From a bacterium (GTDB lineage: Bacteria; UBA8248), in the NCBI GenBank assembly GCA_965204535.1, contig CBDBEV010000001.1:992001-1056000 (forward strand): 64,000 nucleotides of DNA, written 5' to 3'. A model generated the notes under the pieces. The model searched no databases and had not been told where the DNA came from. It saw only the letters and a list, made by a program, of their open reading frames with translations. Position numbers and translations under genes: made by a program. Shown here one piece after another: positions 1 through 64,000 of this stretch; position 1 is the stretch's first letter, and every line of letters begins with the position of its first letter.

Positions 1-245
1 TGGAGCCCTTGTGGGTGCCCGAACTCGCCGACGCGAACGACTGGTACATGGTCGCCGACCCGGGCCTCATGGACACCATCGAGATCGGCTTCATGGACGA
101 CATGCGCGAGCCCGAGCTGTTCATCGAGGACAACCCCGCCGCCGGCAGCGGATTCAGCGCGGACAAGATTCGCTACAAGATCAGACACGTCTACGGCGGC
201 GCTGTCCTGGACTTTCGCGGCTTCTATCGCGGCGCGCCCGAGTAG
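1..245 (+). CDS. Phage major capsid protein, C-terminal part (Mu gpT-like / protease-capsid fusion family); 5' truncated by window edge
   Basis: C-terminal motif WYMVADP..DTIEIGF....PELF...GF..D..RYKIRH.YG..VLDFRGFY is typical of this capsid family; followed by phage neck and tail genes. Confidence 0.75.
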   Translation, partial: EPLWVPELADANDWYMVADPGLMDTIEIGFMDDMREPELFIEDNPAAGSGFSADKIRYKIRHVYGGAVLDFRGFYRGAPE

Positions 246-277
246 TCGCGCGGCGTTTGCCCTTCAGAGGAGAAGCC

Positions 278-619
278 ATGTCCGACAGGCGAACCCACAC
301 CATCGTTCTCGCTCCTTCTGCGGCCCGCGTCGCCGCAGGAGGCAGCACGGCGTTCGAGGTGAGCCGCTTCACCGAGGCGCTCTTGTTCATCGACGTGACG
401 GCGGTATCGGGCGTCGCGCCGGTGCTCGATTTCGAAGTGCAGACCGGCCCGGCGGACGATGAAGCGGCTTTCGTCCATACCGAATCCGCGGAAATCACCT
501 CGGTTGGAAAAACCCTCGTCAAGCTCGCGAACATCGGCCCCTGGCTCAGGCTCGCATGGTCTGTGGGCGGGGAGGGGGCTTCGTTCACGTTCGAGGCCAA
601 GCTCACGCTGAAGACTTGA
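278..619 (+). CDS. Putative phage head decoration / virion beta-sandwich protein (113 aa)
   Basis: AGAGGAGA RBS before ATG 278; beta-rich sequence; directly after capsid gene. Confidence 0.5.
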   Translation: MSDRRTHTIVLAPSAARVAAGGSTAFEVSRFTEALLFIDVTAVSGVAPVLDFEVQTGPADDEAAFVHTESAEITSVGKTLVKLANIGPWLRLAWSVGGEGASFTFEAKLTLKT

Positions 620-662
620 GACCACCCGCATCGGGTGAGCGAGGCAAAGGAGAAATGGAGAA

Positions 663-1373
663 ATGGCCAGCAGGCAGACGATCATCAAGGAGGTGAAGGT
701 CTTGTTGAAGGCGGGCGGGCTGCCCCGGGAGTTCGGTGTCGAGGAGGCGGATTTCGCCGATCTGGTGAACGCGGCGCTCACGCGCTACAGCAAGGACAGG
801 CCGCTCGTCTCGTTCGCCGATTATGCGGGTGACAGCGAGACGTTCGATTTTCCCCTGCCGGAAGACTGGGACGATTCCCTCTCCTTCATCCGGGCGGTGG
901 AATATCCCCAGGGGGAGAGAAAGCCCTCCTACCTGCGGAGGAGCGCCTGGATCATCTACGCGAAAGGAACCCCGGCGGCGAAGTTCAGGCTCATGTACTT
1001 CGTCCCTCAAATGGGCCACACGCTTCGCCTGTTCTACACGCTGGGGCACACGGCCGATGATGCGCGCACGAGCGTTCCCGAAAACGATCTGGCCGCCGTG
1101 GCCTGGCTGGCCGCCGCAGAAGGCTGTCACCTTCTGGCCCGCCGCTTCGCCCAGTCCTCGAACCCGACCCTCTCGGCGGATTCAGTGGACTACCAGAGCA
1201 AGTCATCGGAATACACGCGCCTGGGAAGAGAACTGGAGCGCAAATACCAGAACCATCTCGGCCGCAAAGAGGGCGAGGTGGCAGGTCCGGCGGGCGCGTC
1301 TCTCGATTGGGACGCGCTCCTCTCCCTGGCGCGCGGCGAGTACTTCACGCACGGCGCGTCCAAGGACCGCTAG
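663..1373 (+). CDS. Putative phage head-tail adaptor/connector protein
   Basis: 236 aa, GGAGA RBS; position after head genes; helical N- and C-termini around a beta insertion. Confidence 0.5.
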   Translation: MASRQTIIKEVKVLLKAGGLPREFGVEEADFADLVNAALTRYSKDRPLVSFADYAGDSETFDFPLPEDWDDSLSFIRAVEYPQGERKPSYLRRSAWIIYAKGTPAAKFRLMYFVPQMGHTLRLFYTLGHTADDARTSVPENDLAAVAWLAAAEGCHLLARRFAQSSNPTLSADSVDYQSKSSEYTRLGRELERKYQNHLGRKEGEVAGPAGASLDWDALLSLARGEYFTHGASKDR

Positions 1374-1391
1374 GCCGGGAGGGGCGTTAAG

Positions 1392-1901
1392 GTGCGTCGT
1401 CGATATACAACGCTCGAAACCCTTGTGGAGGCGCCGCCGATCGCGCGGGAGGAGGTGGAGGTTTTCCGCCTCGCGCGCGAGGCGATGGCCGAAATCACCG
1501 GAATGCTCAGGCGTGAGGTCATGGCGCGAACGCCCGTCGGCGCGAGCGGGAACCTGCGGGGGAGCATTTTCACCGAAATCAAAGGAGCGAATCCAGGCGC
1601 GTTGCGCGGCGTGATCGCCTCGCGCGCCCCATACGCCGGGTACGTGGAATTCGGACGCCGGCCGGGCGGCGCGATGCCGCCCTGGCGGGAGGGTTCCCCC
1701 CTGTACCGGTGGGTGGTCCGTAATCTGGGGCCGCCCGATGGGTCTATCGAGAGGGTGTCCTTCCTCGTCGCCCGCGCAATCGCCCGGCGCGGGACGCGGG
1801 GACGCCGCATGTTCGCGCGCGCCTTTGAGGAAAACCAGGGCCGAATCGATAAGCGCATTCGTGAACTGATGGACGAGATTGCGAGGAGAGTCGGTGGCTA
1901 A
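1392..1901 (+). CDS. HK97 gp10-like phage neck / tail completion protein
   Basis: Motifs RTPVGASGNLRGSI, APYAGYVEFGRRPG, ARAIARRGTRGRRMF. Confidence 0.75.
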   Translation: MRRRYTTLETLVEAPPIAREEVEVFRLAREAMAEITGMLRREVMARTPVGASGNLRGSIFTEIKGANPGALRGVIASRAPYAGYVEFGRRPGGAMPPWREGSPLYRWVVRNLGPPDGSIERVSFLVARAIARRGTRGRRMFARAFEENQGRIDKRIRELMDEIARRVGG

Positions 1902-2427
1902 ATCACGATACAGGGAAATCGGCGACGCCATTTTGGCGGAAATATCGAGCGTACCGGAGGCAGGGCGGGTGCACGCTTATCAGCGCTGGGCGGCCGACTT
2001 GGGGAAATACCTGGAGCTCTTCCGGTGGCAGGCGGGCGGCGGCCTCGCCCAAATCAGGGGCTGGGTGCTGACGCGCGAGAGAGCAGGCGAAGAGGCCGCA
2101 TCGCTCGGCTCGAACGCGTCCGGCGGCTTCACGCCCGCAGGCCTCAGCAGGCGAACCCACACGTTCTTGCTGTTCGGAATCATGAGCGCCGAGGACGCGG
2201 CGGGCAGCGAGGCGGCCTTTCAGGATCTGATCGAGGAGATTTGCGATCGCTTCCGGGACGAGGGGGCGCTCCGCCTTCTCGATGAATCAGGCGCCCCGCG
2301 CGTCCGCTCCCTGGAGCGCCTTCAGCCTCCGCAGGTGGACCTCATCGAACTGAGAACATTCGGAAACGTGCTTTGCCATTACGCCGAGATCAGGCTCCGG
2401 GCGATAGAGCGGATTCGGCGGGATTGA
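1894..2427 (+). CDS. Putative phage tail terminator protein
   Basis: GTG start after GAGGAG, overlapping previous stop; lies between gp10-like and tail tube genes. Confidence 0.5.
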   Translation: MAKSRYREIGDAILAEISSVPEAGRVHAYQRWAADLGKYLELFRWQAGGGLAQIRGWVLTRERAGEEAASLGSNASGGFTPAGLSRRTHTFLLFGIMSAEDAAGSEAAFQDLIEEICDRFRDEGALRLLDESGAPRVRSLERLQPPQVDLIELRTFGNVLCHYAEIRLRAIERIRRD

Positions 2428-3207
2428 TTCGAGACTAGGAATAATATCCGGCGAGGGATGCCCCTTCGCCCCTAAAAACAGAAGGAGGAGAACAGGGGAT
2501 GGGCGATACGATTTTGATGGATCGGCAGACTATCGGCGCGACGGAAGAGAGGGAACTGGTGGCGGACTCCGCAGACGCCTCCACCCTGGTGGACGCCGCG
2601 CTCTCAGAGGATGATGATTTCTGGAACGGCTCGGTGCTGCGCACGATTCGGGGAATGGGCGTCGGCCAAAGAAGAAAGGTGAGCGGTTTCGACGCGGCCT
2701 CGGAGACGCTCACGGTGGACGACGCCTGGGACGCGGCGCCCGCTGCGGGAACGGCCTATCTTCTGGACCGGCCCGCCGGGGCTTCCGAACTGTTCCGGGC
2801 GGGCAACTTCTCCCACGAGATCAGCGTGGAGCAGCTGGAGCGCGCGGTGAAGGATGCGAGCCTCTCGCCCTTCCCGTCGATTCCGGGGAAACGCTCCGCG
2901 CAGATCTCCTTTACCACCGAGTTACGCGGCTCAGGCGCAGCGGGCGTCGCACCGGATTACGGATTGCTGTTCAAGGCCTGCGCCATGAAGGAAACCATCG
3001 TCGAGGACGCTTCCGTCACTTATGCGCCCGTTTCCGATAAATCGGGCTATACGAGAATCTGCCTGACGGCGTTCATAGACGGCTTACAAGTCATGTATCT
3101 GGGCTGCATGGGGAGTTTTTCCATCAACTGCCCTCTGGACGGCGTTCCCACGGTGGATTGGGAGTTCGAGGCGGCCGATTTCGAGGTGAGCGACGCGCCG
3201 GTCCCTG

Positions 3208-4989
3208 GAGACTGTGAAAGTATTCCCACGATTCTGGTGGGTGACGCTGGCGAGCGATGCCCGGGTTGTCTGTACATGCTATCTTTACCGGTGAGTGAGA
3301 TAACCACATAAAGGGTCACCACCATGTCCGAGAGACGTTATCAGGAGGTGCAGTCCCGAAGCCAGATGATGCTGCTTCCGCCGTGTCTGGACGACTACGT
3401 GTCCGAGCACAATGCGGTGCGCGCGATCGATGCGTTCGTCGGCACGCTGGACCTGGAGGCGCTGGGGTTCGCGCATGCCGAAGCGAACTGCGGCGCCGGT
3501 CAGCCGGCTTTCGACCCGGCGCTGCTGCTGAAGCTGTATCTGTACGGCTACCAGCACCGGGTACGGAGTTCGCGCCGTCTCGAAGCGGAGACGCGGCGCA
3601 ATCTGGAAGTGATCTGGCTGTGCCAGGGTGCGACGCCGAGCTACAAGACGATTGCGGATTTTCGCAAGAACAATGTGGCTGCGCTGCAGGAGGCCAACCG
3701 GGAGTTCGTGCTGCTGTGCCGCGAACTCTCGCTGCTGGGCGGCAGCCGGGTGGCGGTCGACGGGACTTTTTTGAAGGCCGATGCGAACCTGGACAGCTTC
3801 CAAACCAAGCGGTCCCTGGCAAGGGACCTGAGGCGTTTGGAGAAGAGGATTGCGGCGTATCACCGGCAGTTGGACGAGGCGGATGCGCGCGGGGAGGAGT
3901 GTGGGGACGGTTCGGAGGATCCGGACCTGCCGGTGAAGCTCAAGGCCTTGATCGAGAGGCAACAAAAGAAGAAGGCACTGCAAGAGCATTTGCAGGAAAG
4001 CGGAGAGCGTCAGGTATCGGGGGTCGATGCAGATGCTCGACTTCTGAGGAACGGCGATATAATGGTGGGCGGATACAACTGCCAGATCGCGGTGGACGAC
4101 AAGCACAAGCTGATTGTCGCGGAGGATGTGGTGCAGGACGGCAATGACTCCGCTCAGTTGGAGCCGATGATGACGAAAGCCGGCGAAGCCATGGGCAGCG
4201 AACGCCTGGTCGGCCTGGCGGATTCGGGCTACTTCAACGGCGCACAGTTGAAGAGTTGCGAAGACAAGGGAATGGAGGTGTATGTTCCGATACCGAACCA
4301 GACGGCCCGCAAGGGCAAGGACGGACGATTCGGCAGCGATGAATTCCGTTACGATGCGCAGGATGACACGTATGTCTGTCCGGCCGGAGAGCGTCTGGTT
4401 CGAGGCGGCACGACCACCGTCAGGGGCAGGCTGTATTACTTTTATCGCGGGACGGCGGCGGTTTGCCGGGACTGTTCGTTGTCGGGCCGATGCCTGACAA
4501 AGTCGAGATCGACGCGCAGGATACAACGCTGGGAGCATGAGGACGTGGTGGACCGGCATCGCAAGAAGATGAACGCCCGTGTGCCATTGATGCGCGGGCG
4601 AAGCACACTCGTCGAACATCCATTCGGTACGATCAAGCGCTGGGCGGGGATGGATCATTTTGTGATGCGCGGACTCGGCAAATGCCGCGGCGAATTCAGC
4701 CTGATGACGCTGGGTTACAACTTCAAGCGGGTCATGCGTGTGCTGGGCGGAGCTGCATTTGTGGAGCATTGTCTGCAAAAACAGCGGTTGGGGACGAATG
4801 GCGTGTGAACTTGAAGCCGATTCTTCGAGGACTTGACCGCGACCCCGAGCTGACCGGCCGCCGAGACGTTTCTCTCCCGGCTCTGCGGTGTTGTTGCTCC
4901 CGAAGTTGAAGACAGTGTCCGGCCATCGGGCTGCAAGCGTAAGCGAGCCCTGTTCCGGAGACTGTGAAATCCAATACTCTCACAGTCTC
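3208..4989 (+). mobile_element. IS1182-family insertion sequence with 17-bp terminal IRs and 6-bp TSD TCCCTG
   Basis: Left end GAGACTGTGAAAGTATT (3208); right end reverse complement GAGACTGTGAGAGTATT (ends 4989); TCCCTG at 3202-3207 and 4990-4995. Confidence 0.92.
3324..4808 (+). CDS. IS1182-family DDE transposase
   Basis: LLKLYLYGY...SSRRLE, VAVDGT, LADSGY, YVCPAG, C..C....C and VEHPFGTIK motifs. Confidence 0.95.
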   Translation: MSERRYQEVQSRSQMMLLPPCLDDYVSEHNAVRAIDAFVGTLDLEALGFAHAEANCGAGQPAFDPALLLKLYLYGYQHRVRSSRRLEAETRRNLEVIWLCQGATPSYKTIADFRKNNVAALQEANREFVLLCRELSLLGGSRVAVDGTFLKADANLDSFQTKRSLARDLRRLEKRIAAYHRQLDEADARGEECGDGSEDPDLPVKLKALIERQQKKKALQEHLQESGERQVSGVDADARLLRNGDIMVGGYNCQIAVDDKHKLIVAEDVVQDGNDSAQLEPMMTKAGEAMGSERLVGLADSGYFNGAQLKSCEDKGMEVYVPIPNQTARKGKDGRFGSDEFRYDAQDDTYVCPAGERLVRGGTTTVRGRLYYFYRGTAAVCRDCSLSGRCLTKSRSTRRIQRWEHEDVVDRHRKKMNARVPLMRGRSTLVEHPFGTIKRWAGMDHFVMRGLGKCRGEFSLMTLGYNFKRVMRVLGGAAFVEHCLQKQRLGTNGV

Positions 4990-5439
4990 TCCCTGACGGC
5001 GCGTCCTACGATGCGCAGACGCCCGAACCCGTCCTCATGAGCGGTTTTTCGTTCGGAGGCTTCCATTTCGACGTGGCGAACATCCGCTTTGCCATGAACA
5101 ACGAGGTGGTCTTGCGCCAAAGCGCCAACGCATCGGGCGGACACGTGAACGCCATGGTGACGGGACGGGCGCCCTCGGGCTCTTTCGACCCCGAGGCCGT
5201 GCTCAAAGCCACCGAAGACGTGTTCCAGGATTGGGAAGATGGCGCGCGGCTCCCTCTGAAAGTGCAGATCGGCCACAGGGCCGGGAACATCTGCACCATC
5301 ACCGCACCCAAATGCCAGTACGCGGATGTGGGCTTCGCGGATCGCGACGGCCTGCTGACTTATGATGCGCCCTTCCGCCTGGCCCGCGATGCGGGCGATG
5401 ACGAGATAGCCATCGTCTTCACCTAGTCTCCGCCCATAA

Positions 5440-5510
5440 GGGTGGTTGAAAAAGCCCCCCTTAACAGGGGGGAAAAGGCGGAGCCCCCGGCGAGGGGTTT
5501 TTCAACAGCC
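5440..5510. mobile_element. Minimal MITE-like element with IS1182-like ends enclosing a CCCCCC-TTAACA-GGGGGG palindrome
   Basis: GGGTGGTTGAAAAA...TTTTTCAACAGCC ends resemble the IR of the IS at 18354-19869. Confidence 0.6.
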
Positions 5511-5577
5511 GCCAATAAAGGCGGATTCTTCTTCACCTTAGTCAAGTCTCATTCAGCGAAAACGAACGGGAGGAATC

Positions 5578-5970
5578 GTGGAAATATCAGAATACAGAAA
5601 CCATGGACGCAAGCCCATCACCCTGCCTTCGGGGCTCAAGGGTTTCGTGCGCGCGCCGAATCTCCTGGACATGGCGGCGTATCCGAAGCTGTTCGCAGGG
5701 GCCGCTAACGGCGCTGCGGGCGAGGAGGAGCAATACGCGCTTACGGGGGAGTGGGTGCACTGCATCCTGAGGCGCTGTTTCGTACCCGAGCGCGGCTCGA
5801 TGACGGATAAGGAACCGGGCCGATGCCTGCCGGATGAACTGAGCATCCATGAACTCGCACCGGCGGACGCCGACGCCATCTTCACCGCGGTCACGTCGCT
5901 TCAGAACGAGGCGGCGGCCCCTGTCCCCGGGGAGGGTGCGCCGGAAGGCGATGCGTTTCCGGCGGCGTAG
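5578..5970 (+). CDS. Phage tail assembly chaperone
   Basis: GGGAGG RBS with GTG start; 130 aa after tail tube; ITLPSGL..VRAPNLLDM motif. Confidence 0.7.
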   Translation: MEISEYRNHGRKPITLPSGLKGFVRAPNLLDMAAYPKLFAGAANGAAGEEEQYALTGEWVHCILRRCFVPERGSMTDKEPGRCLPDELSIHELAPADADAIFTAVTSLQNEAAAPVPGEGAPEGDAFPAA

Positions 5971-5980
5971 AAAGGAACTG

Positions 5981-6157
5981 ATGGCGGTCATTCATTTTCA
6001 GGCGAAGACCTATGGCCTCCCCCCACACCTTCTGGCGCGTTGCTCCTGGGAGGAGTTTCGCTTCAACCAGGAGGCGCTCGAAGCCGGCCTGGCCCTGGAG
6101 CGGATGGGCCGGCGGGAGCCGGGGAAAAGCACGAACCTCAGGCGATTCAAAAGCTAG
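5981..6157 (+). CDS. Second tail assembly chaperone segment (possibly expressed by frameshift from 5578 ORF)
   Basis: AKTYGLPPHLL...FRFN..ALEAG motif; frame open from 5849, overlapping the upstream chaperone. Confidence 0.55.
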   Translation: MAVIHFQAKTYGLPPHLLARCSWEEFRFNQEALEAGLALERMGRREPGKSTNLRRFKS

Positions 6158-6348
6158 AGAGCCGGTTCTCCTGGTTCTTCCGCCTCTTCCTCGTCCAGAT
6201 GGCGGCAATCTTCGCATGAACGGGGATATCCAGGGTATTCCAATTCTTCCCCCGCCATCCTGGCGCTCACGAAGTCTTCCATCCAGCAGAAGCAATGCTG
6301 GCACATCAGCTCATTCAGGATATCGTCAGCTACTTGTCCCGTATTCAA
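6154..6348 (-). CDS. Small CxxC...CxxC zinc-finger-like protein, phage-like
   Basis: GQVADDILNELMCQHC...GYPRSCEDC; GGGAGGA RBS; probable start at ACG 6342. Confidence 0.55.
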   Translation of the reverse strand: MNTGQVADDILNELMCQHCFCWMEDFVSARMAGEELEYPGYPRSCEDCRHLDEEEAEEPGEPAL

Positions 6349-6409
6349 TCCTCCCTTTTCTTCGGGCGCGCGGCGCTTCCATATTCGGCTTTCAGCTTCA
6401 GCGTTTTCA

Positions 6410-7366
6410 TCATTCCCCCTTCGGGGCGCCCGGCAATCCTTTCAGCCCAAAAGCGTCCCAAACTTCAAAAGCGCCCAGCATGCGGCTGGTCGAATGGCCC
6501 ACTTTAAGCGCAACTACAAACTTCCAGTTGAAATCCCATCCGTTTTTCCTCGTCAGCGCCCGCGCGGCATAAAACACATTCTCGCCGCGAACGAAGCGGT
6601 TCATCCCCTGCCGGACGGCTGCCGCCTTGCGACTGAGGAAGCGCGATCCGACATCTTCTGATCCGATGTAGATGGTCACTGGCAGGCTTAGATATCGCTT
6701 GAGCGAGGGAGTTGCTTTCTTCGGAAACCATCCGGGAAATCCGCCGAAGCCGTAGGGGATGGCCTCATCGAGCGATGGCCAGACGTGGCTTGATGGATTT
6801 GCGATGACGAACCTGCGGATGCCCTTTGGCGGCGCATAGGCGGCGACGCGGGAGAGAAACTGCGCTCCGGCGGAATGGCCAAACAAAAAGACGGGCATCG
6901 CTTCGCCGCCTTCCCGCGCAAGCGCCCATTTCACCAAGTCGGCCACAAGGGAAACCGTCCAGTCATCGGGCGACTGCGGAATCTGATGGCGGGCAATGCC
7001 GCCCCACTGATATTGCCAAGTTCTGAAGCGCTCACGATCAAAGCGCGGCGCAAAAACGATCATACAGACCCGGCTGGCAAAGGGCCGCGCCCAGTTGCGA
7101 TAGTCAACGGCATTTCGATTCATCCCGTGAAAGATGAAAAGCAAGCCTTGGGGCTTGCATCCTTCTGGCCGATGCGTGAAGACCGCCAGTCGAATCCCGC
7201 GCAGCGCGACCGTCGACTCGTCATCGCCGGGGAATGCCGGGTTTTGCGCTTTCTCATGCATTGTCATCGGGCTGCTGGGAATGCCTGCCGTATCCCCGCC
7301 GCAACCCCAGAAAGCGAATGCAAAAACGAGCATGGATGCGAATGCCTTCAGCCGTAGATTTTGCAA
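6410..7366 (-). CDS. Alpha/beta hydrolase, probable lipoprotein
   Basis: FHG oxyanion motif, GHSAG nucleophile, VGH catalytic His; TTG start gives a signal ending FWGC. Confidence 0.75.
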   Translation of the reverse strand: MQNLRLKAFASMLVFAFAFWGCGGDTAGIPSSPMTMHEKAQNPAFPGDDESTVALRGIRLAVFTHRPEGCKPQGLLFIFHGMNRNAVDYRNWARPFASRVCMIVFAPRFDRERFRTWQYQWGGIARHQIPQSPDDWTVSLVADLVKWALAREGGEAMPVFLFGHSAGAQFLSRVAAYAPPKGIRRFVIANPSSHVWPSLDEAIPYGFGGFPGWFPKKATPSLKRYLSLPVTIYIGSEDVGSRFLSRKAAAVRQGMNRFVRGENVFYAARALTRKNGWDFNWKFVVALKVGHSTSRMLGAFEVWDAFGLKGLPGAPKGE

Positions 7367-7545
7367 TTTACTTCCCCCTGGTTTTCGTGCGCTTCGAATC
7401 GCTTCAGCTGCTCGCGCAGCAGCCGCTTCACGTCGTCGCGTTGGATGCTCGAAATATAATTGCATCGCCCTTCCTTGCCGAAGGTCGTCACGCTTATCAG
7501 GCGCTTGATGTTTCCCCGGGGAAGAGGGCGGTTCCAGCCCGTGTT

Positions 7546-7878
7546 TTATTTATCCCATTGAAAATCCGGGTTCGGCGGCGAGAACATATCGATGTACTCC
7601 GCTTCCTCAAGAACTTCCCCGCCGTGCGAGGTTCCCGCCGGAAAGATCATGACATCCCCTGCTTCTACGACTTTATAATCCTCGTCTCCCGAGTGGAACT
7701 TCAGCTTCCCGCGAATCATGTGCGTTATCTGGTCGAACTCGTGGGTGTGCGTTTTGATGGGGCTTCCGGTCTTTGCCGTGATCCGGCACGCCATCACGTT
7801 GTCCGTCTTGACGATTCTGCCCCGGATGATGTTGTTCAGTTGTCTTTCCTCGACGTCGTTCCAATGCAGTATGGCCAT
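7546..7878 (-). CDS. Cupin domain protein
   Basis: HTHEFDQ...G.LKF and GDVMIFPAGTSHG motifs. Confidence 0.9.
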   Translation of the reverse strand: MAILHWNDVEERQLNNIIRGRIVKTDNVMACRITAKTGSPIKTHTHEFDQITHMIRGKLKFHSGDEDYKVVEAGDVMIFPAGTSHGGEVLEEAEYIDMFSPPNPDFQWDK

Positions 7879-7908
7879 GGGCGCATCCTTATATGAAAGA
7901 TTGTGGTT

Positions 7909-8670
7909 TCATGGGCGAAACAAGTCTTCTTCTTTCGTGCGGTATAGCGTGCGCGCGGGGGTGTCTCCCGCATGATACTTGAGGCCGCGAATCAGGACGG
8001 CGGGAACGCCCTGCTTGTCCTGTCCCATCACTAGGCTCGCCGCCGCCGCGATTTCATCCGCATGGGCGAGGATGGTGATCTCGAGCGCGCGGCCGCTGCG
8101 GTCTTTCTCTCCGCGCAGGTCCACCAGGGGCTCCAGGCCGGCGCACCCTATCGCCACGCCGACGACGCCCCGCCGGAATGCGCGCCCCTGGGTGTCGGCG
8201 ATAAGGACGGGAACGAAGGCGTTCGCCGCGCTCTGGATTTCTTCATGAAGTTTCCGGGCGGAAGCGTCGGCGTCGCGGGGCAATAGCAGCACGTGGTCTT
8301 CATCCCCACCGACGTTTGAGCGATCGATACCTGCGTGAGCGCACACCGCACCCGTGCGGTGCTCCACGATGAGCGCGCGCTCAGACGCAACGACGATCTC
8401 GTTCGACTCCCTGAGCACCGCCTCCACGAGCCTCGGGTCGCGCCCGTCGCGGTTCGCGATATCAAGCGCTTCGGGGGATGGCTCGACGCTATTCAAATCC
8501 AGAACCCTGCCCTCGGCCTTGCTGACGATTTTTTGCGCGAGGACGAGGACGTCCCGATCCCGGATCTTCATGCCGCCTGCCTCAAGCGCTTCCAGAATCA
8601 GGGGCGCGAGGGCGTCGCCCTCCTTGATTTCCGGCAACCCGGTGACGGGGATGATTTCGACGTTGTTCAT
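7909..8670 (-). CDS. cofE: Coenzyme F420-0:L-glutamate ligase
   Basis: GLPEIKEGD, QKIVSKAEG, AGIDRSNV, LLLPRDADASA, DTQGRAFR, DEIAAAASL. Confidence 0.93.
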   Translation of the reverse strand: MNNVEIIPVTGLPEIKEGDALAPLILEALEAGGMKIRDRDVLVLAQKIVSKAEGRVLDLNSVEPSPEALDIANRDGRDPRLVEAVLRESNEIVVASERALIVEHRTGAVCAHAGIDRSNVGGDEDHVLLLPRDADASARKLHEEIQSAANAFVPVLIADTQGRAFRRGVVGVAIGCAGLEPLVDLRGEKDRSGRALEITILAHADEIAAAASLVMGQDKQGVPAVLIRGLKYHAGDTPARTLYRTKEEDLFRP

Positions 8671-9338
8671 CTCATGGGAGCGGAGGCGAGCCACGCGGGT
8701 GCTTCTTTTTCGCGGGAGAGCAGGAATTCGAGGTCCTCGGGCGAGTCGATATCGTGCGCGAATCCGAACGATTCACAGGATTGCGCCTCGCAGCCGTATT
8801 TCCTCGCTGCGGCGCGGTGCTTCTCGTAGCTCCGCTCGCCGAACGAGAAGGGAATCGCGTCAATCGGCCGGGTGAACAGCCCGGTCGTGCCCCCATCCTT
8901 CGAGCGGGCGATGCGCACCTCGCGCCCGGAATTTTTTGATGATTCGAGTCCCTGGAGAAGCTCATTCACTTCTTCCGTCGTCAAAAACGGCAAATCCCCG
9001 TGGACGATCAACAAGGAACGGGCGTTTCTCCCTCTCGCCCAGGAGCGGCCGATTTCCAGATCGTGGTTCAGGCCGCCTGATTCATGGAGCAAACCGACCG
9101 CGCCGTATTCACAGGCCAACGTCAGGACTTCCGCGGAATCGCTCAGCACCGCGATTTCATCGACGCGCTCCGCGGCCCCGACGACCTTCAGGACGCGTTC
9201 GAGCATCCAGCGGCCCAATTCGTTTCTGGCGTTCTCGTCCAGTGTCTGCGCGAGCCTCGATTTTCCGGTTCTGAAATCGCGAACCGGTATCAGGGCGACG
9301 CAATGGCTCGAAAGACTCATCATCCTTCCCAGGGTCAT
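8667..9338 (-). CDS. cofC: 2-phospho-L-lactate / PEP guanylyltransferase
   Basis: IPVRDF..GKSRL, GLN, HGDLP, DGGT, FSFGERSY.KH, DIDSPEDL. Confidence 0.92.
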   Translation of the reverse strand: MTLGRMMSLSSHCVALIPVRDFRTGKSRLAQTLDENARNELGRWMLERVLKVVGAAERVDEIAVLSDSAEVLTLACEYGAVGLLHESGGLNHDLEIGRSWARGRNARSLLIVHGDLPFLTTEEVNELLQGLESSKNSGREVRIARSKDGGTTGLFTRPIDAIPFSFGERSYEKHRAAARKYGCEAQSCESFGFAHDIDSPEDLEFLLSREKEAPAWLASAPMR

Positions 9339-9374
9339 GAAGAGATAAATTGTTTTGAGTATACCTGAAACTTC

Positions 9375-10331
9375 TTATGCCATCTTTCGCACCGATGAGG
9401 CGAACGCCAAAACGCCCTGCGCCAGTTTTTTCTTGGAATCAACGTCGGACATGATGCTGGGCAGCGCGATGCTCCGAAGCCCCATCTCTTCGATGGATGA
9501 AACCAGCGCCTCATCCTCGATATCCACGACGAACCCGTCGAGCACGTCTTCGAGAATCCGGGCGACGCCCAGAGCCGAGACCTCATGCCCCAGGCTTTTC
9601 AGCATCTCGGCGGCGGGTCCTCTCAAGGCCGCGCCCCCGACGATGGGGCTCACCCCCACGCGCGGCGCGGTCGCACTGCGCAGCCTCTCATGGATATCCG
9701 AGATCGCGAGAATGGGCCCGATGCTCACAATCGGATTCGACGGACAGAAAACGACCGCGCTCGCCTCATCGAAGGCGCGCATGACCTCGGGCGTGGCGCG
9801 CGCCTCATCCGCTCCCTGAAAGCGCACCCCGCACACGCTCGGCCTCGTTCCCCTGGCCACGAAGTAATCCTGAAACTCGAGTTCGCCCTCGGGCGTCTTC
9901 ACGCGCGTGGCGATGGAAGAATCCGTCATGGGCAGTATGTTCGCCTTGACGCCCAGGGAGGCGGCGAGTTCGCGCGTCACTTCTGTTAAGCGCGCGCCCT
10001 CGGCCAGGCGCTGGGTCCGGCGAATGTGGGTCGCAAGGTCCTGATCACCCAGCCGAAACCAGGTCGGCCCCCCGTAGCGCCCCAACAGATCGAGCGCGCT
10101 CGTCCCGTCGCCGTCGATGCCCCAGCCCGTCTCGGGGTTGGACATGCCCGCGAGGTTGTACATCACCGTGTCGATGTCCGGGCTGATGTGCAGGCCGTGG
10201 AGCACCAGGTCGTCCGCCGTGTTCACGACGACGGTGAGCGCCCCCTCGGGGAGCGCGTGGGCGAGGCCGACGGCGAGCTTGGCGCCGCCCACTCCGCCTG
10301 CGAGCGCAACGACCGGTCCGGAGAAACTCAT
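9375..10331 (-). CDS. cofD: 2-phospho-L-lactate transferase
   Basis: LAGGVGGAKL, VNTADD, GLHISPDIDT, WFRLGDQDLATH, CPSNPIVSIGPIL. Confidence 0.96.
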   Translation of the reverse strand: MSFSGPVVALAGGVGGAKLAVGLAHALPEGALTVVVNTADDLVLHGLHISPDIDTVMYNLAGMSNPETGWGIDGDGTSALDLLGRYGGPTWFRLGDQDLATHIRRTQRLAEGARLTEVTRELAASLGVKANILPMTDSSIATRVKTPEGELEFQDYFVARGTRPSVCGVRFQGADEARATPEVMRAFDEASAVVFCPSNPIVSIGPILAISDIHERLRSATAPRVGVSPIVGGAALRGPAAEMLKSLGHEVSALGVARILEDVLDGFVVDIEDEALVSSIEEMGLRSIALPSIMSDVDSKKKLAQGVLAFASSVRKMA

Positions 10332-10963
10332 CGGACGATCAGCACCGGCTCGGGCGTTTCTTTGGGAGGGGGCTGCTTGGAGGGGTAGCCCGCCACGATG
10401 AGGGCCCTGGGAACCCAGTCTTCGGGCAGGTCCAGTGCCTTACGGGCCGTTTCGGGACAGAACAGGGGAGCGCAGCGCCACACGGAGCCGACCTCTTGTG
10501 CCGCCAGGGCCATCATCAGGTTCTGAAGAGCGCCGCCCAGGCTGTGTTCAGCCATCATGTATTCATTGGCCTGTTTGTCGGGTTCTTCGTAATCGTCTAA
10601 ATCCGCGAAGGAGAGCGACGCCATGATGAGGGCGGGCGCGCCGGTGAGCAGACGGATGCTCCCTTGGTGGCGGCGTCGGCGCTCTTCTTCGGGAACGCCC
10701 TCCGCTGTCATGTCGCGCAGAAAGTCTTTGCCCATCTCGGCGGCGAGAGTTTCCTTCGCCTCTTGGGAATCGAGGATGCAAAACCGCCAGGGGCTCGTCC
10801 CGTGCGGGCTGGGGGCCAGACACGCGGCGGAGAGGGCGGTTTTCAGTATCTCCATCGGGACGGGTTCTGTCGTGAAATGCCGGATGGAGCGCCTTTTGCG
10901 CAGCGCCTCATCGAGCGGTATGGAGAGCGCCGATTTTTTGTTTTTGATAGAGGGAGTATCCAA
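10328..10963 (-). CDS. Nitroreductase-family protein, FbiB C-terminal-like (putative dehydro-F420-0 reductase)
   Basis: RRSIRHF, APSPHGTSPWRF, QNLMMAL....VGSVWRCAPLFCPE..R.ALDLP.DW.P; inside the cof operon. Confidence 0.8.
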   Translation of the reverse strand: MDTPSIKNKKSALSIPLDEALRKRRSIRHFTTEPVPMEILKTALSAACLAPSPHGTSPWRFCILDSQEAKETLAAEMGKDFLRDMTAEGVPEEERRRRHQGSIRLLTGAPALIMASLSFADLDDYEEPDKQANEYMMAEHSLGGALQNLMMALAAQEVGSVWRCAPLFCPETARKALDLPEDWVPRALIVAGYPSKQPPPKETPEPVLIVR

Positions 10964-10964
10964 C

Positions 10965-12407
10965 TTATGACTCTTGAGGCTCCCAGCCCGGCGGCGCGCC
11001 GCCCTGGGCCGGGCTCGGGGGCGGTGGAAGTTTGCGCTTCTCCCCGGGGGGCGGGTCTCCCGGGTCGTCCGGAATCGGCTGGCCCGCGAGGAAGCCGCGC
11101 ACGCCCTCTGGGCGCGCCTCATCCCCATAAGCCGTGTCGAGGCATTCTTCCAGTTCCTCGGGCGTCTTGGGGCTGTCGACCATTCTTTGCGCGGCGAAGC
11201 CGGCGCCGTCGAACGGGTCGTACTGGGGGAGGCCCTCCGGCGTGCCGCTCCTGGCTCCCATCGTCGGCACGCGGTTGCGCTGTCTTCTCGCCAGGATGTG
11301 CAGGATGTTCCAGGCCCGCCGGTTCTCCTGTATCGGCTGAATCTCCACGAGGCCCTCTTTTTCGAATTCGCTCCAGATCTCCTTGCCCTTCTCGGTGCGC
11401 AGGACCACGATGGTCCAGCCCCGCGTGCCCACGCCGCCGCAGGCGATGTCCGCGAGTTCGGCGGAGAAATCCGCGCAGTGCTGGCACTCGGGGCGCTGGT
11501 AGTTCTCCATCGCCTCCTGGAGCGAGAAGGTGACGAGTTCCCCGTCTTTCTTGTGAACGAGCACCTCGCCCTTCACGTTGAACTTCGCCACGTCCGTGAG
11601 AGGGATGCCGAGGTCCTTTTCGATTTTCTCCGTCATGAGGTCGAAGGTGAACACTTCCGTGCAGAACAGCCCGATCTGGAACGCCACGCGCTCCGAGAAG
11701 CCTCTCAGGAAGCCGCGCTGTTTCTCGATGTGCTGGGGCCTTTTCTTGTGCGAGACCAGAAAGGAGGGGTCGATGAGTTCCATCTTGCGAAGCGGCGTGA
11801 TCTGGCAGGGGACGCCCACGAAGCCCACTTTTTTCAAATCTCTTTCTTTCACTTCCTCGAGGGCGAGGTTGTTCGCGCAGTAGGTGTACCAACTGCCCGC
11901 GCTCGCGCGGATCTCCTCGTACGTCGTGGCGACCTTGGGACTCGGGTCGCACGGCGGGTCGTCCTCCCCGACGGCGGAGACCACCGCCCCGTCGATGACG
12001 CCGGCTTCGAGCGCCCATGCGAGCAGCGCCGTGACGATACCACCGTCCTGGGCGCGCTCCATCACGTCGTCGCGCTTGGTCCTCGCCATGAAGATGTGCT
12101 GGTATGGGCCGAAGATGCCCTCGTACGTCTCGCTTCTCGTCTCACCGAAGGTGGCGTCTTTCAGGTGGTTCTCCCTCGGCCAGAGCCTCGGGCACACTGA
12201 TGCGCACACGTCGCAGCCCACCCCCACGCTGATGCCGCAGAAATCGAAATCGGCCTTCGCCTTGGCCGTCTGCTTGGGTTTGGCGTCGATGTATTCGATG
12301 ACGTTGTGCGGGCAGACGAGGACGCAGCTTCCGCACTCGCAGCAACTGCCCGCGTCCACCACGTCGTTCATCATGTCTTTGAAAGAGTGATGGTGAAGTT
12401 CGTTCAA
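10965..12407 (-). CDS. F420 hydrogenase/dehydrogenase beta subunit (FrhB/FdhB) family protein with N-terminal ferredoxin
   Basis: CCECGSCVLVCP, C.VCASVCP, AQDGGIVTALL, VGVPCQ, GLFCTE, C.HCADFSAELADIACGGVG; TTG start after GGAG. Confidence 0.9.
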   Translation of the reverse strand: MNELHHHSFKDMMNDVVDAGSCCECGSCVLVCPHNVIEYIDAKPKQTAKAKADFDFCGISVGVGCDVCASVCPRLWPRENHLKDATFGETRSETYEGIFGPYQHIFMARTKRDDVMERAQDGGIVTALLAWALEAGVIDGAVVSAVGEDDPPCDPSPKVATTYEEIRASAGSWYTYCANNLALEEVKERDLKKVGFVGVPCQITPLRKMELIDPSFLVSHKKRPQHIEKQRGFLRGFSERVAFQIGLFCTEVFTFDLMTEKIEKDLGIPLTDVAKFNVKGEVLVHKKDGELVTFSLQEAMENYQRPECQHCADFSAELADIACGGVGTRGWTIVVLRTEKGKEIWSEFEKEGLVEIQPIQENRRAWNILHILARRQRNRVPTMGARSGTPEGLPQYDPFDGAGFAAQRMVDSPKTPEELEECLDTAYGDEARPEGVRGFLAGQPIPDDPGDPPPGEKRKLPPPPSPAQGGAPPGWEPQES

Positions 12408-12426
12408 GGATTTTCTCTCCGGCCTG

Positions 12427-13680
12427 TTAGCGGGGGCGCGCAGGATTCGAGACGCCCAGGTGGGTTTCCGGGATGAAGTCGCCGGCCTTTTGCCCGCCGG
12501 AGAAGCCGGCGCCGAGAAGCGCCTCGTCATCTGCGCGCGGGTGGCGGTATCTCGGGTCGTCTTCGCGGATGATGTCGTAGGTGGTCGTGCGCTGAACGGG
12601 CGTGCGCCCCGCCCCCAGGATGGCGTCGTTGAATTGTCTGGGGCTCAGGCTTTGCCCGTATTCGGAACCCGACTCGCGCGAGATGTTCTCCTCGATCAGC
12701 GTTCCGCCCAGGTCGTTCACCCCGAGGGAGAGCGCCTTCTGCGCGGCGTCGATGCCGATCTTGGGCCACGCCACTTGGATGTTGGCGATGGTCCCCCGGA
12801 AGAACAGCCGTGCGACGGCGTGGAGCCTGAAGATGGTTTCCAGGTCCGCCATCTCCTCGATGCCGAACTCCTCGCCCATCTTGTTGTCGTAGGGGATGAA
12901 GGGCAGGGGAACGAACTCCGTGAACCGGCCCTCTCCGTCCGTCTGGAGCGAGTCTTTTTGCATTTTTCTCAAGATTTCCATGTGCTCGGCCAGATCGGCG
13001 CTGCTCTCGATGTGGCCGTACATGACCGTGGAAGTCGTCGGGATGCCCACGGCGTGGGCGGTCCGGATGATCTCGCACCACCTCTCGACGGGGATTCTTC
13101 CGGGGCTGATGAGTTTCTTCACCCTCTCCACGAGAATCTCGGCGGCCGTTCCGGGGACGGAGCCGAGACCGGCTTCCTTGAGCCGGGTGAGCACCACTTC
13201 GAGGGGCAGCCTGGTTTTCCGCTGGATGTGGTCGACCTCCGCGGGCGAATAGGCGTGCATGTGGACGCCGGGGATGACTTCGCGCGCGAGCCTGAGCACT
13301 TCCTCGTAGCGGTCGATCGATATCTGGGGGTTCAGCCCCCCCTGCATGCAGATTTCGCGCACGCCGAAGTCCCTGGCGCGTTCGAATTTCTCGCGCAGCA
13401 CGTCATCGTCGTGCGTGTAGGCGTCAGGCGCGTTCGGCCGCCGCCAGAAGCCGCAGTATTTACAGTCCGTGTAGCATACGTTCGTGAAGTTCACGTTCGC
13501 GTTGATGACGTAGCTCACCTCGTCGCCGACGGTCTTCTTCCTCTCCGCGTCCGCCGTCGCGTAAAGACGCTCGGTCAGTCCCTCATCCCGCTCGGCGAGC
13601 AGGGCGGTCGCGCCCTCGCGCGAGATTTCCTCTCCCGTCTCGAAGGCGTCTAAAATTTCATGGGCGAAAAGGGTGTTCAT
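12427..13680 (-). CDS. cofH: FO synthase subunit CofH (radical SAM)
   Basis: NVNFTNVCYTDCKYCGF, QGG, PGTAAEIL, TSTVMYGHIE, EFVPLPF, NDLGGTLIEENISR; adjacent to cofG. Confidence 0.88.
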   Translation of the reverse strand: MNTLFAHEILDAFETGEEISREGATALLAERDEGLTERLYATADAERKKTVGDEVSYVINANVNFTNVCYTDCKYCGFWRRPNAPDAYTHDDDVLREKFERARDFGVREICMQGGLNPQISIDRYEEVLRLAREVIPGVHMHAYSPAEVDHIQRKTRLPLEVVLTRLKEAGLGSVPGTAAEILVERVKKLISPGRIPVERWCEIIRTAHAVGIPTTSTVMYGHIESSADLAEHMEILRKMQKDSLQTDGEGRFTEFVPLPFIPYDNKMGEEFGIEEMADLETIFRLHAVARLFFRGTIANIQVAWPKIGIDAAQKALSLGVNDLGGTLIEENISRESGSEYGQSLSPRQFNDAILGAGRTPVQRTTTYDIIREDDPRYRHPRADDEALLGAGFSGGQKAGDFIPETHLGVSNPARPR

Positions 13681-14705
13681 GCGATCTCCACGGGCAGGGC
13701 TTCCTGCGCCTCGCGCCGCTCCAGCATCCGGCGGAGCGCGGGCATGGTTTCGGGCGGGCACCAGCCCGCCTCGATGAATTCGTCATACACCGGCATCCGC
13801 AGGCGCAGCGCGATGTCTTCCTGATGAAGGGACTGGTCGAGATTCCCCAGTTTGGGCCAGCCGCGATTCGGGTTGATGTGATCCGGTTCCGGCGCAATGC
13901 CGCCGATGTCGTCCGCCCCCGCCATGATAAGGCCGAGCAGATCGTCCACCAGGTTCGGCGGAACCTGGATGTGCACGCCCGGCATGAGCCTTTGCACCTC
14001 CGGGATAAGCGCCGCGATATCCTCATCCGGCGGACGGGTCCACTTGGCCATGGGGGTCATGGGCTGGGGGTTCAGGGGCTGCAGAATGATTTCCTGGATG
14101 TGTCCGTAGCGGCTGTGCACGTCGGCGATGGCTTCTAAAGTATCGACGCGCTCTTTGGGCGATTCGCCGATGCCGACGAGAATTCCCGTCGTGAACGCGA
14201 TCCCGAGCTTGCCCGCCGCCTCAAGCGAAGCGAGCCGGACTTCGGGCGTTTTCGTCGGCGCCGCCCGGTGGGCGATACGCGTGGCTTCTGCGCTGACGGT
14301 CTCCATCATCATGCCCATCGAGACGTTGTAGGGCTTCAGAATCTCGTATTCCCACTCCTCCAGCGTACCGATGTTGGCGTGGGGCAGCAGGCCGATTTCC
14401 AGACACATTCTGCACACCTCGGCGGTATAGGCAGCGTAGGAATCATATCCCCATTCCTTCAACTGATTCTTGAGGCCCTTGTGCCGGTCGATTCCCTCGC
14501 CCGTCATGACGAGCGCCTCGACCACGCCCTGCTCGAATGCCTGCCGCGCGAGGCGCTCGCACTCCTCCATGGAAAGCAGGAGCGGAACGCTGCTGCGGAA
14601 GCTGCAATAGCCGCAGTGGTTCACGCACCAGTTCGTGATGGGCAGGGTGAAGTTGAATGAATACGTGACCGTTCTCAGGACGTTTCTCCGTTTTAATCGA
14701 GTCAA
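13677..14705 (-). CDS. cofG: FO synthase subunit CofG (radical SAM)
   Basis: VTYS, TNWCVNHCGYCSF, GLLPHAN, SMGMMME, FTTGILVGIGE, HIQEIILQ, IQVPPNL, DHINP. Confidence 0.93.
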   Translation of the reverse strand: MTRLKRRNVLRTVTYSFNFTLPITNWCVNHCGYCSFRSSVPLLLSMEECERLARQAFEQGVVEALVMTGEGIDRHKGLKNQLKEWGYDSYAAYTAEVCRMCLEIGLLPHANIGTLEEWEYEILKPYNVSMGMMMETVSAEATRIAHRAAPTKTPEVRLASLEAAGKLGIAFTTGILVGIGESPKERVDTLEAIADVHSRYGHIQEIILQPLNPQPMTPMAKWTRPPDEDIAALIPEVQRLMPGVHIQVPPNLVDDLLGLIMAGADDIGGIAPEPDHINPNRGWPKLGNLDQSLHQEDIALRLRMPVYDEFIEAGWCPPETMPALRRMLERREAQEALPVEIA

Positions 14706-14772
14706 GTCCGCGATGACCCCCGCATCCTATCGGCGAGCGCCGCGTCTGACAAGGCTTGACTCCCCATGAACG

Positions 14773-15963
14773 CTAGGCGACGCCCTTTTCTTTCAGCGCG
14801 GCGATTTCCTCGCCCGACTTGCCGAGCAGGCCGGAGAGAACTTCTTCGGTGTGCTCGCCCAGCAGGGGAGGGGGCAGGCGGAGTTCGCCGGGCGTGTCCG
14901 AGAGCTTCATGGGGTTTCCCATCACCTTCAGGACGCCGGTCCTCGCGTGCTCCATCTCGACCACCATCTCGCGGTGATGGATCTGCGGGTCCGCGCACAA
15001 CTCCTCGATCGTTCGCACCGGCCCGCAGGGCACGCCCGCATCCGATACGATTTCGGCCCACTCCGTTCGGGTTCTGGCCCGCATGGTCTCCTCGATTTCG
15101 GCTTCCAGTTCATCGCGCCCCGAGACGCGCGCCGCGTTCGTATCCCATTTGGGGTCGTCCGCCAGATCGGCCCTGCCGATGGCGCGGGCGAAGCGCTGCC
15201 ACAAGGAGTCGTTGGCCGCCGCGACGATGAGTTCCCCGTCCGAGCAGGGAAAATCGCGGTACGGCGCGATGCTCGGGTGGCGGTTCCCCAACCGTCCGGG
15301 CGGTGTGCCCGTGGCGAAGAAGTTCCCCGCGGCGTGGCTCATCAGCGCGGCCTGTCCGTCCTGGATGGCCGTGTCGACGTATTGGCCCTCCCCCGTCCTC
15401 TCGCGGGCGATGATGGCCAGCAGGATCCCCTGGGTCGCGAACATGGCGGTGGTGAGGTCCGCGATGGCGATGCCCGTCTTGAAGCCTCCGCCTCCCTCTG
15501 CGCCCGTGATGCTCATGAGTCCGCCTTCGCCCTGTAAGAGGATGTCGTAGGCGGGTCTCTCCTTGGAGGGGCCGCTCTGGCCGTAGCCCGAGACGCTGGC
15601 GTAGATGAGCCGGGGGTTGAGCGCGTGGCAGGTATCCCAGTCGAAGCCGAGCCGTTCGATGGCGCCGGGCCGGAAGTTCTGGATGAGGATGTCCGATTTC
15701 TCGACGAGCCCCTTTAAGATCGATTTTCCTTCTTCGGCTTTGAGGTTGAGGGTGAGGCTTTTCTTGTTGCGGTTCACGGACTGGAAATAACTGCTCTCGC
15801 CTCCGTCATAAAAAGGCGGCCAGCCGCGCGTGTCGTCTCCACCGACGGGGTTTTCGACCTTGATGACCTCGGCCCCCATGTCGCCGAGCATCATCGTGCA
15901 GAACGGCCCCGCCAGAATTCTGGAAAGATCGAGGACGCGAATCCCCTCAAGCGGCATACTCAT
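14773..15963 (-). CDS. Family III CoA transferase (CaiB/BaiF)
   Basis: LEGIRVLDLSRILAGPF, NRNKKS, NFRPG, SGYGQSGP, PPPLLGEHT. Confidence 0.95.
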   Translation of the reverse strand: MSMPLEGIRVLDLSRILAGPFCTMMLGDMGAEVIKVENPVGGDDTRGWPPFYDGGESSYFQSVNRNKKSLTLNLKAEEGKSILKGLVEKSDILIQNFRPGAIERLGFDWDTCHALNPRLIYASVSGYGQSGPSKERPAYDILLQGEGGLMSITGAEGGGGFKTGIAIADLTTAMFATQGILLAIIARERTGEGQYVDTAIQDGQAALMSHAAGNFFATGTPPGRLGNRHPSIAPYRDFPCSDGELIVAAANDSLWQRFARAIGRADLADDPKWDTNAARVSGRDELEAEIEETMRARTRTEWAEIVSDAGVPCGPVRTIEELCADPQIHHREMVVEMEHARTGVLKVMGNPMKLSDTPGELRLPPPLLGEHTEEVLSGLLGKSGEEIAALKEKGVA

Positions 15964-15994
15964 GGAATCTCTCAGGCTCCTTATTCAGTGAGTG

Positions 15995-16858
15995 TTATCG
16001 GTTCCCAAGCGCTTCGAGCATCTTCTCGCGCACGTGCTCGACCGGCATCTGCGTGCCGGTCCAAAGCTCCCAGCCCAGGGCACCCTGATGCAAGAGCCAG
16101 CCGACCCCCGAGACGGCGCGCGCGCCTCTCCGGCGGGCGGCTATCAGGAACGGGGTGTCGAGCGGGTTGTAGACCGCATCGGCGCAGATGCTCTCAGGCG
16201 GTATGAATTCCTCGGGCAGGGGGCAGGCCGCCTCTCGCTCCTTATCGCCGCTCATCCCCAGGCTCGTCGTGTTGACGATAATATCCCGCCCCCGGGCGGC
16301 GGATTCAAGCTCCTCCAGGCCGCCTCCGTGTATTTCGACGCCCGGAAAGTGGGATTTCACCTCATCCGCCAGCGATGCGGCTTTCTCCGCCGTGCGGTTT
16401 CTGATCTCGACGTGCGCGGCGCCTGTTTGCGCGAGCTTGATGGCGATGGCCCGCGCAGCCCCGCCCGCCCCTAAAAGCAGGCACCTTTTTCCTTCAGGCG
16501 AAACCCCCGTTTCCTCTTCCAGGGAGCGGAGCCAGCCCGCGCCGTCGGTGTTGTGGCCCTTGAGTTTGCCGCCCTCCTCGAACGTCACCATGTTCACCGC
16601 GCCCATGAGCCTCGCGTCCTCGCTCAACTCGTCCACCAGACGGAAGGTGGCCACCTTGTGGGGGATGGTGACGCAAAAGCCCGCGAAACCCATCGCCCCT
16701 GCCCCGCGCACCGCTTCCTCGTAGCGATCCGGATGCACCTCGTAGGCTGTGAAGCGGTAGGGCAAATCAAGCGCCTGCGCCGCCGCGTTGTGCATGACGG
16801 GCGAGAGCGTGTGCCCCAGCGGATAGCCGAATATGGCGAGCGTCTTATCGAGCGGCAT
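15995..16858 (-). CDS. aroE: Shikimate dehydrogenase
   Basis: HTLSPVMHN, VTIPHK, GAVN, GHNTDG, GAGGAARA, NRT, D.VYNP. Confidence 0.93.
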   Translation of the reverse strand: MPLDKTLAIFGYPLGHTLSPVMHNAAAQALDLPYRFTAYEVHPDRYEEAVRGAGAMGFAGFCVTIPHKVATFRLVDELSEDARLMGAVNMVTFEEGGKLKGHNTDGAGWLRSLEEETGVSPEGKRCLLLGAGGAARAIAIKLAQTGAAHVEIRNRTAEKAASLADEVKSHFPGVEIHGGGLEELESAARGRDIIVNTTSLGMSGDKEREAACPLPEEFIPPESICADAVYNPLDTPFLIAARRRGARAVSGVGWLLHQGALGWELWTGTQMPVEHVREKMLEALGNR

Positions 16859-17008
16859 GGGCGCTCCTTAAAAGATTCGGGGTGCGCTTCCACTGCGTTC
16901 GTTGTGGCGCGAATCAGAGATACGCTAAAGTGGCGCTCATCACAACATCCAGAGAGGCTCGCGCCGATTTTCTCTCGCCAAAGCCATCATTTCGAGGAGA
17001 CGGATTCG

Positions 17009-18133
17009 ATGTCCACCGTTCAGGCCGCCACGATTCTACAGCCGGGCGAGATCGCCCTGCGCGAATACCCCATGCCCGAGATTGAGGACGACGCCCTTTT
17101 GATGCGGGTGGCCGCCGTGGGCGTCTGCGGTTCGGACAAGCACATGTACGGGGGCAACCTGGATCTGGCATGGCCCGTCATTCCGGGGCATGAGTTCAGC
17201 GGAATCGTCGAGAAGTTGGGGCCACAGGCCAATGCGAACATGAAGGTCGTGGGCGGCCCCATCAAGGAGGGCGACGCCATCACCGTGACGCCGGGCAGCC
17301 AGGCGTGCGGAAAATGCTGGTTCTGCATTCACGTGCCGCACCGTCCCCAGTTGTGCCCGAACCGCACGGTGTTCGGCTTCCGCACCTCCGCCGAGGCGCC
17401 GCACCTTTTCGGGGCGTTTTCAGAATACATGTACATTCCCGGAAACTCCTTCGTCCTGAAGCTGCCCGAGGGTCTCTCGCTCGATCGCGCCACGCTCTGC
17501 GAACCCCTGGCGGTGGCCCAGAGGGCGGCCGGCCGCTCACTCTCGCCGGGCATCCCCTACGCGGGGGAGGGGTTCGGCGTGGGCGCGCGCTGCGCCGTCA
17601 TGGGCGTGGGCCCCATTGGATTGCTCGTGGTGGCCGCTCTCAAGACGATGGGGGCGGGCGAGATCATTGCGGTGGACATGACCGAAGAAAGACTCGCGTT
17701 CTCCAGAAAATTCGGGGCCACGAAGACGGTGAGCCTGGCGGCGCTTACGCAGGAGGAGAGAAAAGAGCAGATCCTCTCCTGGACGGACGGCGTGGGGCCG
17801 GACGTGGTGGTCGAGGCGGCGGGCGTTCCCGCGGCCTTCGCCGAGGGGCTGGACATCGTCCGCCGGGGCGGGAAACTCGTCGAAGTCGGTCATTACGGCG
17901 ACCCGGGCGGGGTGGAGATCAGGCCCCACCAGGTGTGCAACAAGGACGTGGACATCTGCGGCTCATGGGCGTATCCCCAGGTGCAGTTCGAACCGGCGAT
18001 GGACATGCTCCTGAGAACGGACCTGCCGATTGACGACATCTTCACCCACCGCCTGCCCCTCTCCCAGGTGCAGGCGGGGATCGAAGTCACGGGCACGGGG
18101 GAGTGCCTGAAAGTCCTGCTCAAGCCGGATTAG
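17009..18133 (+). CDS. Zinc-dependent alcohol/polyol dehydrogenase (MDR)
   Basis: GVCGSD, GHEFSG, CGKCWFC...C, GVGPIG; GAGGAG RBS. Confidence 0.93.
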   Translation: MSTVQAATILQPGEIALREYPMPEIEDDALLMRVAAVGVCGSDKHMYGGNLDLAWPVIPGHEFSGIVEKLGPQANANMKVVGGPIKEGDAITVTPGSQACGKCWFCIHVPHRPQLCPNRTVFGFRTSAEAPHLFGAFSEYMYIPGNSFVLKLPEGLSLDRATLCEPLAVAQRAAGRSLSPGIPYAGEGFGVGARCAVMGVGPIGLLVVAALKTMGAGEIIAVDMTEERLAFSRKFGATKTVSLAALTQEERKEQILSWTDGVGPDVVVEAAGVPAAFAEGLDIVRRGGKLVEVGHYGDPGGVEIRPHQVCNKDVDICGSWAYPQVQFEPAMDMLLRTDLPIDDIFTHRLPLSQVQAGIEVTGTGECLKVLLKPD

Positions 18134-18353
18134 GCCTTTCTAAAGGGGGCTGTTGAAAAGCCTGGTCTGCGGCCCTATGAAGATCGCTTTTCACTAACGA
18201 GAATATCAAATCAACTCCCCCCTTGAGGGGGAGTCGATGAAGCCGAGCGGTTTGTGCGAAGGCTGAATCGGTGGGGGGAGGTTTGCTCTGTGGCATGTCC
18301 CCCCACCGAATCGCTTGCGGGCTTACGCCCTTAGCTCTTCGACTCCCCCTCAA

Positions 18354-19869
18354 GGGGCTGTTGAAAAACCTCGTTTTGAAGCGGGATGTATGGCGGCTCA
18401 CGCGGCCTGGGAGAGGAAGCCCAATCGGCGCGTGAGGCCGCGATATGCGCTCATTCGGCGTTTCCGGGCGGCCCAGGCCCGCCACAGAGCGAATAAACCC
18501 GCGGCCACAGCGGCGGCGAGCCGCTTGAGGTTCACCGCAGTCGCCGTCAGGTAGGCCTGGATCTTCACGTTCGCAAGACCCCGGCGTACCGCCCGCGCCA
18601 GTCCGTGCCGACTCTTCGCCTCGCCGTGATAGCCCTCCGAACGCGACATGTGGCGGCGCCACAGCCGGCCCTCCTCCTCCCCCCGGCGCGCGTGGCGACG
18701 GCGCGCGCGCAACAGCGCCGGATACTCGTGCGGAATCAGAACCGCCCTGCTCGTGCGAGACGCCGACAGACAATCGGCCTTGAGCGCGCAACCCGCGCAA
18801 TCGCGGGTCCTCGATACATACCAGCGCCCCCGCTCCGTCTCCTTCCGGGGGCGCAGCGTCTTGCCACCCGGACACTTCACCACCTCATTCCGCTCGTCGT
18901 AGCGGAACAGTTGCAGCGGCACCCGGCTCTGGGTGGGTTCCTTCTTCGCCGGTATCAGCGCGGCGACCCCCCGACGCTCCAATGCGCCGTACACCTTCGA
19001 ATACGCATAACCACTATCCGCCGTCACCACCGCGGGCGCGCGACCCGTGAGCTCGCAAACCGCATCCAGCTGCGGCTCCATCATCTCCCGCTCGTTCAAC
19101 GTCCCCTCCGTCACCTCTACGTCGAGAACCACCCCACGCTCGTCGTCCACCACCGCGTGGTGCTTATAGCTCGGCTCGAACCCCGCCCGAGCGCTCTTGC
19201 GCGCCAGGCGCGCGTCGGGGTCCGTTCGGCTCACCGGACCCGAACCCCCGCCGCCGCCCTTCTTCCCCGTCTCATCCTCCGAGTCGTTCTCCCGCACCAC
19301 CTTCTCCGCGTGGCGCTCCGCCAGACTCTCCCAGCTCACGTCCGCGCGTATCAAAGACGCGTCCATGTGAACCACTTCTCCCTTCGCCACCTTCGCCTCC
19401 ACGCAAGACTGAACCGTGCGCCGAAATATCTCCTTGAACCGCTCCTCCCCCCAGCGTTGACGGATACGCGTCAGGCTCGAATGATCCGGCAAATCCTCGT
19501 CCAGCCTGTACCCGATGAACCACCGGACCGCCAGATGCGCCTGCGCCTCGCGCAGCAGGCGGCGGTCCTCCGCGTAGCCCAGCAGCAGGCCCGCCAGCAT
19601 CAACCGGATCACCACTTCCGGGTCGATCCCCGGTCGACCGTTGTCCGCGCAATAGCACTCCGCCACTTCCTCGCGAAGCCAACTCAAATCCAGTACGCGG
19701 TCCACCTGGCGCAATATGTGATCTTCGGGAATCAACTTCTCCAGCGGGCCGGCCACGAACAAGTCCATCTGCTCGCGCCTCTTGCGGTCCAACATCTCCG
19801 GAACTCCCATCTCGGGCGAGGGGGAATACATCCATACGATCACAAAACCAGGGGTTTTTCAACAGCCCC
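18354..19869 (-). mobile_element. IS1182-family insertion sequence with perfect 17-bp IRs and 5-bp TSD CTCAA
   Basis: GGGGCTGTTGAAAAACC (18354-18370) / GGTTTTTCAACAGCCCC (19853-19869); CTCAA at 18349-18353 and 19870-19874. Confidence 0.9.
18398..19795 (-). CDS. IS1182-family DDE transposase
   Basis: LIPEDHILRQVD, GRPGIDP, PDHSSLTRIRQRWG, HMDASL, SRTDPDA, TADSGY, EG.HGEAK..HGLARA. Confidence 0.95.
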   Translation of the reverse strand: MLDRKRREQMDLFVAGPLEKLIPEDHILRQVDRVLDLSWLREEVAECYCADNGRPGIDPEVVIRLMLAGLLLGYAEDRRLLREAQAHLAVRWFIGYRLDEDLPDHSSLTRIRQRWGEERFKEIFRRTVQSCVEAKVAKGEVVHMDASLIRADVSWESLAERHAEKVVRENDSEDETGKKGGGGGSGPVSRTDPDARLARKSARAGFEPSYKHHAVVDDERGVVLDVEVTEGTLNEREMMEPQLDAVCELTGRAPAVVTADSGYAYSKVYGALERRGVAALIPAKKEPTQSRVPLQLFRYDERNEVVKCPGGKTLRPRKETERGRWYVSRTRDCAGCALKADCLSASRTSRAVLIPHEYPALLRARRRHARRGEEEGRLWRRHMSRSEGYHGEAKSRHGLARAVRRGLANVKIQAYLTATAVNLKRLAAAVAAGLFALWRAWAARKRRMSAYRGLTRRLGFLSQAA

Positions 19870-19950
19870 CTCAAGGGGGGAGTGATTTTTCTCTCTCGTC
19901 GGTCGGTTACATACGACAAATCCAGAGTTCCGGACTTTTTCAACAACCCC

Positions 19951-21627
19951 TTACGGGCTGGGAATCGAGTCGAAATCCATCTCCAGCAGATTCAGCGTCT
20001 CGGCGCGCTCGCAGTCACCGAGGTCGAGGTCGTCCAGTTTTTCGAGCCCCGCGAGCATGCTCGTGACGCCTTGGGCAAGTCCCTCCGGCGAGATTTTATC
20101 CGCATCAATCGCATAGCCCATGGTTTTCGCCATGGCGAGGATGTGGGCGGCGGCTTCTGACTTCGATGCTTCCTGGGATGAGGAAGCGGAGCCTTCGTCC
20201 GGGAACGGTTCGGGAGTCGGTTGCTCGTCGACCTCGGGCGGCTTCATCTGCCATAAGGGATTGTCGTCTTCCAGCGCCTTGCCGGTGCGGAACAGGCGCG
20301 CCTCATCCCCCCATCTCCCCGCAATCTGGATGCCGACGGGCAGGCCTGCTTTCGTGAACCCGCAAGGGACCTGGAGGACGGGGTTGCCGATGGTGCTGAA
20401 GGCGGCCGTGTTGTCGCTCACTATCGGCCACATTTTCATGCCGTCGAGACAGTCCGCGATGGTGGGCGGGGCGACCGCGACGGTGGGCGTGAGCACGGCG
20501 TCCACACTTTTGAAAACCTCCGCCGCCTGCCGGATGAAGAACGTTCGTGCCTTTTGCGCCTGCACGTAGCGCCAGCCCGGAATGAACAGGCTGTACTCGA
20601 AAAAGTCCGCTCCGGGCGAGACGTAGCCGTCGCGATGGTTTTCCAGATACTTCCGGTGATATTCCGCACCCTCGGGCCCCACCGTCGCGGCATAGGCGAC
20701 CTGGCCGAGCCGCGCCCAGGGGATTTCCACTTCCACGAGACTCGCGCCCATCTTCTCGTATCGCGCGATGGCCTCGCGGACGACCGCCTCTGCTTCTGTG
20801 TCCTCGCCCGGCCAGAAGTGATTCGTCGGAACGCCCAGCGTCATGCCGCCCACGCCCTCGTTCACGGATTCGAGAAAATCGGGCACGGGCCTGGTTCCCG
20901 TCGTCGGGTCTTTGGGGTCGGGACCGGCGATGGTTCCCAGGATGAGGGCGGCGTCCTCCACCGTGCGCGCGAGGGGCCCCACGTTGTCGAAGCTGAGTCC
21001 CAGCGGCACGGCGCCCGCCCGGCTCACCCGGCCGTAGGTGGAGCGGATGCCCACCAGATTGCAAAACGAAGCGGGCAGGCGCACCGAGCCGCCCGTGTCG
21101 GAACCGAGTGCGGCCGCCGCCATCCCCGCCGCCACGCAGGCGGCCGAGCCGCTGCTGCTTCCCCCGGGCGTGTGATCGAGGCTCCAGGGGTTTCGCGCCG
21201 GGCCGAAGGCGCTGTTCGCCCCGGTGCCGCCGCGCGCGAATTCCTGCAGATTCGTCTTCCCGACGATGACCGCCCCCGCTTCGATGAGCCTGCGCACGCA
21301 GTCCGCCGTTTCGCTCGCGGCGGTTTTCCCCAGAATCCGGCTGCCCGCCGTGGTCGGGTGGCCCTCCAGGTCGAACAGGTCCTTGAGCGCGACGGGAATC
21401 CCGTGGAGCGGCCCCCGGCAGTTTCCCTGCGCGAGTTCGGAATCCAGCCGCTCCGCCTGTTCCCTGGCGAGTTCGAAGGTGGTTCTCGTGAAGGCGTTAA
21501 TGGTCGGGTCCAGCTTCTCGATTCTGACGATGTGGGCCTCGATCACCTCGCTCGGCTTCGCTTCGCCGTTTTGGATGAGGGCGGCCAGTTCCGTGATGGG
21601 GCGGTGCAGCAGTTCGTCGGGATTCAT
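19951..21627 (-). CDS. Amidase signature family enzyme (GatA/AtzE-like) with C-terminal extension
   Basis: LHGIPVALKD, GKTN, PGGSSSGS, GSDTGGSVRLPAS. Confidence 0.93.
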   Translation of the reverse strand: MNPDELLHRPITELAALIQNGEAKPSEVIEAHIVRIEKLDPTINAFTRTTFELAREQAERLDSELAQGNCRGPLHGIPVALKDLFDLEGHPTTAGSRILGKTAASETADCVRRLIEAGAVIVGKTNLQEFARGGTGANSAFGPARNPWSLDHTPGGSSSGSAACVAAGMAAAALGSDTGGSVRLPASFCNLVGIRSTYGRVSRAGAVPLGLSFDNVGPLARTVEDAALILGTIAGPDPKDPTTGTRPVPDFLESVNEGVGGMTLGVPTNHFWPGEDTEAEAVVREAIARYEKMGASLVEVEIPWARLGQVAYAATVGPEGAEYHRKYLENHRDGYVSPGADFFEYSLFIPGWRYVQAQKARTFFIRQAAEVFKSVDAVLTPTVAVAPPTIADCLDGMKMWPIVSDNTAAFSTIGNPVLQVPCGFTKAGLPVGIQIAGRWGDEARLFRTGKALEDDNPLWQMKPPEVDEQPTPEPFPDEGSASSSQEASKSEAAAHILAMAKTMGYAIDADKISPEGLAQGVTSMLAGLEKLDDLDLGDCERAETLNLLEMDFDSIPSP

Positions 21628-21825
21628 GAAAACTCTCCAAAGGGGTTTCGTTGGTTTCGGGCGATTATATTCCAGGTGGCGGGGGAGTCGAAACGAAAGC
21701 GGGCGTTCTTCCCAAAATGCGGCGGACGCCCATAGTGTGCCGGGCCGGTCTTTATCGCTTGGCAAGCGACGCCATGAAGGGTAAAAGCACATCACCAAAG
21801 ATGATGAAAGAAAAGGAGATTTTTC

Positions 21826-22731
21826 ATGAAACTCTACCGGACGATTCTCTTCGCCCCCGGAAACAGGGAGAGAATGCTCGCGAAGGTGGGCAAGGCCGGG
21901 GCCGACGCCGTCGTTCTGGACCTGGAAGACGCCGTGCCCGCCGATGAGAAGACGGCAACGCGGAATGCGCTCGGTGCTGCGGTCAAGACGATAGCCGAAG
22001 AAGACGGGGCGGACGTTTTCGTGCGCGTGAATCCTTTGGATGACGTGACGGGCTTTTCGATCGCCTGCGGGCCGGAGGACATCGCGGCCGTCGTGGGGCC
22101 CGCGCTCCGGGGAATCGTGCTGCCCAAGGCGGAGAACGCCGGGCAAATACTCGCGGCGGACCGGCTGCTTCGCGACGCGGAGAGAAAGGCGGGCTGTGAA
22201 ACGGGGAGCGTGCATCTGCTCGCCATCCTCGAAAACGCCCGGGGCGTGGAGGACGCCTTCGCCATCGCCTCCGCCGATACGGGGGAGCGGCGCTTCCAGC
22301 TCGCCTTCGGGGCGGGGGATTACACCAACGATCTGGACGTCGAATGGCCGCGCGATGAGTTCACCTTCGACTACCCGCGCTCTCGCATCGCGGTGGCCTC
22401 GCGCAGCGCGGGCCGGGAGAAGCCGCTCGACACGGTCTGGATTGCGCTGGACGATCAGGAAGGCCTCGCCGCCAGCGCGGACAGATGCCGCGCCCTCGGC
22501 ATGTTCGGCAAGTTCTGTATCCACCCCAAGCAGGTGGAAGTCGTGAACCACGCGTTCACGCCGACGAAAGAAGAGGTCGAAAAGGCGCGCGAGGTGGTCG
22601 CCGCCTTCAAGGAGGCGACGGCGCGCGGGGAGGCGAGCGTTTCCGTCGGCGGGCGCATGATCGATTATCCGGTGGTCGAGGCGGCGGAAAAAGTCATTGC
22701 CCTGGCCGATGCTTTCGGAACGAAGGACTGA
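21826..22731 (+). CDS. CitE-like CoA ester lyase
   Basis: LFAPG, VLDLEDAV, VRVN, LPKAE, FGAGD, GKFCIHPKQV, GRMIDYP. Confidence 0.9.
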   Translation: MKLYRTILFAPGNRERMLAKVGKAGADAVVLDLEDAVPADEKTATRNALGAAVKTIAEEDGADVFVRVNPLDDVTGFSIACGPEDIAAVVGPALRGIVLPKAENAGQILAADRLLRDAERKAGCETGSVHLLAILENARGVEDAFAIASADTGERRFQLAFGAGDYTNDLDVEWPRDEFTFDYPRSRIAVASRSAGREKPLDTVWIALDDQEGLAASADRCRALGMFGKFCIHPKQVEVVNHAFTPTKEEVEKAREVVAAFKEATARGEASVSVGGRMIDYPVVEAAEKVIALADAFGTKD

Positions 22732-22754
22732 TAAGACTTCAGCGAGAGGGTGAT

Positions 22755-23759
22755 ATGAAATTCGGCATGTTCGTCATGAACCAGCACGCCCTGGGGGACG
22801 ACCCCACAGAGCGCTGGGAGGAGCATCTCGCGCAGGTGCGCCTCATTAGAGACCTGGGCTTTCACAGCGTGTGGTGCGGCCAGCACTACCTCACCGAGGG
22901 CGTGTGGATGATGCAGACCTGGCCGAGCGTCGCCCAGGTGGCGGCCCACGCGGGCGATATGACCGTCGGCACGGGCATCCTCCTGCTCGCGCTTCACAAT
23001 CCGGTGGACGTGGCCGAGCAGGTCGCCACGCTCGACGCCATGACGAAGGGCCGCTTCGTCCTCGGCGTGGGGCTGGGCTACCGCGAACCCGAATACCGCG
23101 CGTTCGGCCTCGCAAAACCCTGGCGCGTGAAGGCGTTCGAGGAAAAACTCGAAGCCGTCACCCGCCTGCTCGAAGAGGGAACGCTCGATTATGAGGGCGA
23201 GGTGGTAAAACTCGAAGACGTGAACCTCACCATGCGGCCCATCCAGAAGCCCAGGCCGCCCATCTGGATAGCGGCGAACGGCGACGGCGCAGTGAAGCGC
23301 GCGGCCAGGATGGGAGAGGCGTGGTTCCTGAACCCCCATGCGCGCTTCGACACCCTGAAGCGCCAGATGGAGATGTTTCACGCTGAGCGCGCCTCCGCAG
23401 GAAAAGGCGCGCCCGATGCGATGCCGGTGATCAAGGAGATGTTCATCGGCGCGGACAGGGAGAGCGCCTTTCGCGAGTGCGCGGATTACCTGGCGGTGAA
23501 ATACGATGTCTACGTGAAGTGGGGCCAGAGCGAGGCGCTGCCGAGCAGCGACACGCTCCGGATGCCGCTCGACGAGCTTCGCTCCGACAGGTTCCTCATC
23601 GGTTCGGCGGAGGACGTGGCCGAGGACATCGCGCGCCACCGCGACGAGCTGGGCGTCGACCACATGGCGTTTCGCGTCCAGTGGCCGGGGATGCCGCAGG
23701 AACTCGTCCTGAGGACGCTCGAGCGCTTCGCCAAAGAGGTGATGCCCGCGTTCGTCTAG
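22755..23759 (+). CDS. LLM-class flavin/F420-dependent oxidoreductase
   Basis: GFHSVWCGQHY, NPVDVAEQVATLD, GRFVLGVGLGYR.PEY, P.QKPRPPIW, AVKRAARMG. Confidence 0.9.
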   Translation: MKFGMFVMNQHALGDDPTERWEEHLAQVRLIRDLGFHSVWCGQHYLTEGVWMMQTWPSVAQVAAHAGDMTVGTGILLLALHNPVDVAEQVATLDAMTKGRFVLGVGLGYREPEYRAFGLAKPWRVKAFEEKLEAVTRLLEEGTLDYEGEVVKLEDVNLTMRPIQKPRPPIWIAANGDGAVKRAARMGEAWFLNPHARFDTLKRQMEMFHAERASAGKGAPDAMPVIKEMFIGADRESAFRECADYLAVKYDVYVKWGQSEALPSSDTLRMPLDELRSDRFLIGSAEDVAEDIARHRDELGVDHMAFRVQWPGMPQELVLRTLERFAKEVMPAFV

Positions 23760-23807
23760 GATTCCGTGCGATTTTCTCTGAGCGGTTGTCCGCAACAGGA
23801 GGACGCC

Positions 23808-25112
23808 ATGTCGAAAGAGGAATCCGCATCCTCTGAAAACCCGGATATGTACGAATTCTTCGCCGAGGACCCGGTGGCGGCGGATCGCGCCTTTTTCGGA
23901 CGGGAATCCTGTCTCGACCGGCGCGGTTTTATGCGGGGTGCGGGGCTTGCCGCCATGACGGCGATGGTGGGCGCGGCGATTCCTTTTCACCGCAACATGC
24001 CGGCGGGCCTCATTCCGGCGGCGTTCGCCGAGGAGAGCGTGCTGGTCGGGAAAGACGGCCTGACGCTGCTGAACAAGCGGCCGATGAACGCCGAGACTCC
24101 GCCCCATCTGCTCGACGACCCGATCACCCCGAGGTCCCGCCACTTCATCCGCAACAACGGCGTTCCGCCCGCCGAAGCGTCAGCGGACGCCTGGACCCTC
24201 ACCGTTGATGGTCTCGTGGAGCGCCCCATGACCTTGTCGATCGCCGAACTTCGTTCGAGGTTCGAAGTCGTCACGATGGCCCTCGTCATCGAATGCGGGG
24301 GCAACGGACGAGCCTTCTTCAAACCGCCGGTGAAGGGTACCCAGTGGACCCACGGGGCGGTCGCCTGTTCGGAGTGGACGGGCGTGCGGCTCAAGGACGT
24401 GCTGGCGGCGGCCGGCGTGCGGCCCGGCGTCGTCTACACCGCCCACGTCGGCGCCGATGGAGACCTCTCCGGTGAGCCGGGCAAGCTGCCCATCTCGCGT
24501 GGCGTGCCGATCGCCAAGGCGGTGACGGAGGGCGTGCTCATCGCCTTCGGCCAGAACGGCGGCCCGATTCATCCGATGAACGGGGCGCCGCTGCGGCTCG
24601 TCGTCCCCGGCTGGCCGGGGTCGTGCTCGCAGAAATGGCTCCGGCGCATCTACCTCCGCGACGTCGTGCACGACGGCCCCAAGATGACCGGCGCCTCCTA
24701 CCGCGTGCCGCGATATAGGATCGAACTGGGCGAGAAGGTCGAGGAGAAAGATTTCGTCATCATCGAGCGGATGCCCGTCAAATCGCTGATCACCCACCCC
24801 GCGAACGGGGCGGCGGCGGGGCGCGCCGTGGAGGTGCGCGGCCATGCCTGGTCGGGAGACCGGACGGTCGCCGCGGTCGACCTCTCCCATGACTTCGGCG
24901 CGACCTGGAAGCCGGCGGCGCTGGACGCCCCCGTGAACGACGGCGCCTGGCAGAACTTCCGCGCCGAGGTAAGGCTGCCCGAGGCCGGGTACTACGAGGT
25001 CTGGGCGCGGGCGACCGACAGCGCGGGAGTGATGCAGCCCCACGCCATCGACTGGAACCCGAAGGGATACCTCAACAACACGATGCACCGGGTCGCGCTT
25101 CGGGTGTCGTGA
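23808..25112 (+). CDS. Periplasmic sulfite oxidase-family molybdoenzyme (SorA/SoxC-like)
   Basis: Tat signal DRRGFMRG; NAETP, FIRNNG, ECGGNGR, NGAPLRLVVPGWPG, RATD..G..QP, WNPKGY. Confidence 0.9.
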   Translation: MSKEESASSENPDMYEFFAEDPVAADRAFFGRESCLDRRGFMRGAGLAAMTAMVGAAIPFHRNMPAGLIPAAFAEESVLVGKDGLTLLNKRPMNAETPPHLLDDPITPRSRHFIRNNGVPPAEASADAWTLTVDGLVERPMTLSIAELRSRFEVVTMALVIECGGNGRAFFKPPVKGTQWTHGAVACSEWTGVRLKDVLAAAGVRPGVVYTAHVGADGDLSGEPGKLPISRGVPIAKAVTEGVLIAFGQNGGPIHPMNGAPLRLVVPGWPGSCSQKWLRRIYLRDVVHDGPKMTGASYRVPRYRIELGEKVEEKDFVIIERMPVKSLITHPANGAAAGRAVEVRGHAWSGDRTVAAVDLSHDFGATWKPAALDAPVNDGAWQNFRAEVRLPEAGYYEVWARATDSAGVMQPHAIDWNPKGYLNNTMHRVALRVS

Positions 25113-25129
25113 ATAGTTGATGCCTGGGT

Positions 25130-26299
25130 TCAAGTTCCCGACAACTCCCTCAGCACGTCCTTGAGAGCCGCCTTGTCCTCGATGCCGAGACCGGGCAGGT
25201 CGGGAAAGCTGACATAGCCGTCTTCCACCGCCACGCCGTCGGCGAAGCCGTTGAAGGGCTTGAACACGTCGGGGTAGGACTCGCTGCCGCCGAGGCCGAG
25301 CCCGCCCGCGATGTTGAGCGAGAGCTGGTGTCCGCCGTGGGGGATGAACGAGCGGGACGACCAGCCGTGTTCCTCCGCCATATCGAGCGTTCTCAGGTAT
25401 TCCACCAGGCCGTAGCTCAGCGCGCAGTCGAACTGCAGGATGTCCACGCCCGGCCGCATCCCCCCGTAGCGGATCAGGTTTCTCGCATCCTGGGTGGAGA
25501 ACAGGTTCTCGCCCGTCGCCATGGGCTTGTCGTAGTGTTTGGCGAGTTCGGCCTGGAGCGCGTAGTCGAGCGGGTCGCCCGCCTCCTCGTACCAGTGCAG
25601 ATCGTAGGGCGCCAGCGCTTCTGCATAAGTGATGGCGGTTTCGAGATCGAATTTCCCGTTGGCGTCCACCGCCAGGTCCCGGCCCTCGCCCACGACCTCG
25701 AGCACCGCCTCGATTCTCCGGATATCGTCATCGAGCGATTCGCCGCCTATCTTCATCTTGACGGTGGTGTAGCCGCGATCGAGATAGCTCCTCATCTCGT
25801 TCTGGAGGGCTTTCAGGTCCTTGCCCGGATAGTAATAGCCGCCTGCGGCGTAGACGGATACCTTCTCATCGCACTCTCCGCCGCGGTAGGTATCCGCCAG
25901 ATGGCGGTAGAGCGGTTTTTCCTCGATTTTGGCCACCATGTCCCAGACCGCCATGTCGATGATGCCCACGGCGACGGAGCGGTCGCCGTGCCCGCCGGGC
26001 TTTTCGTTCTTCATCATGCAGTCCCAGATTCTGGCGGGCTCGAAGTTCGATTCCGTCTCGTTCAGCAGCGACTCGGGCGCCGCGTCTCGGAGCCTGGGGA
26101 TGAAGCGCTCGCGCAAAAGCCCCTGCTGGGCGTAGCGTCCGTTCGAGTTGAAGCCGAAGCCGACGACGCGCCTCCCGTCGCGCACCACGTCCGTGACGAG
26201 GGCGGCGACGCTCACCGTCATCAGGGAAAAATCGATGAACGCGTTTCTCAGGTCCGATTGTATGGGAACCACCGTCTCGCGGATATCGATGATCTTCAA
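25130..26299 (-). CDS. Mandelate racemase-family enolase, D-tartrate dehydratase-like
   Basis: GFGFNSNGRY, NEKPGGHG, YAAGGYY, KMKIGG, DAN, WYEE, ATGEN, IPHGGHQ. Confidence 0.85.
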   Translation of the reverse strand: MKIIDIRETVVPIQSDLRNAFIDFSLMTVSVAALVTDVVRDGRRVVGFGFNSNGRYAQQGLLRERFIPRLRDAAPESLLNETESNFEPARIWDCMMKNEKPGGHGDRSVAVGIIDMAVWDMVAKIEEKPLYRHLADTYRGGECDEKVSVYAAGGYYYPGKDLKALQNEMRSYLDRGYTTVKMKIGGESLDDDIRRIEAVLEVVGEGRDLAVDANGKFDLETAITYAEALAPYDLHWYEEAGDPLDYALQAELAKHYDKPMATGENLFSTQDARNLIRYGGMRPGVDILQFDCALSYGLVEYLRTLDMAEEHGWSSRSFIPHGGHQLSLNIAGGLGLGGSESYPDVFKPFNGFADGVAVEDGYVSFPDLPGLGIEDKAALKDVLRELSGT

Positions 26300-26556
26300 G
26301 ATTCTCTCCCGTTTCGGTTTGATGTTGCGCTTCTGGTGAACGCGGCGATTCTACAGCCTTTTCCTGAAAAAGGTGAAGCGGAGCCGGGCGCCGCGAGAGC
26401 CTTGAAACGGGCGAAGGGCGATTCAACCCGGTTTTTGGGATCCGTGTAATAAAACCACAACAAAAATCGGGTATGATGCTCCTTCGTATGGTGGATGCGT
26501 TTGACGGCTCGCGATTTTGTGCATCGCAGGGATGAAATTTTTCAGGCGGGAGAAAG

Positions 26557-28695
26557 ATGAGTCAGCCGGAAGGGCGCCTGGGCGCCGAGTGGATGGATGG
26601 GGGGGTGCGGTTTTCCCTTTTCTCAGAGCATGCGGAGGGGGTCGAGCTTTGCCTGTTCAACCCGGATGACCACGGCAGGGAGACGGCGCGTGTCCCTCTC
26701 GAACGGCATGGCGACATCTGGCGCGCGGAGGTGGAAGGCTTGGGGGCTGGACAGCCCTATGGATTCCGCGTCCACGGCCCCTATGACCCCGCGCATGGGC
26801 ATCGCTTCAACGGTTACAAGGTGCTGCTGGACCCGTATGCGCGGGCGATTGCGGGCGAGGTTCACTGGTGCGAGGAGATGTATGGCTACCGGGATGGCGA
26901 CATTCACCACTTCGATGCAAGGGACAACGCCCACGCGGCGCCCAAGAGCGTGCTCGTGGATTCTTCCTTCGATTGGGAGGAGGTCCCCCCGCCCGGGACG
27001 TCCTGGTCCGAGACCGTCGTATACGAGCTGCACGTCAAGGGTTTCACCATGCGGCATCCCGACGTGCCCGAAGAGCTCCGGGGCGCGTATTCGGGCCTGG
27101 CCCACCCTGCCGCGGTCGAATACCTGAAAGATCTGGGCGTAACGGCCATCGAGCTTTTGCCCGTTCATCACCGGGTCTCGGAGCAGCGTCTCCAGACGCT
27201 GGGGCTCTCCAATTACTGGGGGTACGCGACGCTCGGTTTTTTCGCGCCCGATGCGCGCTTTTCCAGCCGAGGGGATCGGGGCGGGCAGGTCGATGAGTTC
27301 AAGGAGATGGTGAAGACGTATCACCGCGCGGGAATCGAGGTGATTCTCGACGTGGCCTACAACCACACCGGGGAGGGGGATTTCCGGGGGCCGCATCTCT
27401 CTTTTCGCGGGCTCGACAACAGGGCCTATTACCGCGTGGATCCGAAGGATGAGAGCCGCTACGTCGACACGACCGGCTGCGGCAATTCGCTGAACGCCTC
27501 GCATCCGGCGGTCCTGCGCCTCATCGTGGACAGCCTGCGCTGCTGGGCGGAGGAGTTTCACGTCGACGGCTTCCGGTTCGACCTCGCTCCCACTCTCGCG
27601 CGGACGGAGAGGGGCTTCGACCCCGAATCCGCGTTTTTCAAGGCGGTCGCGGACGACCCTGTTCTCTCGAAGCGAAAGCTCATCGCCGAACCCTGGGATT
27701 TGGGCGAGAAGGGCTATCAACTGGGGAATTTCCCGAAAGGCTGGACGGAATGGAACGGGAAGTTCCGGGATGCGGCGCGCCGGTTCTGGCGCGCGGATTT
27801 CGACCAGGCGGCGGAGTTCGCCACGCGCGTGACGGGGAGCAGCGACGTTTTCGAGATCGGCGGGCGGGCCCCGCAAGCAAGCCTCAATTTTATCGCCTGT
27901 CACGACGGGTTCACGCTCGAGGATCTGGTGAGCTTTCAGCACAAGCACAATGATGCGAACAGGGAGGGCAACAACGACGGCGCGGATGAGGACCATAGCT
28001 GGAACGGCGGGGTGGAGGGCCCGACGGACGACCCCTTCGTATCGACCATGCGCGCGCGGCGCAAGAAGAATCTGCTCGCGAGCCTGTTTCTCGCCCAGGG
28101 CGTGCCGATGCTCCAGGCGGGAGACGAGTTCGGGCGCACGCAGTCGGGGAACAACAACGCCTATTGCCAGGACAACGGTACCTCCTGGGTGGACTGGGCT
28201 TTGGTGGAAAAAAACGGAAATCTGCTTTCTTTCGTGAAAAACCTCATCCGTTGGAGAGGGGCCCGGCAGGCGTTTCGGCGCACGGCGTTTTTCCCGCAAC
28301 AAAGCCGGGCCGAGGCGGAAAAACCCGAGCTCGTCTGGCTTCACCACTTGGGTCATGAATTGGGAGCGAATGAGTGGGATGTGAATTACATGAAGTGTCT
28401 GGGCTTCAGGTTGTGGGGAGCAAGGGAAGGAAATCTTTTTTCTCGGCACGAGCATGTGAATCGTGATACCTTCGTCGTGCTCATGAACGCTCATCATGAA
28501 GCGATACCCTTCGTTTTCCTCGAAGAAGACAGAATGAAGAGATGGACCGTCGTGATGGATACGTCTCAGGTCGATGAAAAAGGCTGGAACTGGCGGATTC
28601 ACTCGGGCGATTCCTACCTCCTCGCCGGAGAGACTCTGGCCTTGCTGAGAGTTCGCAACGAATCGCCCGTGGCGCAGGGGGAAGCGATCCTATGA
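26557..28695 (+). CDS. glgX: Glycogen debranching enzyme
   Basis: YELHVKGFT, NYWGY, DVAYNHT, DGFRFDLA, AEPWD, HDGFTL, NNNAYCQDN. Confidence 0.95.
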   Translation: MSQPEGRLGAEWMDGGVRFSLFSEHAEGVELCLFNPDDHGRETARVPLERHGDIWRAEVEGLGAGQPYGFRVHGPYDPAHGHRFNGYKVLLDPYARAIAGEVHWCEEMYGYRDGDIHHFDARDNAHAAPKSVLVDSSFDWEEVPPPGTSWSETVVYELHVKGFTMRHPDVPEELRGAYSGLAHPAAVEYLKDLGVTAIELLPVHHRVSEQRLQTLGLSNYWGYATLGFFAPDARFSSRGDRGGQVDEFKEMVKTYHRAGIEVILDVAYNHTGEGDFRGPHLSFRGLDNRAYYRVDPKDESRYVDTTGCGNSLNASHPAVLRLIVDSLRCWAEEFHVDGFRFDLAPTLARTERGFDPESAFFKAVADDPVLSKRKLIAEPWDLGEKGYQLGNFPKGWTEWNGKFRDAARRFWRADFDQAAEFATRVTGSSDVFEIGGRAPQASLNFIACHDGFTLEDLVSFQHKHNDANREGNNDGADEDHSWNGGVEGPTDDPFVSTMRARRKKNLLASLFLAQGVPMLQAGDEFGRTQSGNNNAYCQDNGTSWVDWALVEKNGNLLSFVKNLIRWRGARQAFRRTAFFPQQSRAEAEKPELVWLHHLGHELGANEWDVNYMKCLGFRLWGAREGNLFSRHEHVNRDTFVVLMNAHHEAIPFVFLEEDRMKRWTVVMDTSQVDEKGWNWRIHSGDSYLLAGETLALLRVRNESPVAQGEAIL

Positions 28696-30608
28696 GCGTC
28701 GTCCGCTACCCCGCGCTTTCCTACATCACGGATTACGACATTTACCTGTTCAACCAGGGCTCGCACTTCACCTTGTACGAAAAAATGGGCGCGCATCCGA
28801 TGACGGTGGACGGGGAAGAGGGCGTTCACTTCGCCGTATGGGCGCCGAATGCGGATTCGGTGAGCGTCATCGGGGATTTCAACGGCTGGGACGAGGACGC
28901 CCACCCGCTGGCTCCGGTGGAGAGCTCGGGAATATGGGCGGGGTTCATCCCGGGCGTGGGGACGGGTGAGGTCTACAAATACCGGATTCATTCGCAGTTC
29001 GGCGACTACCGTGTGGAAAAGGCGGATCCTTTCGGGTTCTACAGCGAGGTCCCTCCCAAGAGCGGCTCGGTCGTCTGGGACCTCGACTACGAATGGGGGG
29101 ATGGAAACTGGATGGAGTGCCGGGGCGCTTGCAACGGCCGCGAAGCACCCATCTCCATCTATGAGCTTCATATCGGCTCCTGGCGACGGGCGCCGCATCA
29201 GGAGGACCGCCCGCTCACCTACAGGGAACTCGCCCCCCAACTCGCCGAGCACATGCTCCACATGGGGTTCACCCACGTGGAATTCCTGCCGGTGATGGAG
29301 CACCCCTTCAACGGCTCATGGGGATATCAGATCACGGGCTACTTCTCGCCCACGAGCCGCTTCGGGACGCCTCAGGACTTGATGTATCTCATCGATTATC
29401 TCCACCAGCGCGGCTTGGGCGTGATACTCGACTGGGTGCCCTCGCACTTTCCCACGGACGGGCACGGGCTGGGCTTTTTCGACGGAACCCACCTCTACGA
29501 GCACGCCGACCCCCGGCGGGGGTTTCATCCCGATTGGCAGAGCCACATCTTCAATTACGGGCGTAACGAGGTCGCCGCCTTCCTGATAAACAGCGCCCTG
29601 TACTGGCTCGAAATTTTCCACGCCGACGGGCTGCGCGTCGACGGCGTGGCCTCGATGCTCTATCTCGATTATTCGAGGAAAGAGGGCGAGTGGCTTCCCA
29701 ACGAAGAGGGGGGCCGGGAGAATCTCGATGCCATTTCTTTCCTCAGGCGGCTGAACACCGAAGTCTATCGCCGGTTTCCCGACGTGCAGACCATCGCGGA
29801 AGAATCCACCGCCTGGCCGATGGTATCGAGACCCGTGGATACGGGGGGCCTGGGTTTCGGCATGAAGTGGGACATGGGCTGGATGCACGATTCGCTCGCG
29901 TACATGAAAAAAGACCCCGTCCACCGGAAATTTCACCACAAACTGCTCACGTTCCGGATGCTTTACGCCTATAACGAGAATTTCGTGCTGCCGCTCTCCC
30001 ACGACGAGGTGGTGCACGGCAAGAGCTCCCTGCTCGGGAAGATGCCGGGAGAGAGCGGACGGAAATTCGCGAACCTTCGCGCGCTCTACGGGCTGATGTT
30101 CGCCCAGCCCGGCAAGAAACTCCTCTTCATGGGCGGTGAATTCGGCCAGTGGCGCGAATGGAACCACGACGGCGCGCTCGACTGGGATTTGACCCAGGAA
30201 CCCTTGAGGGCGGGGCTGATGAAGTGGGTGCGCGACCTGAACGCCTTGTACCATCAGGAGCGCGCCCTGTTCCGGAGGGATTACGACCCGAGCGGCTTCA
30301 AGTGGGTGGCGGCGGATGCGGCCGATGACAGCGTTTTGGGGTTCGTGCGGGTCGCCACGGAGGATGAACCCATGCTGCTCGTGGCGGCGAACCTGACGCC
30401 CGTGCCCAGGATGCACTACCGGATGGGCGTTCCCGCCGACGGCGATTGGATCGAGGTGCTGAACAGCGATGCGGAAACCTACGGCGGCAGTGGCATGGGA
30501 AATCCCGACGGCTGCCACGCGGCGGCGGCGCCACTGAACGACCAGCCCTATTCCATCGAGATAACGCTGCCCCCGCTTGCGGTCGTTTATCTAAGAGAGA
30601 CGCATTAG
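28692..30608 (+). CDS. glgB: 1,4-alpha-glucan branching enzyme
   Basis: VWAPNA, SWGYQ, DWVPSHF, DGLRVDGVASMLY, AEEST, LSHDEVVHGK. Confidence 0.96.
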   Translation: MSVVRYPALSYITDYDIYLFNQGSHFTLYEKMGAHPMTVDGEEGVHFAVWAPNADSVSVIGDFNGWDEDAHPLAPVESSGIWAGFIPGVGTGEVYKYRIHSQFGDYRVEKADPFGFYSEVPPKSGSVVWDLDYEWGDGNWMECRGACNGREAPISIYELHIGSWRRAPHQEDRPLTYRELAPQLAEHMLHMGFTHVEFLPVMEHPFNGSWGYQITGYFSPTSRFGTPQDLMYLIDYLHQRGLGVILDWVPSHFPTDGHGLGFFDGTHLYEHADPRRGFHPDWQSHIFNYGRNEVAAFLINSALYWLEIFHADGLRVDGVASMLYLDYSRKEGEWLPNEEGGRENLDAISFLRRLNTEVYRRFPDVQTIAEESTAWPMVSRPVDTGGLGFGMKWDMGWMHDSLAYMKKDPVHRKFHHKLLTFRMLYAYNENFVLPLSHDEVVHGKSSLLGKMPGESGRKFANLRALYGLMFAQPGKKLLFMGGEFGQWREWNHDGALDWDLTQEPLRAGLMKWVRDLNALYHQERALFRRDYDPSGFKWVAADAADDSVLGFVRVATEDEPMLLVAANLTPVPRMHYRMGVPADGDWIEVLNSDAETYGGSGMGNPDGCHAAAAPLNDQPYSIEITLPPLAVVYLRETH

Positions 30609-30659
30609 GCGCTCCCGACCAGGGAGGAGGAATCCTGGTAGGGACAACCCCCCGTGGTT

Positions 30660-30976
30660 GGGGTTGTTGAAAAAGTCCAATGAAGGAGGGTTGCAGGTTT
30701 TGTAGTAGGGACAGGTCGCAACCTTTCACTACGGCCTACCCAAGGAGAGGGGAAATTCACTCCCCCCTTGAGGGGGAGTCAGTGAGCTAAGGGCGTAAGC
30801 CCGCAAGCGAACTGGTGGGGGGAGGTTTTAATTTGGAATCGTCCCCCCACCGATTCAGCCGTCGCACAAAACGCTCGGCTTCATCGACTCCCCCTCAAGG
30901 GGGGAGTTGATTTGGAAATCTCCTCGCTGGAAAGAGATTTCCATAGGGGTCGAACACCGACTTTTTCAACAGCCCC
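30660..30976. mobile_element. MITE-like composite with IS1182-like ends carrying REP-like palindromes
   Basis: GGGGTTGTTGAAAAAGTC ... GACTTTTTCAACAGCCCC; contains GTAGGGACAGGTCGCAACC and the 30756-30914 palindromic element; directly follows a truncated GTAGGGACAACCCCCCGTGGTTG REP. Confidence 0.7.
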
Positions 30977-31043
30977 GAGGCGAGAAGGTTGCGAATGACG
31001 ACGACATGATTGGGGCGACGCGGCGCGTCCGCCCTGTTTGTGT

Positions 31044-31676
31044 CTAATACAGGCCCGTCTTGTATCTCTCCTGAATGCCCTTGTTGAGTTCCTCTCCGTC
31101 GTCGTAGCCGTCTTCGGCTATCTGATCGGAGAGCATCTGCCCCATCGAGGGGAAAGACTTTCTTTCGATGTGTTTTTCCGCGTTCCAGAGGTCCGCGCGG
31201 ATGAGGGCCTTTCCGCAGTGGAGATACACGTCGTCCACGTCGACGATCATCGCCGACCGGGGGAGCCTGCCCTTCACCGAGTGCGGTTCGAGGACTTCGG
31301 GGTCGGTGGTGATGCGCGCCCGCCCGTTCACGCGCAGCGTCTCGCACATGCCGGGCACGAGGAAGAGGAGGCCGACGTGGTTGTTCTCCACGATGTTGCT
31401 CATGGTGTCGACGCGGTTGTTGCCCGGCCTGTCGGGGATGATCAGCGTGCTCTCGTCAATCACCTTGACGAATCCGGGCGGGTCCCCTTTCGGGGATGCG
31501 TCCGCGCCTTCCGGCGTGGCGGAGGAGATGACCATGAACGGAGACAGGGCGATGAAGTTCTTGGCGTGCTCGTCGAGCTTCGCCATCTGCTTCTTGACGC
31601 TGCGCTCGTTGGCCGGGCCGTAGAACTCGCGAAGCTCTTCTTTGGTTTCTATCCTGGACGCTGTCGTTTGCTCCAT
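31044..31676 (-). CDS. Pyridoxamine 5'-phosphate oxidase-family (split-barrel) flavoprotein
   Basis: DASPKGDPPGFV, PDRPGNNR.D, LLFLVPG..ETLRVNG, Y.HCGKAL. Confidence 0.9.
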   Translation of the reverse strand: MEQTTASRIETKEELREFYGPANERSVKKQMAKLDEHAKNFIALSPFMVISSATPEGADASPKGDPPGFVKVIDESTLIIPDRPGNNRVDTMSNIVENNHVGLLFLVPGMCETLRVNGRARITTDPEVLEPHSVKGRLPRSAMIVDVDDVYLHCGKALIRADLWNAEKHIERKSFPSMGQMLSDQIAEDGYDDGEELNKGIQERYKTGLY

Positions 31677-31701
31677 CGAATCGTCTCCCTCCGGGGGATA
31701 T

Positions 31702-31776
31702 TGGAGGCGCCACCCGGATTCGAACCGGGGAATAAAGGATTTGCAGTCCTCTGCCTTACCACTTGGCTATGGCGCC
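31702..31776 (-). tRNA. tRNA-Cys (GCA)
   Basis: Reverse complement GGCGCCATAGCCAAGTGGTAAGGCAGAGGACTGCAAATCCTTTATTCCCCGGTTCGAATCCGGGTGGCGCCTCCA: cloverleaf, GCA anticodon, encoded CCA. Confidence 0.97.
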
Positions 31777-31971
31777 GGGGTGTCGGGGCGTGATGCCCGA
31801 AATCAAGAATCTTTATTATCCTACCTGAACCGGCGTTGTCCAGCGAGTGGCATTCATCCTCTTGTGTTCATTCGGCTCGCCCGATAGGCGAGGGCGCGGC
31901 TTTTGGATTAGACTGGCTTCATCCGGCCCGCCCGGAAGGACGGGTTCGCACACTTTTCGAGGGAGGGATTC

Positions 31972-33036
31972 ATGTCGGCGCATCCAGCAGTGGAAAACGC
32001 GCCCGCGTATGCGGATTCCGCCTTCATGCGCGCCTGCCGGGGACTTCCCAACGCGAGGACGCCCGTCTGGCTCATGCGTCAGGCGGGCAGGTACATGCGC
32101 GAGTACCGCGCCGTTCGCGAGAAGGTTTCCTTCATCGAGCTTTGCCGCACGCCCGATCTGGCCGCCGAGGTCGCCGTCACGGCCCTCGACGCCATCGGGG
32201 CGGACGCCGCCATCCTGTTCTCGGACATTCTGCTCATCTTACAGCCCATGGGCATGGACCTGGAATACCTGGAGGGAGGCCCCGTTCTCCACAACCCGGT
32301 CCGGGAGGCTTCGGACGTGGAGGGGTTGAGAGAGTCGGAGCCGCGGGAAAGTCTCGCCTTCGTGTACGAGGCGGTCCGTAAGACCAGGGCGCAGATGAAT
32401 CCCGCCCTTCCGCTCATCGGCTTTTGCGGCGCGCCCTTCACGCTGGCGTCTTATATGATCGAAGGCGGCGGCTCGCGCAATTTCGAGAACACGAAAAAGT
32501 TCATGTATGCCGATTCGGGCGCGTGGCATGCGCTAATGGAAAAGCTCGTGCGGGGGCTGATCATCTACCTGAACGAACAGATTCGCGCGGGCGCGCAGGC
32601 GGTGCAGATTTTCGACAGCTGGGTGGGGTGCCTCTCGCCCGCTGATTTCCGGGAGTTCGTCCTGCCGCACAGCCGCGCGCTGATCGCGGGAATCGAAAAG
32701 GGCGCGCCCGTCATCCACTTCGGCACGGGAACCGCGCCCTATCTGGAAGCGTTCGCGGGAGCGGGCGGCGACGTGGCGGGGGTGGATTTCCGCGTGGAAC
32801 TGGCCGACGCCAGAGAGCGTCTGGGCGATATGGGGGTGCAGGGGAACCTCGACCCGTGCGTCCTGTTCGCGGCGCCTGAGCGTATCTATGAGCGGGCGGA
32901 GGCCATCCTGCGTCAGGGGGCTGTGTGTCCGGGCCACATATTCAACTTGGGACACGGGATTCTGCCGGGCACGCCGATCGACAACGTCAAGAGACTCATC
33001 GGGTTCGTTCAGGAATGGGAAGCGGAGGCCGAATGA
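31972..33036 (+). CDS. hemE: Uroporphyrinogen decarboxylase
   Basis: PVWLMRQAGRY, AAILFSDIL, GAPFTLASY, QIFDSW, QGNLDP, FNLGHG. Confidence 0.97.
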   Translation: MSAHPAVENAPAYADSAFMRACRGLPNARTPVWLMRQAGRYMREYRAVREKVSFIELCRTPDLAAEVAVTALDAIGADAAILFSDILLILQPMGMDLEYLEGGPVLHNPVREASDVEGLRESEPRESLAFVYEAVRKTRAQMNPALPLIGFCGAPFTLASYMIEGGGSRNFENTKKFMYADSGAWHALMEKLVRGLIIYLNEQIRAGAQAVQIFDSWVGCLSPADFREFVLPHSRALIAGIEKGAPVIHFGTGTAPYLEAFAGAGGDVAGVDFRVELADARERLGDMGVQGNLDPCVLFAAPERIYERAEAILRQGAVCPGHIFNLGHGILPGTPIDNVKRLIGFVQEWEAEAE

Positions 33037-33998
33037 GGGGCGCGTTCGATTCCATTATCATGATCGGCTTCGGCGGCCCCACGCGGGGCTGCTGTCGCCG
33101 CTACGAGGAATGCCCGGGCGAGGCGTATTGCTACGTGGAGGGCATCGTGGGACAGAGGTCGGGCGGCCCCGAGCGCATAAGAGAGGTGGCCGCGCACTAT
33201 GAATACTTCGGCGGCGTATCGCCCTTCACGTTTTTCTCTCAGAAACAGGCGGGCGCGCTCGAGATGGCGCTCGAACGAGCGGGCTTAGGGATTCCCGTCT
33301 ATACGGGCTATCGCTTCTGGACGCCCTACGTGAAGGAGACGCTGGCCGAGATGGGGGGGCGCGGGCTCAGGCGCGCCCTGGGCGTCATATTGGCCCCTCA
33401 TCGTACGAAAATAAGCTGGGAGGCTTATCGGGGCGCCGTCGCCTCGGCGCGCGAGGAGTTGGGCGAAGATGCGCCCGAAGTCGAATTTCTCGAAAAGCCC
33501 TGGCACGAGCATCCGGGCTTCATCGACGCCGTCGCCGAGCGAATGAGGCAAGCCCTCCCCGAAGAGGACGGCCTGGATGTGGCGAGAGTCATCTTTACGG
33601 CCCACTCCATACCCGTTTCCATGGCGAAAGCCTCTTCTTATGAGGAGGAATTCCGGGAAACGGCGGCTCTCGTGGCGCAAAAACTGGGTCTTGAGAGCTA
33701 CGAGGTTGGCTTTCAGAGCAGCCCGGACGTTCCTCCCGGCACCTGGCTCGGCCCGGACGTGACGGAGGTGATCGGAAGCGTCGCCGCCGCCGGTGGCGCA
33801 AAGGCCGTTCTGCTCGCGCCCGTCGGTTTCATATGCGACCACGTGGAGGTGCTCTTCGACTTGGACATCGAGGCGCGCGAAGCGGCCGAAGCGGCGGGGC
33901 TTCGCTTCTACCGTGCGCCCACGGTGGGCACGCACCCCGCCTTCATCGGGATGCTCTCGAACCTGGTGCGCGCGAAGATGGCGGAGAGCGGAAGTTGA
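33033..33998 (+). CDS. hemH: Ferrochelatase (coproporphyrin-type like)
   Basis: GFGGP, Y..FGGVSP, FTAHSIP, FQS......WLGPDV, PVGFICDHVEVLFDLD. Confidence 0.92.
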   Translation: MRGAFDSIIMIGFGGPTRGCCRRYEECPGEAYCYVEGIVGQRSGGPERIREVAAHYEYFGGVSPFTFFSQKQAGALEMALERAGLGIPVYTGYRFWTPYVKETLAEMGGRGLRRALGVILAPHRTKISWEAYRGAVASAREELGEDAPEVEFLEKPWHEHPGFIDAVAERMRQALPEEDGLDVARVIFTAHSIPVSMAKASSYEEEFRETAALVAQKLGLESYEVGFQSSPDVPPGTWLGPDVTEVIGSVAAAGGAKAVLLAPVGFICDHVEVLFDLDIEAREAAEAAGLRFYRAPTVGTHPAFIGMLSNLVRAKMAESGS

Positions 33999-35431
33999 CC
34001 GCAAAAACCCGGCGGGTGGTCGTGCTTGGCGGGGGGGTGACGGGGCTTGTCGCCTGCTACCGGCTCCTTGAGGCCTCGAAGGCGCAGAATCTCTCTCTGG
34101 ATATTCATCTCATAGAAGCGTCTCACAGGCTCGGCGGCGTTATCGAGACCGAATTCTCAGACGGTGTCCTGATGGAAAAAGGCCCGGACTGTTTTCTCAC
34201 CTCGAAGCCTGAGGGCGTCGAACTCTGCGAAGAGTTGGGGCTCGGAAGTCAACTCATCGGCACGAACGAGCGCCATCGCCGCAGCTTCGTCCTGAGGGGC
34301 GACGAACTGCTCCCCGTGCCCCAGGGATATTACCTTCTCGCGCCATACCAAATCGGTCCGTTCTTGATGAGTCCCGTCTTCAGCCCGCTCGGCAAGCTAC
34401 GGATGGCGATGGACGTTCTCCTGCCCAGAAGAGGCGGAGATGCGGATGAGTCCCTCGCCGATTTCGTGCGCAGGCGCTTCGGGCGCGAGGCGTTAGAGCG
34501 GATGGCGCAGCCCATGGTGGCGGGCATCTATTCGGCCGACCCCGAAAGCTTGAGCCTGAAGGCCACCATGCCGCAGTTCCACGAGATAGAGCGCGAGCAC
34601 AGGAGCCTCATCCTGGGACTCAGAAAGCGGATGCAAAAACGAGGAACTGACGAAGGAGTATCGGCGAGCGGGCCGAGGTACGGCCTGTTCGTGAGTTTCG
34701 CGCGAGGGATGGGCGCCTTGGCAGACGCTCTGGCGGAGAAGATTTCAGGCGCTTCCGTTCGAACGGGATGCCGGGCGGAATTGATCGAGAAAAAAGAACA
34801 GGGTTGGCGCGTTCGTCTTGAGGACGGGGAGGGGGTGGACGCCGCTGCGGTCTGCGTCACCCTGCCGCCTCGCGCGGCGGCGCGGATGCTGGAGAAAGCC
34901 ACACCCGGTATTTCGGCAGAGTTGATGAGCATCCCGAGCGGTTCTCTGGCGACGCTCAACCTCGTCTACCGGGCCGGGCAGGTGGCGAATCCACTCCATG
35001 CGATGGGTTTCGTCGTACCGGCGATAGAGAACAAGACGCTCCTTGCGTGCTCATTTTCGAGCACCAAGTTCGCGGGCAGAGCCCCCGAGGGCAAGGTGCT
35101 CATCCGCGCCTTCGCGGGAGGGGAGGCCGCCTCCCGGGCCGGGCTTTCGGATGAGGAACTCACCCGGAACCTGATCACTGAGCTTCACCCGATTCTGGGG
35201 ATTTCGGGAGAACCCGAAGGAAAAGTCTTTTATCGCTACGAGGAATCCCTGCCGCATTATCTGGTGGGCCACTTGGAGAAAGTAGGCAGAATAGAGGATG
35301 GACTGAGCGCAACGCCGGGTCTCGCTCTCGCCGGCAACGCCTACCGGGGAGTCGGGATTCCCGATTGCGTGAAATCTGCGGGTGATGCGGCGGAGAAGAT
35401 TTTAGGCGATTTGCGGGCTATCAATTCCTGA
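33995..35431 (+). CDS. hemY: Proto/coproporphyrinogen oxidase HemY
   Basis: GGGVTGL, RLGGVIET, EKGPDCF, GIYSADP, Y.GVGIPDCV; TTG overlapping hemH stop. Confidence 0.92.
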   Translation: MTAKTRRVVVLGGGVTGLVACYRLLEASKAQNLSLDIHLIEASHRLGGVIETEFSDGVLMEKGPDCFLTSKPEGVELCEELGLGSQLIGTNERHRRSFVLRGDELLPVPQGYYLLAPYQIGPFLMSPVFSPLGKLRMAMDVLLPRRGGDADESLADFVRRRFGREALERMAQPMVAGIYSADPESLSLKATMPQFHEIEREHRSLILGLRKRMQKRGTDEGVSASGPRYGLFVSFARGMGALADALAEKISGASVRTGCRAELIEKKEQGWRVRLEDGEGVDAAAVCVTLPPRAAARMLEKATPGISAELMSIPSGSLATLNLVYRAGQVANPLHAMGFVVPAIENKTLLACSFSSTKFAGRAPEGKVLIRAFAGGEAASRAGLSDEELTRNLITELHPILGISGEPEGKVFYRYEESLPHYLVGHLEKVGRIEDGLSATPGLALAGNAYRGVGIPDCVKSAGDAAEKILGDLRAINS

Positions 35432-35556
35432 GGAAAAAGAAGAGAATAGAGACGGGGCGCGTCCGTGGTCTCGTTTTGTTTGACCCGGCGCGGCGGCATT
35501 TGGTATCAACACCTGCTTGCGTTTTTTTGGTTTTCGGTCCTGACGGAGACGTTTCG

Positions 35557-36057
35557 ATGTTCGACGACGACATGCAGCGCGATTTCCACAGGCAGGTGAG
35601 CGAGGAGATACGCATCCTCCAGCGGCCTTACGTGGGCATCGTCTCGGGCTATCACGAACTCGGCTACCGGGTGCTGGGGCCGGAGGTGGAAGAGCAGGCG
35701 GGTTCGGTCCAGATATCCGGCAAGCTGCTGGTGTCTCCCAAGCTGGTGTGGACGCCCGCCGAGGCGCAGAAGACGTTCGGCGAGATTTTCGAGGATTCCG
35801 AGATGATGGATTCCGACCTCATCGGCCGCGTGTTCGCGTTCCCCGCCGTGGCGGCGGGCAATTTCAACATCGAGAACGAGCACCTCAAGATCACCCACCA
35901 CGAGTGGAGCCCGGAGGTCCTGGTGGAAAAGGTGCTGAACGAACTCGCGCGTCTGGAGACCACGGACACCGCCGTCGTCCGCACGCCGGACATCCGGTTC
36001 TACCCCCTGGCCGTTCAGCGGTTCATCCACGAAATCCTGAAAGAGGAATTTTCCTGA
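35557..36057 (+). CDS. Hypothetical protein (166 aa)
   Basis: GGAG RBS, strong host-like codon bias, no recognised motif. Confidence 0.7.
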   Translation: MFDDDMQRDFHRQVSEEIRILQRPYVGIVSGYHELGYRVLGPEVEEQAGSVQISGKLLVSPKLVWTPAEAQKTFGEIFEDSEMMDSDLIGRVFAFPAVAAGNFNIENEHLKITHHEWSPEVLVEKVLNELARLETTDTAVVRTPDIRFYPLAVQRFIHEILKEEFS

Positions 36058-36060
36058 TCC

Positions 36061-36525
36061 GGGGCCGTTGAAAAAGTCCTGATGAGGGAGAGGTTTGTTC
36101 CGTAGTGGGCCGTTCTCGTGAACGGCCCTTGCCGGAGAAACGGGCGCTTCACGAAGCGCCCCTACGACACCCTTCCGGAGAGATCACAACACCCGTCATT
36201 CCGGCGAAAGCCGGAATCCAGAGCCGATGCGAATACCTGGGGCCGAGGGAAACCCGCCGCCCGTATCGGACGCCGCATTTTCGCCTTCTTCCACTCCCGT
36301 CCGCCTGGATTCCGGCATGCGCCGGAATGACGAACGAAACCGCAAGGGCTGTAGGGACAGGCCCCCGTGCCTGTCCGATGCCCTGTTCTGCAAGAGACGA
36401 CCACAGGGGACAGGGCGGGCACAGTCGAACTTCCCGAAGAGGGAAGTTCGACGCCCCTACAAACCCTCCCTCTCCGGCCGGCTCCATGCGCAGAACCACG
36501 AAATCAGGCCTTTTCCAACAGCCCC
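36061..36525. mobile_element. MITE-like composite with IS1182-like ends packed with REP-like palindromes
   Basis: GGGGCCGTTGAAAAAG...CTTTTCCAACAGCCCC; inner GTCATTCCGGCGAAAGCCGGAATCCA...TGGATTCCGGCATGCGCCGGAATGAC (36195-36331) and GTAGGGACAGGCCCCCGTGCCTGTCC. Confidence 0.7.
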
Positions 36526-36554
36526 TTGACGGGAAGATGAAAAGCCGGCGTATT

Positions 36555-36597
36555 GTCATTCCGCTTGAAAATGGATTCCGGCTTTCGCCGGAATGAC
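36555..36597. repeat. GTCATTCC...GGAATGAC palindromic repeat
   Basis: Same termini as 36195-36331. Confidence 0.7.
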
Positions 36598-36692
36598 GGC
36601 AATCTCGGCTTTGCCGGGCTTTTTCAGCAGCTCCCTCTTGATCCGGGTTCCCCGTCCGGGGCGCGATGCCGGTGTTCTCTGCTTTTTCCGTT

Positions 36693-37298
36693 CTAGGATG
36701 TTGGGATGGGGAACACGCGCACGGCGCCCGGGTATTCGGGGCAGTGCTGCTCGCAGGTGCCGCAGCCCACGCAGGTCTCGCCGATGACGGGGCCTTTCCC
36801 GTCCTCGCGCTCCTCGATGCGAATCGCGCTCTCGCCGATGGGGCAGCGCGTCGCGCAGAAGTTGCATTCCTCATCCGTCCCGTTCCAGGCGTAGCACGTC
36901 TCGAGGTTCACTTCCGCCAGGCCGACCCGGATCTCCTCGCGGGGGACGAGGGTGAGCGCGCCCGTGGGGCAGACCTTCATGCAGGAGAGGTCGTCGCAGA
37001 CTACGCAGGCCCCGTCCACGGGGATGATGCGGGGCGCCTCCATGCCCGAGCCGTCCTCGCGGGGGAGCATGAGGATGGCGTCTGCCGGGCACGCGAGCGC
37101 GCACTGCGCACTGCCCGTGCAGAGGTCGAGAAACTCGGCTTCCGCCGCCGCGCCCGGCGGGCGCAGGACGGGTCCTTCGAGGTTCGAGGGCTGGATTCTC
37201 GTTTCCCCCTGGTGCACCCCCTGCATGAAAGCGCGCATGAAGGAGAGGGGGCCTTCTTTGAAGAACGCCTTGCGGTCGATTTGCTTGTCTTCGGCCAT
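36693..37298 (-). CDS. NapG/MauM-like polyferredoxin
   Basis: LRPPGA, four Cys clusters (CTGSAQCALACP, CVVC...CMKVCP, C.FCATRCP, CVGCGTCEQHCP). Confidence 0.88.
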   Translation of the reverse strand: MAEDKQIDRKAFFKEGPLSFMRAFMQGVHQGETRIQPSNLEGPVLRPPGAAAEAEFLDLCTGSAQCALACPADAILMLPREDGSGMEAPRIIPVDGACVVCDDLSCMKVCPTGALTLVPREEIRVGLAEVNLETCYAWNGTDEECNFCATRCPIGESAIRIEEREDGKGPVIGETCVGCGTCEQHCPEYPGAVRVFPIPTS

Positions 37299-37403
37299 TT
37301 GCTCAAGACCTCTCAAGTCTTGCTTCGCGTCCGATAGTGTGCGACAAGGCGAGTATACAAGACTGTCGCGTTTTCGCATCCCCTCATTTGAAGGAGAACC
37401 TCT

Positions 37404-38669
37404 TTGTCCGGGGATACCGCCACACAGAAAATCCTGGCCCGCGCCAGCGGGCGCGAGCGCGTGGACGTGGGCGACATCGTATGGGCCAAGGTCGACGCCC
37501 ACGTCATGCACGACAACCAGGGGCCGTTCCGCATGGGGAAGGATTTCGCCGAACTGGGCCTTCCCATCTGGAACAAGGATCGCTTCATGCTCACGGCCGA
37601 CCACCACAACCCGCCCACCGGCGACTCGCAGTCGAAGGTGCTGAACGTCACCAGAGCCTGGGCGGCCGAGCAGGAACTCTCCCATTTCTACGACGCCGAG
37701 GGCATCTGCCACATCCTCATGGCGGAGAAGGGCTTCGTGCGTCCGGGCGTTCTCGTCACCGGCACGGACAGCCACACCACCAACACCGGCGCGCTGGGGG
37801 CGCTGGGCGTGGCCATCGGCCCGACGGAGAGCATCGGCGTGCTCGCCAAGGGGGAGGTCTGGCTACGCGTGCCCGAGACGATACGGGTCCACTTCAAGGG
37901 CCGGGTTCCCGCCGGGATTTACGGCAAGGACATGGCGCTGCTCGCGCTCAAGGACCTCAAGGTCGACGGGGCGGAGTATAAAGTGCTCCAGTTCGAGGGC
38001 GAGGCGCTCATGGCGCTACCCGTCGAGGATCGCATGACGCTCTCCAACATGGCGGCAGAGTTCAGCGCCAAAAGCTCCATCATCGACGTGGACGAGGCGA
38101 CGGCGGAATATCTCAAAAACGCAGGCGTGGAAGACGGCTGGGAGGCCGTGCGCTCGGACGCGGATGCGACTTACTTTTCCTCCTACGATTACGACGTGGC
38201 GGATCTGTCGCCCCAGGTGGCGTGTCCCCACAGGATGGACAACGTATACCCGGTCGAGGAGGTGGACTCGCCGCCTCTCCATCGCGCGCACATCGGTTCG
38301 TGCACGGGGGCGAAGCTCCTCGACCTGCAGGCGGCGGCGGCGGTTTTGAAGGGCAGGCGGGTCGCCCACGGGCTTCAGCTGCTCATCGCGCCCGCCAGCA
38401 AAGACATCATGAGCAAGGCCATGGCGGACGGGACACTCGGCGCGCTCATCGACGCGGGCGGCGTGCTCCTGCCCACCACCTGCGGGGTATGCGCGGGCCG
38501 GGGGCCGGGACAACTCGGGGACGGGGAGGTGTGCATCTCCTCGGCCAACCGCAACTACAAGGGACGCATGGGCAGCGCCGAGGCGTCGATATACCTGGCC
38601 TCGGCCGCCACGGTGGCGGCGAGCGCCATCAAGGGCCGCGTGGCGGACCCGAGGGAGTTCATCTCATGA
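37404..38669 (+). CDS. Aconitase-family dehydratase large subunit (LeuC/HacA-like)
   Basis: DH, GICH, GTDSHT, RMTLSNM, IGSCTG, CGVCAG, NRNYKGRMG. Confidence 0.92.
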   Translation: MSGDTATQKILARASGRERVDVGDIVWAKVDAHVMHDNQGPFRMGKDFAELGLPIWNKDRFMLTADHHNPPTGDSQSKVLNVTRAWAAEQELSHFYDAEGICHILMAEKGFVRPGVLVTGTDSHTTNTGALGALGVAIGPTESIGVLAKGEVWLRVPETIRVHFKGRVPAGIYGKDMALLALKDLKVDGAEYKVLQFEGEALMALPVEDRMTLSNMAAEFSAKSSIIDVDEATAEYLKNAGVEDGWEAVRSDADATYFSSYDYDVADLSPQVACPHRMDNVYPVEEVDSPPLHRAHIGSCTGAKLLDLQAAAAVLKGRRVAHGLQLLIAPASKDIMSKAMADGTLGALIDAGGVLLPTTCGVCAGRGPGQLGDGEVCISSANRNYKGRMGSAEASIYLASAATVAASAIKGRVADPREFIS

Positions 38670-39166
38670 GGGGCGAGAAGCAAACCATCGAGGGCGGCGC
38701 CTGGGTGTTCGGCGACAACGTGGATACGGGCTACATCATGCCGTCCAAATACGCGAGCCTGCCGGATGAAGAACTGGCCGCGCACGCCATGGAGGGCATC
38801 GACCCCGATTTCCCCAAAAACGTGCAGGCGGGCGACGTCATCATCGGCGGGCGGAACTTCGGCTGCGGCTCGAGCCGCGAGACGGCCCCGCGCGGCATCA
38901 AGGGCGCGGGCGTGGGCGCCGTCATCGCGCGGACGTTCGCGCGGAATTTTTTCCGGAATTCTCTTTGTATCGGGCTGCCCGTGCTCATCTGCGCCGATGC
39001 GGAATCGATAGAACAGGGCGACCGCGTCCGCGTCGACCCCATCGCGGGCAGGGTCGAGAACCTCACCAGGGGCGAGACGCTGCAAGCCGAACCCCTGCCC
39101 GATCACATCATGGACATGGTGAAGGCGGGCGGCCTCGTGCCCTACCTCAAGCAAACGCTGACGTAA
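38666..39166 (+). CDS. Aconitase-family dehydratase small subunit (LeuD-like)
   Basis: FGDNVDT, NFGCGSSRE, FARNFFRN, AGGLV. Confidence 0.92.
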   Translation: MRGEKQTIEGGAWVFGDNVDTGYIMPSKYASLPDEELAAHAMEGIDPDFPKNVQAGDVIIGGRNFGCGSSRETAPRGIKGAGVGAVIARTFARNFFRNSLCIGLPVLICADAESIEQGDRVRVDPIAGRVENLTRGETLQAEPLPDHIMDMVKAGGLVPYLKQTLT

Positions 39167-39283
39167 GGCGCAATCCCTATGGCGAGGAGTTTCTAGGTCG
39201 CTAAGCAGGATTTGTGAATTCTAATTTATAATTTTTTCTTAATTTTGGGCATGCGCCCCGAAGAGGGCATTCCATATTTGTAA

Positions 39284-39733
39284 TTACGATCTCTTCATAA
39301 AATCATATGTAATGTTGAAGCAAAGTAAGGTATTTGCAACAAACATAATTAACGCTGCTGTATACGGTGAAATGTCATTTGTGAGAACCAAGAAAACAGG
39401 AGCAATACTAAAAGCTGGCAAAAGCCCTTTAGCAATCCAGCCAGCCAATCCGCGTATTAGAATTTTCTTTTTTATTTCTTGAGGCAATTTTTCTAATTTG
39501 CGTAGAGATGCAAAGAAACTGCAATAAATAGCGATGTTTGATGTAATAATTATTAAACTGCCAATTCCGCTCATGGTGCGGAAAAAAATTGTTGTCAATC
39601 CAATAATGATAAAAAACGCCATGCAAAACCGGAATCCGCGCCCATGCGTTTTTATTGTCTCTACGCCCTTCCTGTCATCCTCTTCTTCGCACCAATTTTT
39701 CTCTGCGTACGGATTGATATGTTCCATGCCCAT
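39284..39733 (-). CDS. AT-rich orphan membrane protein (~4 TM segments)
   Basis: 149-aa ORF with hydrophobic segments in a clearly AT-rich patch. Confidence 0.6.
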   Translation of the reverse strand: MGMEHINPYAEKNWCEEEDDRKGVETIKTHGRGFRFCMAFFIIIGLTTIFFRTMSGIGSLIIITSNIAIYCSFFASLRKLEKLPQEIKKKILIRGLAGWIAKGLLPAFSIAPVFLVLTNDISPYTAALIMFVANTLLCFNITYDFMKRS

Positions 39734-39818
39734 AGAAAAATAAGCCTCTTGCTGAAGAGAAATCGCAATTATTTTTAGTCTACGCCGAGCGGGCCGCGTC
39801 GCTCATCTTGTCATGGCC

Positions 39819-40661
39819 CTACGGCGCGACGACGGTGCTCCTGAGCACGCCGATGTTCTCAATCTCGCACTCCACCACGTCGCCCACGTTCAAAAGCCCC
39901 GGCGGGTCCATGGCGAAGCCCACGCCCTCGGGCGTGCCGGTGGCGATCATGTCGCCGGGTACGAGCGTGAAGCTCTCGGACAGCACCGAGACGACAGTGG
40001 CGATATCGAAGATCATGTCGTTCGTGTTCGAGCTCTGCCGCGTCCGGCCGTTCACGCGCGTGATGACGGCCAGATTGTTCCCGTCGCCCGCCTCGTCCTT
40101 GGTGACAATCCAGGGGCCCAAGGGGCCGAAGCTGTCGAGCGCCTTGCCCTTGAACCACTGGTTGTGGGCGCGCTGCACGTCCCGCGCCGATACCTCGTTC
40201 ATGATGGTGTAGCCGTATACGTGATCCATGGCTTCTTCGACGGAGATGTTGATTCCCTCCTTGCCGATCACGATGACGAGTTCGCACTCATAATCGAGTT
40301 CGTTCACGTTCCCGTGCATGATGATCTCCCCGTCGGGCCTGTTGTGCGAACCCGGCCACTTGCAGAAGAACACCGGAATCTCGGGGTAGACGCCCACCGG
40401 GCGCCCGTATTTGCGCGCGCCCTCATCGGCGTGTTTCTTGTAGTTGAGGCCCACGGCGATGACGGGCCGCGCAAGTTTCGCCACCGGCGCGAGCATCTTG
40501 ATGGATTCGAACGCCACCGGCTCGCCGTTGGTCTCGGGCGTCCCGCCCCGGGCGATGACTTCCGCCGCGTCGCCCGTTTTGGGGACGACGTCCTCCACGC
40601 CGTTTTCCGTCAATACGGCGACGCGGGGGCCCGTATCCGATTCATAAGTCAAAAGTTTCAT
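39819..40661 (-). CDS. Fumarylacetoacetate hydrolase family protein
   Basis: GLNY..HA, DYECEL, NEVSARD, GKALDSFGPLGP, ATGTPEGVG. Confidence 0.93.
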   Translation of the reverse strand: MKLLTYESDTGPRVAVLTENGVEDVVPKTGDAAEVIARGGTPETNGEPVAFESIKMLAPVAKLARPVIAVGLNYKKHADEGARKYGRPVGVYPEIPVFFCKWPGSHNRPDGEIIMHGNVNELDYECELVIVIGKEGINISVEEAMDHVYGYTIMNEVSARDVQRAHNQWFKGKALDSFGPLGPWIVTKDEAGDGNNLAVITRVNGRTRQSSNTNDMIFDIATVVSVLSESFTLVPGDMIATGTPEGVGFAMDPPGLLNVGDVVECEIENIGVLRSTVVAP

Positions 40662-40706
40662 TTTTTCTCCCCGTTATCATGAAAATTGGGAATGGAAATT
40701 GGAATT

Positions 40707-41492
40707 TCAGCCTGCGAGTTCCCGAATCATGCTCGCCTGCGACTTGGCGCCTGCGATCATGAAGTTCAAATCGCTGCCCGAGAGGATGAAGCGCATCCCC
40801 TCCTTGATTCTGCGCTCGATCATCTGCGGGTCGTAGGACCCGCCCATGCCGGCTATCTTGCCGTGCTTCTTACAGGCGGCGTTCACCTGGTCATACACCT
40901 TGTTGACTTTGGGATGATCGTGCTGGCCGACGATTCCCATCCCCAGGCTCAGGTCGTTCGTGCCGATGAGCAGCACGTCGATTCCATCCACGGCGGCGAT
41001 GGCGTCCGCCTCCTCACCTGCTTCGGGCGTCTCGATCATGGCGACGAGCAGCGTCTCGTCGTTGATGCCGCTTAGAAGCGCCATCGGGTCCATGGCCTCG
41101 AAACGGCCGTGGGCCAGCCCGCCGCCCGCACTGCGTCCACCCTCGGGCGGGAATTTGCAGATTTTCACGAATTCGGCGGCCTCTTGCGCGTTGTTCACGT
41201 GCGGCAGGACGATGCCCTGCGCACCTGAGTCCAGAATGCGCGTGCTCAGGTGCGGGTCGAGCGACGCCACGCGCACGAGCGGCGTGATGCCCTGCGTCAG
41301 GGCGGCGATGGAAATCTGCTGCGCGGTTTCCAGATCGAAGGGTCCGTGTTCGAGATCGATGAAGAGCCAGTCGAAGCCGGCCGCCTTCATGGCGAGGCCG
41401 ACCTCCACCGTTCGCGCCATGCGCACGCCCGCGCCCAGGGTGACCTCTCCGGCGTAGGATTTTCTTTTCGTCTCGTTCGTGATGATGGGCAA
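40707..41492 (-). CDS. HpcH/HpaI aldolase family protein
   Basis: GFDWLFIDLEH, LDSGAQG, MIETP, IGTNDL; TTG start after GGAGG. Confidence 0.9.
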   Translation of the reverse strand: MPIITNETKRKSYAGEVTLGAGVRMARTVEVGLAMKAAGFDWLFIDLEHGPFDLETAQQISIAALTQGITPLVRVASLDPHLSTRILDSGAQGIVLPHVNNAQEAAEFVKICKFPPEGGRSAGGGLAHGRFEAMDPMALLSGINDETLLVAMIETPEAGEEADAIAAVDGIDVLLIGTNDLSLGMGIVGQHDHPKVNKVYDQVNAACKKHGKIAGMGGSYDPQMIERRIKEGMRFILSGSDLNFMIAGAKSQASMIRELAG

Positions 41493-41720
41493 GGCGAAGA
41501 CCTCCATTCGAGGAAAAACATCTGAAATTGCGGAATCGACCGATATGGGTTCCCGTGCCCTCATGGAATACTCCACTTGGGCCATCTCGGCAAGGGCGGC
41601 GGGAGATCGGCCATGAGGAGGGGCCGCTCATGGCGATGACGCCGGCGGGTGGATCGCGTATCCTCGAACCAAACGCTGAGCCGCTTTCGTTTATCGGGTC
41701 ATACTCTCGGGAGGCCTTTG

Positions 41721-42224
41721 ATGATTCGTTCCATCCGTTTGCAGCATATCGGGATCAAGGTGCGCGATCTGGATCGCGCGATAAAATTCTACTCCGAAGT
41801 CCTGGGCTTCAAGCTGCGCTCGCGCCACGAGGCGGGCAGCCACCCGGCGGCGCCGTTCGCCTCGGCGTTCATGTATCTGGACGACTACCACCATCAACTG
41901 GCGATTTTCAGCGTGCCCGAGGACTGGGTGGAAGAAGAAGGCGGGGACACCGTGCCGCGCCATGACGTGGGACTTCACCACCTCGCGTTCGAGGTGGCGG
42001 ATCAGGGGGCGTTCGACGACGCGGTGGCCTACATCCGCTCGCGCCCCGACATCGAGGTCGTCTGGGGCCCCTTGCGCCTCGATGAGAGTAACGGCCTCTG
42101 GGGCGGACACGAGGGCATATATTTCCTGGACCCCGACGGCAACCGCATCGAGGTGTTCCACGATTCGGATATGTTCCCCGGCAGCCGGCCCGCCTGGCGG
42201 GACGCGCGGGAGGATGAATGCTGA
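41721..42224 (+). CDS. VOC (glyoxalase / extradiol dioxygenase-like) protein
   Basis: LQHIG, HHQLA, GLHHLAFEV, IYFLDPDGNRIEV. Confidence 0.9.
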   Translation: MIRSIRLQHIGIKVRDLDRAIKFYSEVLGFKLRSRHEAGSHPAAPFASAFMYLDDYHHQLAIFSVPEDWVEEEGGDTVPRHDVGLHHLAFEVADQGAFDDAVAYIRSRPDIEVVWGPLRLDESNGLWGGHEGIYFLDPDGNRIEVFHDSDMFPGSRPAWRDAREDEC

Positions 42225-42829
42225 TCGACGGGCCGAGCCTCCTCGCTCTGGCGGTGGTTTTCGGCGCGGTCGTCTACTGCGTTTTCTTTCGAGACGTGTG
42301 GCTGACCCGCCGCATGAAGCCGCTAATCGAAATTCTGGATGCGGGTACGGCCCGTCTCGAAGGCGGACGGCTGAGCGGTCGCTATTCGGGAAAGCGCGCG
42401 TGGTTCGAGTATCGCGCGCAAACCCGCCAAAGCCCCGCCGCGATGCGGATAGGCGTCGCCTGCGCCGCTTCTCATTCGTTCAGAATCCACAAGAAAGCGG
42501 AAAGCCTCCAGCCGCCTGAGCGCGCTTGTCTTGAGAATGAAGTCGCCGGCCCGAATCTTCAGAACTTCTATTCGGGCGATCCGCTCTGGGATTCAGAACT
42601 CGCACTTGCGGCGGAGTGCGAAGCCTCGTTCCGCGGGTGGATCAACCGGCCCGACGTGCACGAAACTGTAGGCGCGATAGTCTTGCGGCCTCTCACCACC
42701 ATCTTGCTCTGCGATAAGGACGCGCTGTGGGCCGTCTATCCGGGGGCTTCCGCCGAGGCCGTCTTCCAGAGTTCTTTCGCCAGGGATGCGCTCGATGAAC
42801 TCGTGTTGCTGAGCGAAACCCTGGCTTGA
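42218..42829 (+). CDS. Hypothetical membrane-anchored protein
   Basis: N-terminal TM segment, GGAGG RBS, overlaps VOC gene stop. Confidence 0.6.
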   Translation: MLIDGPSLLALAVVFGAVVYCVFFRDVWLTRRMKPLIEILDAGTARLEGGRLSGRYSGKRAWFEYRAQTRQSPAAMRIGVACAASHSFRIHKKAESLQPPERACLENEVAGPNLQNFYSGDPLWDSELALAAECEASFRGWINRPDVHETVGAIVLRPLTTILLCDKDALWAVYPGASAEAVFQSSFARDALDELVLLSETLA

Positions 42830-42882
42830 GGGTTATGCGGCGGGTATTCGAGCGTGAGCGCTCATAAACCGATATCTGAAAA

Positions 42883-43476
42883 CTATTTTTTAAGCGGCGG
42901 GAGCCTCAACAGGATGAGGTTGAACTTCTCGTCCATCAGGTCGAATTTCTTGTCCATCTTCTCGTCCAGACGGGTTATTCTTTCGTTAATTTTCAGTTCC
43001 AAACGGTCTATTTTCTTCTCGATTTTTTGATCCAGCACTTCTATTTTCCTCTCGAGTTTCCGATCCAGCATCGTTATCTTGCTATCGAACTTCTGGTTCA
43101 ACTGGCTTATTTTCGTGTCGATCTTCTGGCTCAACCGGGTAATTTTCGTGTCGACCGTCTGGTTCAACTGACTTGTTTTCGTGTCGATTTGCTCATTCAG
43201 CAGGTCTATTCTTTCTCTGTTCTGCCCGATAGCTTCACGCAATTGGCCGAAATGCTCGTTCATCTGCTTCTCGAAGCGGGCGAAGTTGCCGTTCGTGTTC
43301 CCGTCCGCCGCGTCGAGCCTCTTGACTTCCGCGTCGACGCGCGCCCTGACGGGCGTGACCTGGGCGCTGACCATGAATACCGTGAATTGATAGATACCGC
43401 CCGCTATCGCGGCCATGAACAGCCCGAACGTCCATACGCCGGCGTTGGTTTTGAAATGATCGAAGAGTTTTTGCAT
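42883..43476 (-). CDS. Membrane-anchored hendecad coiled-coil protein (Bdr/CCDC90-like)
   Basis: TM segment followed by 11-aa repeats (IDTKTSQLNQT/VDTKITRLSQK/IDTKISQLNQK...); TTTTCGTGTCGA recurs at 33-bp spacing (43110, 43143, 43176). Confidence 0.75.
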   Translation of the reverse strand: MQKLFDHFKTNAGVWTFGLFMAAIAGGIYQFTVFMVSAQVTPVRARVDAEVKRLDAADGNTNGNFARFEKQMNEHFGQLREAIGQNRERIDLLNEQIDTKTSQLNQTVDTKITRLSQKIDTKISQLNQKFDSKITMLDRKLERKIEVLDQKIEKKIDRLELKINERITRLDEKMDKKFDLMDEKFNLILLRLPPLKK

Positions 43477-43763
43477 GGTTCCCCCCGCCTCCGGTGAGTA
43501 AGAAAGAGTACGGGTCCTCTACACGGAGACTAGCGATTTTGGACCGAAAAGTCAAAAGGGCATCATAAGCAGCCTGTTTCTCGTTCTCCGTTCTTTATGA
43601 ATATCCCCCTTTGGCAGGGGTGGTTCGCGAACCGCCCTGCTGTATGAAGAAATGGCAGGTTCGGAAGCGACTGGAATTGCGGAGCGCCCCGCCTTTCCGC
43701 CTCCCCCGCATCTGTACTAGAATCGCCGGAATTTCATACTAAAAACGCAGGGGAGTATTCCGC

Positions 43764-44882
43764 ATGGCCAACTATCACGAACGCCCGGCGCCGCGCTTCG
43801 ACTGGTTCATCCCGATCGACGGCGACGGCGAACACATCGGCACGCTGCGGGCCGAGCGTCCGCCCACGTTTGAATACCTGAGCGAGGTGGTGAAGGCGGC
43901 GGAGGAGAACGGTTTCTACTCCATGCTCATCCCCACGCGCTTCGCCAACGGGCTTTTCGACCAGGGCGCGCCCCTGGCGGAGACCTGGACGATGGTGACG
44001 GCGCTCGCCGCGCGAAGCGAGAAGATACGTTTTCTCATCGCCGTGCGCCCCGGTTTCGTGAACCCCGGTCTTTTCGCGCAGATGGCGGCCACGCTCAGCC
44101 AGATCACGGGCGGGCGCGTGGATTTGAACGTCGTGCCCGGCGGCATCAAGGGCGAGTTCGAAAAGATGGGCGAGCGGATCGACCACGACACGCGCTACGA
44201 GCGGGCGGAGGAGTTCATCGCCGCCATCCGCAAGCTCTGGGAAAAACCTGAGCCTGTCAGCTTCGACGGAAAATTCGTGAAGCTGAGCGACGTGCACTGC
44301 TCGCCCGGCCCGGCGGGAGAGACGCCCCAGTTCTATCTCGGCGGCGCATCGCCCGCCGCGCTCAAGCTCGCGGGAACGCAGTCGGATGTCTATCTCGGCT
44401 GGATAGGGCCGGTGGAGGAGACCAGAAAGCACCTGGAGCGCGCACGGGCCTCTTTCGCCGAGGCGGGGCGGACGCCCGTCTTCGGCGTGCGCTCCCATCT
44501 GGTGATGCGCGACACTGAAGAAGATGCCTGGGAGGAGACGCGCGAGCTTTTGAGCCGCGCGGAGGATTCCGTGAAGGCGCAGCGCGGTGCGCTGGTGGCC
44601 GGCACGAGCATGGTGGGCGCCGCCGCGCAGGCGCGCGCGTTCGAGGATTTCCGGGTCGGGCCGCATCTTTGGAACGGCATCTCCCAGGTGCGGGTGAACT
44701 GCGGCTCCGCGCTCGTGGGAACGCCCGAGCAAATCACAGAGGAGCTTCTGGGCTATTGGCGGCTGGGCATCGACGAGTTCATCCTCTCGGGCTACCCCCA
44801 CGTGGAGGAATGCCACCGCGCCGCGCGCGACCTGATTCCCCGAATCAAGGAGATGATCGAGCGCGAGCGTAGCGCGGCGTAA
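43764..44882 (+). CDS. LLM-class monooxygenase, SsuD/MsuD-like
   Basis: WFIP..GDG, AEENGF, FLIAVRPG, GRVDLNVV, GGAS, ALVGTPEQ, FILSGYPH. Confidence 0.88.
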   Translation: MANYHERPAPRFDWFIPIDGDGEHIGTLRAERPPTFEYLSEVVKAAEENGFYSMLIPTRFANGLFDQGAPLAETWTMVTALAARSEKIRFLIAVRPGFVNPGLFAQMAATLSQITGGRVDLNVVPGGIKGEFEKMGERIDHDTRYERAEEFIAAIRKLWEKPEPVSFDGKFVKLSDVHCSPGPAGETPQFYLGGASPAALKLAGTQSDVYLGWIGPVEETRKHLERARASFAEAGRTPVFGVRSHLVMRDTEEDAWEETRELLSRAEDSVKAQRGALVAGTSMVGAAAQARAFEDFRVGPHLWNGISQVRVNCGSALVGTPEQITEELLGYWRLGIDEFILSGYPHVEECHRAARDLIPRIKEMIERERSAA

Positions 44883-44976
44883 GACTGGCGCAAGGTTTTG
44901 CGCTTTAACGGGCGGGAGGCGTTTTCCGTTCTTTATCCTGTCAGGCAATCCATACTGATTATATGAAGGAGAGATC

Positions 44977-45960
44977 ATGCGAGCCGTCTGGTATGAAGCG
45001 TATGGCCCGGCCAAGGAAGTGCTGGAATTCGGTGAACTCGAAACCCCGGAACCAGGAACCGGCGAGGTGCGCGTGAGGCTCCACGCCTCGGGCGCGAACC
45101 CTTCGGACTACAAAGGCCGCCTGGGTTCTCGCGGCGAGATGCGCTGGCCGAGAATTATCCCGCACTCGGACGGCGCGGGCGTCATCGAGAGCGTGGGCGA
45201 GGGCGTGGACGCGGCCCGCGTGGGCGAGCGCGTCTGGATATTCAACGGCCAGTGGCAAAGGCCATACGGCACGGCGGCGGAGTTCATCGTTCTGCCCGAG
45301 CGGCAGGCGGTGCCGCTGGCGGATTCGGTGGATTTCGCCCAGGGCGCGTGTCTGGCAATTCCGGCGATGACCGCCCACAGGGCGCTTTTTATCGACGGGC
45401 CTATCATGGGGCAGACCGCGCTCGTCACCGGCGGGGCGGGCGCCGTGGGGCGCTACGGCGTGCAGCTCGCCAAGTGGGGGGGCGCCGATGTCATCGCCAC
45501 GGTCAGCAGCGAGGAGAAGGCGCGGATCGCGCGCGAGGCGGGTGCGGACCACGTCGTGAACTACCGCGATGAGGACGCGGCGGAGCGCATCATGGAGATT
45601 ACAAATGGGGCGGGCGTGGACAGGATTTGCGAGGTGGATTTCGGCGAGAACCTCGAAATCACCCGCCAAGTGCTCAAGGGAAACGGAACCGTCGCCGCCT
45701 ACGGCTCCACGCGCGTTCCCGAGCCCGTCCTGCCCTGGTACCAGATGATGCCCGAGAACACGGCCGTCCGCATGGTGTTCGTCTACACCATGCCGGATTC
45801 GGCGATAGCCCAGGCCTGTGCGGACATCAACGCCGCGTGCGATGCGGGCGCGCTCACCCACCACATCGGCGCGCGCTTTGCCCTAGAGGAGACCGCCGCC
45901 GCGCACGAGATCATGGAGAATTTCGCGAATGTCGGGAACGTGGTGGTGGAAATCGATTGA
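44977..45960 (+). CDS. NADPH:quinone reductase (zeta-crystallin-like)
   Basis: NPSD.K, PHSDGAG, GTAAEF, GGAGAVG, AH..ME....GNVV. Confidence 0.92.
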   Translation: MRAVWYEAYGPAKEVLEFGELETPEPGTGEVRVRLHASGANPSDYKGRLGSRGEMRWPRIIPHSDGAGVIESVGEGVDAARVGERVWIFNGQWQRPYGTAAEFIVLPERQAVPLADSVDFAQGACLAIPAMTAHRALFIDGPIMGQTALVTGGAGAVGRYGVQLAKWGGADVIATVSSEEKARIAREAGADHVVNYRDEDAAERIMEITNGAGVDRICEVDFGENLEITRQVLKGNGTVAAYGSTRVPEPVLPWYQMMPENTAVRMVFVYTMPDSAIAQACADINAACDAGALTHHIGARFALEETAAAHEIMENFANVGNVVVEID

Positions 45961-45992
45961 GGCGGGCGGAGGCGCTTGCGCGCGGAATCTTC

Positions 45993-46021
45993 TTGAAAGA
46001 TAGCGCGCGAGGGCCTATATT
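45993..46021 (+). promoter_or_regulatory. Putative sigma70 promoter TTGAAA-17-TATATT
   Basis: Near-consensus hexamers, 17-bp spacer. Confidence 0.5.
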
Positions 46022-46153
46022 TGAAGTAGACCATAGGGGGTTGATGGAGTGATGGAGTCTAGTCCCCTGAAGCAGCGCGCCGGCCTCTTGGGGGATGTCA
46101 AAAGACAGCCGGCGCAAGGAATTCGGCAGGCCTCCGCAGGCGGAAAAACAAGA

Positions 46154-46182
46154 AAGCGGGGTCTCCGGAGACTCCGCTTTTT
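46154..46182 (+). terminator. Intrinsic terminator AAAGCGGGGTCTCCGGAGACTCCGCTTTTT
   Basis: GC-rich hairpin with U tract. Confidence 0.7.
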
Positions 46183-46235
46183 GCTTGGCGCACGGACGGG
46201 CACATTGCATTTCATTCATATCGGAGGGAAACGCC

Positions 46236-46748
46236 ATGCGAATATATGACCCCAAGAAAGTACTGGCAGCCGTAGATTTCTCGGAACTCAGCCGGGGCGT
46301 CCTGAAGGTCGCGGCGGAGATCGGGGAGAACCGCAACGCCGAAGTCATGGCCATTCACGTAGCGAGAAATCCCGACTACGCGGCTAAATACGGCGGCTAC
46401 GGCGCGGAGCTCGTAGGCACCATCTCTCCGAGCAAATTACTCGAAGATACGCGCGTCGAACTGGAGAGCAACCTCGACGTGATGACGAAACAAATCGAAT
46501 CGGCCGTGCCCATTGAGACCCTCGTCGTATTCGGCGAACCGGTGAAGGAGATCGTCCAATTCGCCGACACGGGGGATTTCGACCTCCTCGTCATGGGTAC
46601 GCACGGCCACAACATGGTGAGCCGATTCCTGATCGGGAGCGTCTCCGAGCAGGTCCTGAGGCGCGCGCCGTGTCCGGTGTTCCTGCTGAGGGACAAGGTG
46701 GCCCTGAAAAAGCTGGAGGAAATGGACGCGGAATCGGTCGAAAGCTAG
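46236..46748 (+). CDS. Universal stress protein
   Basis: VLAAVDFS, GEP..EI, DLLVMGTHG, GSVSEQVLRRAPCPV. Confidence 0.93.
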   Translation: MRIYDPKKVLAAVDFSELSRGVLKVAAEIGENRNAEVMAIHVARNPDYAAKYGGYGAELVGTISPSKLLEDTRVELESNLDVMTKQIESAVPIETLVVFGEPVKEIVQFADTGDFDLLVMGTHGHNMVSRFLIGSVSEQVLRRAPCPVFLLRDKVALKKLEEMDAESVES

Positions 46749-46764
46749 AATCAAGCCGCATCGC

Positions 46765-46810
46765 ACCGCCCCCTCCGGCTCAGGAACCGCGCCGGAGGGG
46801 GCGGTTTTTT
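46765..46810 (+). terminator. Intrinsic terminator after usp
   Basis: ACCGCCCCCTCCGGC/GCCGGAGGGGGCGGT stem plus T tract. Confidence 0.8.
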
Positions 46811-46894
46811 GCGCATGTTTCCCGCCGCCGTCGCCTTTTGCGTGTCGTTCGGTTTGCGGCTCGTGAAATACTTGAGGCGGACTTGCTGCGCTTG

Positions 46895-46922
46895 TTGACA
46901 AAAAACGACGCTTTCATACAAT
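46895..46922 (+). promoter_or_regulatory. Putative sigma70 promoter of ABC operon TTGACA-16-TACAAT
   Basis: Near-consensus hexamers upstream of substrate-binding protein gene. Confidence 0.6.
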
Positions 46923-47067
46923 GCGCTGTTACAAAGGCATTATGAGTTGCATATACGGGCCGAGAGGCGGGTTCATCCGTCGGCCGGCGTTCCATCGTGC
47001 GATGAACGCATTCAGCGGATTCCATTCGCCCACTCGGTCACCCCAAGAATGAAGGAGGAACACCCAG

Positions 47068-48519
47068 ATGAGCGAGAAGCAGATCAAAAGAAGAAGCCTC
47101 CTGAAGGCCGGTCTGGCCACCGCTGTTGCGGGTCCCGCCGTTCTCGGCGGCGCGGGCAAATCCCATGCCGGGCCCGAGGAGGACGCCGTCGTCAAAGCCG
47201 GCAAGAAGCTGGGCGGCGCCAAGCTGAACGGTATGATGTGGGGCCTCTACTGGCGGAACTACCCTGACCTCAACCGCGAGTTCAATAAAGCCACCGGCAT
47301 CTCCATGGACAAGGTCAGTGACGTTCCCAACCTGCAGATTCCCCAGCGGGCCATGGCCGAGGCCATCACGCGCTCGGGCAAGTTCGACATCTTCCACGTC
47401 GAGTCCATGATGATTCCCTCCCTCGTGGCGGCGGGAATGCTCGAGCCCCTCGACGACTACATGAAGGCCGCCGGTTTCGACCTCAAGATGGTGGGCAACT
47501 TCGAGACCTTCATGACGTATCAGGGCAAGACCTACGCCATGCCCACGGACGGCAACGTCTGCCCGCAGTTCATCCGCAAGGACCTGTTCGACAATCCCGA
47601 TGAGCGCAAGGCCTTCGCCGACAAGCACGGCAAGCCTCTCAAGTGGCCGGTCACCTGGGAAGACGAACTCGAAATGATGAAACACTTCCACAGGCCCGAC
47701 AAGGAGCTCTACGGTTTCGGCGGCCTGCGTGACAAGGCGAACAGCAGCTTCTGGTACTGGATGTATCTCTACAGCGCGGGCGGCTTCCCGTTCGACGACG
47801 ACGCCAACCCCACGCTGAACACGCCTGCGGCCGAATACGCCTTCGACACCTGGCTCGCCCGCAAGCAGGTTTCCCACCCCGAGGCGGGCGCTTGGGGTTC
47901 GCCGCAGATGATCCCCCGGATCCGCAACGGCAAGATTTTCTCCTGCCAGTACTGGGACGGAATTATCGCCGCCATCGAAAGCCCGACGGCGGGCACCAAA
48001 ACCAGGGGCATGTGGCATTACGGCCTGGTTCCGGGTTCGAAGTTCTCCGGCAAGCTCATCCACCGCGCCTTCTCCGCTCCGGTGATGGCCATGGTGGTGA
48101 ACCGTCACAGCCCGCGCAAGAAACAGGCCGTCGCATGGGCCATGTACATGAGCACCTACAAGAACAGCGCCGAGGTCGTGGGCCATCCGAAGTTCACCTT
48201 CCACGATCCCTGGCATCCCAAGCACATGACCGACCCGCAGGTGACCAAGGTCTACACCAAGCCGGGCATCAAGTCCGTGGAGGACAACCTCCTCGTCACC
48301 TGCCCGCCGCCGTATGTGACCGGCTACCAGGAGTTCAAGGAAGTCGTCGACCGGAACCTCTCCGAGGCCTACGCGGGCCGCAAGAAGGGCGCCAAGAAGG
48401 TGATGGGCGACATCCAGAGCGAATGGGCCAAGATCATCCGCAAGGTCGGCAAGCGCAAGCTCAAGAAGGAGATTCCCTTCTACAAGGCCATGATGCCGAA
48501 GGTTGACAAACCCATGTAA
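47068..48519 (+). CDS. Carbohydrate-family (CUT1) ABC transporter substrate-binding protein, Tat-exported
   Basis: KRRSLLKAG Tat signal; G.LEPLDDY, YAMP.DG, RKDLF, P.TWED. Confidence 0.88.
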   Translation: MSEKQIKRRSLLKAGLATAVAGPAVLGGAGKSHAGPEEDAVVKAGKKLGGAKLNGMMWGLYWRNYPDLNREFNKATGISMDKVSDVPNLQIPQRAMAEAITRSGKFDIFHVESMMIPSLVAAGMLEPLDDYMKAAGFDLKMVGNFETFMTYQGKTYAMPTDGNVCPQFIRKDLFDNPDERKAFADKHGKPLKWPVTWEDELEMMKHFHRPDKELYGFGGLRDKANSSFWYWMYLYSAGGFPFDDDANPTLNTPAAEYAFDTWLARKQVSHPEAGAWGSPQMIPRIRNGKIFSCQYWDGIIAAIESPTAGTKTRGMWHYGLVPGSKFSGKLIHRAFSAPVMAMVVNRHSPRKKQAVAWAMYMSTYKNSAEVVGHPKFTFHDPWHPKHMTDPQVTKVYTKPGIKSVEDNLLVTCPPPYVTGYQEFKEVVDRNLSEAYAGRKKGAKKVMGDIQSEWAKIIRKVGKRKLKKEIPFYKAMMPKVDKPM

Positions 48520-48683
48520 GACGAACCTTCTCTCCCCGGGGCGCGGCTCCGGGGCGGAGGTTTCATGTTTCGCCGGTTGGGGCGGGCGGGGAATCGCCCG
48601 CCCCGGCTGCCGACGCGATTATCGCTTCCGAATGGTTTCCGGCGTACGCTCCGATTCATTCGATACCGCAGGAGTCTTGTTGA

Positions 48684-49646
48684 ATGGCGACGGCCACAAT
48701 TGCGCAGCCCAAGGGTAGACGCTCCACGCGCGCCCGGGGCGTGCGCATATTCAAATGGAGCGTGCTCTCTCCGCTGATTCTCCTGTTCGCGTTCCTGATA
48801 CCCGTCTTTCTCTTGCAGATATATTTTTCGTTCCATTCCTGGACGGTTTATCTCTCCACGTGGTTCGACGCGGAGTTCGTGGGGCTGGAGTTGTTCCAGG
48901 AGGTGTTGACCGAAGGTCGTTTCTGGAGAGCCATGGGGCGCTCGCTCATGTTCGCGGGTCTCTCGACGCTGGGTTGTTTCATATGCGGCTTCATTCTGGC
49001 GCTGTTGATGTACAAGCCCTTCCGGGGACAGGCGTTCTTCTACATTCTCTTCATCCTCCCGATGCTGACGGTGCCCGTAGTCATCGCCTACACCGCCGAC
49101 ATGCTCTTGTATGAAAAAGGGCCGATCAACGGATTCCTGAGCTATTTCCTGCCGGGGGACCTCTCGAAGTTCACCTGGCTGTCGAATCCCAATTTCGCGA
49201 TCTTCACGATTATATTGCTCGAAATATGGAACTGGACGCCTTTCGTCTTCATCATCATGCTGGCCGGCCTCTCCTCGCTGCCGACCGAACCGGTGGAGGC
49301 TGCGCGTATTCTGGGGGCGAACCGCCTGCAGATATTCCGCGAGATCCAGCTTCCGCTCCTGCGTCCCGTCATATTCCTGGCGCTCATCCTGCGCTTCCTG
49401 GAGGCCATGGCGGAATTTCCCAAAACGTGGGGCCTAATCCAGGGAGGGCCCGGCACCGCTACAGAGACGATACCCATCTATCTCTATTTCACGACCTGGG
49501 TGTCGTTCGACATATCGAAGGGCGCGGCGATGTCCTACGTAGTCATGGTGCTCATGATATTCATCGTTCTCACGGCGATCTACGTGCTGCGCCGCGAGAA
49601 GCGGGCGCTCGACGCCCTGCATGAAACGTCGCGCACGGAGGCCTAG
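48684..49646 (+). CDS. Sugar ABC transporter permease
   Basis: TM helices; WNWTPF, EAARILGA EAA loop, GGPG.ATET. Confidence 0.92.
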   Translation: MATATIAQPKGRRSTRARGVRIFKWSVLSPLILLFAFLIPVFLLQIYFSFHSWTVYLSTWFDAEFVGLELFQEVLTEGRFWRAMGRSLMFAGLSTLGCFICGFILALLMYKPFRGQAFFYILFILPMLTVPVVIAYTADMLLYEKGPINGFLSYFLPGDLSKFTWLSNPNFAIFTIILLEIWNWTPFVFIIMLAGLSSLPTEPVEAARILGANRLQIFREIQLPLLRPVIFLALILRFLEAMAEFPKTWGLIQGGPGTATETIPIYLYFTTWVSFDISKGAAMSYVVMVLMIFIVLTAIYVLRREKRALDALHETSRTEA

Positions 49647-49648
49647 AC

Positions 49649-50551
49649 ATGAACCGAGTACAGAAGGCGCGCCTGTTCACCATATTCCGCTACGCCATGC
49701 TTTTCATATGGTCGGTGATCGTGGCGTTCCCGATTTTCTGGATCGTTTCCACCTCGTTCAAGCCCGACTGGGAATGGCACGCCTGGCCGCCGGTCTACTG
49801 GTCGAAGGAGGCCTCCTGGGTCAACTACCAGGCCGTGTGGGGCAGGCCCGAAAGTCCCCGCACCGCCACCGAGGAGAAAACACAGACGGCCCGCTACGAG
49901 TCGCACTCGGCCAACAAACCCTGGCAGGCGCTGTGGAACAGCCTCTACATCGCCATCACCGCCACGGCGCTTTCGGTCGCATTCGGAGTCATTCTGGCCT
50001 ACGGAGTCTCGCGGTACCGGATATTATCGGAGATACGGATGTTCCAGCTCCTTGTGCTCAGGATGATTCCGCCCATTGTGGTGGCGGCGCCGCTGACGCT
50101 CTACTATTCGGCGATCCATCTGATGGACACGGCGCTGGGGCTGATTATCGTCTATTTCATCACTACGTTGCCGTATTCCGTCTGGATGACGAAGAGCTTC
50201 GTGGACGAGGTTCCCGTCGAGATCGAACAGGCCGCCGAGATTCTCGGCGCCACCAAGTGGCAGGCGATCCGCGAGGTGATATTCCCGCTCATACGCTCCG
50301 GCATCGTGGCGACGTTCCTGTTCATCCTCATTCTGACGTGGAGCGAATATCTGCTCTCTCTCATGCTGTCGAAGGTGGACGTGGTGACGCTGCCCGTCCA
50401 GTTGGCGAAATACGAAGGCTCCGACGAGGGCCGCGTCTACGGCCACCAGGCCGCTCTGGCGGTGGGAATCACCCTGCCGCTCATGGTCATCGGCATTTTC
50501 ATTCGAAAACACCTGGTGCGAGGTTTCACTTTCGGAATGGTGAAGAGGTAA
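49649..50551 (+). CDS. Sugar ABC transporter permease
   Basis: FP.FW..STSFK, NSL, VPVEIEQAAEILGA, HLVRGFTFG. Confidence 0.92.
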   Translation: MNRVQKARLFTIFRYAMLFIWSVIVAFPIFWIVSTSFKPDWEWHAWPPVYWSKEASWVNYQAVWGRPESPRTATEEKTQTARYESHSANKPWQALWNSLYIAITATALSVAFGVILAYGVSRYRILSEIRMFQLLVLRMIPPIVVAAPLTLYYSAIHLMDTALGLIIVYFITTLPYSVWMTKSFVDEVPVEIEQAAEILGATKWQAIREVIFPLIRSGIVATFLFILILTWSEYLLSLMLSKVDVVTLPVQLAKYEGSDEGRVYGHQAALAVGITLPLMVIGIFIRKHLVRGFTFGMVKR

Positions 50552-50558
50552 AAGGACA

Positions 50559-51632
50559 ATGGCAAGAATCGAACTCAAGGGCTTACGCAAGGTATTCGGC
50601 AGGAACATCGAGGCCGTGAAGAACCTCGACTTCACCATCGAGGAAGGCGAGTTTGTCGTCATCGTCGGCCCTTCAGGATGCGGGAAGACGACCACGCTGC
50701 GCATGATCGCGGGTTTCGAGGAACCCACCGCGGGCGAGATCGAAATCGACGGGCGGCTCGTGAACGACGTCGACCCCGGAGACCGCGGCGTCGGCATGGT
50801 CTTCCAGACGCACGCCCTGTTCCCGCACAAGACGGTGGCCGAGAACATCGAGTTCGGCCCGCGCATGAAGAAGGTGCCCGAGGAAACGCGCAAACAGCAG
50901 GTGCGCGAGGTGGCCGACATGGTGCGCATCACACACCTCCTCCACAAGCTGCCCGTCGAATGCTCGGGCGGCGAGGCGCAGCGCGCCGCACTGGCCCGCA
51001 CCCTCATCACCGACCCGGCCGCCTTTCTGCTCGACGAGCCGCTCTCGAGCCTCGACGCCAAGCTCAGGCGTGAGATGCGCGCCGAGATCGACAGGCTGCA
51101 CGAGGAACTCAAGAAAACCTTCGTCTACGTCACGCACGATCAGGAGGAGGCCATGACGCTGGCCGACCGCATCGTGGTGATGCGCGACGGCGTCATCGAG
51201 CAGGTGGGGACGCCGCTGGAAATCTACAACGACCCGGTCAGCTACTTCGTGGCCGATTTCTTCGGCAGCCCCTCCATGAACCTCATCGCGGGAAAGGTGG
51301 AGGGCTCGAACGGCGCCGCCGCCTTCACGGGGGCCGGAATCGAATTCAAACTCCCCGACGCCTACGCGGGCGTATCTCCGGGGGACTACACCCTGGGCGT
51401 GCGGCCCGAGCACATCGTGGTGGGAAGCCAGGATGCCGCCTTCTCATGCGACATTCAGCTCGTCGAGCCCCTCGGCAAGGACACGCTGCTCTACTTCGAG
51501 CACGGCGCCGAGCGTCCGACCATCGCGATCATCGAGGCGAGCGATCGCTTCAAAGAAGGCGAGCGGTTGAACGTCACTTTCGACTCCGAGCGCGTCTATC
51601 TCTTCGAACCCGACGGAACGCGCGTACGTTAG
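50559..51632 (+). CDS. Sugar ABC transporter ATP-binding protein (MalK-like)
   Basis: GPSGCGKT, SGGEAQR, LLDEPLS, YVTHDQEEA, TOBE domain GVRPEH. Confidence 0.95.
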   Translation: MARIELKGLRKVFGRNIEAVKNLDFTIEEGEFVVIVGPSGCGKTTTLRMIAGFEEPTAGEIEIDGRLVNDVDPGDRGVGMVFQTHALFPHKTVAENIEFGPRMKKVPEETRKQQVREVADMVRITHLLHKLPVECSGGEAQRAALARTLITDPAAFLLDEPLSSLDAKLRREMRAEIDRLHEELKKTFVYVTHDQEEAMTLADRIVVMRDGVIEQVGTPLEIYNDPVSYFVADFFGSPSMNLIAGKVEGSNGAAAFTGAGIEFKLPDAYAGVSPGDYTLGVRPEHIVVGSQDAAFSCDIQLVEPLGKDTLLYFEHGAERPTIAIIEASDRFKEGERLNVTFDSERVYLFEPDGTRVR

Positions 51633-51985
51633 CACTTCCTCAAAAGAGCCGGCACGAAAAGTATCGGGTCACTCGCCATCGGCGTGATCCATGGTGCAGG
51701 AGCGCCGAAGCACTTCGTTCGTACCGCTATCGTGGAATCTGCCCGTAAAACGCCATTTTCTGGTTTGTTGCGCTCGAATTTATCTTGACTAGCTCAAGGC
51801 GATAACTATATCTTGCAGAAGCGCACATCAAAACAAGATAAGAGAACTTCCAGGAAATAAATTACCTTGTCTGCAACGAGGGGGGACCCACTGGCATGCA
51901 TCCAGCCCACTCCAGCCACTTCGCCCATCGCGCCCGCATCGGGCGGTCGACGAACCGCCTCCCGGCAGAGGCCGTTCGGGAATCC

Positions 51986-54088
51986 ATGCCTCGCTTGTTC
52001 CGCTTGGCGGTCTGCGCGCTGGCCCTTGTCTTCGTCTTGTCGGCTGCGCCCGCGGGCGCGGGGGATTTTACCCACGGCGAACTCGAGGGCAGTCTCGACA
52101 TCACGCTCTCGCACGGCGTCACCCTTCGCGTCGGGGAGCGCGACGAGAGCCTGATCGGCACGACCAACGGAGGCGCGGCGACCTCCGTCAACAGCGACGA
52201 CGGCAACCTCAACTTCGACAGAGGCGTCGTGAGCAACGCGTCGAAGTTCATCGGCGAGCTCGACTTGAACTACCGGAACTTCGGCGCCTTCGCCCGCGTG
52301 CACGGGTTCTTCGACTTCGAGAACGAAAACGGCGACAGGGCGCGGGACGAGCTTTCGCCCGAGGCGAAGGACCTGGTCGGAAAAGACCTCGAAGTGCTCG
52401 ACCTCTACCTCACCGGCTCGTTCGACCTGGGCGGCGCGCCGATCGACCTTCGGCTCGGCAATCACGTGCTCAGCTGGGGCGAGAGCACCTTCATCCAGAA
52501 CAGCATCAACGTCATCAACCCCTTCGACGTGACCAAGCTGAGAACGCCGGGCGCGGAGCTGCGCGACGGGCTCGTGCCGGTTCCGATGGTCTCCGTCTCG
52601 GCCTCGCTGCACGAGAGCCTCTCCGTGGAGGGCTTCTACCAGGTGAAGTGGGAGAAGACCGAGATCGACCCGCCCGGCAGCTTCTTCTCGACGAGCGACT
52701 TCGTCGGCGCGGGCGGGAGGAGAGTGGTATTGGGCTGGGGCAAGATCCCCGACACGGGTCGAGGGTTCGGTCCCGTCACGGCGGCGATCAACGCCGACCT
52801 CCGTGGTTTCCGAATCCCCAGCCCTACGGCGCCGGGTGCCCTGACGCCCCTGCCGCAGAGAGCGCAGCCGGACTTCGACCGTTATTTCCTGAACGTGTTC
52901 CGCAGCGGGGACAACGAACCAGAAGACTCCGGCCAGTGGGGGGTCGCGCTGCGCTACCTCGCCGAGGGCCTCAACAACACCGAATTCGGCGTCTACTTCG
53001 TCAACTACCACAGCCGCCTGCCCGTTTTGAGCGGGCGCACCGGCACCGTGCAGGGGATACAGGACGGCCTCTTTGCAGCGGGAGCGGTTACCGCTGGTTC
53101 CGATACTCCTGCGGACCCGAGTGATGACTCCGCCACGATAAGAGCGATCACCGCTGCGGTCACAACTGCGGTCACAGCGCAAGTTCCGCCCGGTACGCCG
53201 CCGGCGGTCATTCAAAGTCAGGTTGCCAGTGAGACCGCTAGGCAAGTGGGGGAACTGGGCGGCTCCCTCGCCATCGACCGCTACGTGAAGACGGCGAACT
53301 ACTTCGCCGAATACCCCGAAGATATCCAGCTCTTCGGCCTGAGCTTCAACACCGTGCTCGGAACCTCGGGATGGGCGCTGCAGGGAGAACTCTCCTACCG
53401 CATGGACGCGCCCCTGCAGATAGACGACGCCGAAGTGTTCTTCGCGGCCCTGACGCCGCTCACCATCGACCTCGCGACCAGCAGGCCATGCTCGAATGAT
53501 TTCCCCTACTGCCGGAACCAGGTCGGCGTCTTCGGCCCCGAAACCTACGTCCAGGGCTACATCGAGCGCGACGTGAGCCAGATTCAGGCCACGGCCACCA
53601 AGGTGTTCGGCCCCACGCTCGGGGCGGACAGCCTGGCGTTCGTCGCGGAAGCGGCGCTCATGTACGTGCACGACATGCCGGACAAGAGCGAACTCCGCCT
53701 TGAGGGGCCGGGCACGCAGACCAGCGGGGAGCCCTTTCATTCCACGCCGGCGGGCGGGCACGCGGGCCTCCCGGCGGATCCGCTGGATCGGTTCGCGAGC
53801 GCCACCTCCTACGGCTATCGGCTGGCGGCGCGGCTGTCGTATCTCAACGCCATCGGCGCGGTGAACGTCGCGCCGCGCGTCTCGTTCCAGCACGACGTGA
53901 AAGGCACCAGCCCCGGCCCGGGCGGGCCGTTCATAGAGGATCGGATCGCCGTGACCCTCGGGCTGGGCGCGAGCTATCTCAACCGCTGGCATTTCGACGT
54001 GAGCTTCACCATGTTCGGCGGCGCCGGCAGGCACAACCAGGCGAGCGACCGCGACTTCGTCTCCGCCACCGTCAAATACCTGTTCTGA
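51986..54088 (+). CDS. DUF1302 family outer-membrane protein
   Basis: Signal peptide, NSDDGNLNF, SWGESTF, GQWGVALRY, NYHSRLP, DRDFVS...KYLF. Confidence 0.88.
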   Translation: MPRLFRLAVCALALVFVLSAAPAGAGDFTHGELEGSLDITLSHGVTLRVGERDESLIGTTNGGAATSVNSDDGNLNFDRGVVSNASKFIGELDLNYRNFGAFARVHGFFDFENENGDRARDELSPEAKDLVGKDLEVLDLYLTGSFDLGGAPIDLRLGNHVLSWGESTFIQNSINVINPFDVTKLRTPGAELRDGLVPVPMVSVSASLHESLSVEGFYQVKWEKTEIDPPGSFFSTSDFVGAGGRRVVLGWGKIPDTGRGFGPVTAAINADLRGFRIPSPTAPGALTPLPQRAQPDFDRYFLNVFRSGDNEPEDSGQWGVALRYLAEGLNNTEFGVYFVNYHSRLPVLSGRTGTVQGIQDGLFAAGAVTAGSDTPADPSDDSATIRAITAAVTTAVTAQVPPGTPPAVIQSQVASETARQVGELGGSLAIDRYVKTANYFAEYPEDIQLFGLSFNTVLGTSGWALQGELSYRMDAPLQIDDAEVFFAALTPLTIDLATSRPCSNDFPYCRNQVGVFGPETYVQGYIERDVSQIQATATKVFGPTLGADSLAFVAEAALMYVHDMPDKSELRLEGPGTQTSGEPFHSTPAGGHAGLPADPLDRFASATSYGYRLAARLSYLNAIGAVNVAPRVSFQHDVKGTSPGPGGPFIEDRIAVTLGLGASYLNRWHFDVSFTMFGGAGRHNQASDRDFVSATVKYLF

Positions 54089-54117
54089 CCAACAGCGATG
54101 AAAATGGGGTAACCGCC

Positions 54118-55476
54118 ATGAAAACCATCATTTTGAGAGCCATCGTCGCGATGCTTTGCACCCTCGTGGCAACCAGCGCCTCCGCCGCGATTTCCGCCAG
54201 TGAGATCGCCCGGCTCGGCAAGGACCTGACCCCCCTCGGCGCGGAGCGGGCGGGCAACGCCGAAGGCTCCATCCCGGAGTGGAAGGGCGGCGTCACGACC
54301 CCGCCGGCCGGCTACAAGGTGGGCGACCACCATCCCGACCCATACGCCGGTGACAAGCCCCTGTTCACCATCACCCGCGCGAACCTCGACAAATATCGGG
54401 GGAAACTCTCGGCCGGGCTCCAGAAGATGGTGGAGGCCTACCCGACGCTCCGCCTGCCCGTCTACCCGACCCGGCGCAGCGCCGCGTTTCCGAAGCGCAT
54501 CTACGACGCCACCCGGCGCGTCGCCGCCACCGCGAAACTCGCCTCGGGCGGCAGCGGCGTGACGGGCGCTGTGATCGGGGTTCCGTTTCCGGTTCCCAAA
54601 AACGGCGCGCACGTGATCTGGAATCACCTGCTCCGCTACCGGGGCCAGGCCTCCACGCGCGTCATCGGCCAGGCGGCCGTCACCCGGAGCGGCGACTACA
54701 CCCTCGTCCGGCTCGAGGACGCATACGTCGCGCGCTATTCCCTGCCGGGCATGACGGAGGCGAAACTCGACAACCGGATGATCCTCTTCCGCCAGAAGGT
54801 GGCGGCGCCCGCGCGGCTGGCGGGCCGGATCCTGCTGGCCTACGAGACGCTGAACCAGGTCGCCGAGCCGCGCCACGCCTGGGTGTACAACCCCGGCCAG
54901 CGACGGGTGCGCCGCGCGCCGAACATCGCCTACGACAATCCGGGCACCGCCGCGGACGGGCTCAGGACGAGCGATCAGTTCGACATGTTCAACGGCGCGC
55001 TCGACCGCTACGACTGGAAGCTCCTCGGCAAGCGCGAGATGTACGTGCCCTACAACAGCTACAAGCTTCACAGCGACAAAATCACCTTCGCCGACGTTTT
55101 GAAGCCGCTGCACGTCAACCCCGAGTATCTGCGCTATGAGTTGCACCGGGTCTGGGTGGTCGAGGCGACGCTCAAGGAAGGGGCGCGCCACATCTACAAG
55201 AAACGGCGGTTCTACGTGGATGAGGACTCGTGGATGATCCTGCTCTCCGACATCTATGACAACCGGGATCAGCTCTGGCGCGTGTCGGAAGGGCACGTCG
55301 TCAACTATTACGAAAATCCCCTGGTGAGCTATACCCTCGAGGTGCACACCGACCTTCAGGCGGGGCGCTACCTCGCGCTGGGGCTCAACAACGAGTATCC
55401 CATGAACACCTTCTCCACGACCTACTCGGAGAGGAATTTCACTCCGGCGGCGCTGCGCCGCATGGGCAGGAGATGA
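54118..55476 (+). CDS. DUF1329 family periplasmic protein
   Basis: LTP.GAERAGNA.G.IP.W.GG, PFP.P, WVYNPGQRRVRRAP, RYELHRVWVVEATLK. Confidence 0.9.
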   Translation: MKTIILRAIVAMLCTLVATSASAAISASEIARLGKDLTPLGAERAGNAEGSIPEWKGGVTTPPAGYKVGDHHPDPYAGDKPLFTITRANLDKYRGKLSAGLQKMVEAYPTLRLPVYPTRRSAAFPKRIYDATRRVAATAKLASGGSGVTGAVIGVPFPVPKNGAHVIWNHLLRYRGQASTRVIGQAAVTRSGDYTLVRLEDAYVARYSLPGMTEAKLDNRMILFRQKVAAPARLAGRILLAYETLNQVAEPRHAWVYNPGQRRVRRAPNIAYDNPGTAADGLRTSDQFDMFNGALDRYDWKLLGKREMYVPYNSYKLHSDKITFADVLKPLHVNPEYLRYELHRVWVVEATLKEGARHIYKKRRFYVDEDSWMILLSDIYDNRDQLWRVSEGHVVNYYENPLVSYTLEVHTDLQAGRYLALGLNNEYPMNTFSTTYSERNFTPAALRRMGRR

Positions 55477-56447
55477 CGGCGGCGGAATCCGGGGTTTCGG
55501 GAAGACGGCGGCGACGCCTCCTGCCCGCCCTCATCTTCTGTCTGCTGCCCATTGGCGCGGCGAACGCCGAACCGGCCGTTCAGGCCCGGCTCGCGCCCGA
55601 ATCCCTGCTGATTGGCGGAGCGTCCGCAGGTCCGCGCCTGGTGGTGGTGGGCGAGCGCGGCCACGTTCTGGTCTCGGACGACGGCGGCTTGAAGTGGAAG
55701 CAGGCCCGCGTACCTGTCCGCGCCCTGCTGACGGCCGTGCACATGCACGATGCGCGCCTCGGTTGGGCGGTCGGGCACGACGCGCTCATCCTGCGCACCG
55801 AAGACGGCGGAATGACCTGGCGGGTGGTTCACCACGCGCCCCAGGAAGAACGCCCCCTGCTCGACGTCTGGTTCCGCGATGAACGAAACGGCTTCGCCGT
55901 GGGGGCGTACGGCTATTTCCTCGCCACCTCGGACGGCGGCCGCACCTGGAAGCCGCGCACCATCGACAGGGACGATTTCCACCTGAACGCCATCGTTCCC
56001 GCAGGCGCCGGGCGGCTGTTCATCGCCGGGGAAGCGGGCGCGATCTACCGAAGCGACGACGACGGCTCCACCTGGCGCAAGCTCTCCTCGCCCTATGCCG
56101 GTTCGTGGTTCGGTGCGCTCGCGCTCGATGCGGACAGGCTGCTGCTGTTCGGCTTGAGAGGCAGGATGTATCGCTCAGACGACGGGGGTGAGAGCTGGAC
56201 GCGCGTTCGCACGCGGACGAAGGCGACCCTCACCGGAGCGATCCGGATAAAACCCGGTCTCCTGCTCGTCACCGGCCTTGAGGGCGCACTGCTCGTCAGC
56301 CGCGACGGCGGGCGCAGCGTATCGACCGATCCGAAGTTCAGACCCCTGACCTCCCGCCTGGGAATCTCCAAAGCGCTCGCGCTTTCAGGCGGCCGGGTGC
56401 TGCTGCTCGGCGAGTTCGGGGTCAGGCGCCTGCCCGGGGCCCGATAG
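55473..56447 (+). CDS. YCF48/BNR-repeat protein
   Basis: Repeated S/T-x-DGG-x-(T/S/K)W Asp-boxes, VGERG, AVGHD. Confidence 0.9.
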   Translation: MTAAESGVSGRRRRRLLPALIFCLLPIGAANAEPAVQARLAPESLLIGGASAGPRLVVVGERGHVLVSDDGGLKWKQARVPVRALLTAVHMHDARLGWAVGHDALILRTEDGGMTWRVVHHAPQEERPLLDVWFRDERNGFAVGAYGYFLATSDGGRTWKPRTIDRDDFHLNAIVPAGAGRLFIAGEAGAIYRSDDDGSTWRKLSSPYAGSWFGALALDADRLLLFGLRGRMYRSDDGGESWTRVRTRTKATLTGAIRIKPGLLLVTGLEGALLVSRDGGRSVSTDPKFRPLTSRLGISKALALSGGRVLLLGEFGVRRLPGAR

Positions 56448-56457
56448 GCGCATTCCC

Positions 56458-58806
56458 ATGCCGGACGCCTCCGCTTCTCCTGAGAATTCTTCCGTAACGG
56501 CCCGGCTCGAGCGCGCGCTGTTCTCGCACCGCAAGCGGGTGCTCGCGGCGTTTCTCATCGTCACGCTGGCGATGGCCTGGCTGGCGGCGGGGCTGCGCGT
56601 CGATGCGGGCTTCACCAAGCTGATTCCGCTCGAACACGAGTACATGCGCACCTTCGTCAAGCACCGCGCCGCTTTCGGCGGGGCGGACCGCGTGGCGGTG
56701 GCGCTCGTCGCGCGGAAGGGCGACATCTTCACGCCGGAGTTCTTCGCCCTGCTCCAGAAGGTGAACGACGCCGTATTCTTCCTGCCGGGCGTCGACCGCA
56801 CCCAGGTCTATTCGGTGGTGACGCCGAACGTGCGCTACAACGAGGTGGTCGAGGACGGCATCGTCGCGGGCAACGTGCTGCCCGCGGACTTCAAGCCGAC
56901 CAGAGCCGGCCTCGCGCGGGTGCGCGAGAACATCATCAAGGCGGGAATCGTGGGCCGGCTGGTGGCGAACGATTTCTCGGGCGCGCTCGTGAGCGCGAGA
57001 CTCCAGGAGTTCCATCCGAACACCGGGGAGCGGCTCGATTATCTCGAAGTCGCGCGCGCGCTCGAGGTCATCCGCCGCGACGCAGAAGCCGGCGGCGTCG
57101 CGAAAGTCCACATCATCGGGTTCGCCAAGGTCGTGGGCGAAATCGCGGACGGCGCGGCCCAGGTGCTGCTCTTCTTCGGCCTCGCCGTCGTGATCACCGC
57201 CCTTTTCGTGTACGCCTACACCCGATCGGTCCGCCTCACGGCGATGCCGCTGGCGTGCTCGCTCGTCGCGGTGGTGTGGCAACTCGGCGCGCTCACGGCT
57301 CTCGGCTTCGGCGTCGACCCGATGTCGATCCTGGTGCCGTTTCTGGTGTTCGCCATCGGGGTGAGCCACGGGGTGCAGATGGTGAACGCGGTGGGGGCCG
57401 AAGGGGGCGGCGGCGTCCGCGCCGCGCGGGCGAGCTTTCGCCGCCTGCTGCTGCCGGGTTCGGTGGCGCTGGCCTCGGACGCCATCGGCTTCGTGGCCAT
57501 CGCGCTCATCCCCGTGCGCGTCATCCAGGAGATCGCCGTCACCGCCAGCCTGGGCGTGGCGGCGATCATCCTCACGAACCTGGGGCTTCTGCCGGTGGCG
57601 CTTTCCTTCCTCAAGCCGGGGGAGGGCGGGGAGCGCGCGGCCTCACCGGGGCTTTTGGCGGGTCTCTGGAAGCGCGCCGCGCGGGCGGCCAGGCCGCGCC
57701 CCGCGGTCGCGACGATAGCCGTCGCCGCCGTCCTGCTCGCTCTCGGCGCGCGCTATGCGCCCGAGGTCCGCGTGGGCGATCAGCACCAGGGCGTGCCGGA
57801 GTTGCGCGCGACTTCCACTTATAACCGCGATACCGCCGCCATCGTCGAGCGCTTCAACATCGGCGTGGACGTGTTGACGGTGATCGTCGAGACCATCTCC
57901 CAGGGGTGCGTCGATTACCGCGTGATGCGCCTCATCGACGAGTTCGAGTGGCGCATGCGGAACGTGGCGGGCGTGCGCTCGGTGGTCGCGCTGCCCGGCA
58001 TCGTCCGCAAGCTGAACGCGGGCTGGAACGAGGGCAGCCTCAAGTGGCGCGCGCTGCCGCGCAACCGCCACGCGCTCGCCGAGTCGGTCTCCCTCGTGCC
58101 GACGAGCACCGGACTCCTGAACGGCGACTGCTCGGCGATGCCGGTGCGCATCTACACCGCCGACCACAAGGCGGAGACCATCCGCCGGGTCGTCTCCGCC
58201 GTCGAGGCGTTCAACCGGGCGGAGCGCGATGAGCGCACCACCTTTCGCCTCGCCTCGGGGAACGTCGGGGTGATGGCGGCGACGAACGAGGAGATAGAGG
58301 CGTCGCAGTTCCCGATCCTGGGCTACGTCTACGCGGCGGTCATCCTGCTCTGCCTGGTCTCGTTCCGCTCCGCCGCGGCGACCGCCTGCATCATCGCGCC
58401 CCTGGCGCTCGTCTCGCTCCTCGCCTACGCGCTGATGGCGTTTCTGGAGATCGGCCTCAAGGTCTCGACGCTTCCCGTGGTGGCCCTGGGGGTCGGCATC
58501 GGCGTGGATTACGGGATATACATCTGCGGGCGGCTTCTCGCCTATATGAGGGAGGGTCTCGATTTCGCCGCCGCCTACGAACGCACCCTCGCCACCACGG
58601 GGGCGGGCGTGGTGCTCACCGGCCTCACGCTGGCGGTGGGGGTGGCGACCTGGATATTCGCGCCGCTCAAGCTCCAGGCCGATATGGGGACGGTGCTCTC
58701 GTTCATGTTCCTCGTCAACATGGTGGGCGCCATCGCGCTCCTGCCCGCCCTGGGCGCGTTTCTGATGCGGGCGAAGAAGGCGAGAGGAGAGCGGGCGGGG
58801 GCGTAG
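56458..58806 (+). CDS. MMPL/RND-family transporter
   Basis: Two TM bundles, FAIGVSHGVQ, GIGVDYGIY; canonical partner of DUF1302/DUF1329/YCF48. Confidence 0.9.
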   Translation: MPDASASPENSSVTARLERALFSHRKRVLAAFLIVTLAMAWLAAGLRVDAGFTKLIPLEHEYMRTFVKHRAAFGGADRVAVALVARKGDIFTPEFFALLQKVNDAVFFLPGVDRTQVYSVVTPNVRYNEVVEDGIVAGNVLPADFKPTRAGLARVRENIIKAGIVGRLVANDFSGALVSARLQEFHPNTGERLDYLEVARALEVIRRDAEAGGVAKVHIIGFAKVVGEIADGAAQVLLFFGLAVVITALFVYAYTRSVRLTAMPLACSLVAVVWQLGALTALGFGVDPMSILVPFLVFAIGVSHGVQMVNAVGAEGGGGVRAARASFRRLLLPGSVALASDAIGFVAIALIPVRVIQEIAVTASLGVAAIILTNLGLLPVALSFLKPGEGGERAASPGLLAGLWKRAARAARPRPAVATIAVAAVLLALGARYAPEVRVGDQHQGVPELRATSTYNRDTAAIVERFNIGVDVLTVIVETISQGCVDYRVMRLIDEFEWRMRNVAGVRSVVALPGIVRKLNAGWNEGSLKWRALPRNRHALAESVSLVPTSTGLLNGDCSAMPVRIYTADHKAETIRRVVSAVEAFNRAERDERTTFRLASGNVGVMAATNEEIEASQFPILGYVYAAVILLCLVSFRSAAATACIIAPLALVSLLAYALMAFLEIGLKVSTLPVVALGVGIGVDYGIYICGRLLAYMREGLDFAAAYERTLATTGAGVVLTGLTLAVGVATWIFAPLKLQADMGTVLSFMFLVNMVGAIALLPALGAFLMRAKKARGERAGA

Positions 58807-59535
58807 GGGATTGTCGAAAAAGCCATCCCTGGTCGGAATGACGAACAAAACCGAATCGCATCCGTAGCGGACAGGCTCCTGCGCCTGTCCGAGGCCCCCG
58901 TGCCTGTCTTGACGAAGGACAACCACGGGAATGGATGTCTTCGGTACGGGCGGCCACGGGGGGCCGCCGCGGGGCGTAGGGACAACCCCCCGTGGTTGTC
59001 CGGGGCCGACGTGTCCGCCCGATTGGCCGGAAAACCAACCCCCCCTACCCCCCCTTGTCAGGGGGGTAAGAAAAAGCAACGCCCGCCAACGAGGGGGTGG
59101 AAGAAAAGCCCCCCTGCGTTGGTTCTTCCTTCATCAGTCAGCAATGACCCCCAAGGTATTTCACTCCCCCTTGAGGGGTCTGTTGAAAAAATCCCGTGGA
59201 GCAATTTTGGTTGAGCGCACGCTTTTGAAGTTCACTCCCCCCTTGAGGGTCTGGCTTCCCGAGGGGAAAGCCAGACCCTCAAGGGGGGAGTGAATCCTCT
59301 CTGCTGAATAACAAACAAGTCTGAAAGGGGGAGTGAATTTAGGATTCTCCCTGGTGGAGGGAATAACCCCCCCTACCCCCCCTTATCAGGGGGGTATGAA
59401 AAAGCAAGACCCCAAAAAAGGATCAACTCCCCCCTCAAAGAAGGAGTGGTTCTTCCTCTTTCAGCGGATGAGTCAAACCCTTATCGGGGGAGGGGTCTTT
59501 CTTACCCCCCTGTCAAGGGGGGGGTAGGGGGGCAG
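58806..59535. repeat. Dense intergenic cluster of palindromic repeats and IS1182-like end fragments
   Basis: GTAGGGACAACCCCCCGTGGTTGTCC, three CCCCCCTACCCCCC(C)TT..CAGGGGGG-type copies, CACTCCCCC(C)TTGAG elements, GGTCTGTTGAAAAA. Confidence 0.75.
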
Positions 59536-59594
59536 GACAGCCCCGAGGAGGGGCTGTCCTTTCAAGGAGAGAGGCGGGCGCATCCGCTCGGGAA

Positions 59595-59628
59595 GAAAAA
59601 AAGGCCGACACCCCGCGAAGGGCCGGCG
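59595..59628 (-). terminator. Probable terminator of the lipoprotein transcript
   Basis: Minus strand GCCGGCCCTTCGCGGGGTGTCGGC followed by a T tract. Confidence 0.55.
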
Positions 59629-59886
59629 GAAGCGGGAGTTGCTGCGACACAATCCCTGAGGTCCGAGGCCCGGCCGAGCGGGGCGCCGGCCTGTCTGCAT
59701 GACGAAAACAGGGGCCGCCCGTTGTTCCCGTTCCCGGCTCGAGGACTCAAACTCACAGCAGGGAGCGGTACAGTTTGCTCTCACGAGAGAAGCAACCAAC
59801 GGGCAACCCCCTTTTCGCTCTCCTTCAATCCGCCCCGGCCCAGGGGCCGTGAAGCCCCGAAGCCATAGGCGTCCTGCTCTTCGCTG

Positions 59887-62589
59887 CTACTGCTGCTTGT
59901 TCGCACCGAACGCGCCGACCATGCGGCCGATGGTGCTGAACTCGGAATAGAAGGTTCCGGTCACCGTGGTCGGGATGTTGCTGCCGTCGCCGTCCGGGGC
60001 GTTTCCGGGCATTTCGTCGTACATCGTACCGCTCCACGTGCCGGACGCCAGCGCCTTGTTGCCGTTGATCGACCAGACCGTGGGGTCATTCGTAGGAGCC
60101 GTGATCGTTCCGCCTGAAGCGCCCAAGGCACCGCGGGCCAGCGCGACGCTCCAGCCCGGATCCTCGGACCCGTCGTTCAGCCGGAAGTTGTCGATCGTGC
60201 CGGTCACGCCGGCGGTCGCGCCGGTCCCGAACGTGGCTTTCAGTTCGGCATCCGCCGTGAAGTGGCCGCCGCTGCCGGTGCCGTCGAGCGGGTTGCTGAT
60301 GGCGAACTTGCCTGCGGCGTTGCCGACATAGGTCGCCGAGCCGGATATTGCGGTAAGGTCGCCGCCGGTGTCGAGATCGCCAGCGGTAGGCTCGACAACC
60401 CCAACGAACGCGCTGGCCGCCTTCGGCACGCCGTCATTGTTCTTCCTCACCCACCAGCCGAAGTACAGGTACTCGGCATCGGGCTGATGCACCATCGCGC
60501 CCGTGTCGGGCTTGAAGTGCCAGGTTCCGGTCAATGCGCTCGGGGCACCGCTACCGTCGTTGGTCGAGGAGCAAGTCCCCGAGCAGCGGTACTCACCCGG
60601 TGCGCCGTCGTAGGTGCCTCGGATGTATACTGCCCTGCTTCTATCGGGAACCGGGTGATTCTGGGTTCCCGAGTGTGTAAAGGCATTCGCCCTTACAAGT
60701 GCGTATTCAGCATCAGTATCGACTAACAGCGAACCAGCATTATCATCGCCTGCCGGTAAAAGGGCGTGTTCTTGGCTGAACGGACGCGACCTCCCGGAGC
60801 CTCGGTTCGTGTAGACCCTGGCTTCGTTGGTGACCCTCGAGGTGCCAGTACCCGAGGTAAGGGCATAGTCCGTACCCGACCAGCCGCCCAACGCTCCGGC
60901 GGAATCGCCGGCCTTGAGAGCCACGGCATCAGGGTCTCCATCGGCGGTGGGAAGCGCTCCCGCGCCTGTCGTGGCATCAATCGAGAGGGTCGAAGTCAGC
61001 GCAGGTGAGCCAATGTTAGTCAGCGGGGTCGTGCCAGCATCGTCTGCTCCCAGCGCCGCGTGCATATCCTTGCCGAGTTTCGCGTTGGCCTTGTCCGCTT
61101 CCTTTTGCTTAGCGGCCATCGCCGCCGTGCGGGACGTCTTGGCAGCGGCTAGCTGCGGCTCGAGCGTGGCGAGCGTTCCCTTCGCGCTGGCAACGTCGGT
61201 ATCGCCCTCGGGGAGATCTTCCGCGCCCTCGATCGCCGCCTTGAGAGCGGCAATCGCCGCGTCCGCAGCAGCAACCTCGCTATCGGTCGAGTCGTCGCTC
61301 ACACCCGCGACCGCATTGCGGGCCATCGTGACGGCATTCGTGATCGCCGTGCGCTGGGCCGTCTGCCGACCGGCGCGGTCCATGCCGGTCTGCGCCGTTC
61401 TCACGGTCTCCGTGGCCGCCCCCAGTTGGGTCTGGTACGCGGCCTTTTCGGAATCGCTCAGGTGGGTCGCCGCCTCCAGCGCCGCCTTGAGCGCGTCAAC
61501 GGCAGCATCGGCCGCGGCGATCTTTGCCGCCGTGTCCAGATCGTCGAGGTCGATGTCGGCAAGGGCCGTGCCGGCTTCCGTCAGCGCCGTGCGCTGCCGG
61601 CCGACATTCCCGGCGAGAACCGTCTCCGCACGGTCCACCTTCCGCCGGGCCACCGTCATGTCGACGGTGGCGTCGAGCTTCTCGGCGTCGGTCAGATTGG
61701 TCGCCGCTTTCAACGCCAGATCAACCCCGGTGATGGCTGCCACGGCCGCATCGATCTGCGCCTCCGTCATCAGGTTGTCGAGGTCGAGAGCGGCAAGGAT
61801 AGCAACGGCATCGGCGAGCGCCGTCTTCTGGGCTGCGGTGTCGAACCTGCCCTGCGCCAGCATCACGGTCCGATCGGCTGTCGCCAGCTCGGTCATGGCC
61901 GCGGTCTTCTCGGCATCGCTCAGCTCCGTCGCCGCGGCCAGCGCCATGCGAAGCGCCTCGATGGCGGCCTGGGCGGCGTCGATCTTCTCCTTTGTCGACA
62001 GATCGGCCAGGTCGATTGCCCGAAGGGCCTCGACGGCACTCGTGAGCGCCGTCGTCTGGGCCGCATGGTCGAGAGTGCTCTGCGCGGCCGCCACGGTTGT
62101 CTCGGCGGCTGTCACCCGCCCCTGATACATCGCCTTGTCGGCGTCGCTCACGTCGGCCGCCGCCGCCAGCGCCGCCTTGAGCGCGGCGATGGCGATTTTC
62201 GCGGCGGCGATGGCATCCGCGTCCGGCAGGTCGGACGTGTCGACATTGCCGGCCGCGTTCGCCAAAGCCATTTTCTGCGCATCGACCCGAGCCATCATGG
62301 CCAGGGCCGCCACGCGCGCGGCGACCTTCGTGTTCAGGTCCTGGAGCTGCGCGCCTGAGATGCCGGCGGCCACCGCCGTGGCGACCGCCGCCTGTGCGGC
62401 TTCCGCCGTCTCGGCCGCCGCGATTGCATCAACCGCCGCCTCATAAGCTGTCGGCATCGCTGGCGGATCCGGGTCCGGCGCAGCAGCGCTGCCGCCGCCG
62501 CCACCGCCGCAGCCGGCCAGCGTCAGCGCGAAGAGCGCCGCCAGCGCGAAAGCGTAAAACTTGTTTATCGATTTCTCTTTGAACATCAT
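59887..62589 (-). CDS. Large surface lipoprotein with five helical repeats and a C-terminal transferrin-binding-protein-like beta-barrel
   Basis: AGGAGG RBS; lipobox LAGC then poly-Gly; YLYFGWW, SATYVG.AAG, FTADAELKA.FG, C-terminal MVGAFGANKQQ. Confidence 0.82.
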   Translation of the reverse strand: MMFKEKSINKFYAFALAALFALTLAGCGGGGGGSAAAPDPDPPAMPTAYEAAVDAIAAAETAEAAQAAVATAVAAGISGAQLQDLNTKVAARVAALAMMARVDAQKMALANAAGNVDTSDLPDADAIAAAKIAIAALKAALAAAADVSDADKAMYQGRVTAAETTVAAAQSTLDHAAQTTALTSAVEALRAIDLADLSTKEKIDAAQAAIEALRMALAAATELSDAEKTAAMTELATADRTVMLAQGRFDTAAQKTALADAVAILAALDLDNLMTEAQIDAAVAAITGVDLALKAATNLTDAEKLDATVDMTVARRKVDRAETVLAGNVGRQRTALTEAGTALADIDLDDLDTAAKIAAADAAVDALKAALEAATHLSDSEKAAYQTQLGAATETVRTAQTGMDRAGRQTAQRTAITNAVTMARNAVAGVSDDSTDSEVAAADAAIAALKAAIEGAEDLPEGDTDVASAKGTLATLEPQLAAAKTSRTAAMAAKQKEADKANAKLGKDMHAALGADDAGTTPLTNIGSPALTSTLSIDATTGAGALPTADGDPDAVALKAGDSAGALGGWSGTDYALTSGTGTSRVTNEARVYTNRGSGRSRPFSQEHALLPAGDDNAGSLLVDTDAEYALVRANAFTHSGTQNHPVPDRSRAVYIRGTYDGAPGEYRCSGTCSSTNDGSGAPSALTGTWHFKPDTGAMVHQPDAEYLYFGWWVRKNNDGVPKAASAFVGVVEPTAGDLDTGGDLTAISGSATYVGNAAGKFAISNPLDGTGSGGHFTADAELKATFGTGATAGVTGTIDNFRLNDGSEDPGWSVALARGALGASGGTITAPTNDPTVWSINGNKALASGTWSGTMYDEMPGNAPDGDGSNIPTTVTGTFYSEFSTIGRMVGAFGANKQQ

Positions 62590-62819
62590 TTAGTGAGTCC
62601 TCCTGAATACACAGTAGAAAAAGGGATCTTCAGTGAATTTCCGGCTTTCTCCGATTAACCTCCTTTCGTCAGCTTTTATTTCGGGCCTTCACAAACTGAT
62701 TCGTATCTCGGGCCGCCTGAAATACGGCGGACTTGAACCCTTTCATGCTCCGGGCCGGTAGTGAGTCTTTCCGCGAGAGGCGGATTCCTGCGGTATGCGT
62801 CCACTTCGAACCCGGGCTG

Positions 62820-62847
62820 GTGACCGCTAATTACTGTTACCGGACCC
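62820..62847. promoter_or_regulatory. Candidate site-specific recombination site A (GTGACCGCTAA-TTACTG-TTACCGGACCC)
   Basis: Arm / 6-bp spacer / arm; core TAATTACTGTTA (62828-62839) is the exact reverse complement of 63007-63018. Confidence 0.6.
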
Positions 62848-62972
62848 CAGAAACCCCGTTTTCCGCCGGAAAACCCGTTTCGGGGCGCATTCGGGCCGCA
62901 AACAAGCGAAAGATGAGCGAAAAAAGACGCAAAATGGCGCCCGAAACCCCTCCGGGGACCCCGGAATTGCGC

Positions 62973-63000
62973 TTGACATGGCCGTGAGAGGTGTTATATT
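62973..63000 (+). promoter_or_regulatory. Sigma70 promoter TTGACA-16-TATATT with extended -10 TG
   Basis: Perfect -35 and near-consensus -10, located between the two inverted sites. Confidence 0.65.
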
Positions 63001-63026
63001 TTCTGATAACAGTAATTATCGGACTC
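62999..63026. promoter_or_regulatory. Candidate site-specific recombination site B (TTTTCTGATAA-CAGTAA-TTATCGGACTC)
   Basis: Arm / 6-bp spacer / arm with spacer inverted relative to site A. Confidence 0.6.
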
Positions 63027-63171
63027 CAGAAAAGCCGTTTCGGTCGGAATCGACCGCCGACGTCATCCCTGCGCGGTTATATATGCGGATGACGGCCCTT
63101 CATGTATCGCCGAACCCCGGAATGACAATGGAAAGCCGCACCTGCGGGTCGTTGCGATTTACGTGGTTTCT

Positions 63172-63230
63172 GTAGGGACAGGCCCCCGTGCCTGTTCCCG
63201 CCAGGGACAACCACGGGGGGTTGTCCCTGC
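63172..63230. repeat. GTAGGGAC-type REP doublet
   Basis: GTAGGGACAGGCCCCCGTGCCTGT...GGGACAACCACGGGGGGTTGTCCCTGC; same family at 30638, 36351 and 58976. Confidence 0.75.
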
Positions 63231-63398
63231 AATCCCACATTCTTCAAGCAGCAAACCGCAATCGCTCCCTCATCGGTCGCGTTCGACCTGCGCGCCTGCG
63301 AACGCCGTATTGCTGCAGTCGTGTCGAATGGAAAGTCGGTTCAGTATGGACTTGAGCGCCTGCTCATCCGGGCGGTGGTTGTTTGTTTCACGTCGCCG

Positions 63399-63417
63399 TG
63401 CTATCATAATGATGGCA
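63399..63417. promoter_or_regulatory. Probable antitoxin operator TGCTATCA-TAA-TGATGGCA
   Basis: Inverted repeat overlapping a CATAAT -10 upstream of the TA pair; half-site matches the FitA-type TGCTATCA. Confidence 0.6.
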
Positions 63418-63452
63418 TTTCTTTCTGAGGAAAAAAGAAAAAGGAGAATGCG

Positions 63453-63713
63453 ATGGCGACGCTCAATGTGCGGCAACTCGACGACGACGTAGTTCGGCGC
63501 CTCAAGCGGCGCGCCGCCGCCAACAACCGTTCCCTGGAAGGCGAGGTGCGCCACATTCTCGAAAACGCGGTCGAAGATGACATGGCAGCGAAACGCGCAT
63601 CCTTCCCGGCTTTGGCCGCACGGTTGCAGCGGGAGACCGAAGGCCGCGCACAAACGCCTTCGGAGGTCCTGATTCGCGAAGATCGCGAACGCGGACATCG
63701 CGTCATCCAATGA
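63453..63713 (+). CDS. Ribbon-helix-helix (Arc/FitA-like) antitoxin
   Basis: MATLNVRQLDDDV..RLK.RAA.NNRSLE.EVR.IL ... SEVLIREDR. Confidence 0.9.
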   Translation: MATLNVRQLDDDVVRRLKRRAAANNRSLEGEVRHILENAVEDDMAAKRASFPALAARLQRETEGRAQTPSEVLIREDRERGHRVIQ

Positions 63714-64000
63714 GTCTGGTGGTCGACGCCAGCGTTGCGGTCAAATGGCTGGTCGCGGAAGAGGATTCGGGATCGGCGAATCGATTGGCGGCGGGCGCCG
63801 AGGATTTGCACGCACCGCGCCTGATGGCCTCGGAGGTGGCCAACACGCTTTGGCGCAAGGCCCGGAGCGGCGAGATAGAACGCGACCGCGCCGGCGTATT
63901 GATGGCCGCTTTAACGGAGATGCCCGTTCGCTGGAACGTCGACGAAACGCTTTGCGCGGACGCGGTTCGTCTCGCGCTGGCGCTCGACAGGCCGGTTTAC
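63710..64000 (+). CDS. PIN-domain VapC/FitB-like toxin (3' truncated by window edge)
   Basis: ATGA overlap; MSLVVDASVAVKW...APRLMASEVANTLWRK...LALALDRPVY. Confidence 0.9.
   Translation, partial: MSLVVDASVAVKWLVAEEDSGSANRLAAGAEDLHAPRLMASEVANTLWRKARSGEIERDRAGVLMAALTEMPVRWNVDETLCADAVRLALALDRPVY

Follow-up and report, generated by a model that had tools for sequence, protein, structure and literature searches.

We report an invertible promoter that very probably turns a predicted surface lipoprotein gene on and off in the 64,000-nucleotide stretch of DNA analysed here, hereafter the window (G000:C2:992001-1056000, where G000 is the source genome). The switch is one of 17 such promoters in this genome and would most likely be flipped in trans by the Cre-like enzyme of sister copies. 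An earlier reading made from the letters of the window (the sequence-only reading) had proposed an invertible promoter, OFF in the assembly, and this is well supported by the existence of both orientations in the family, with breakpoints at the sites. That reading overlooked the 17-member family and the fact that the OFF direction is the direction of the recombinase's own promoter.

The switch at the window locus

The coordinates of the switch and its surroundings are collected in Table 1. The core of the element is a pair of 12-bp exact reverse complements, TAATTACTGTTA at 62828-62839 and TAACAGTAATTA at 63007-63018, which lie 179 bp apart from start to start. None of the other inverted repeats listed for 61500-64000 is longer than this one (28 nt, 82 %). 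Each repeat is part of a site made of two arms around a 6-bp spacer, and the two spacers are inverted relative to each other, all as described by the sequence-only reading. The window copy has the inner-left arm CCGGTAA, a change absent from the other 14 OFF copies.

Table 1. Features of the window switch, its target and its surroundings, with the likely chromosomal dif site (window positions unless a genome position is given)
Feature	Position	Strand	Description
Target gene	59887..62589	-	900-aa predicted lipoprotein; signal peptide with LAGC lipobox (Cys27), Gly linker, Ala-rich repeats, C-terminal all-beta domain
Conserved leader between left site and start codon	62590..62822	-	RBS GGAGGA 62598-62603; second SD-like motif 62658-62665
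Left (gene-side) recombination site, predicted	62823..62853	.	Outer arm ACCGCTAA 62823-62830; spacer TTACTG 62831-62836; inner arm 62837-62853, reading TCCGGTAA toward the spacer (62837-62844, minus strand)
Invertible segment	62831..63015	.	185 bp including both spacers; OFF in assembly; reversed between unchanged flanks in paralogs and one orthologous locus
Predicted sigma-70 promoter	62973..63000	+	-35 TTGACA 62973-62978; extended -10 TG-TATATT 62995-63000; pattern match
Right (distal) recombination site, predicted	63002..63032	.	Inner arm TCTGATAA 63002-63009; spacer CAGTAA 63010-63015; outer arm 63016-63032, reading TCCGATAA toward the spacer (63016-63023, minus strand)
Distal segment	63026..63150	+	Common to 6/7 recombinase-less copies; occupies the place of the Cre-like gene in 8 others
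REP-like palindromic repeat, right cassette edge	63165..63235	.	133 BLAST matches in genome
Likely chromosomal dif	G000:C1:1394747-1394776 (L054)	.	Near GC-skew maximum and KOPS polarity switch

Between the sites lies the predicted promoter TTGACA-16-TATATT, found where it had been reported and pointing away from the lipoprotein gene, whose minus-strand reading frame and start codon were likewise read as described. The promoter scores 11/12 with an extended TG and is the sole promoter-like site in 62300-64000, a region in which shuffled sequences give 0.4 +/- 0.6 such sites; the promoter pattern search returned no minus-strand site there. Judged from its position, transcription would start inside the right recombination site. 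Inversion had been predicted to create a near-perfect long-arm site. The predicted product agrees at 15/17 arm positions, and such sites are real in flipped copies, for example locus L098.

In the ON state the region between the left site and the start codon would form the 5′ UTR of the lipoprotein transcript. Its gene-proximal part (62590-62700, minus strand) is strongly conserved and holds the second SD-like motif and a hairpin followed by a U-run. Rfam gave no match in the leader, the only matches being sub-threshold hairpins outside the switch.

A family of 17 switches with matched spacers

The leader, the inner segment and the distal flank each recur many times in the source genome in BLAST searches. 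By searching G000 for TAA-N6-TTA pairs 120-260 bp apart with a promoter between them, and without demanding that the spacers match, we identified 17 paralogous switch loci with a length of 168-180 bp. A search upstream of paralogous lipoproteins, which the sequence-only reading had suggested, thus returned the same element. At one of the 17 loci contig C1 breaks off exactly within a left switch site; this locus was read by joining the two contig ends, which neighbour each other in genome G002.

The left spacer is the exact reverse complement of the right spacer at 17/17 loci of the source genome, with 13 spacer types. Shuffling the pairing 200,000 times gave at most 11 matches, and the exact calculation gives 4.5e-14, a value that is no true probability since the paralogs are non-independent. 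The whole genome holds 20 TAA-N6-TTA pairs at distances of 50-600 bp; the spacers are inverted in 16 of them, each of which is a switch copy. In other genomes, spacers are matched in 40/41 distinct complete loci, the exception (L100) being a single-base mismatch. This count leaves out L072 (at a contig end), L117 (7-bp spacer), L119 (TAG border) and two G005 loci that have no promoter match. Over all loci 57/58 have matched spacers, and 23 spacer types are found when ON spacers are read in one direction only.

The spacers also change faster than what surrounds them. Among 16 loci, between-locus identity is 62 % in the spacers, compared with 88 % in the inner segment and an average of 95 % in its last 45 nt, the promoter end. 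Spacer changes from the consensus are transitions in 26/27 cases, the spacer differs in 12/15 close paralog pairs, and the arms within one locus do not track each other. Spacers are not unique to a locus: the 13 types of the 17 source-genome loci include 4 shared pairs, and 16 loci of G002 have 8 types. Selection for unique spacers was tested and found no support, the observed diversity being that expected from column shuffling (13 types observed, mode 12). Because spacers are shared between loci and are not over-dispersed, the spacer code is leaky and selection for insulation is unsupported.

The closest relative of the window's inner segment is the copy at C1:492650 (95 % identity), which has the identical spacer, so that the spacer match of the window copy may be inherited. 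All 7 source-genome copies that have no recombinase gene keep matched spacers, of 5 types. A lone hybrid site at G000:C2:561242 (L214) joins a gene-side and a promoter-side arm. It is flanked by the remnant of a leader and by the 3′ region of a lipoprotein gene, and is perhaps a deletion scar.

Both orientations occur in the family

Two of the 17 source-genome copies (C2:567356 and C2:2391245) are flipped toward their gene, that is ON, with the strand change at the spacer. Together with 4/41 loci elsewhere this makes 6/58 ON copies, with breakpoints at the sites. The clearest case is an ortholog pair, L098 of G002 (ON) and C2:2207108 of the source genome (OFF): both flanks are 96 % identical and run in the same direction, and only the 206-nt switch is reversed. 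The spacer is TTGCTG at both sites of L098 and TTGCTA at both sites of C2:2207108. A second pair with syntenic flanks, L091 and C2:2828332, is OFF in both genomes, and here too the spacer changed at both sites (TTACTG versus TTACTA).

Two of the ON copies are without an intact recombinase neighbour, C2:2391245 having a truncated gene and L098 no recombinase match; among the 7 recombinase-less source-genome copies 0/7 are ON. At the window locus, contigs of 4 runs held no strand-change joint, in assemblies where paralogy breaks contigs and rare forms are dropped, and 5 genomes searched held no orthologous cassette for the window copy. Same-locus flipping was also considered at the ON locus C2:567356, where run X2 has two opposite-strand joints at the sites. 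The 10 differences in these joints are those of the OFF paralog C2:1583436, from which the joints derive, and they were therefore not counted. Both orientations are thus established for the family, not for the window copy.

A Cre-like recombinase beside the switches

None of the genome's 42 PF00589 matches falls in the window, in agreement with the earlier remark that no tyrosine recombinase is encoded there. Elsewhere in the family a recombinase gene lies just past the distal site, on the side to which the promoter points when OFF: it is intact in 8/17 copies, internally deleted in 2/17 and missing from 7/17, the window copy included. All 8 adjacent genes are open and keep the R-K-H-R-W-Y residues and all five motifs. 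The two deletion remnants (G000 C1:730200 and C2:2391493) encode 86-101 aa, the stretch between two short motifs that resemble each other having been lost; the switch is ON at one of these loci. A 233-aa HTH_17 (excisionase-like) gene converges on the recombinase at L051:3986-4687 (minus strand) and recurs with many cassettes.

By sequence comparison the adjacent recombinase P0002 qualifies as a Cre-type enzyme. Its best PDB match is Cre (E 6e-13, against 4e-5 for XerA), and it aligns with Cre R173, K201, H289, R292, W315 and Y324, the criterion given in the available part of PMC10250229. Profile scores are far below the cut-offs for XerC (46.7 bits, cut-off 335), XerD (33.1, cut-off 330) and the FimB/FimE-type models (22 and 18 bits, cut-offs 222 and 221). 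In a tree the recombinase stands separate from the host XerC and XerD, at a place where long branches meet. In intact cassettes the predicted target site lies less than 1 kb from the recombinase gene. Measured against the Cre-type pattern of 13-bp half-sites around an 8-bp spacer with at most 2 asymmetries, the right site of the window copy, in its OFF state, is palindromic at 7/13 positions, and the distal site that inversion would form at 11/13, as in ON copies.

The sequence-only reading had taken the sites for dif-like and the enzyme for XerC-like, and this part is not supported, since the switch sites have no XerD-type arm and a Cre-like recombinase lies beside 8/17 copies. The comparison with the chromosomal dif that it called for gave a divided answer. 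The XerC-side arm of the likely dif, GCCGATAA, resembles the switch arms; its second arm, which we take to be of XerD type, occurs in no switch site, the arms of the 15 OFF copies being all of CCG/CTG-ATAA type in four classes. The host XerD gene is at C1:1352004 and an XerC-like gene at C1:116980, neither of them at switches, and the family has 17 dispersed site pairs where Xer/dif has a single terminus site. A contribution of Xer to switching is unlikely on these comparisons. From the adjacency of the genes, the symmetry of the arms and the flipped copies without an intact neighbour, we infer that the Cre-like enzyme acts on the sites, and in trans on the window copy.

Target genes and host

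The window lipoprotein has Ala-rich repeats of ~76-78 aa (228-234 nt) and no Pfam or NCBIfam match. Its fold was predicted from an 80-row alignment (a single-sequence prediction gave pLDDT 35), and the model of residues 521-900 has pLDDT 93.7. The model superposes on hemophilin 7rea with Z 14.8 (rmsd 3.9, 205 aligned) and on fHbp 8bk2 with Z 14.6, and Foldseek matches the domain to HpuA, hemophilin, fHbp and TbpB at E about 1e-4. The genome has a single Slam (PF04575) homolog, at C2:795287 (L242), beside the lipoprotein paralog C2:793617. The predicted fHbp/TbpB-type fold together with the Slam homolog makes display of the window protein at the surface likely. An 'invert_tail' match on a lipoprotein paralog was dismissed (16.7 bits, cut-off 37).

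Predicted exported proteins are faced by 16/17 copies. Paralogous lipoproteins of 540-901 aa, one of them frameshifted, account for 13; of the remaining four copies, three have as targets a further lipoprotein, an RTX-repeat protein and a 1268-aa Calx-beta/cadherin-like protein, and one has no clear target. The frameshift (G000:C2:374847-376855, L055) lies just past the lipobox in a run of Gly codons and may be due to slippage or an assembly error. The host is probably a Nitrospinota sponge symbiont, since the nearest named recombinase records are labelled Nitrospinota and one run is a sponge metagenome.

Cassette edges and occurrence in other genomes

The lipoprotein and its switch form a cassette (about 58780-58970 to 63170), and G011, G012 and G016 have an empty orthologous site in its place. 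The cassette begins and ends in REP-like repeats, not at the recombination sites. The C1-end cassette is absent from G002, where both C1 ends are neighbours, and the majority of the G002 loci are not matched by a locus at the corresponding position of the source genome. At one G002 locus (L090) the flanks map to two source-genome places, each by a cassette or recombinase remnant, which suggests rearrangement at cassettes.

The switch pattern occurs in 11/51 genomes of the class, all of one genus, and a reversed control gave no match. Related recombinases were found at 77 loci in several phyla. A strict paired-site scan of these loci returned pairs in the host genus only, and looser inspection found them also in Latescibacterota and at L117 and L119; the Poribacteria loci inspected had no convincing site pair. 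The same arms recur ~290 bp apart at three loci of Latescibacterota, where the spacers co-vary and a promoter is present, the left inner arm being degenerate. The promoters face a gene that we take to be TonB-dependent-receptor-like, and in the set L130, L131, L132 and L183 all three complete switches point at this receptor-like gene. The Latescibacterota leaders also have extra SD-like motifs, and at L183 a presumably transposase-like ORF lies between site and recombinase. The same switch is found at L119, with a TAG border, and at L117, where it is located 560-750 bp upstream of the recombinase match. In L117 the borders are separated by 7 matched bases, and the protein that the switch faces has a leader of twin-arginine-like type.

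Other relatives (L123, L124, L126 and L147) have a single site just upstream of the recombinase gene, L124 and L126 with the same arms in other phyla. A single site just upstream of the gene is the usual Cre-type layout according to the available part of PMC10250229, and these relatives thus suggest that the switch may have evolved when a second site was acquired.

A proposed mechanism

In the mechanism that we propose, four recombinase monomers would bind the CCGATAA-type arms and cut at the edges of the 6-bp spacer, and the segment would invert only when both spacers match. In tyrosine-recombinase chemistry the spacer becomes a heteroduplex and must match (PMC12282940, available part), so that inversion would be confined to the two ends of one switch. 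In the OFF state the promoter would transcribe the recombinase gene of complete cassettes, and in the ON state it would read across the 240-nt leader and on into the gene for the surface protein; the promoter, which a site overlaps, could be repressed by bound enzyme. After a rare inversion between mismatched spacers, each of the two product strands would have a single spacer type at its two sites, a different type on each strand, and replication of this product would yield daughters with matched spacer pairs. Such events would explain the fast drift of spacers with matching kept. Cells would thereby probably vary their surface in a combinatorial way, few of these genes being on at once.

A broader account is possible, and we offer it tentatively, at somewhat under an even chance. 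The element would be a natural Cre/lox switchboard, in which a lox-like site first overlapped the promoter of a Cre-clade recombinase. With the addition of a second, inverted site this promoter would have turned into a portable ON/OFF cassette, which spread in the genome and captured surface-protein genes. Lox-variant spacers homogenised by flipping would partly insulate the 16-17 switches, giving combinatorial surface variation in sponge symbionts of more than one phylum.

Alternative explanations

A family of real switches could still include a window copy that is a locked relic, block-copied with its matched spacers and leaving its gene silent. The copy has no adjacent recombinase, shares its spacer with its closest paralog, carries an arm change of its own and gave no flipped contig, and no recombinase-less source-genome copy is ON. 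However, every one of those 7 copies keeps matched spacers, in 5 types, L098 is ON as the G002 ortholog of a recombinase-less copy, C2:2391245 is ON with a truncated recombinase, and the 900-aa gene of the window is intact. We consider such a relic improbable. Only about half as probable as the relic is flipping of the segments by host XerC/XerD, or by XerC alone, with the Cre-like genes as passengers. The genome has both Xer genes, and the switch arms are similar to the XerC-side arm of the likely dif, with which the sites have the TAA-N6-TTA core in common. Against this stand the lack of an XerD-type arm in any switch site, the uniform type of both arms, which would suit a homotetramer, the occurrence of these arms at single sites just ahead of related Cre-like genes from other phyla (L124, L126) and in the Latescibacterota switches, and the confinement of the element to one genus, in 11 of the 51 class genomes.

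The mostly differing positions in G000 and G002, the empty orthologous sites of the window and C1-end cassettes and the excisionase-like HTH_17 gene after the recombinase would also suit attachment or resolution sites of a mobile cassette, with promoter inversion a by-product that has no role in surface variation. Yet the sites are internal and inverted, which implies inversion and not excision, the cassette edges are in REP-like repeats, and the inverted part is the promoter alone, with exported proteins of unrelated kinds as the predicted targets of all copies but one; this explanation is very improbable, a shade more so than flipping by Xer. The palindromes are AT-rich dyads, one of which overlaps the predicted transcription start, and might be operators of a Fur-like or other transcription factor, or an RNA hairpin. 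Operators leave the locus-specific inverted spacer match at 57/58 loci unexplained and are contradicted by inversions that end at the sites and by flipped orthologs, and a single transcript would not hold both halves of a hairpin with the promoter between them, so that we give this explanation almost no credence. The trans-acting Cre-like switch thus stays by far our preferred reading.

Relation to known systems and significance

Systems with many switches and a spacer code are already known. In Mycoplasma penetrans many lipoprotein genes of the mpl (P35) family each have an invertible promoter bounded by 12-bp inverted repeats that differ by locus (PMC3047005, available part). The likeness to our family lies in paralogous lipoprotein genes that each have their own invertible promoter, and in a tyrosine recombinase. 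In contrast to the one recombinase described there (MYPE2900), 8 intact and dispersed Cre-like genes travel with the switch here, and the targets are fHbp/TbpB-fold and unrelated exported proteins of a diderm environmental bacterium. The Clostridioides difficile RecV switches (cdi1-6) have two arms around a 6-bp spacer that is common to the ends of a switch and differs between switches (PMC12282940, available part), much as spacers are identical, in inverted form, at both ends of 57/58 loci here. RecV is described there as having no N-terminal binding domain and acting on non-paralogous switches, whereas the switches here are paralogous and promoter-bearing, their spacers are sometimes shared, and concerted change can be traced over 58 loci and their orthologs.

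Cre itself resolves P1 dimers (PMC8138268, available part). The Cre/loxP systems of Jelicic et al. (PMC10250229, available part) are alike in having a palindromic site less than 1 kb upstream of the gene and a 6-bp core within an 8-bp spacer. They differ from the present family, in which two inverted sites about 158-180 bp apart surround a promoter and OFF sites are far less palindromic than loxP. The available main text of PMC10250229 has no occurrence of 'phase variation', and that of PMC11602134 none of 'Nitrospin' or 'sponge'; we also drew on the available parts of PMC11868660 and PMC11260471. In the literature searched we found no paper on a Cre-type invertible-promoter family or on the host, and supplements may hold the loci as unnamed predictions. 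What appears to be new is the Cre-clade version of such a system, in multi-copy cassettes.

The fimS switch (FimB/FimE) and the Bacteroides Mpi/Tsr systems place a promoter on a short invertible segment that controls surface structures, and there too the -10 lies beside one repeat. Unlike in fimS, the OFF promoter here faces the recombinase gene, and the enzyme is far below FimB/FimE-type cut-offs. Xer/dif shares the TAA-N6-TTA core and an arm like the host XerC-side arm, and differs by its XerD arm and its one terminus site, where the present family has 17 dispersed pairs and a dedicated non-Xer recombinase. Slam-dependent lipoproteins (fHbp, TbpB, HpuA, hemophilin) resemble the window protein in lipobox, Gly linker, handle-plus-barrel fold and a Slam homolog in the genome; the window protein differs by 13-20 % identity to them, a long Ala-rich repeat stalk and a Slam gene that is not adjacent.

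If our reading is true, phase variation driven by recombinases would also take in the Cre clade as well as uncultured marine symbionts, in which large paralogous surface-protein families are common; the general principle of many lipoprotein genes each with an invertible promoter was already known. The spacer code has so far been a model proposed for C. difficile RecV; with these 58 loci it can be put to a direct test, as they offer natural matched, single-mismatch and shared-spacer pairs, to which orthologs caught in opposite states add further material. A compact recombinase with 23 natural spacer variants is also a candidate for a new Cre-type tool.

Genes flanking the window cassette

Upstream of the insertion site, 51896-58806 of the window holds a cluster of DUF1302, DUF1329, BNR/YCF48 and MMPL genes. 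At 63453-64000 a FitA-like antitoxin gene (PF22513) overlaps an ORF that starts at 63710 and that we take to be PIN-like; this pair is present at the empty site of relatives, and so lies outside the cassette.
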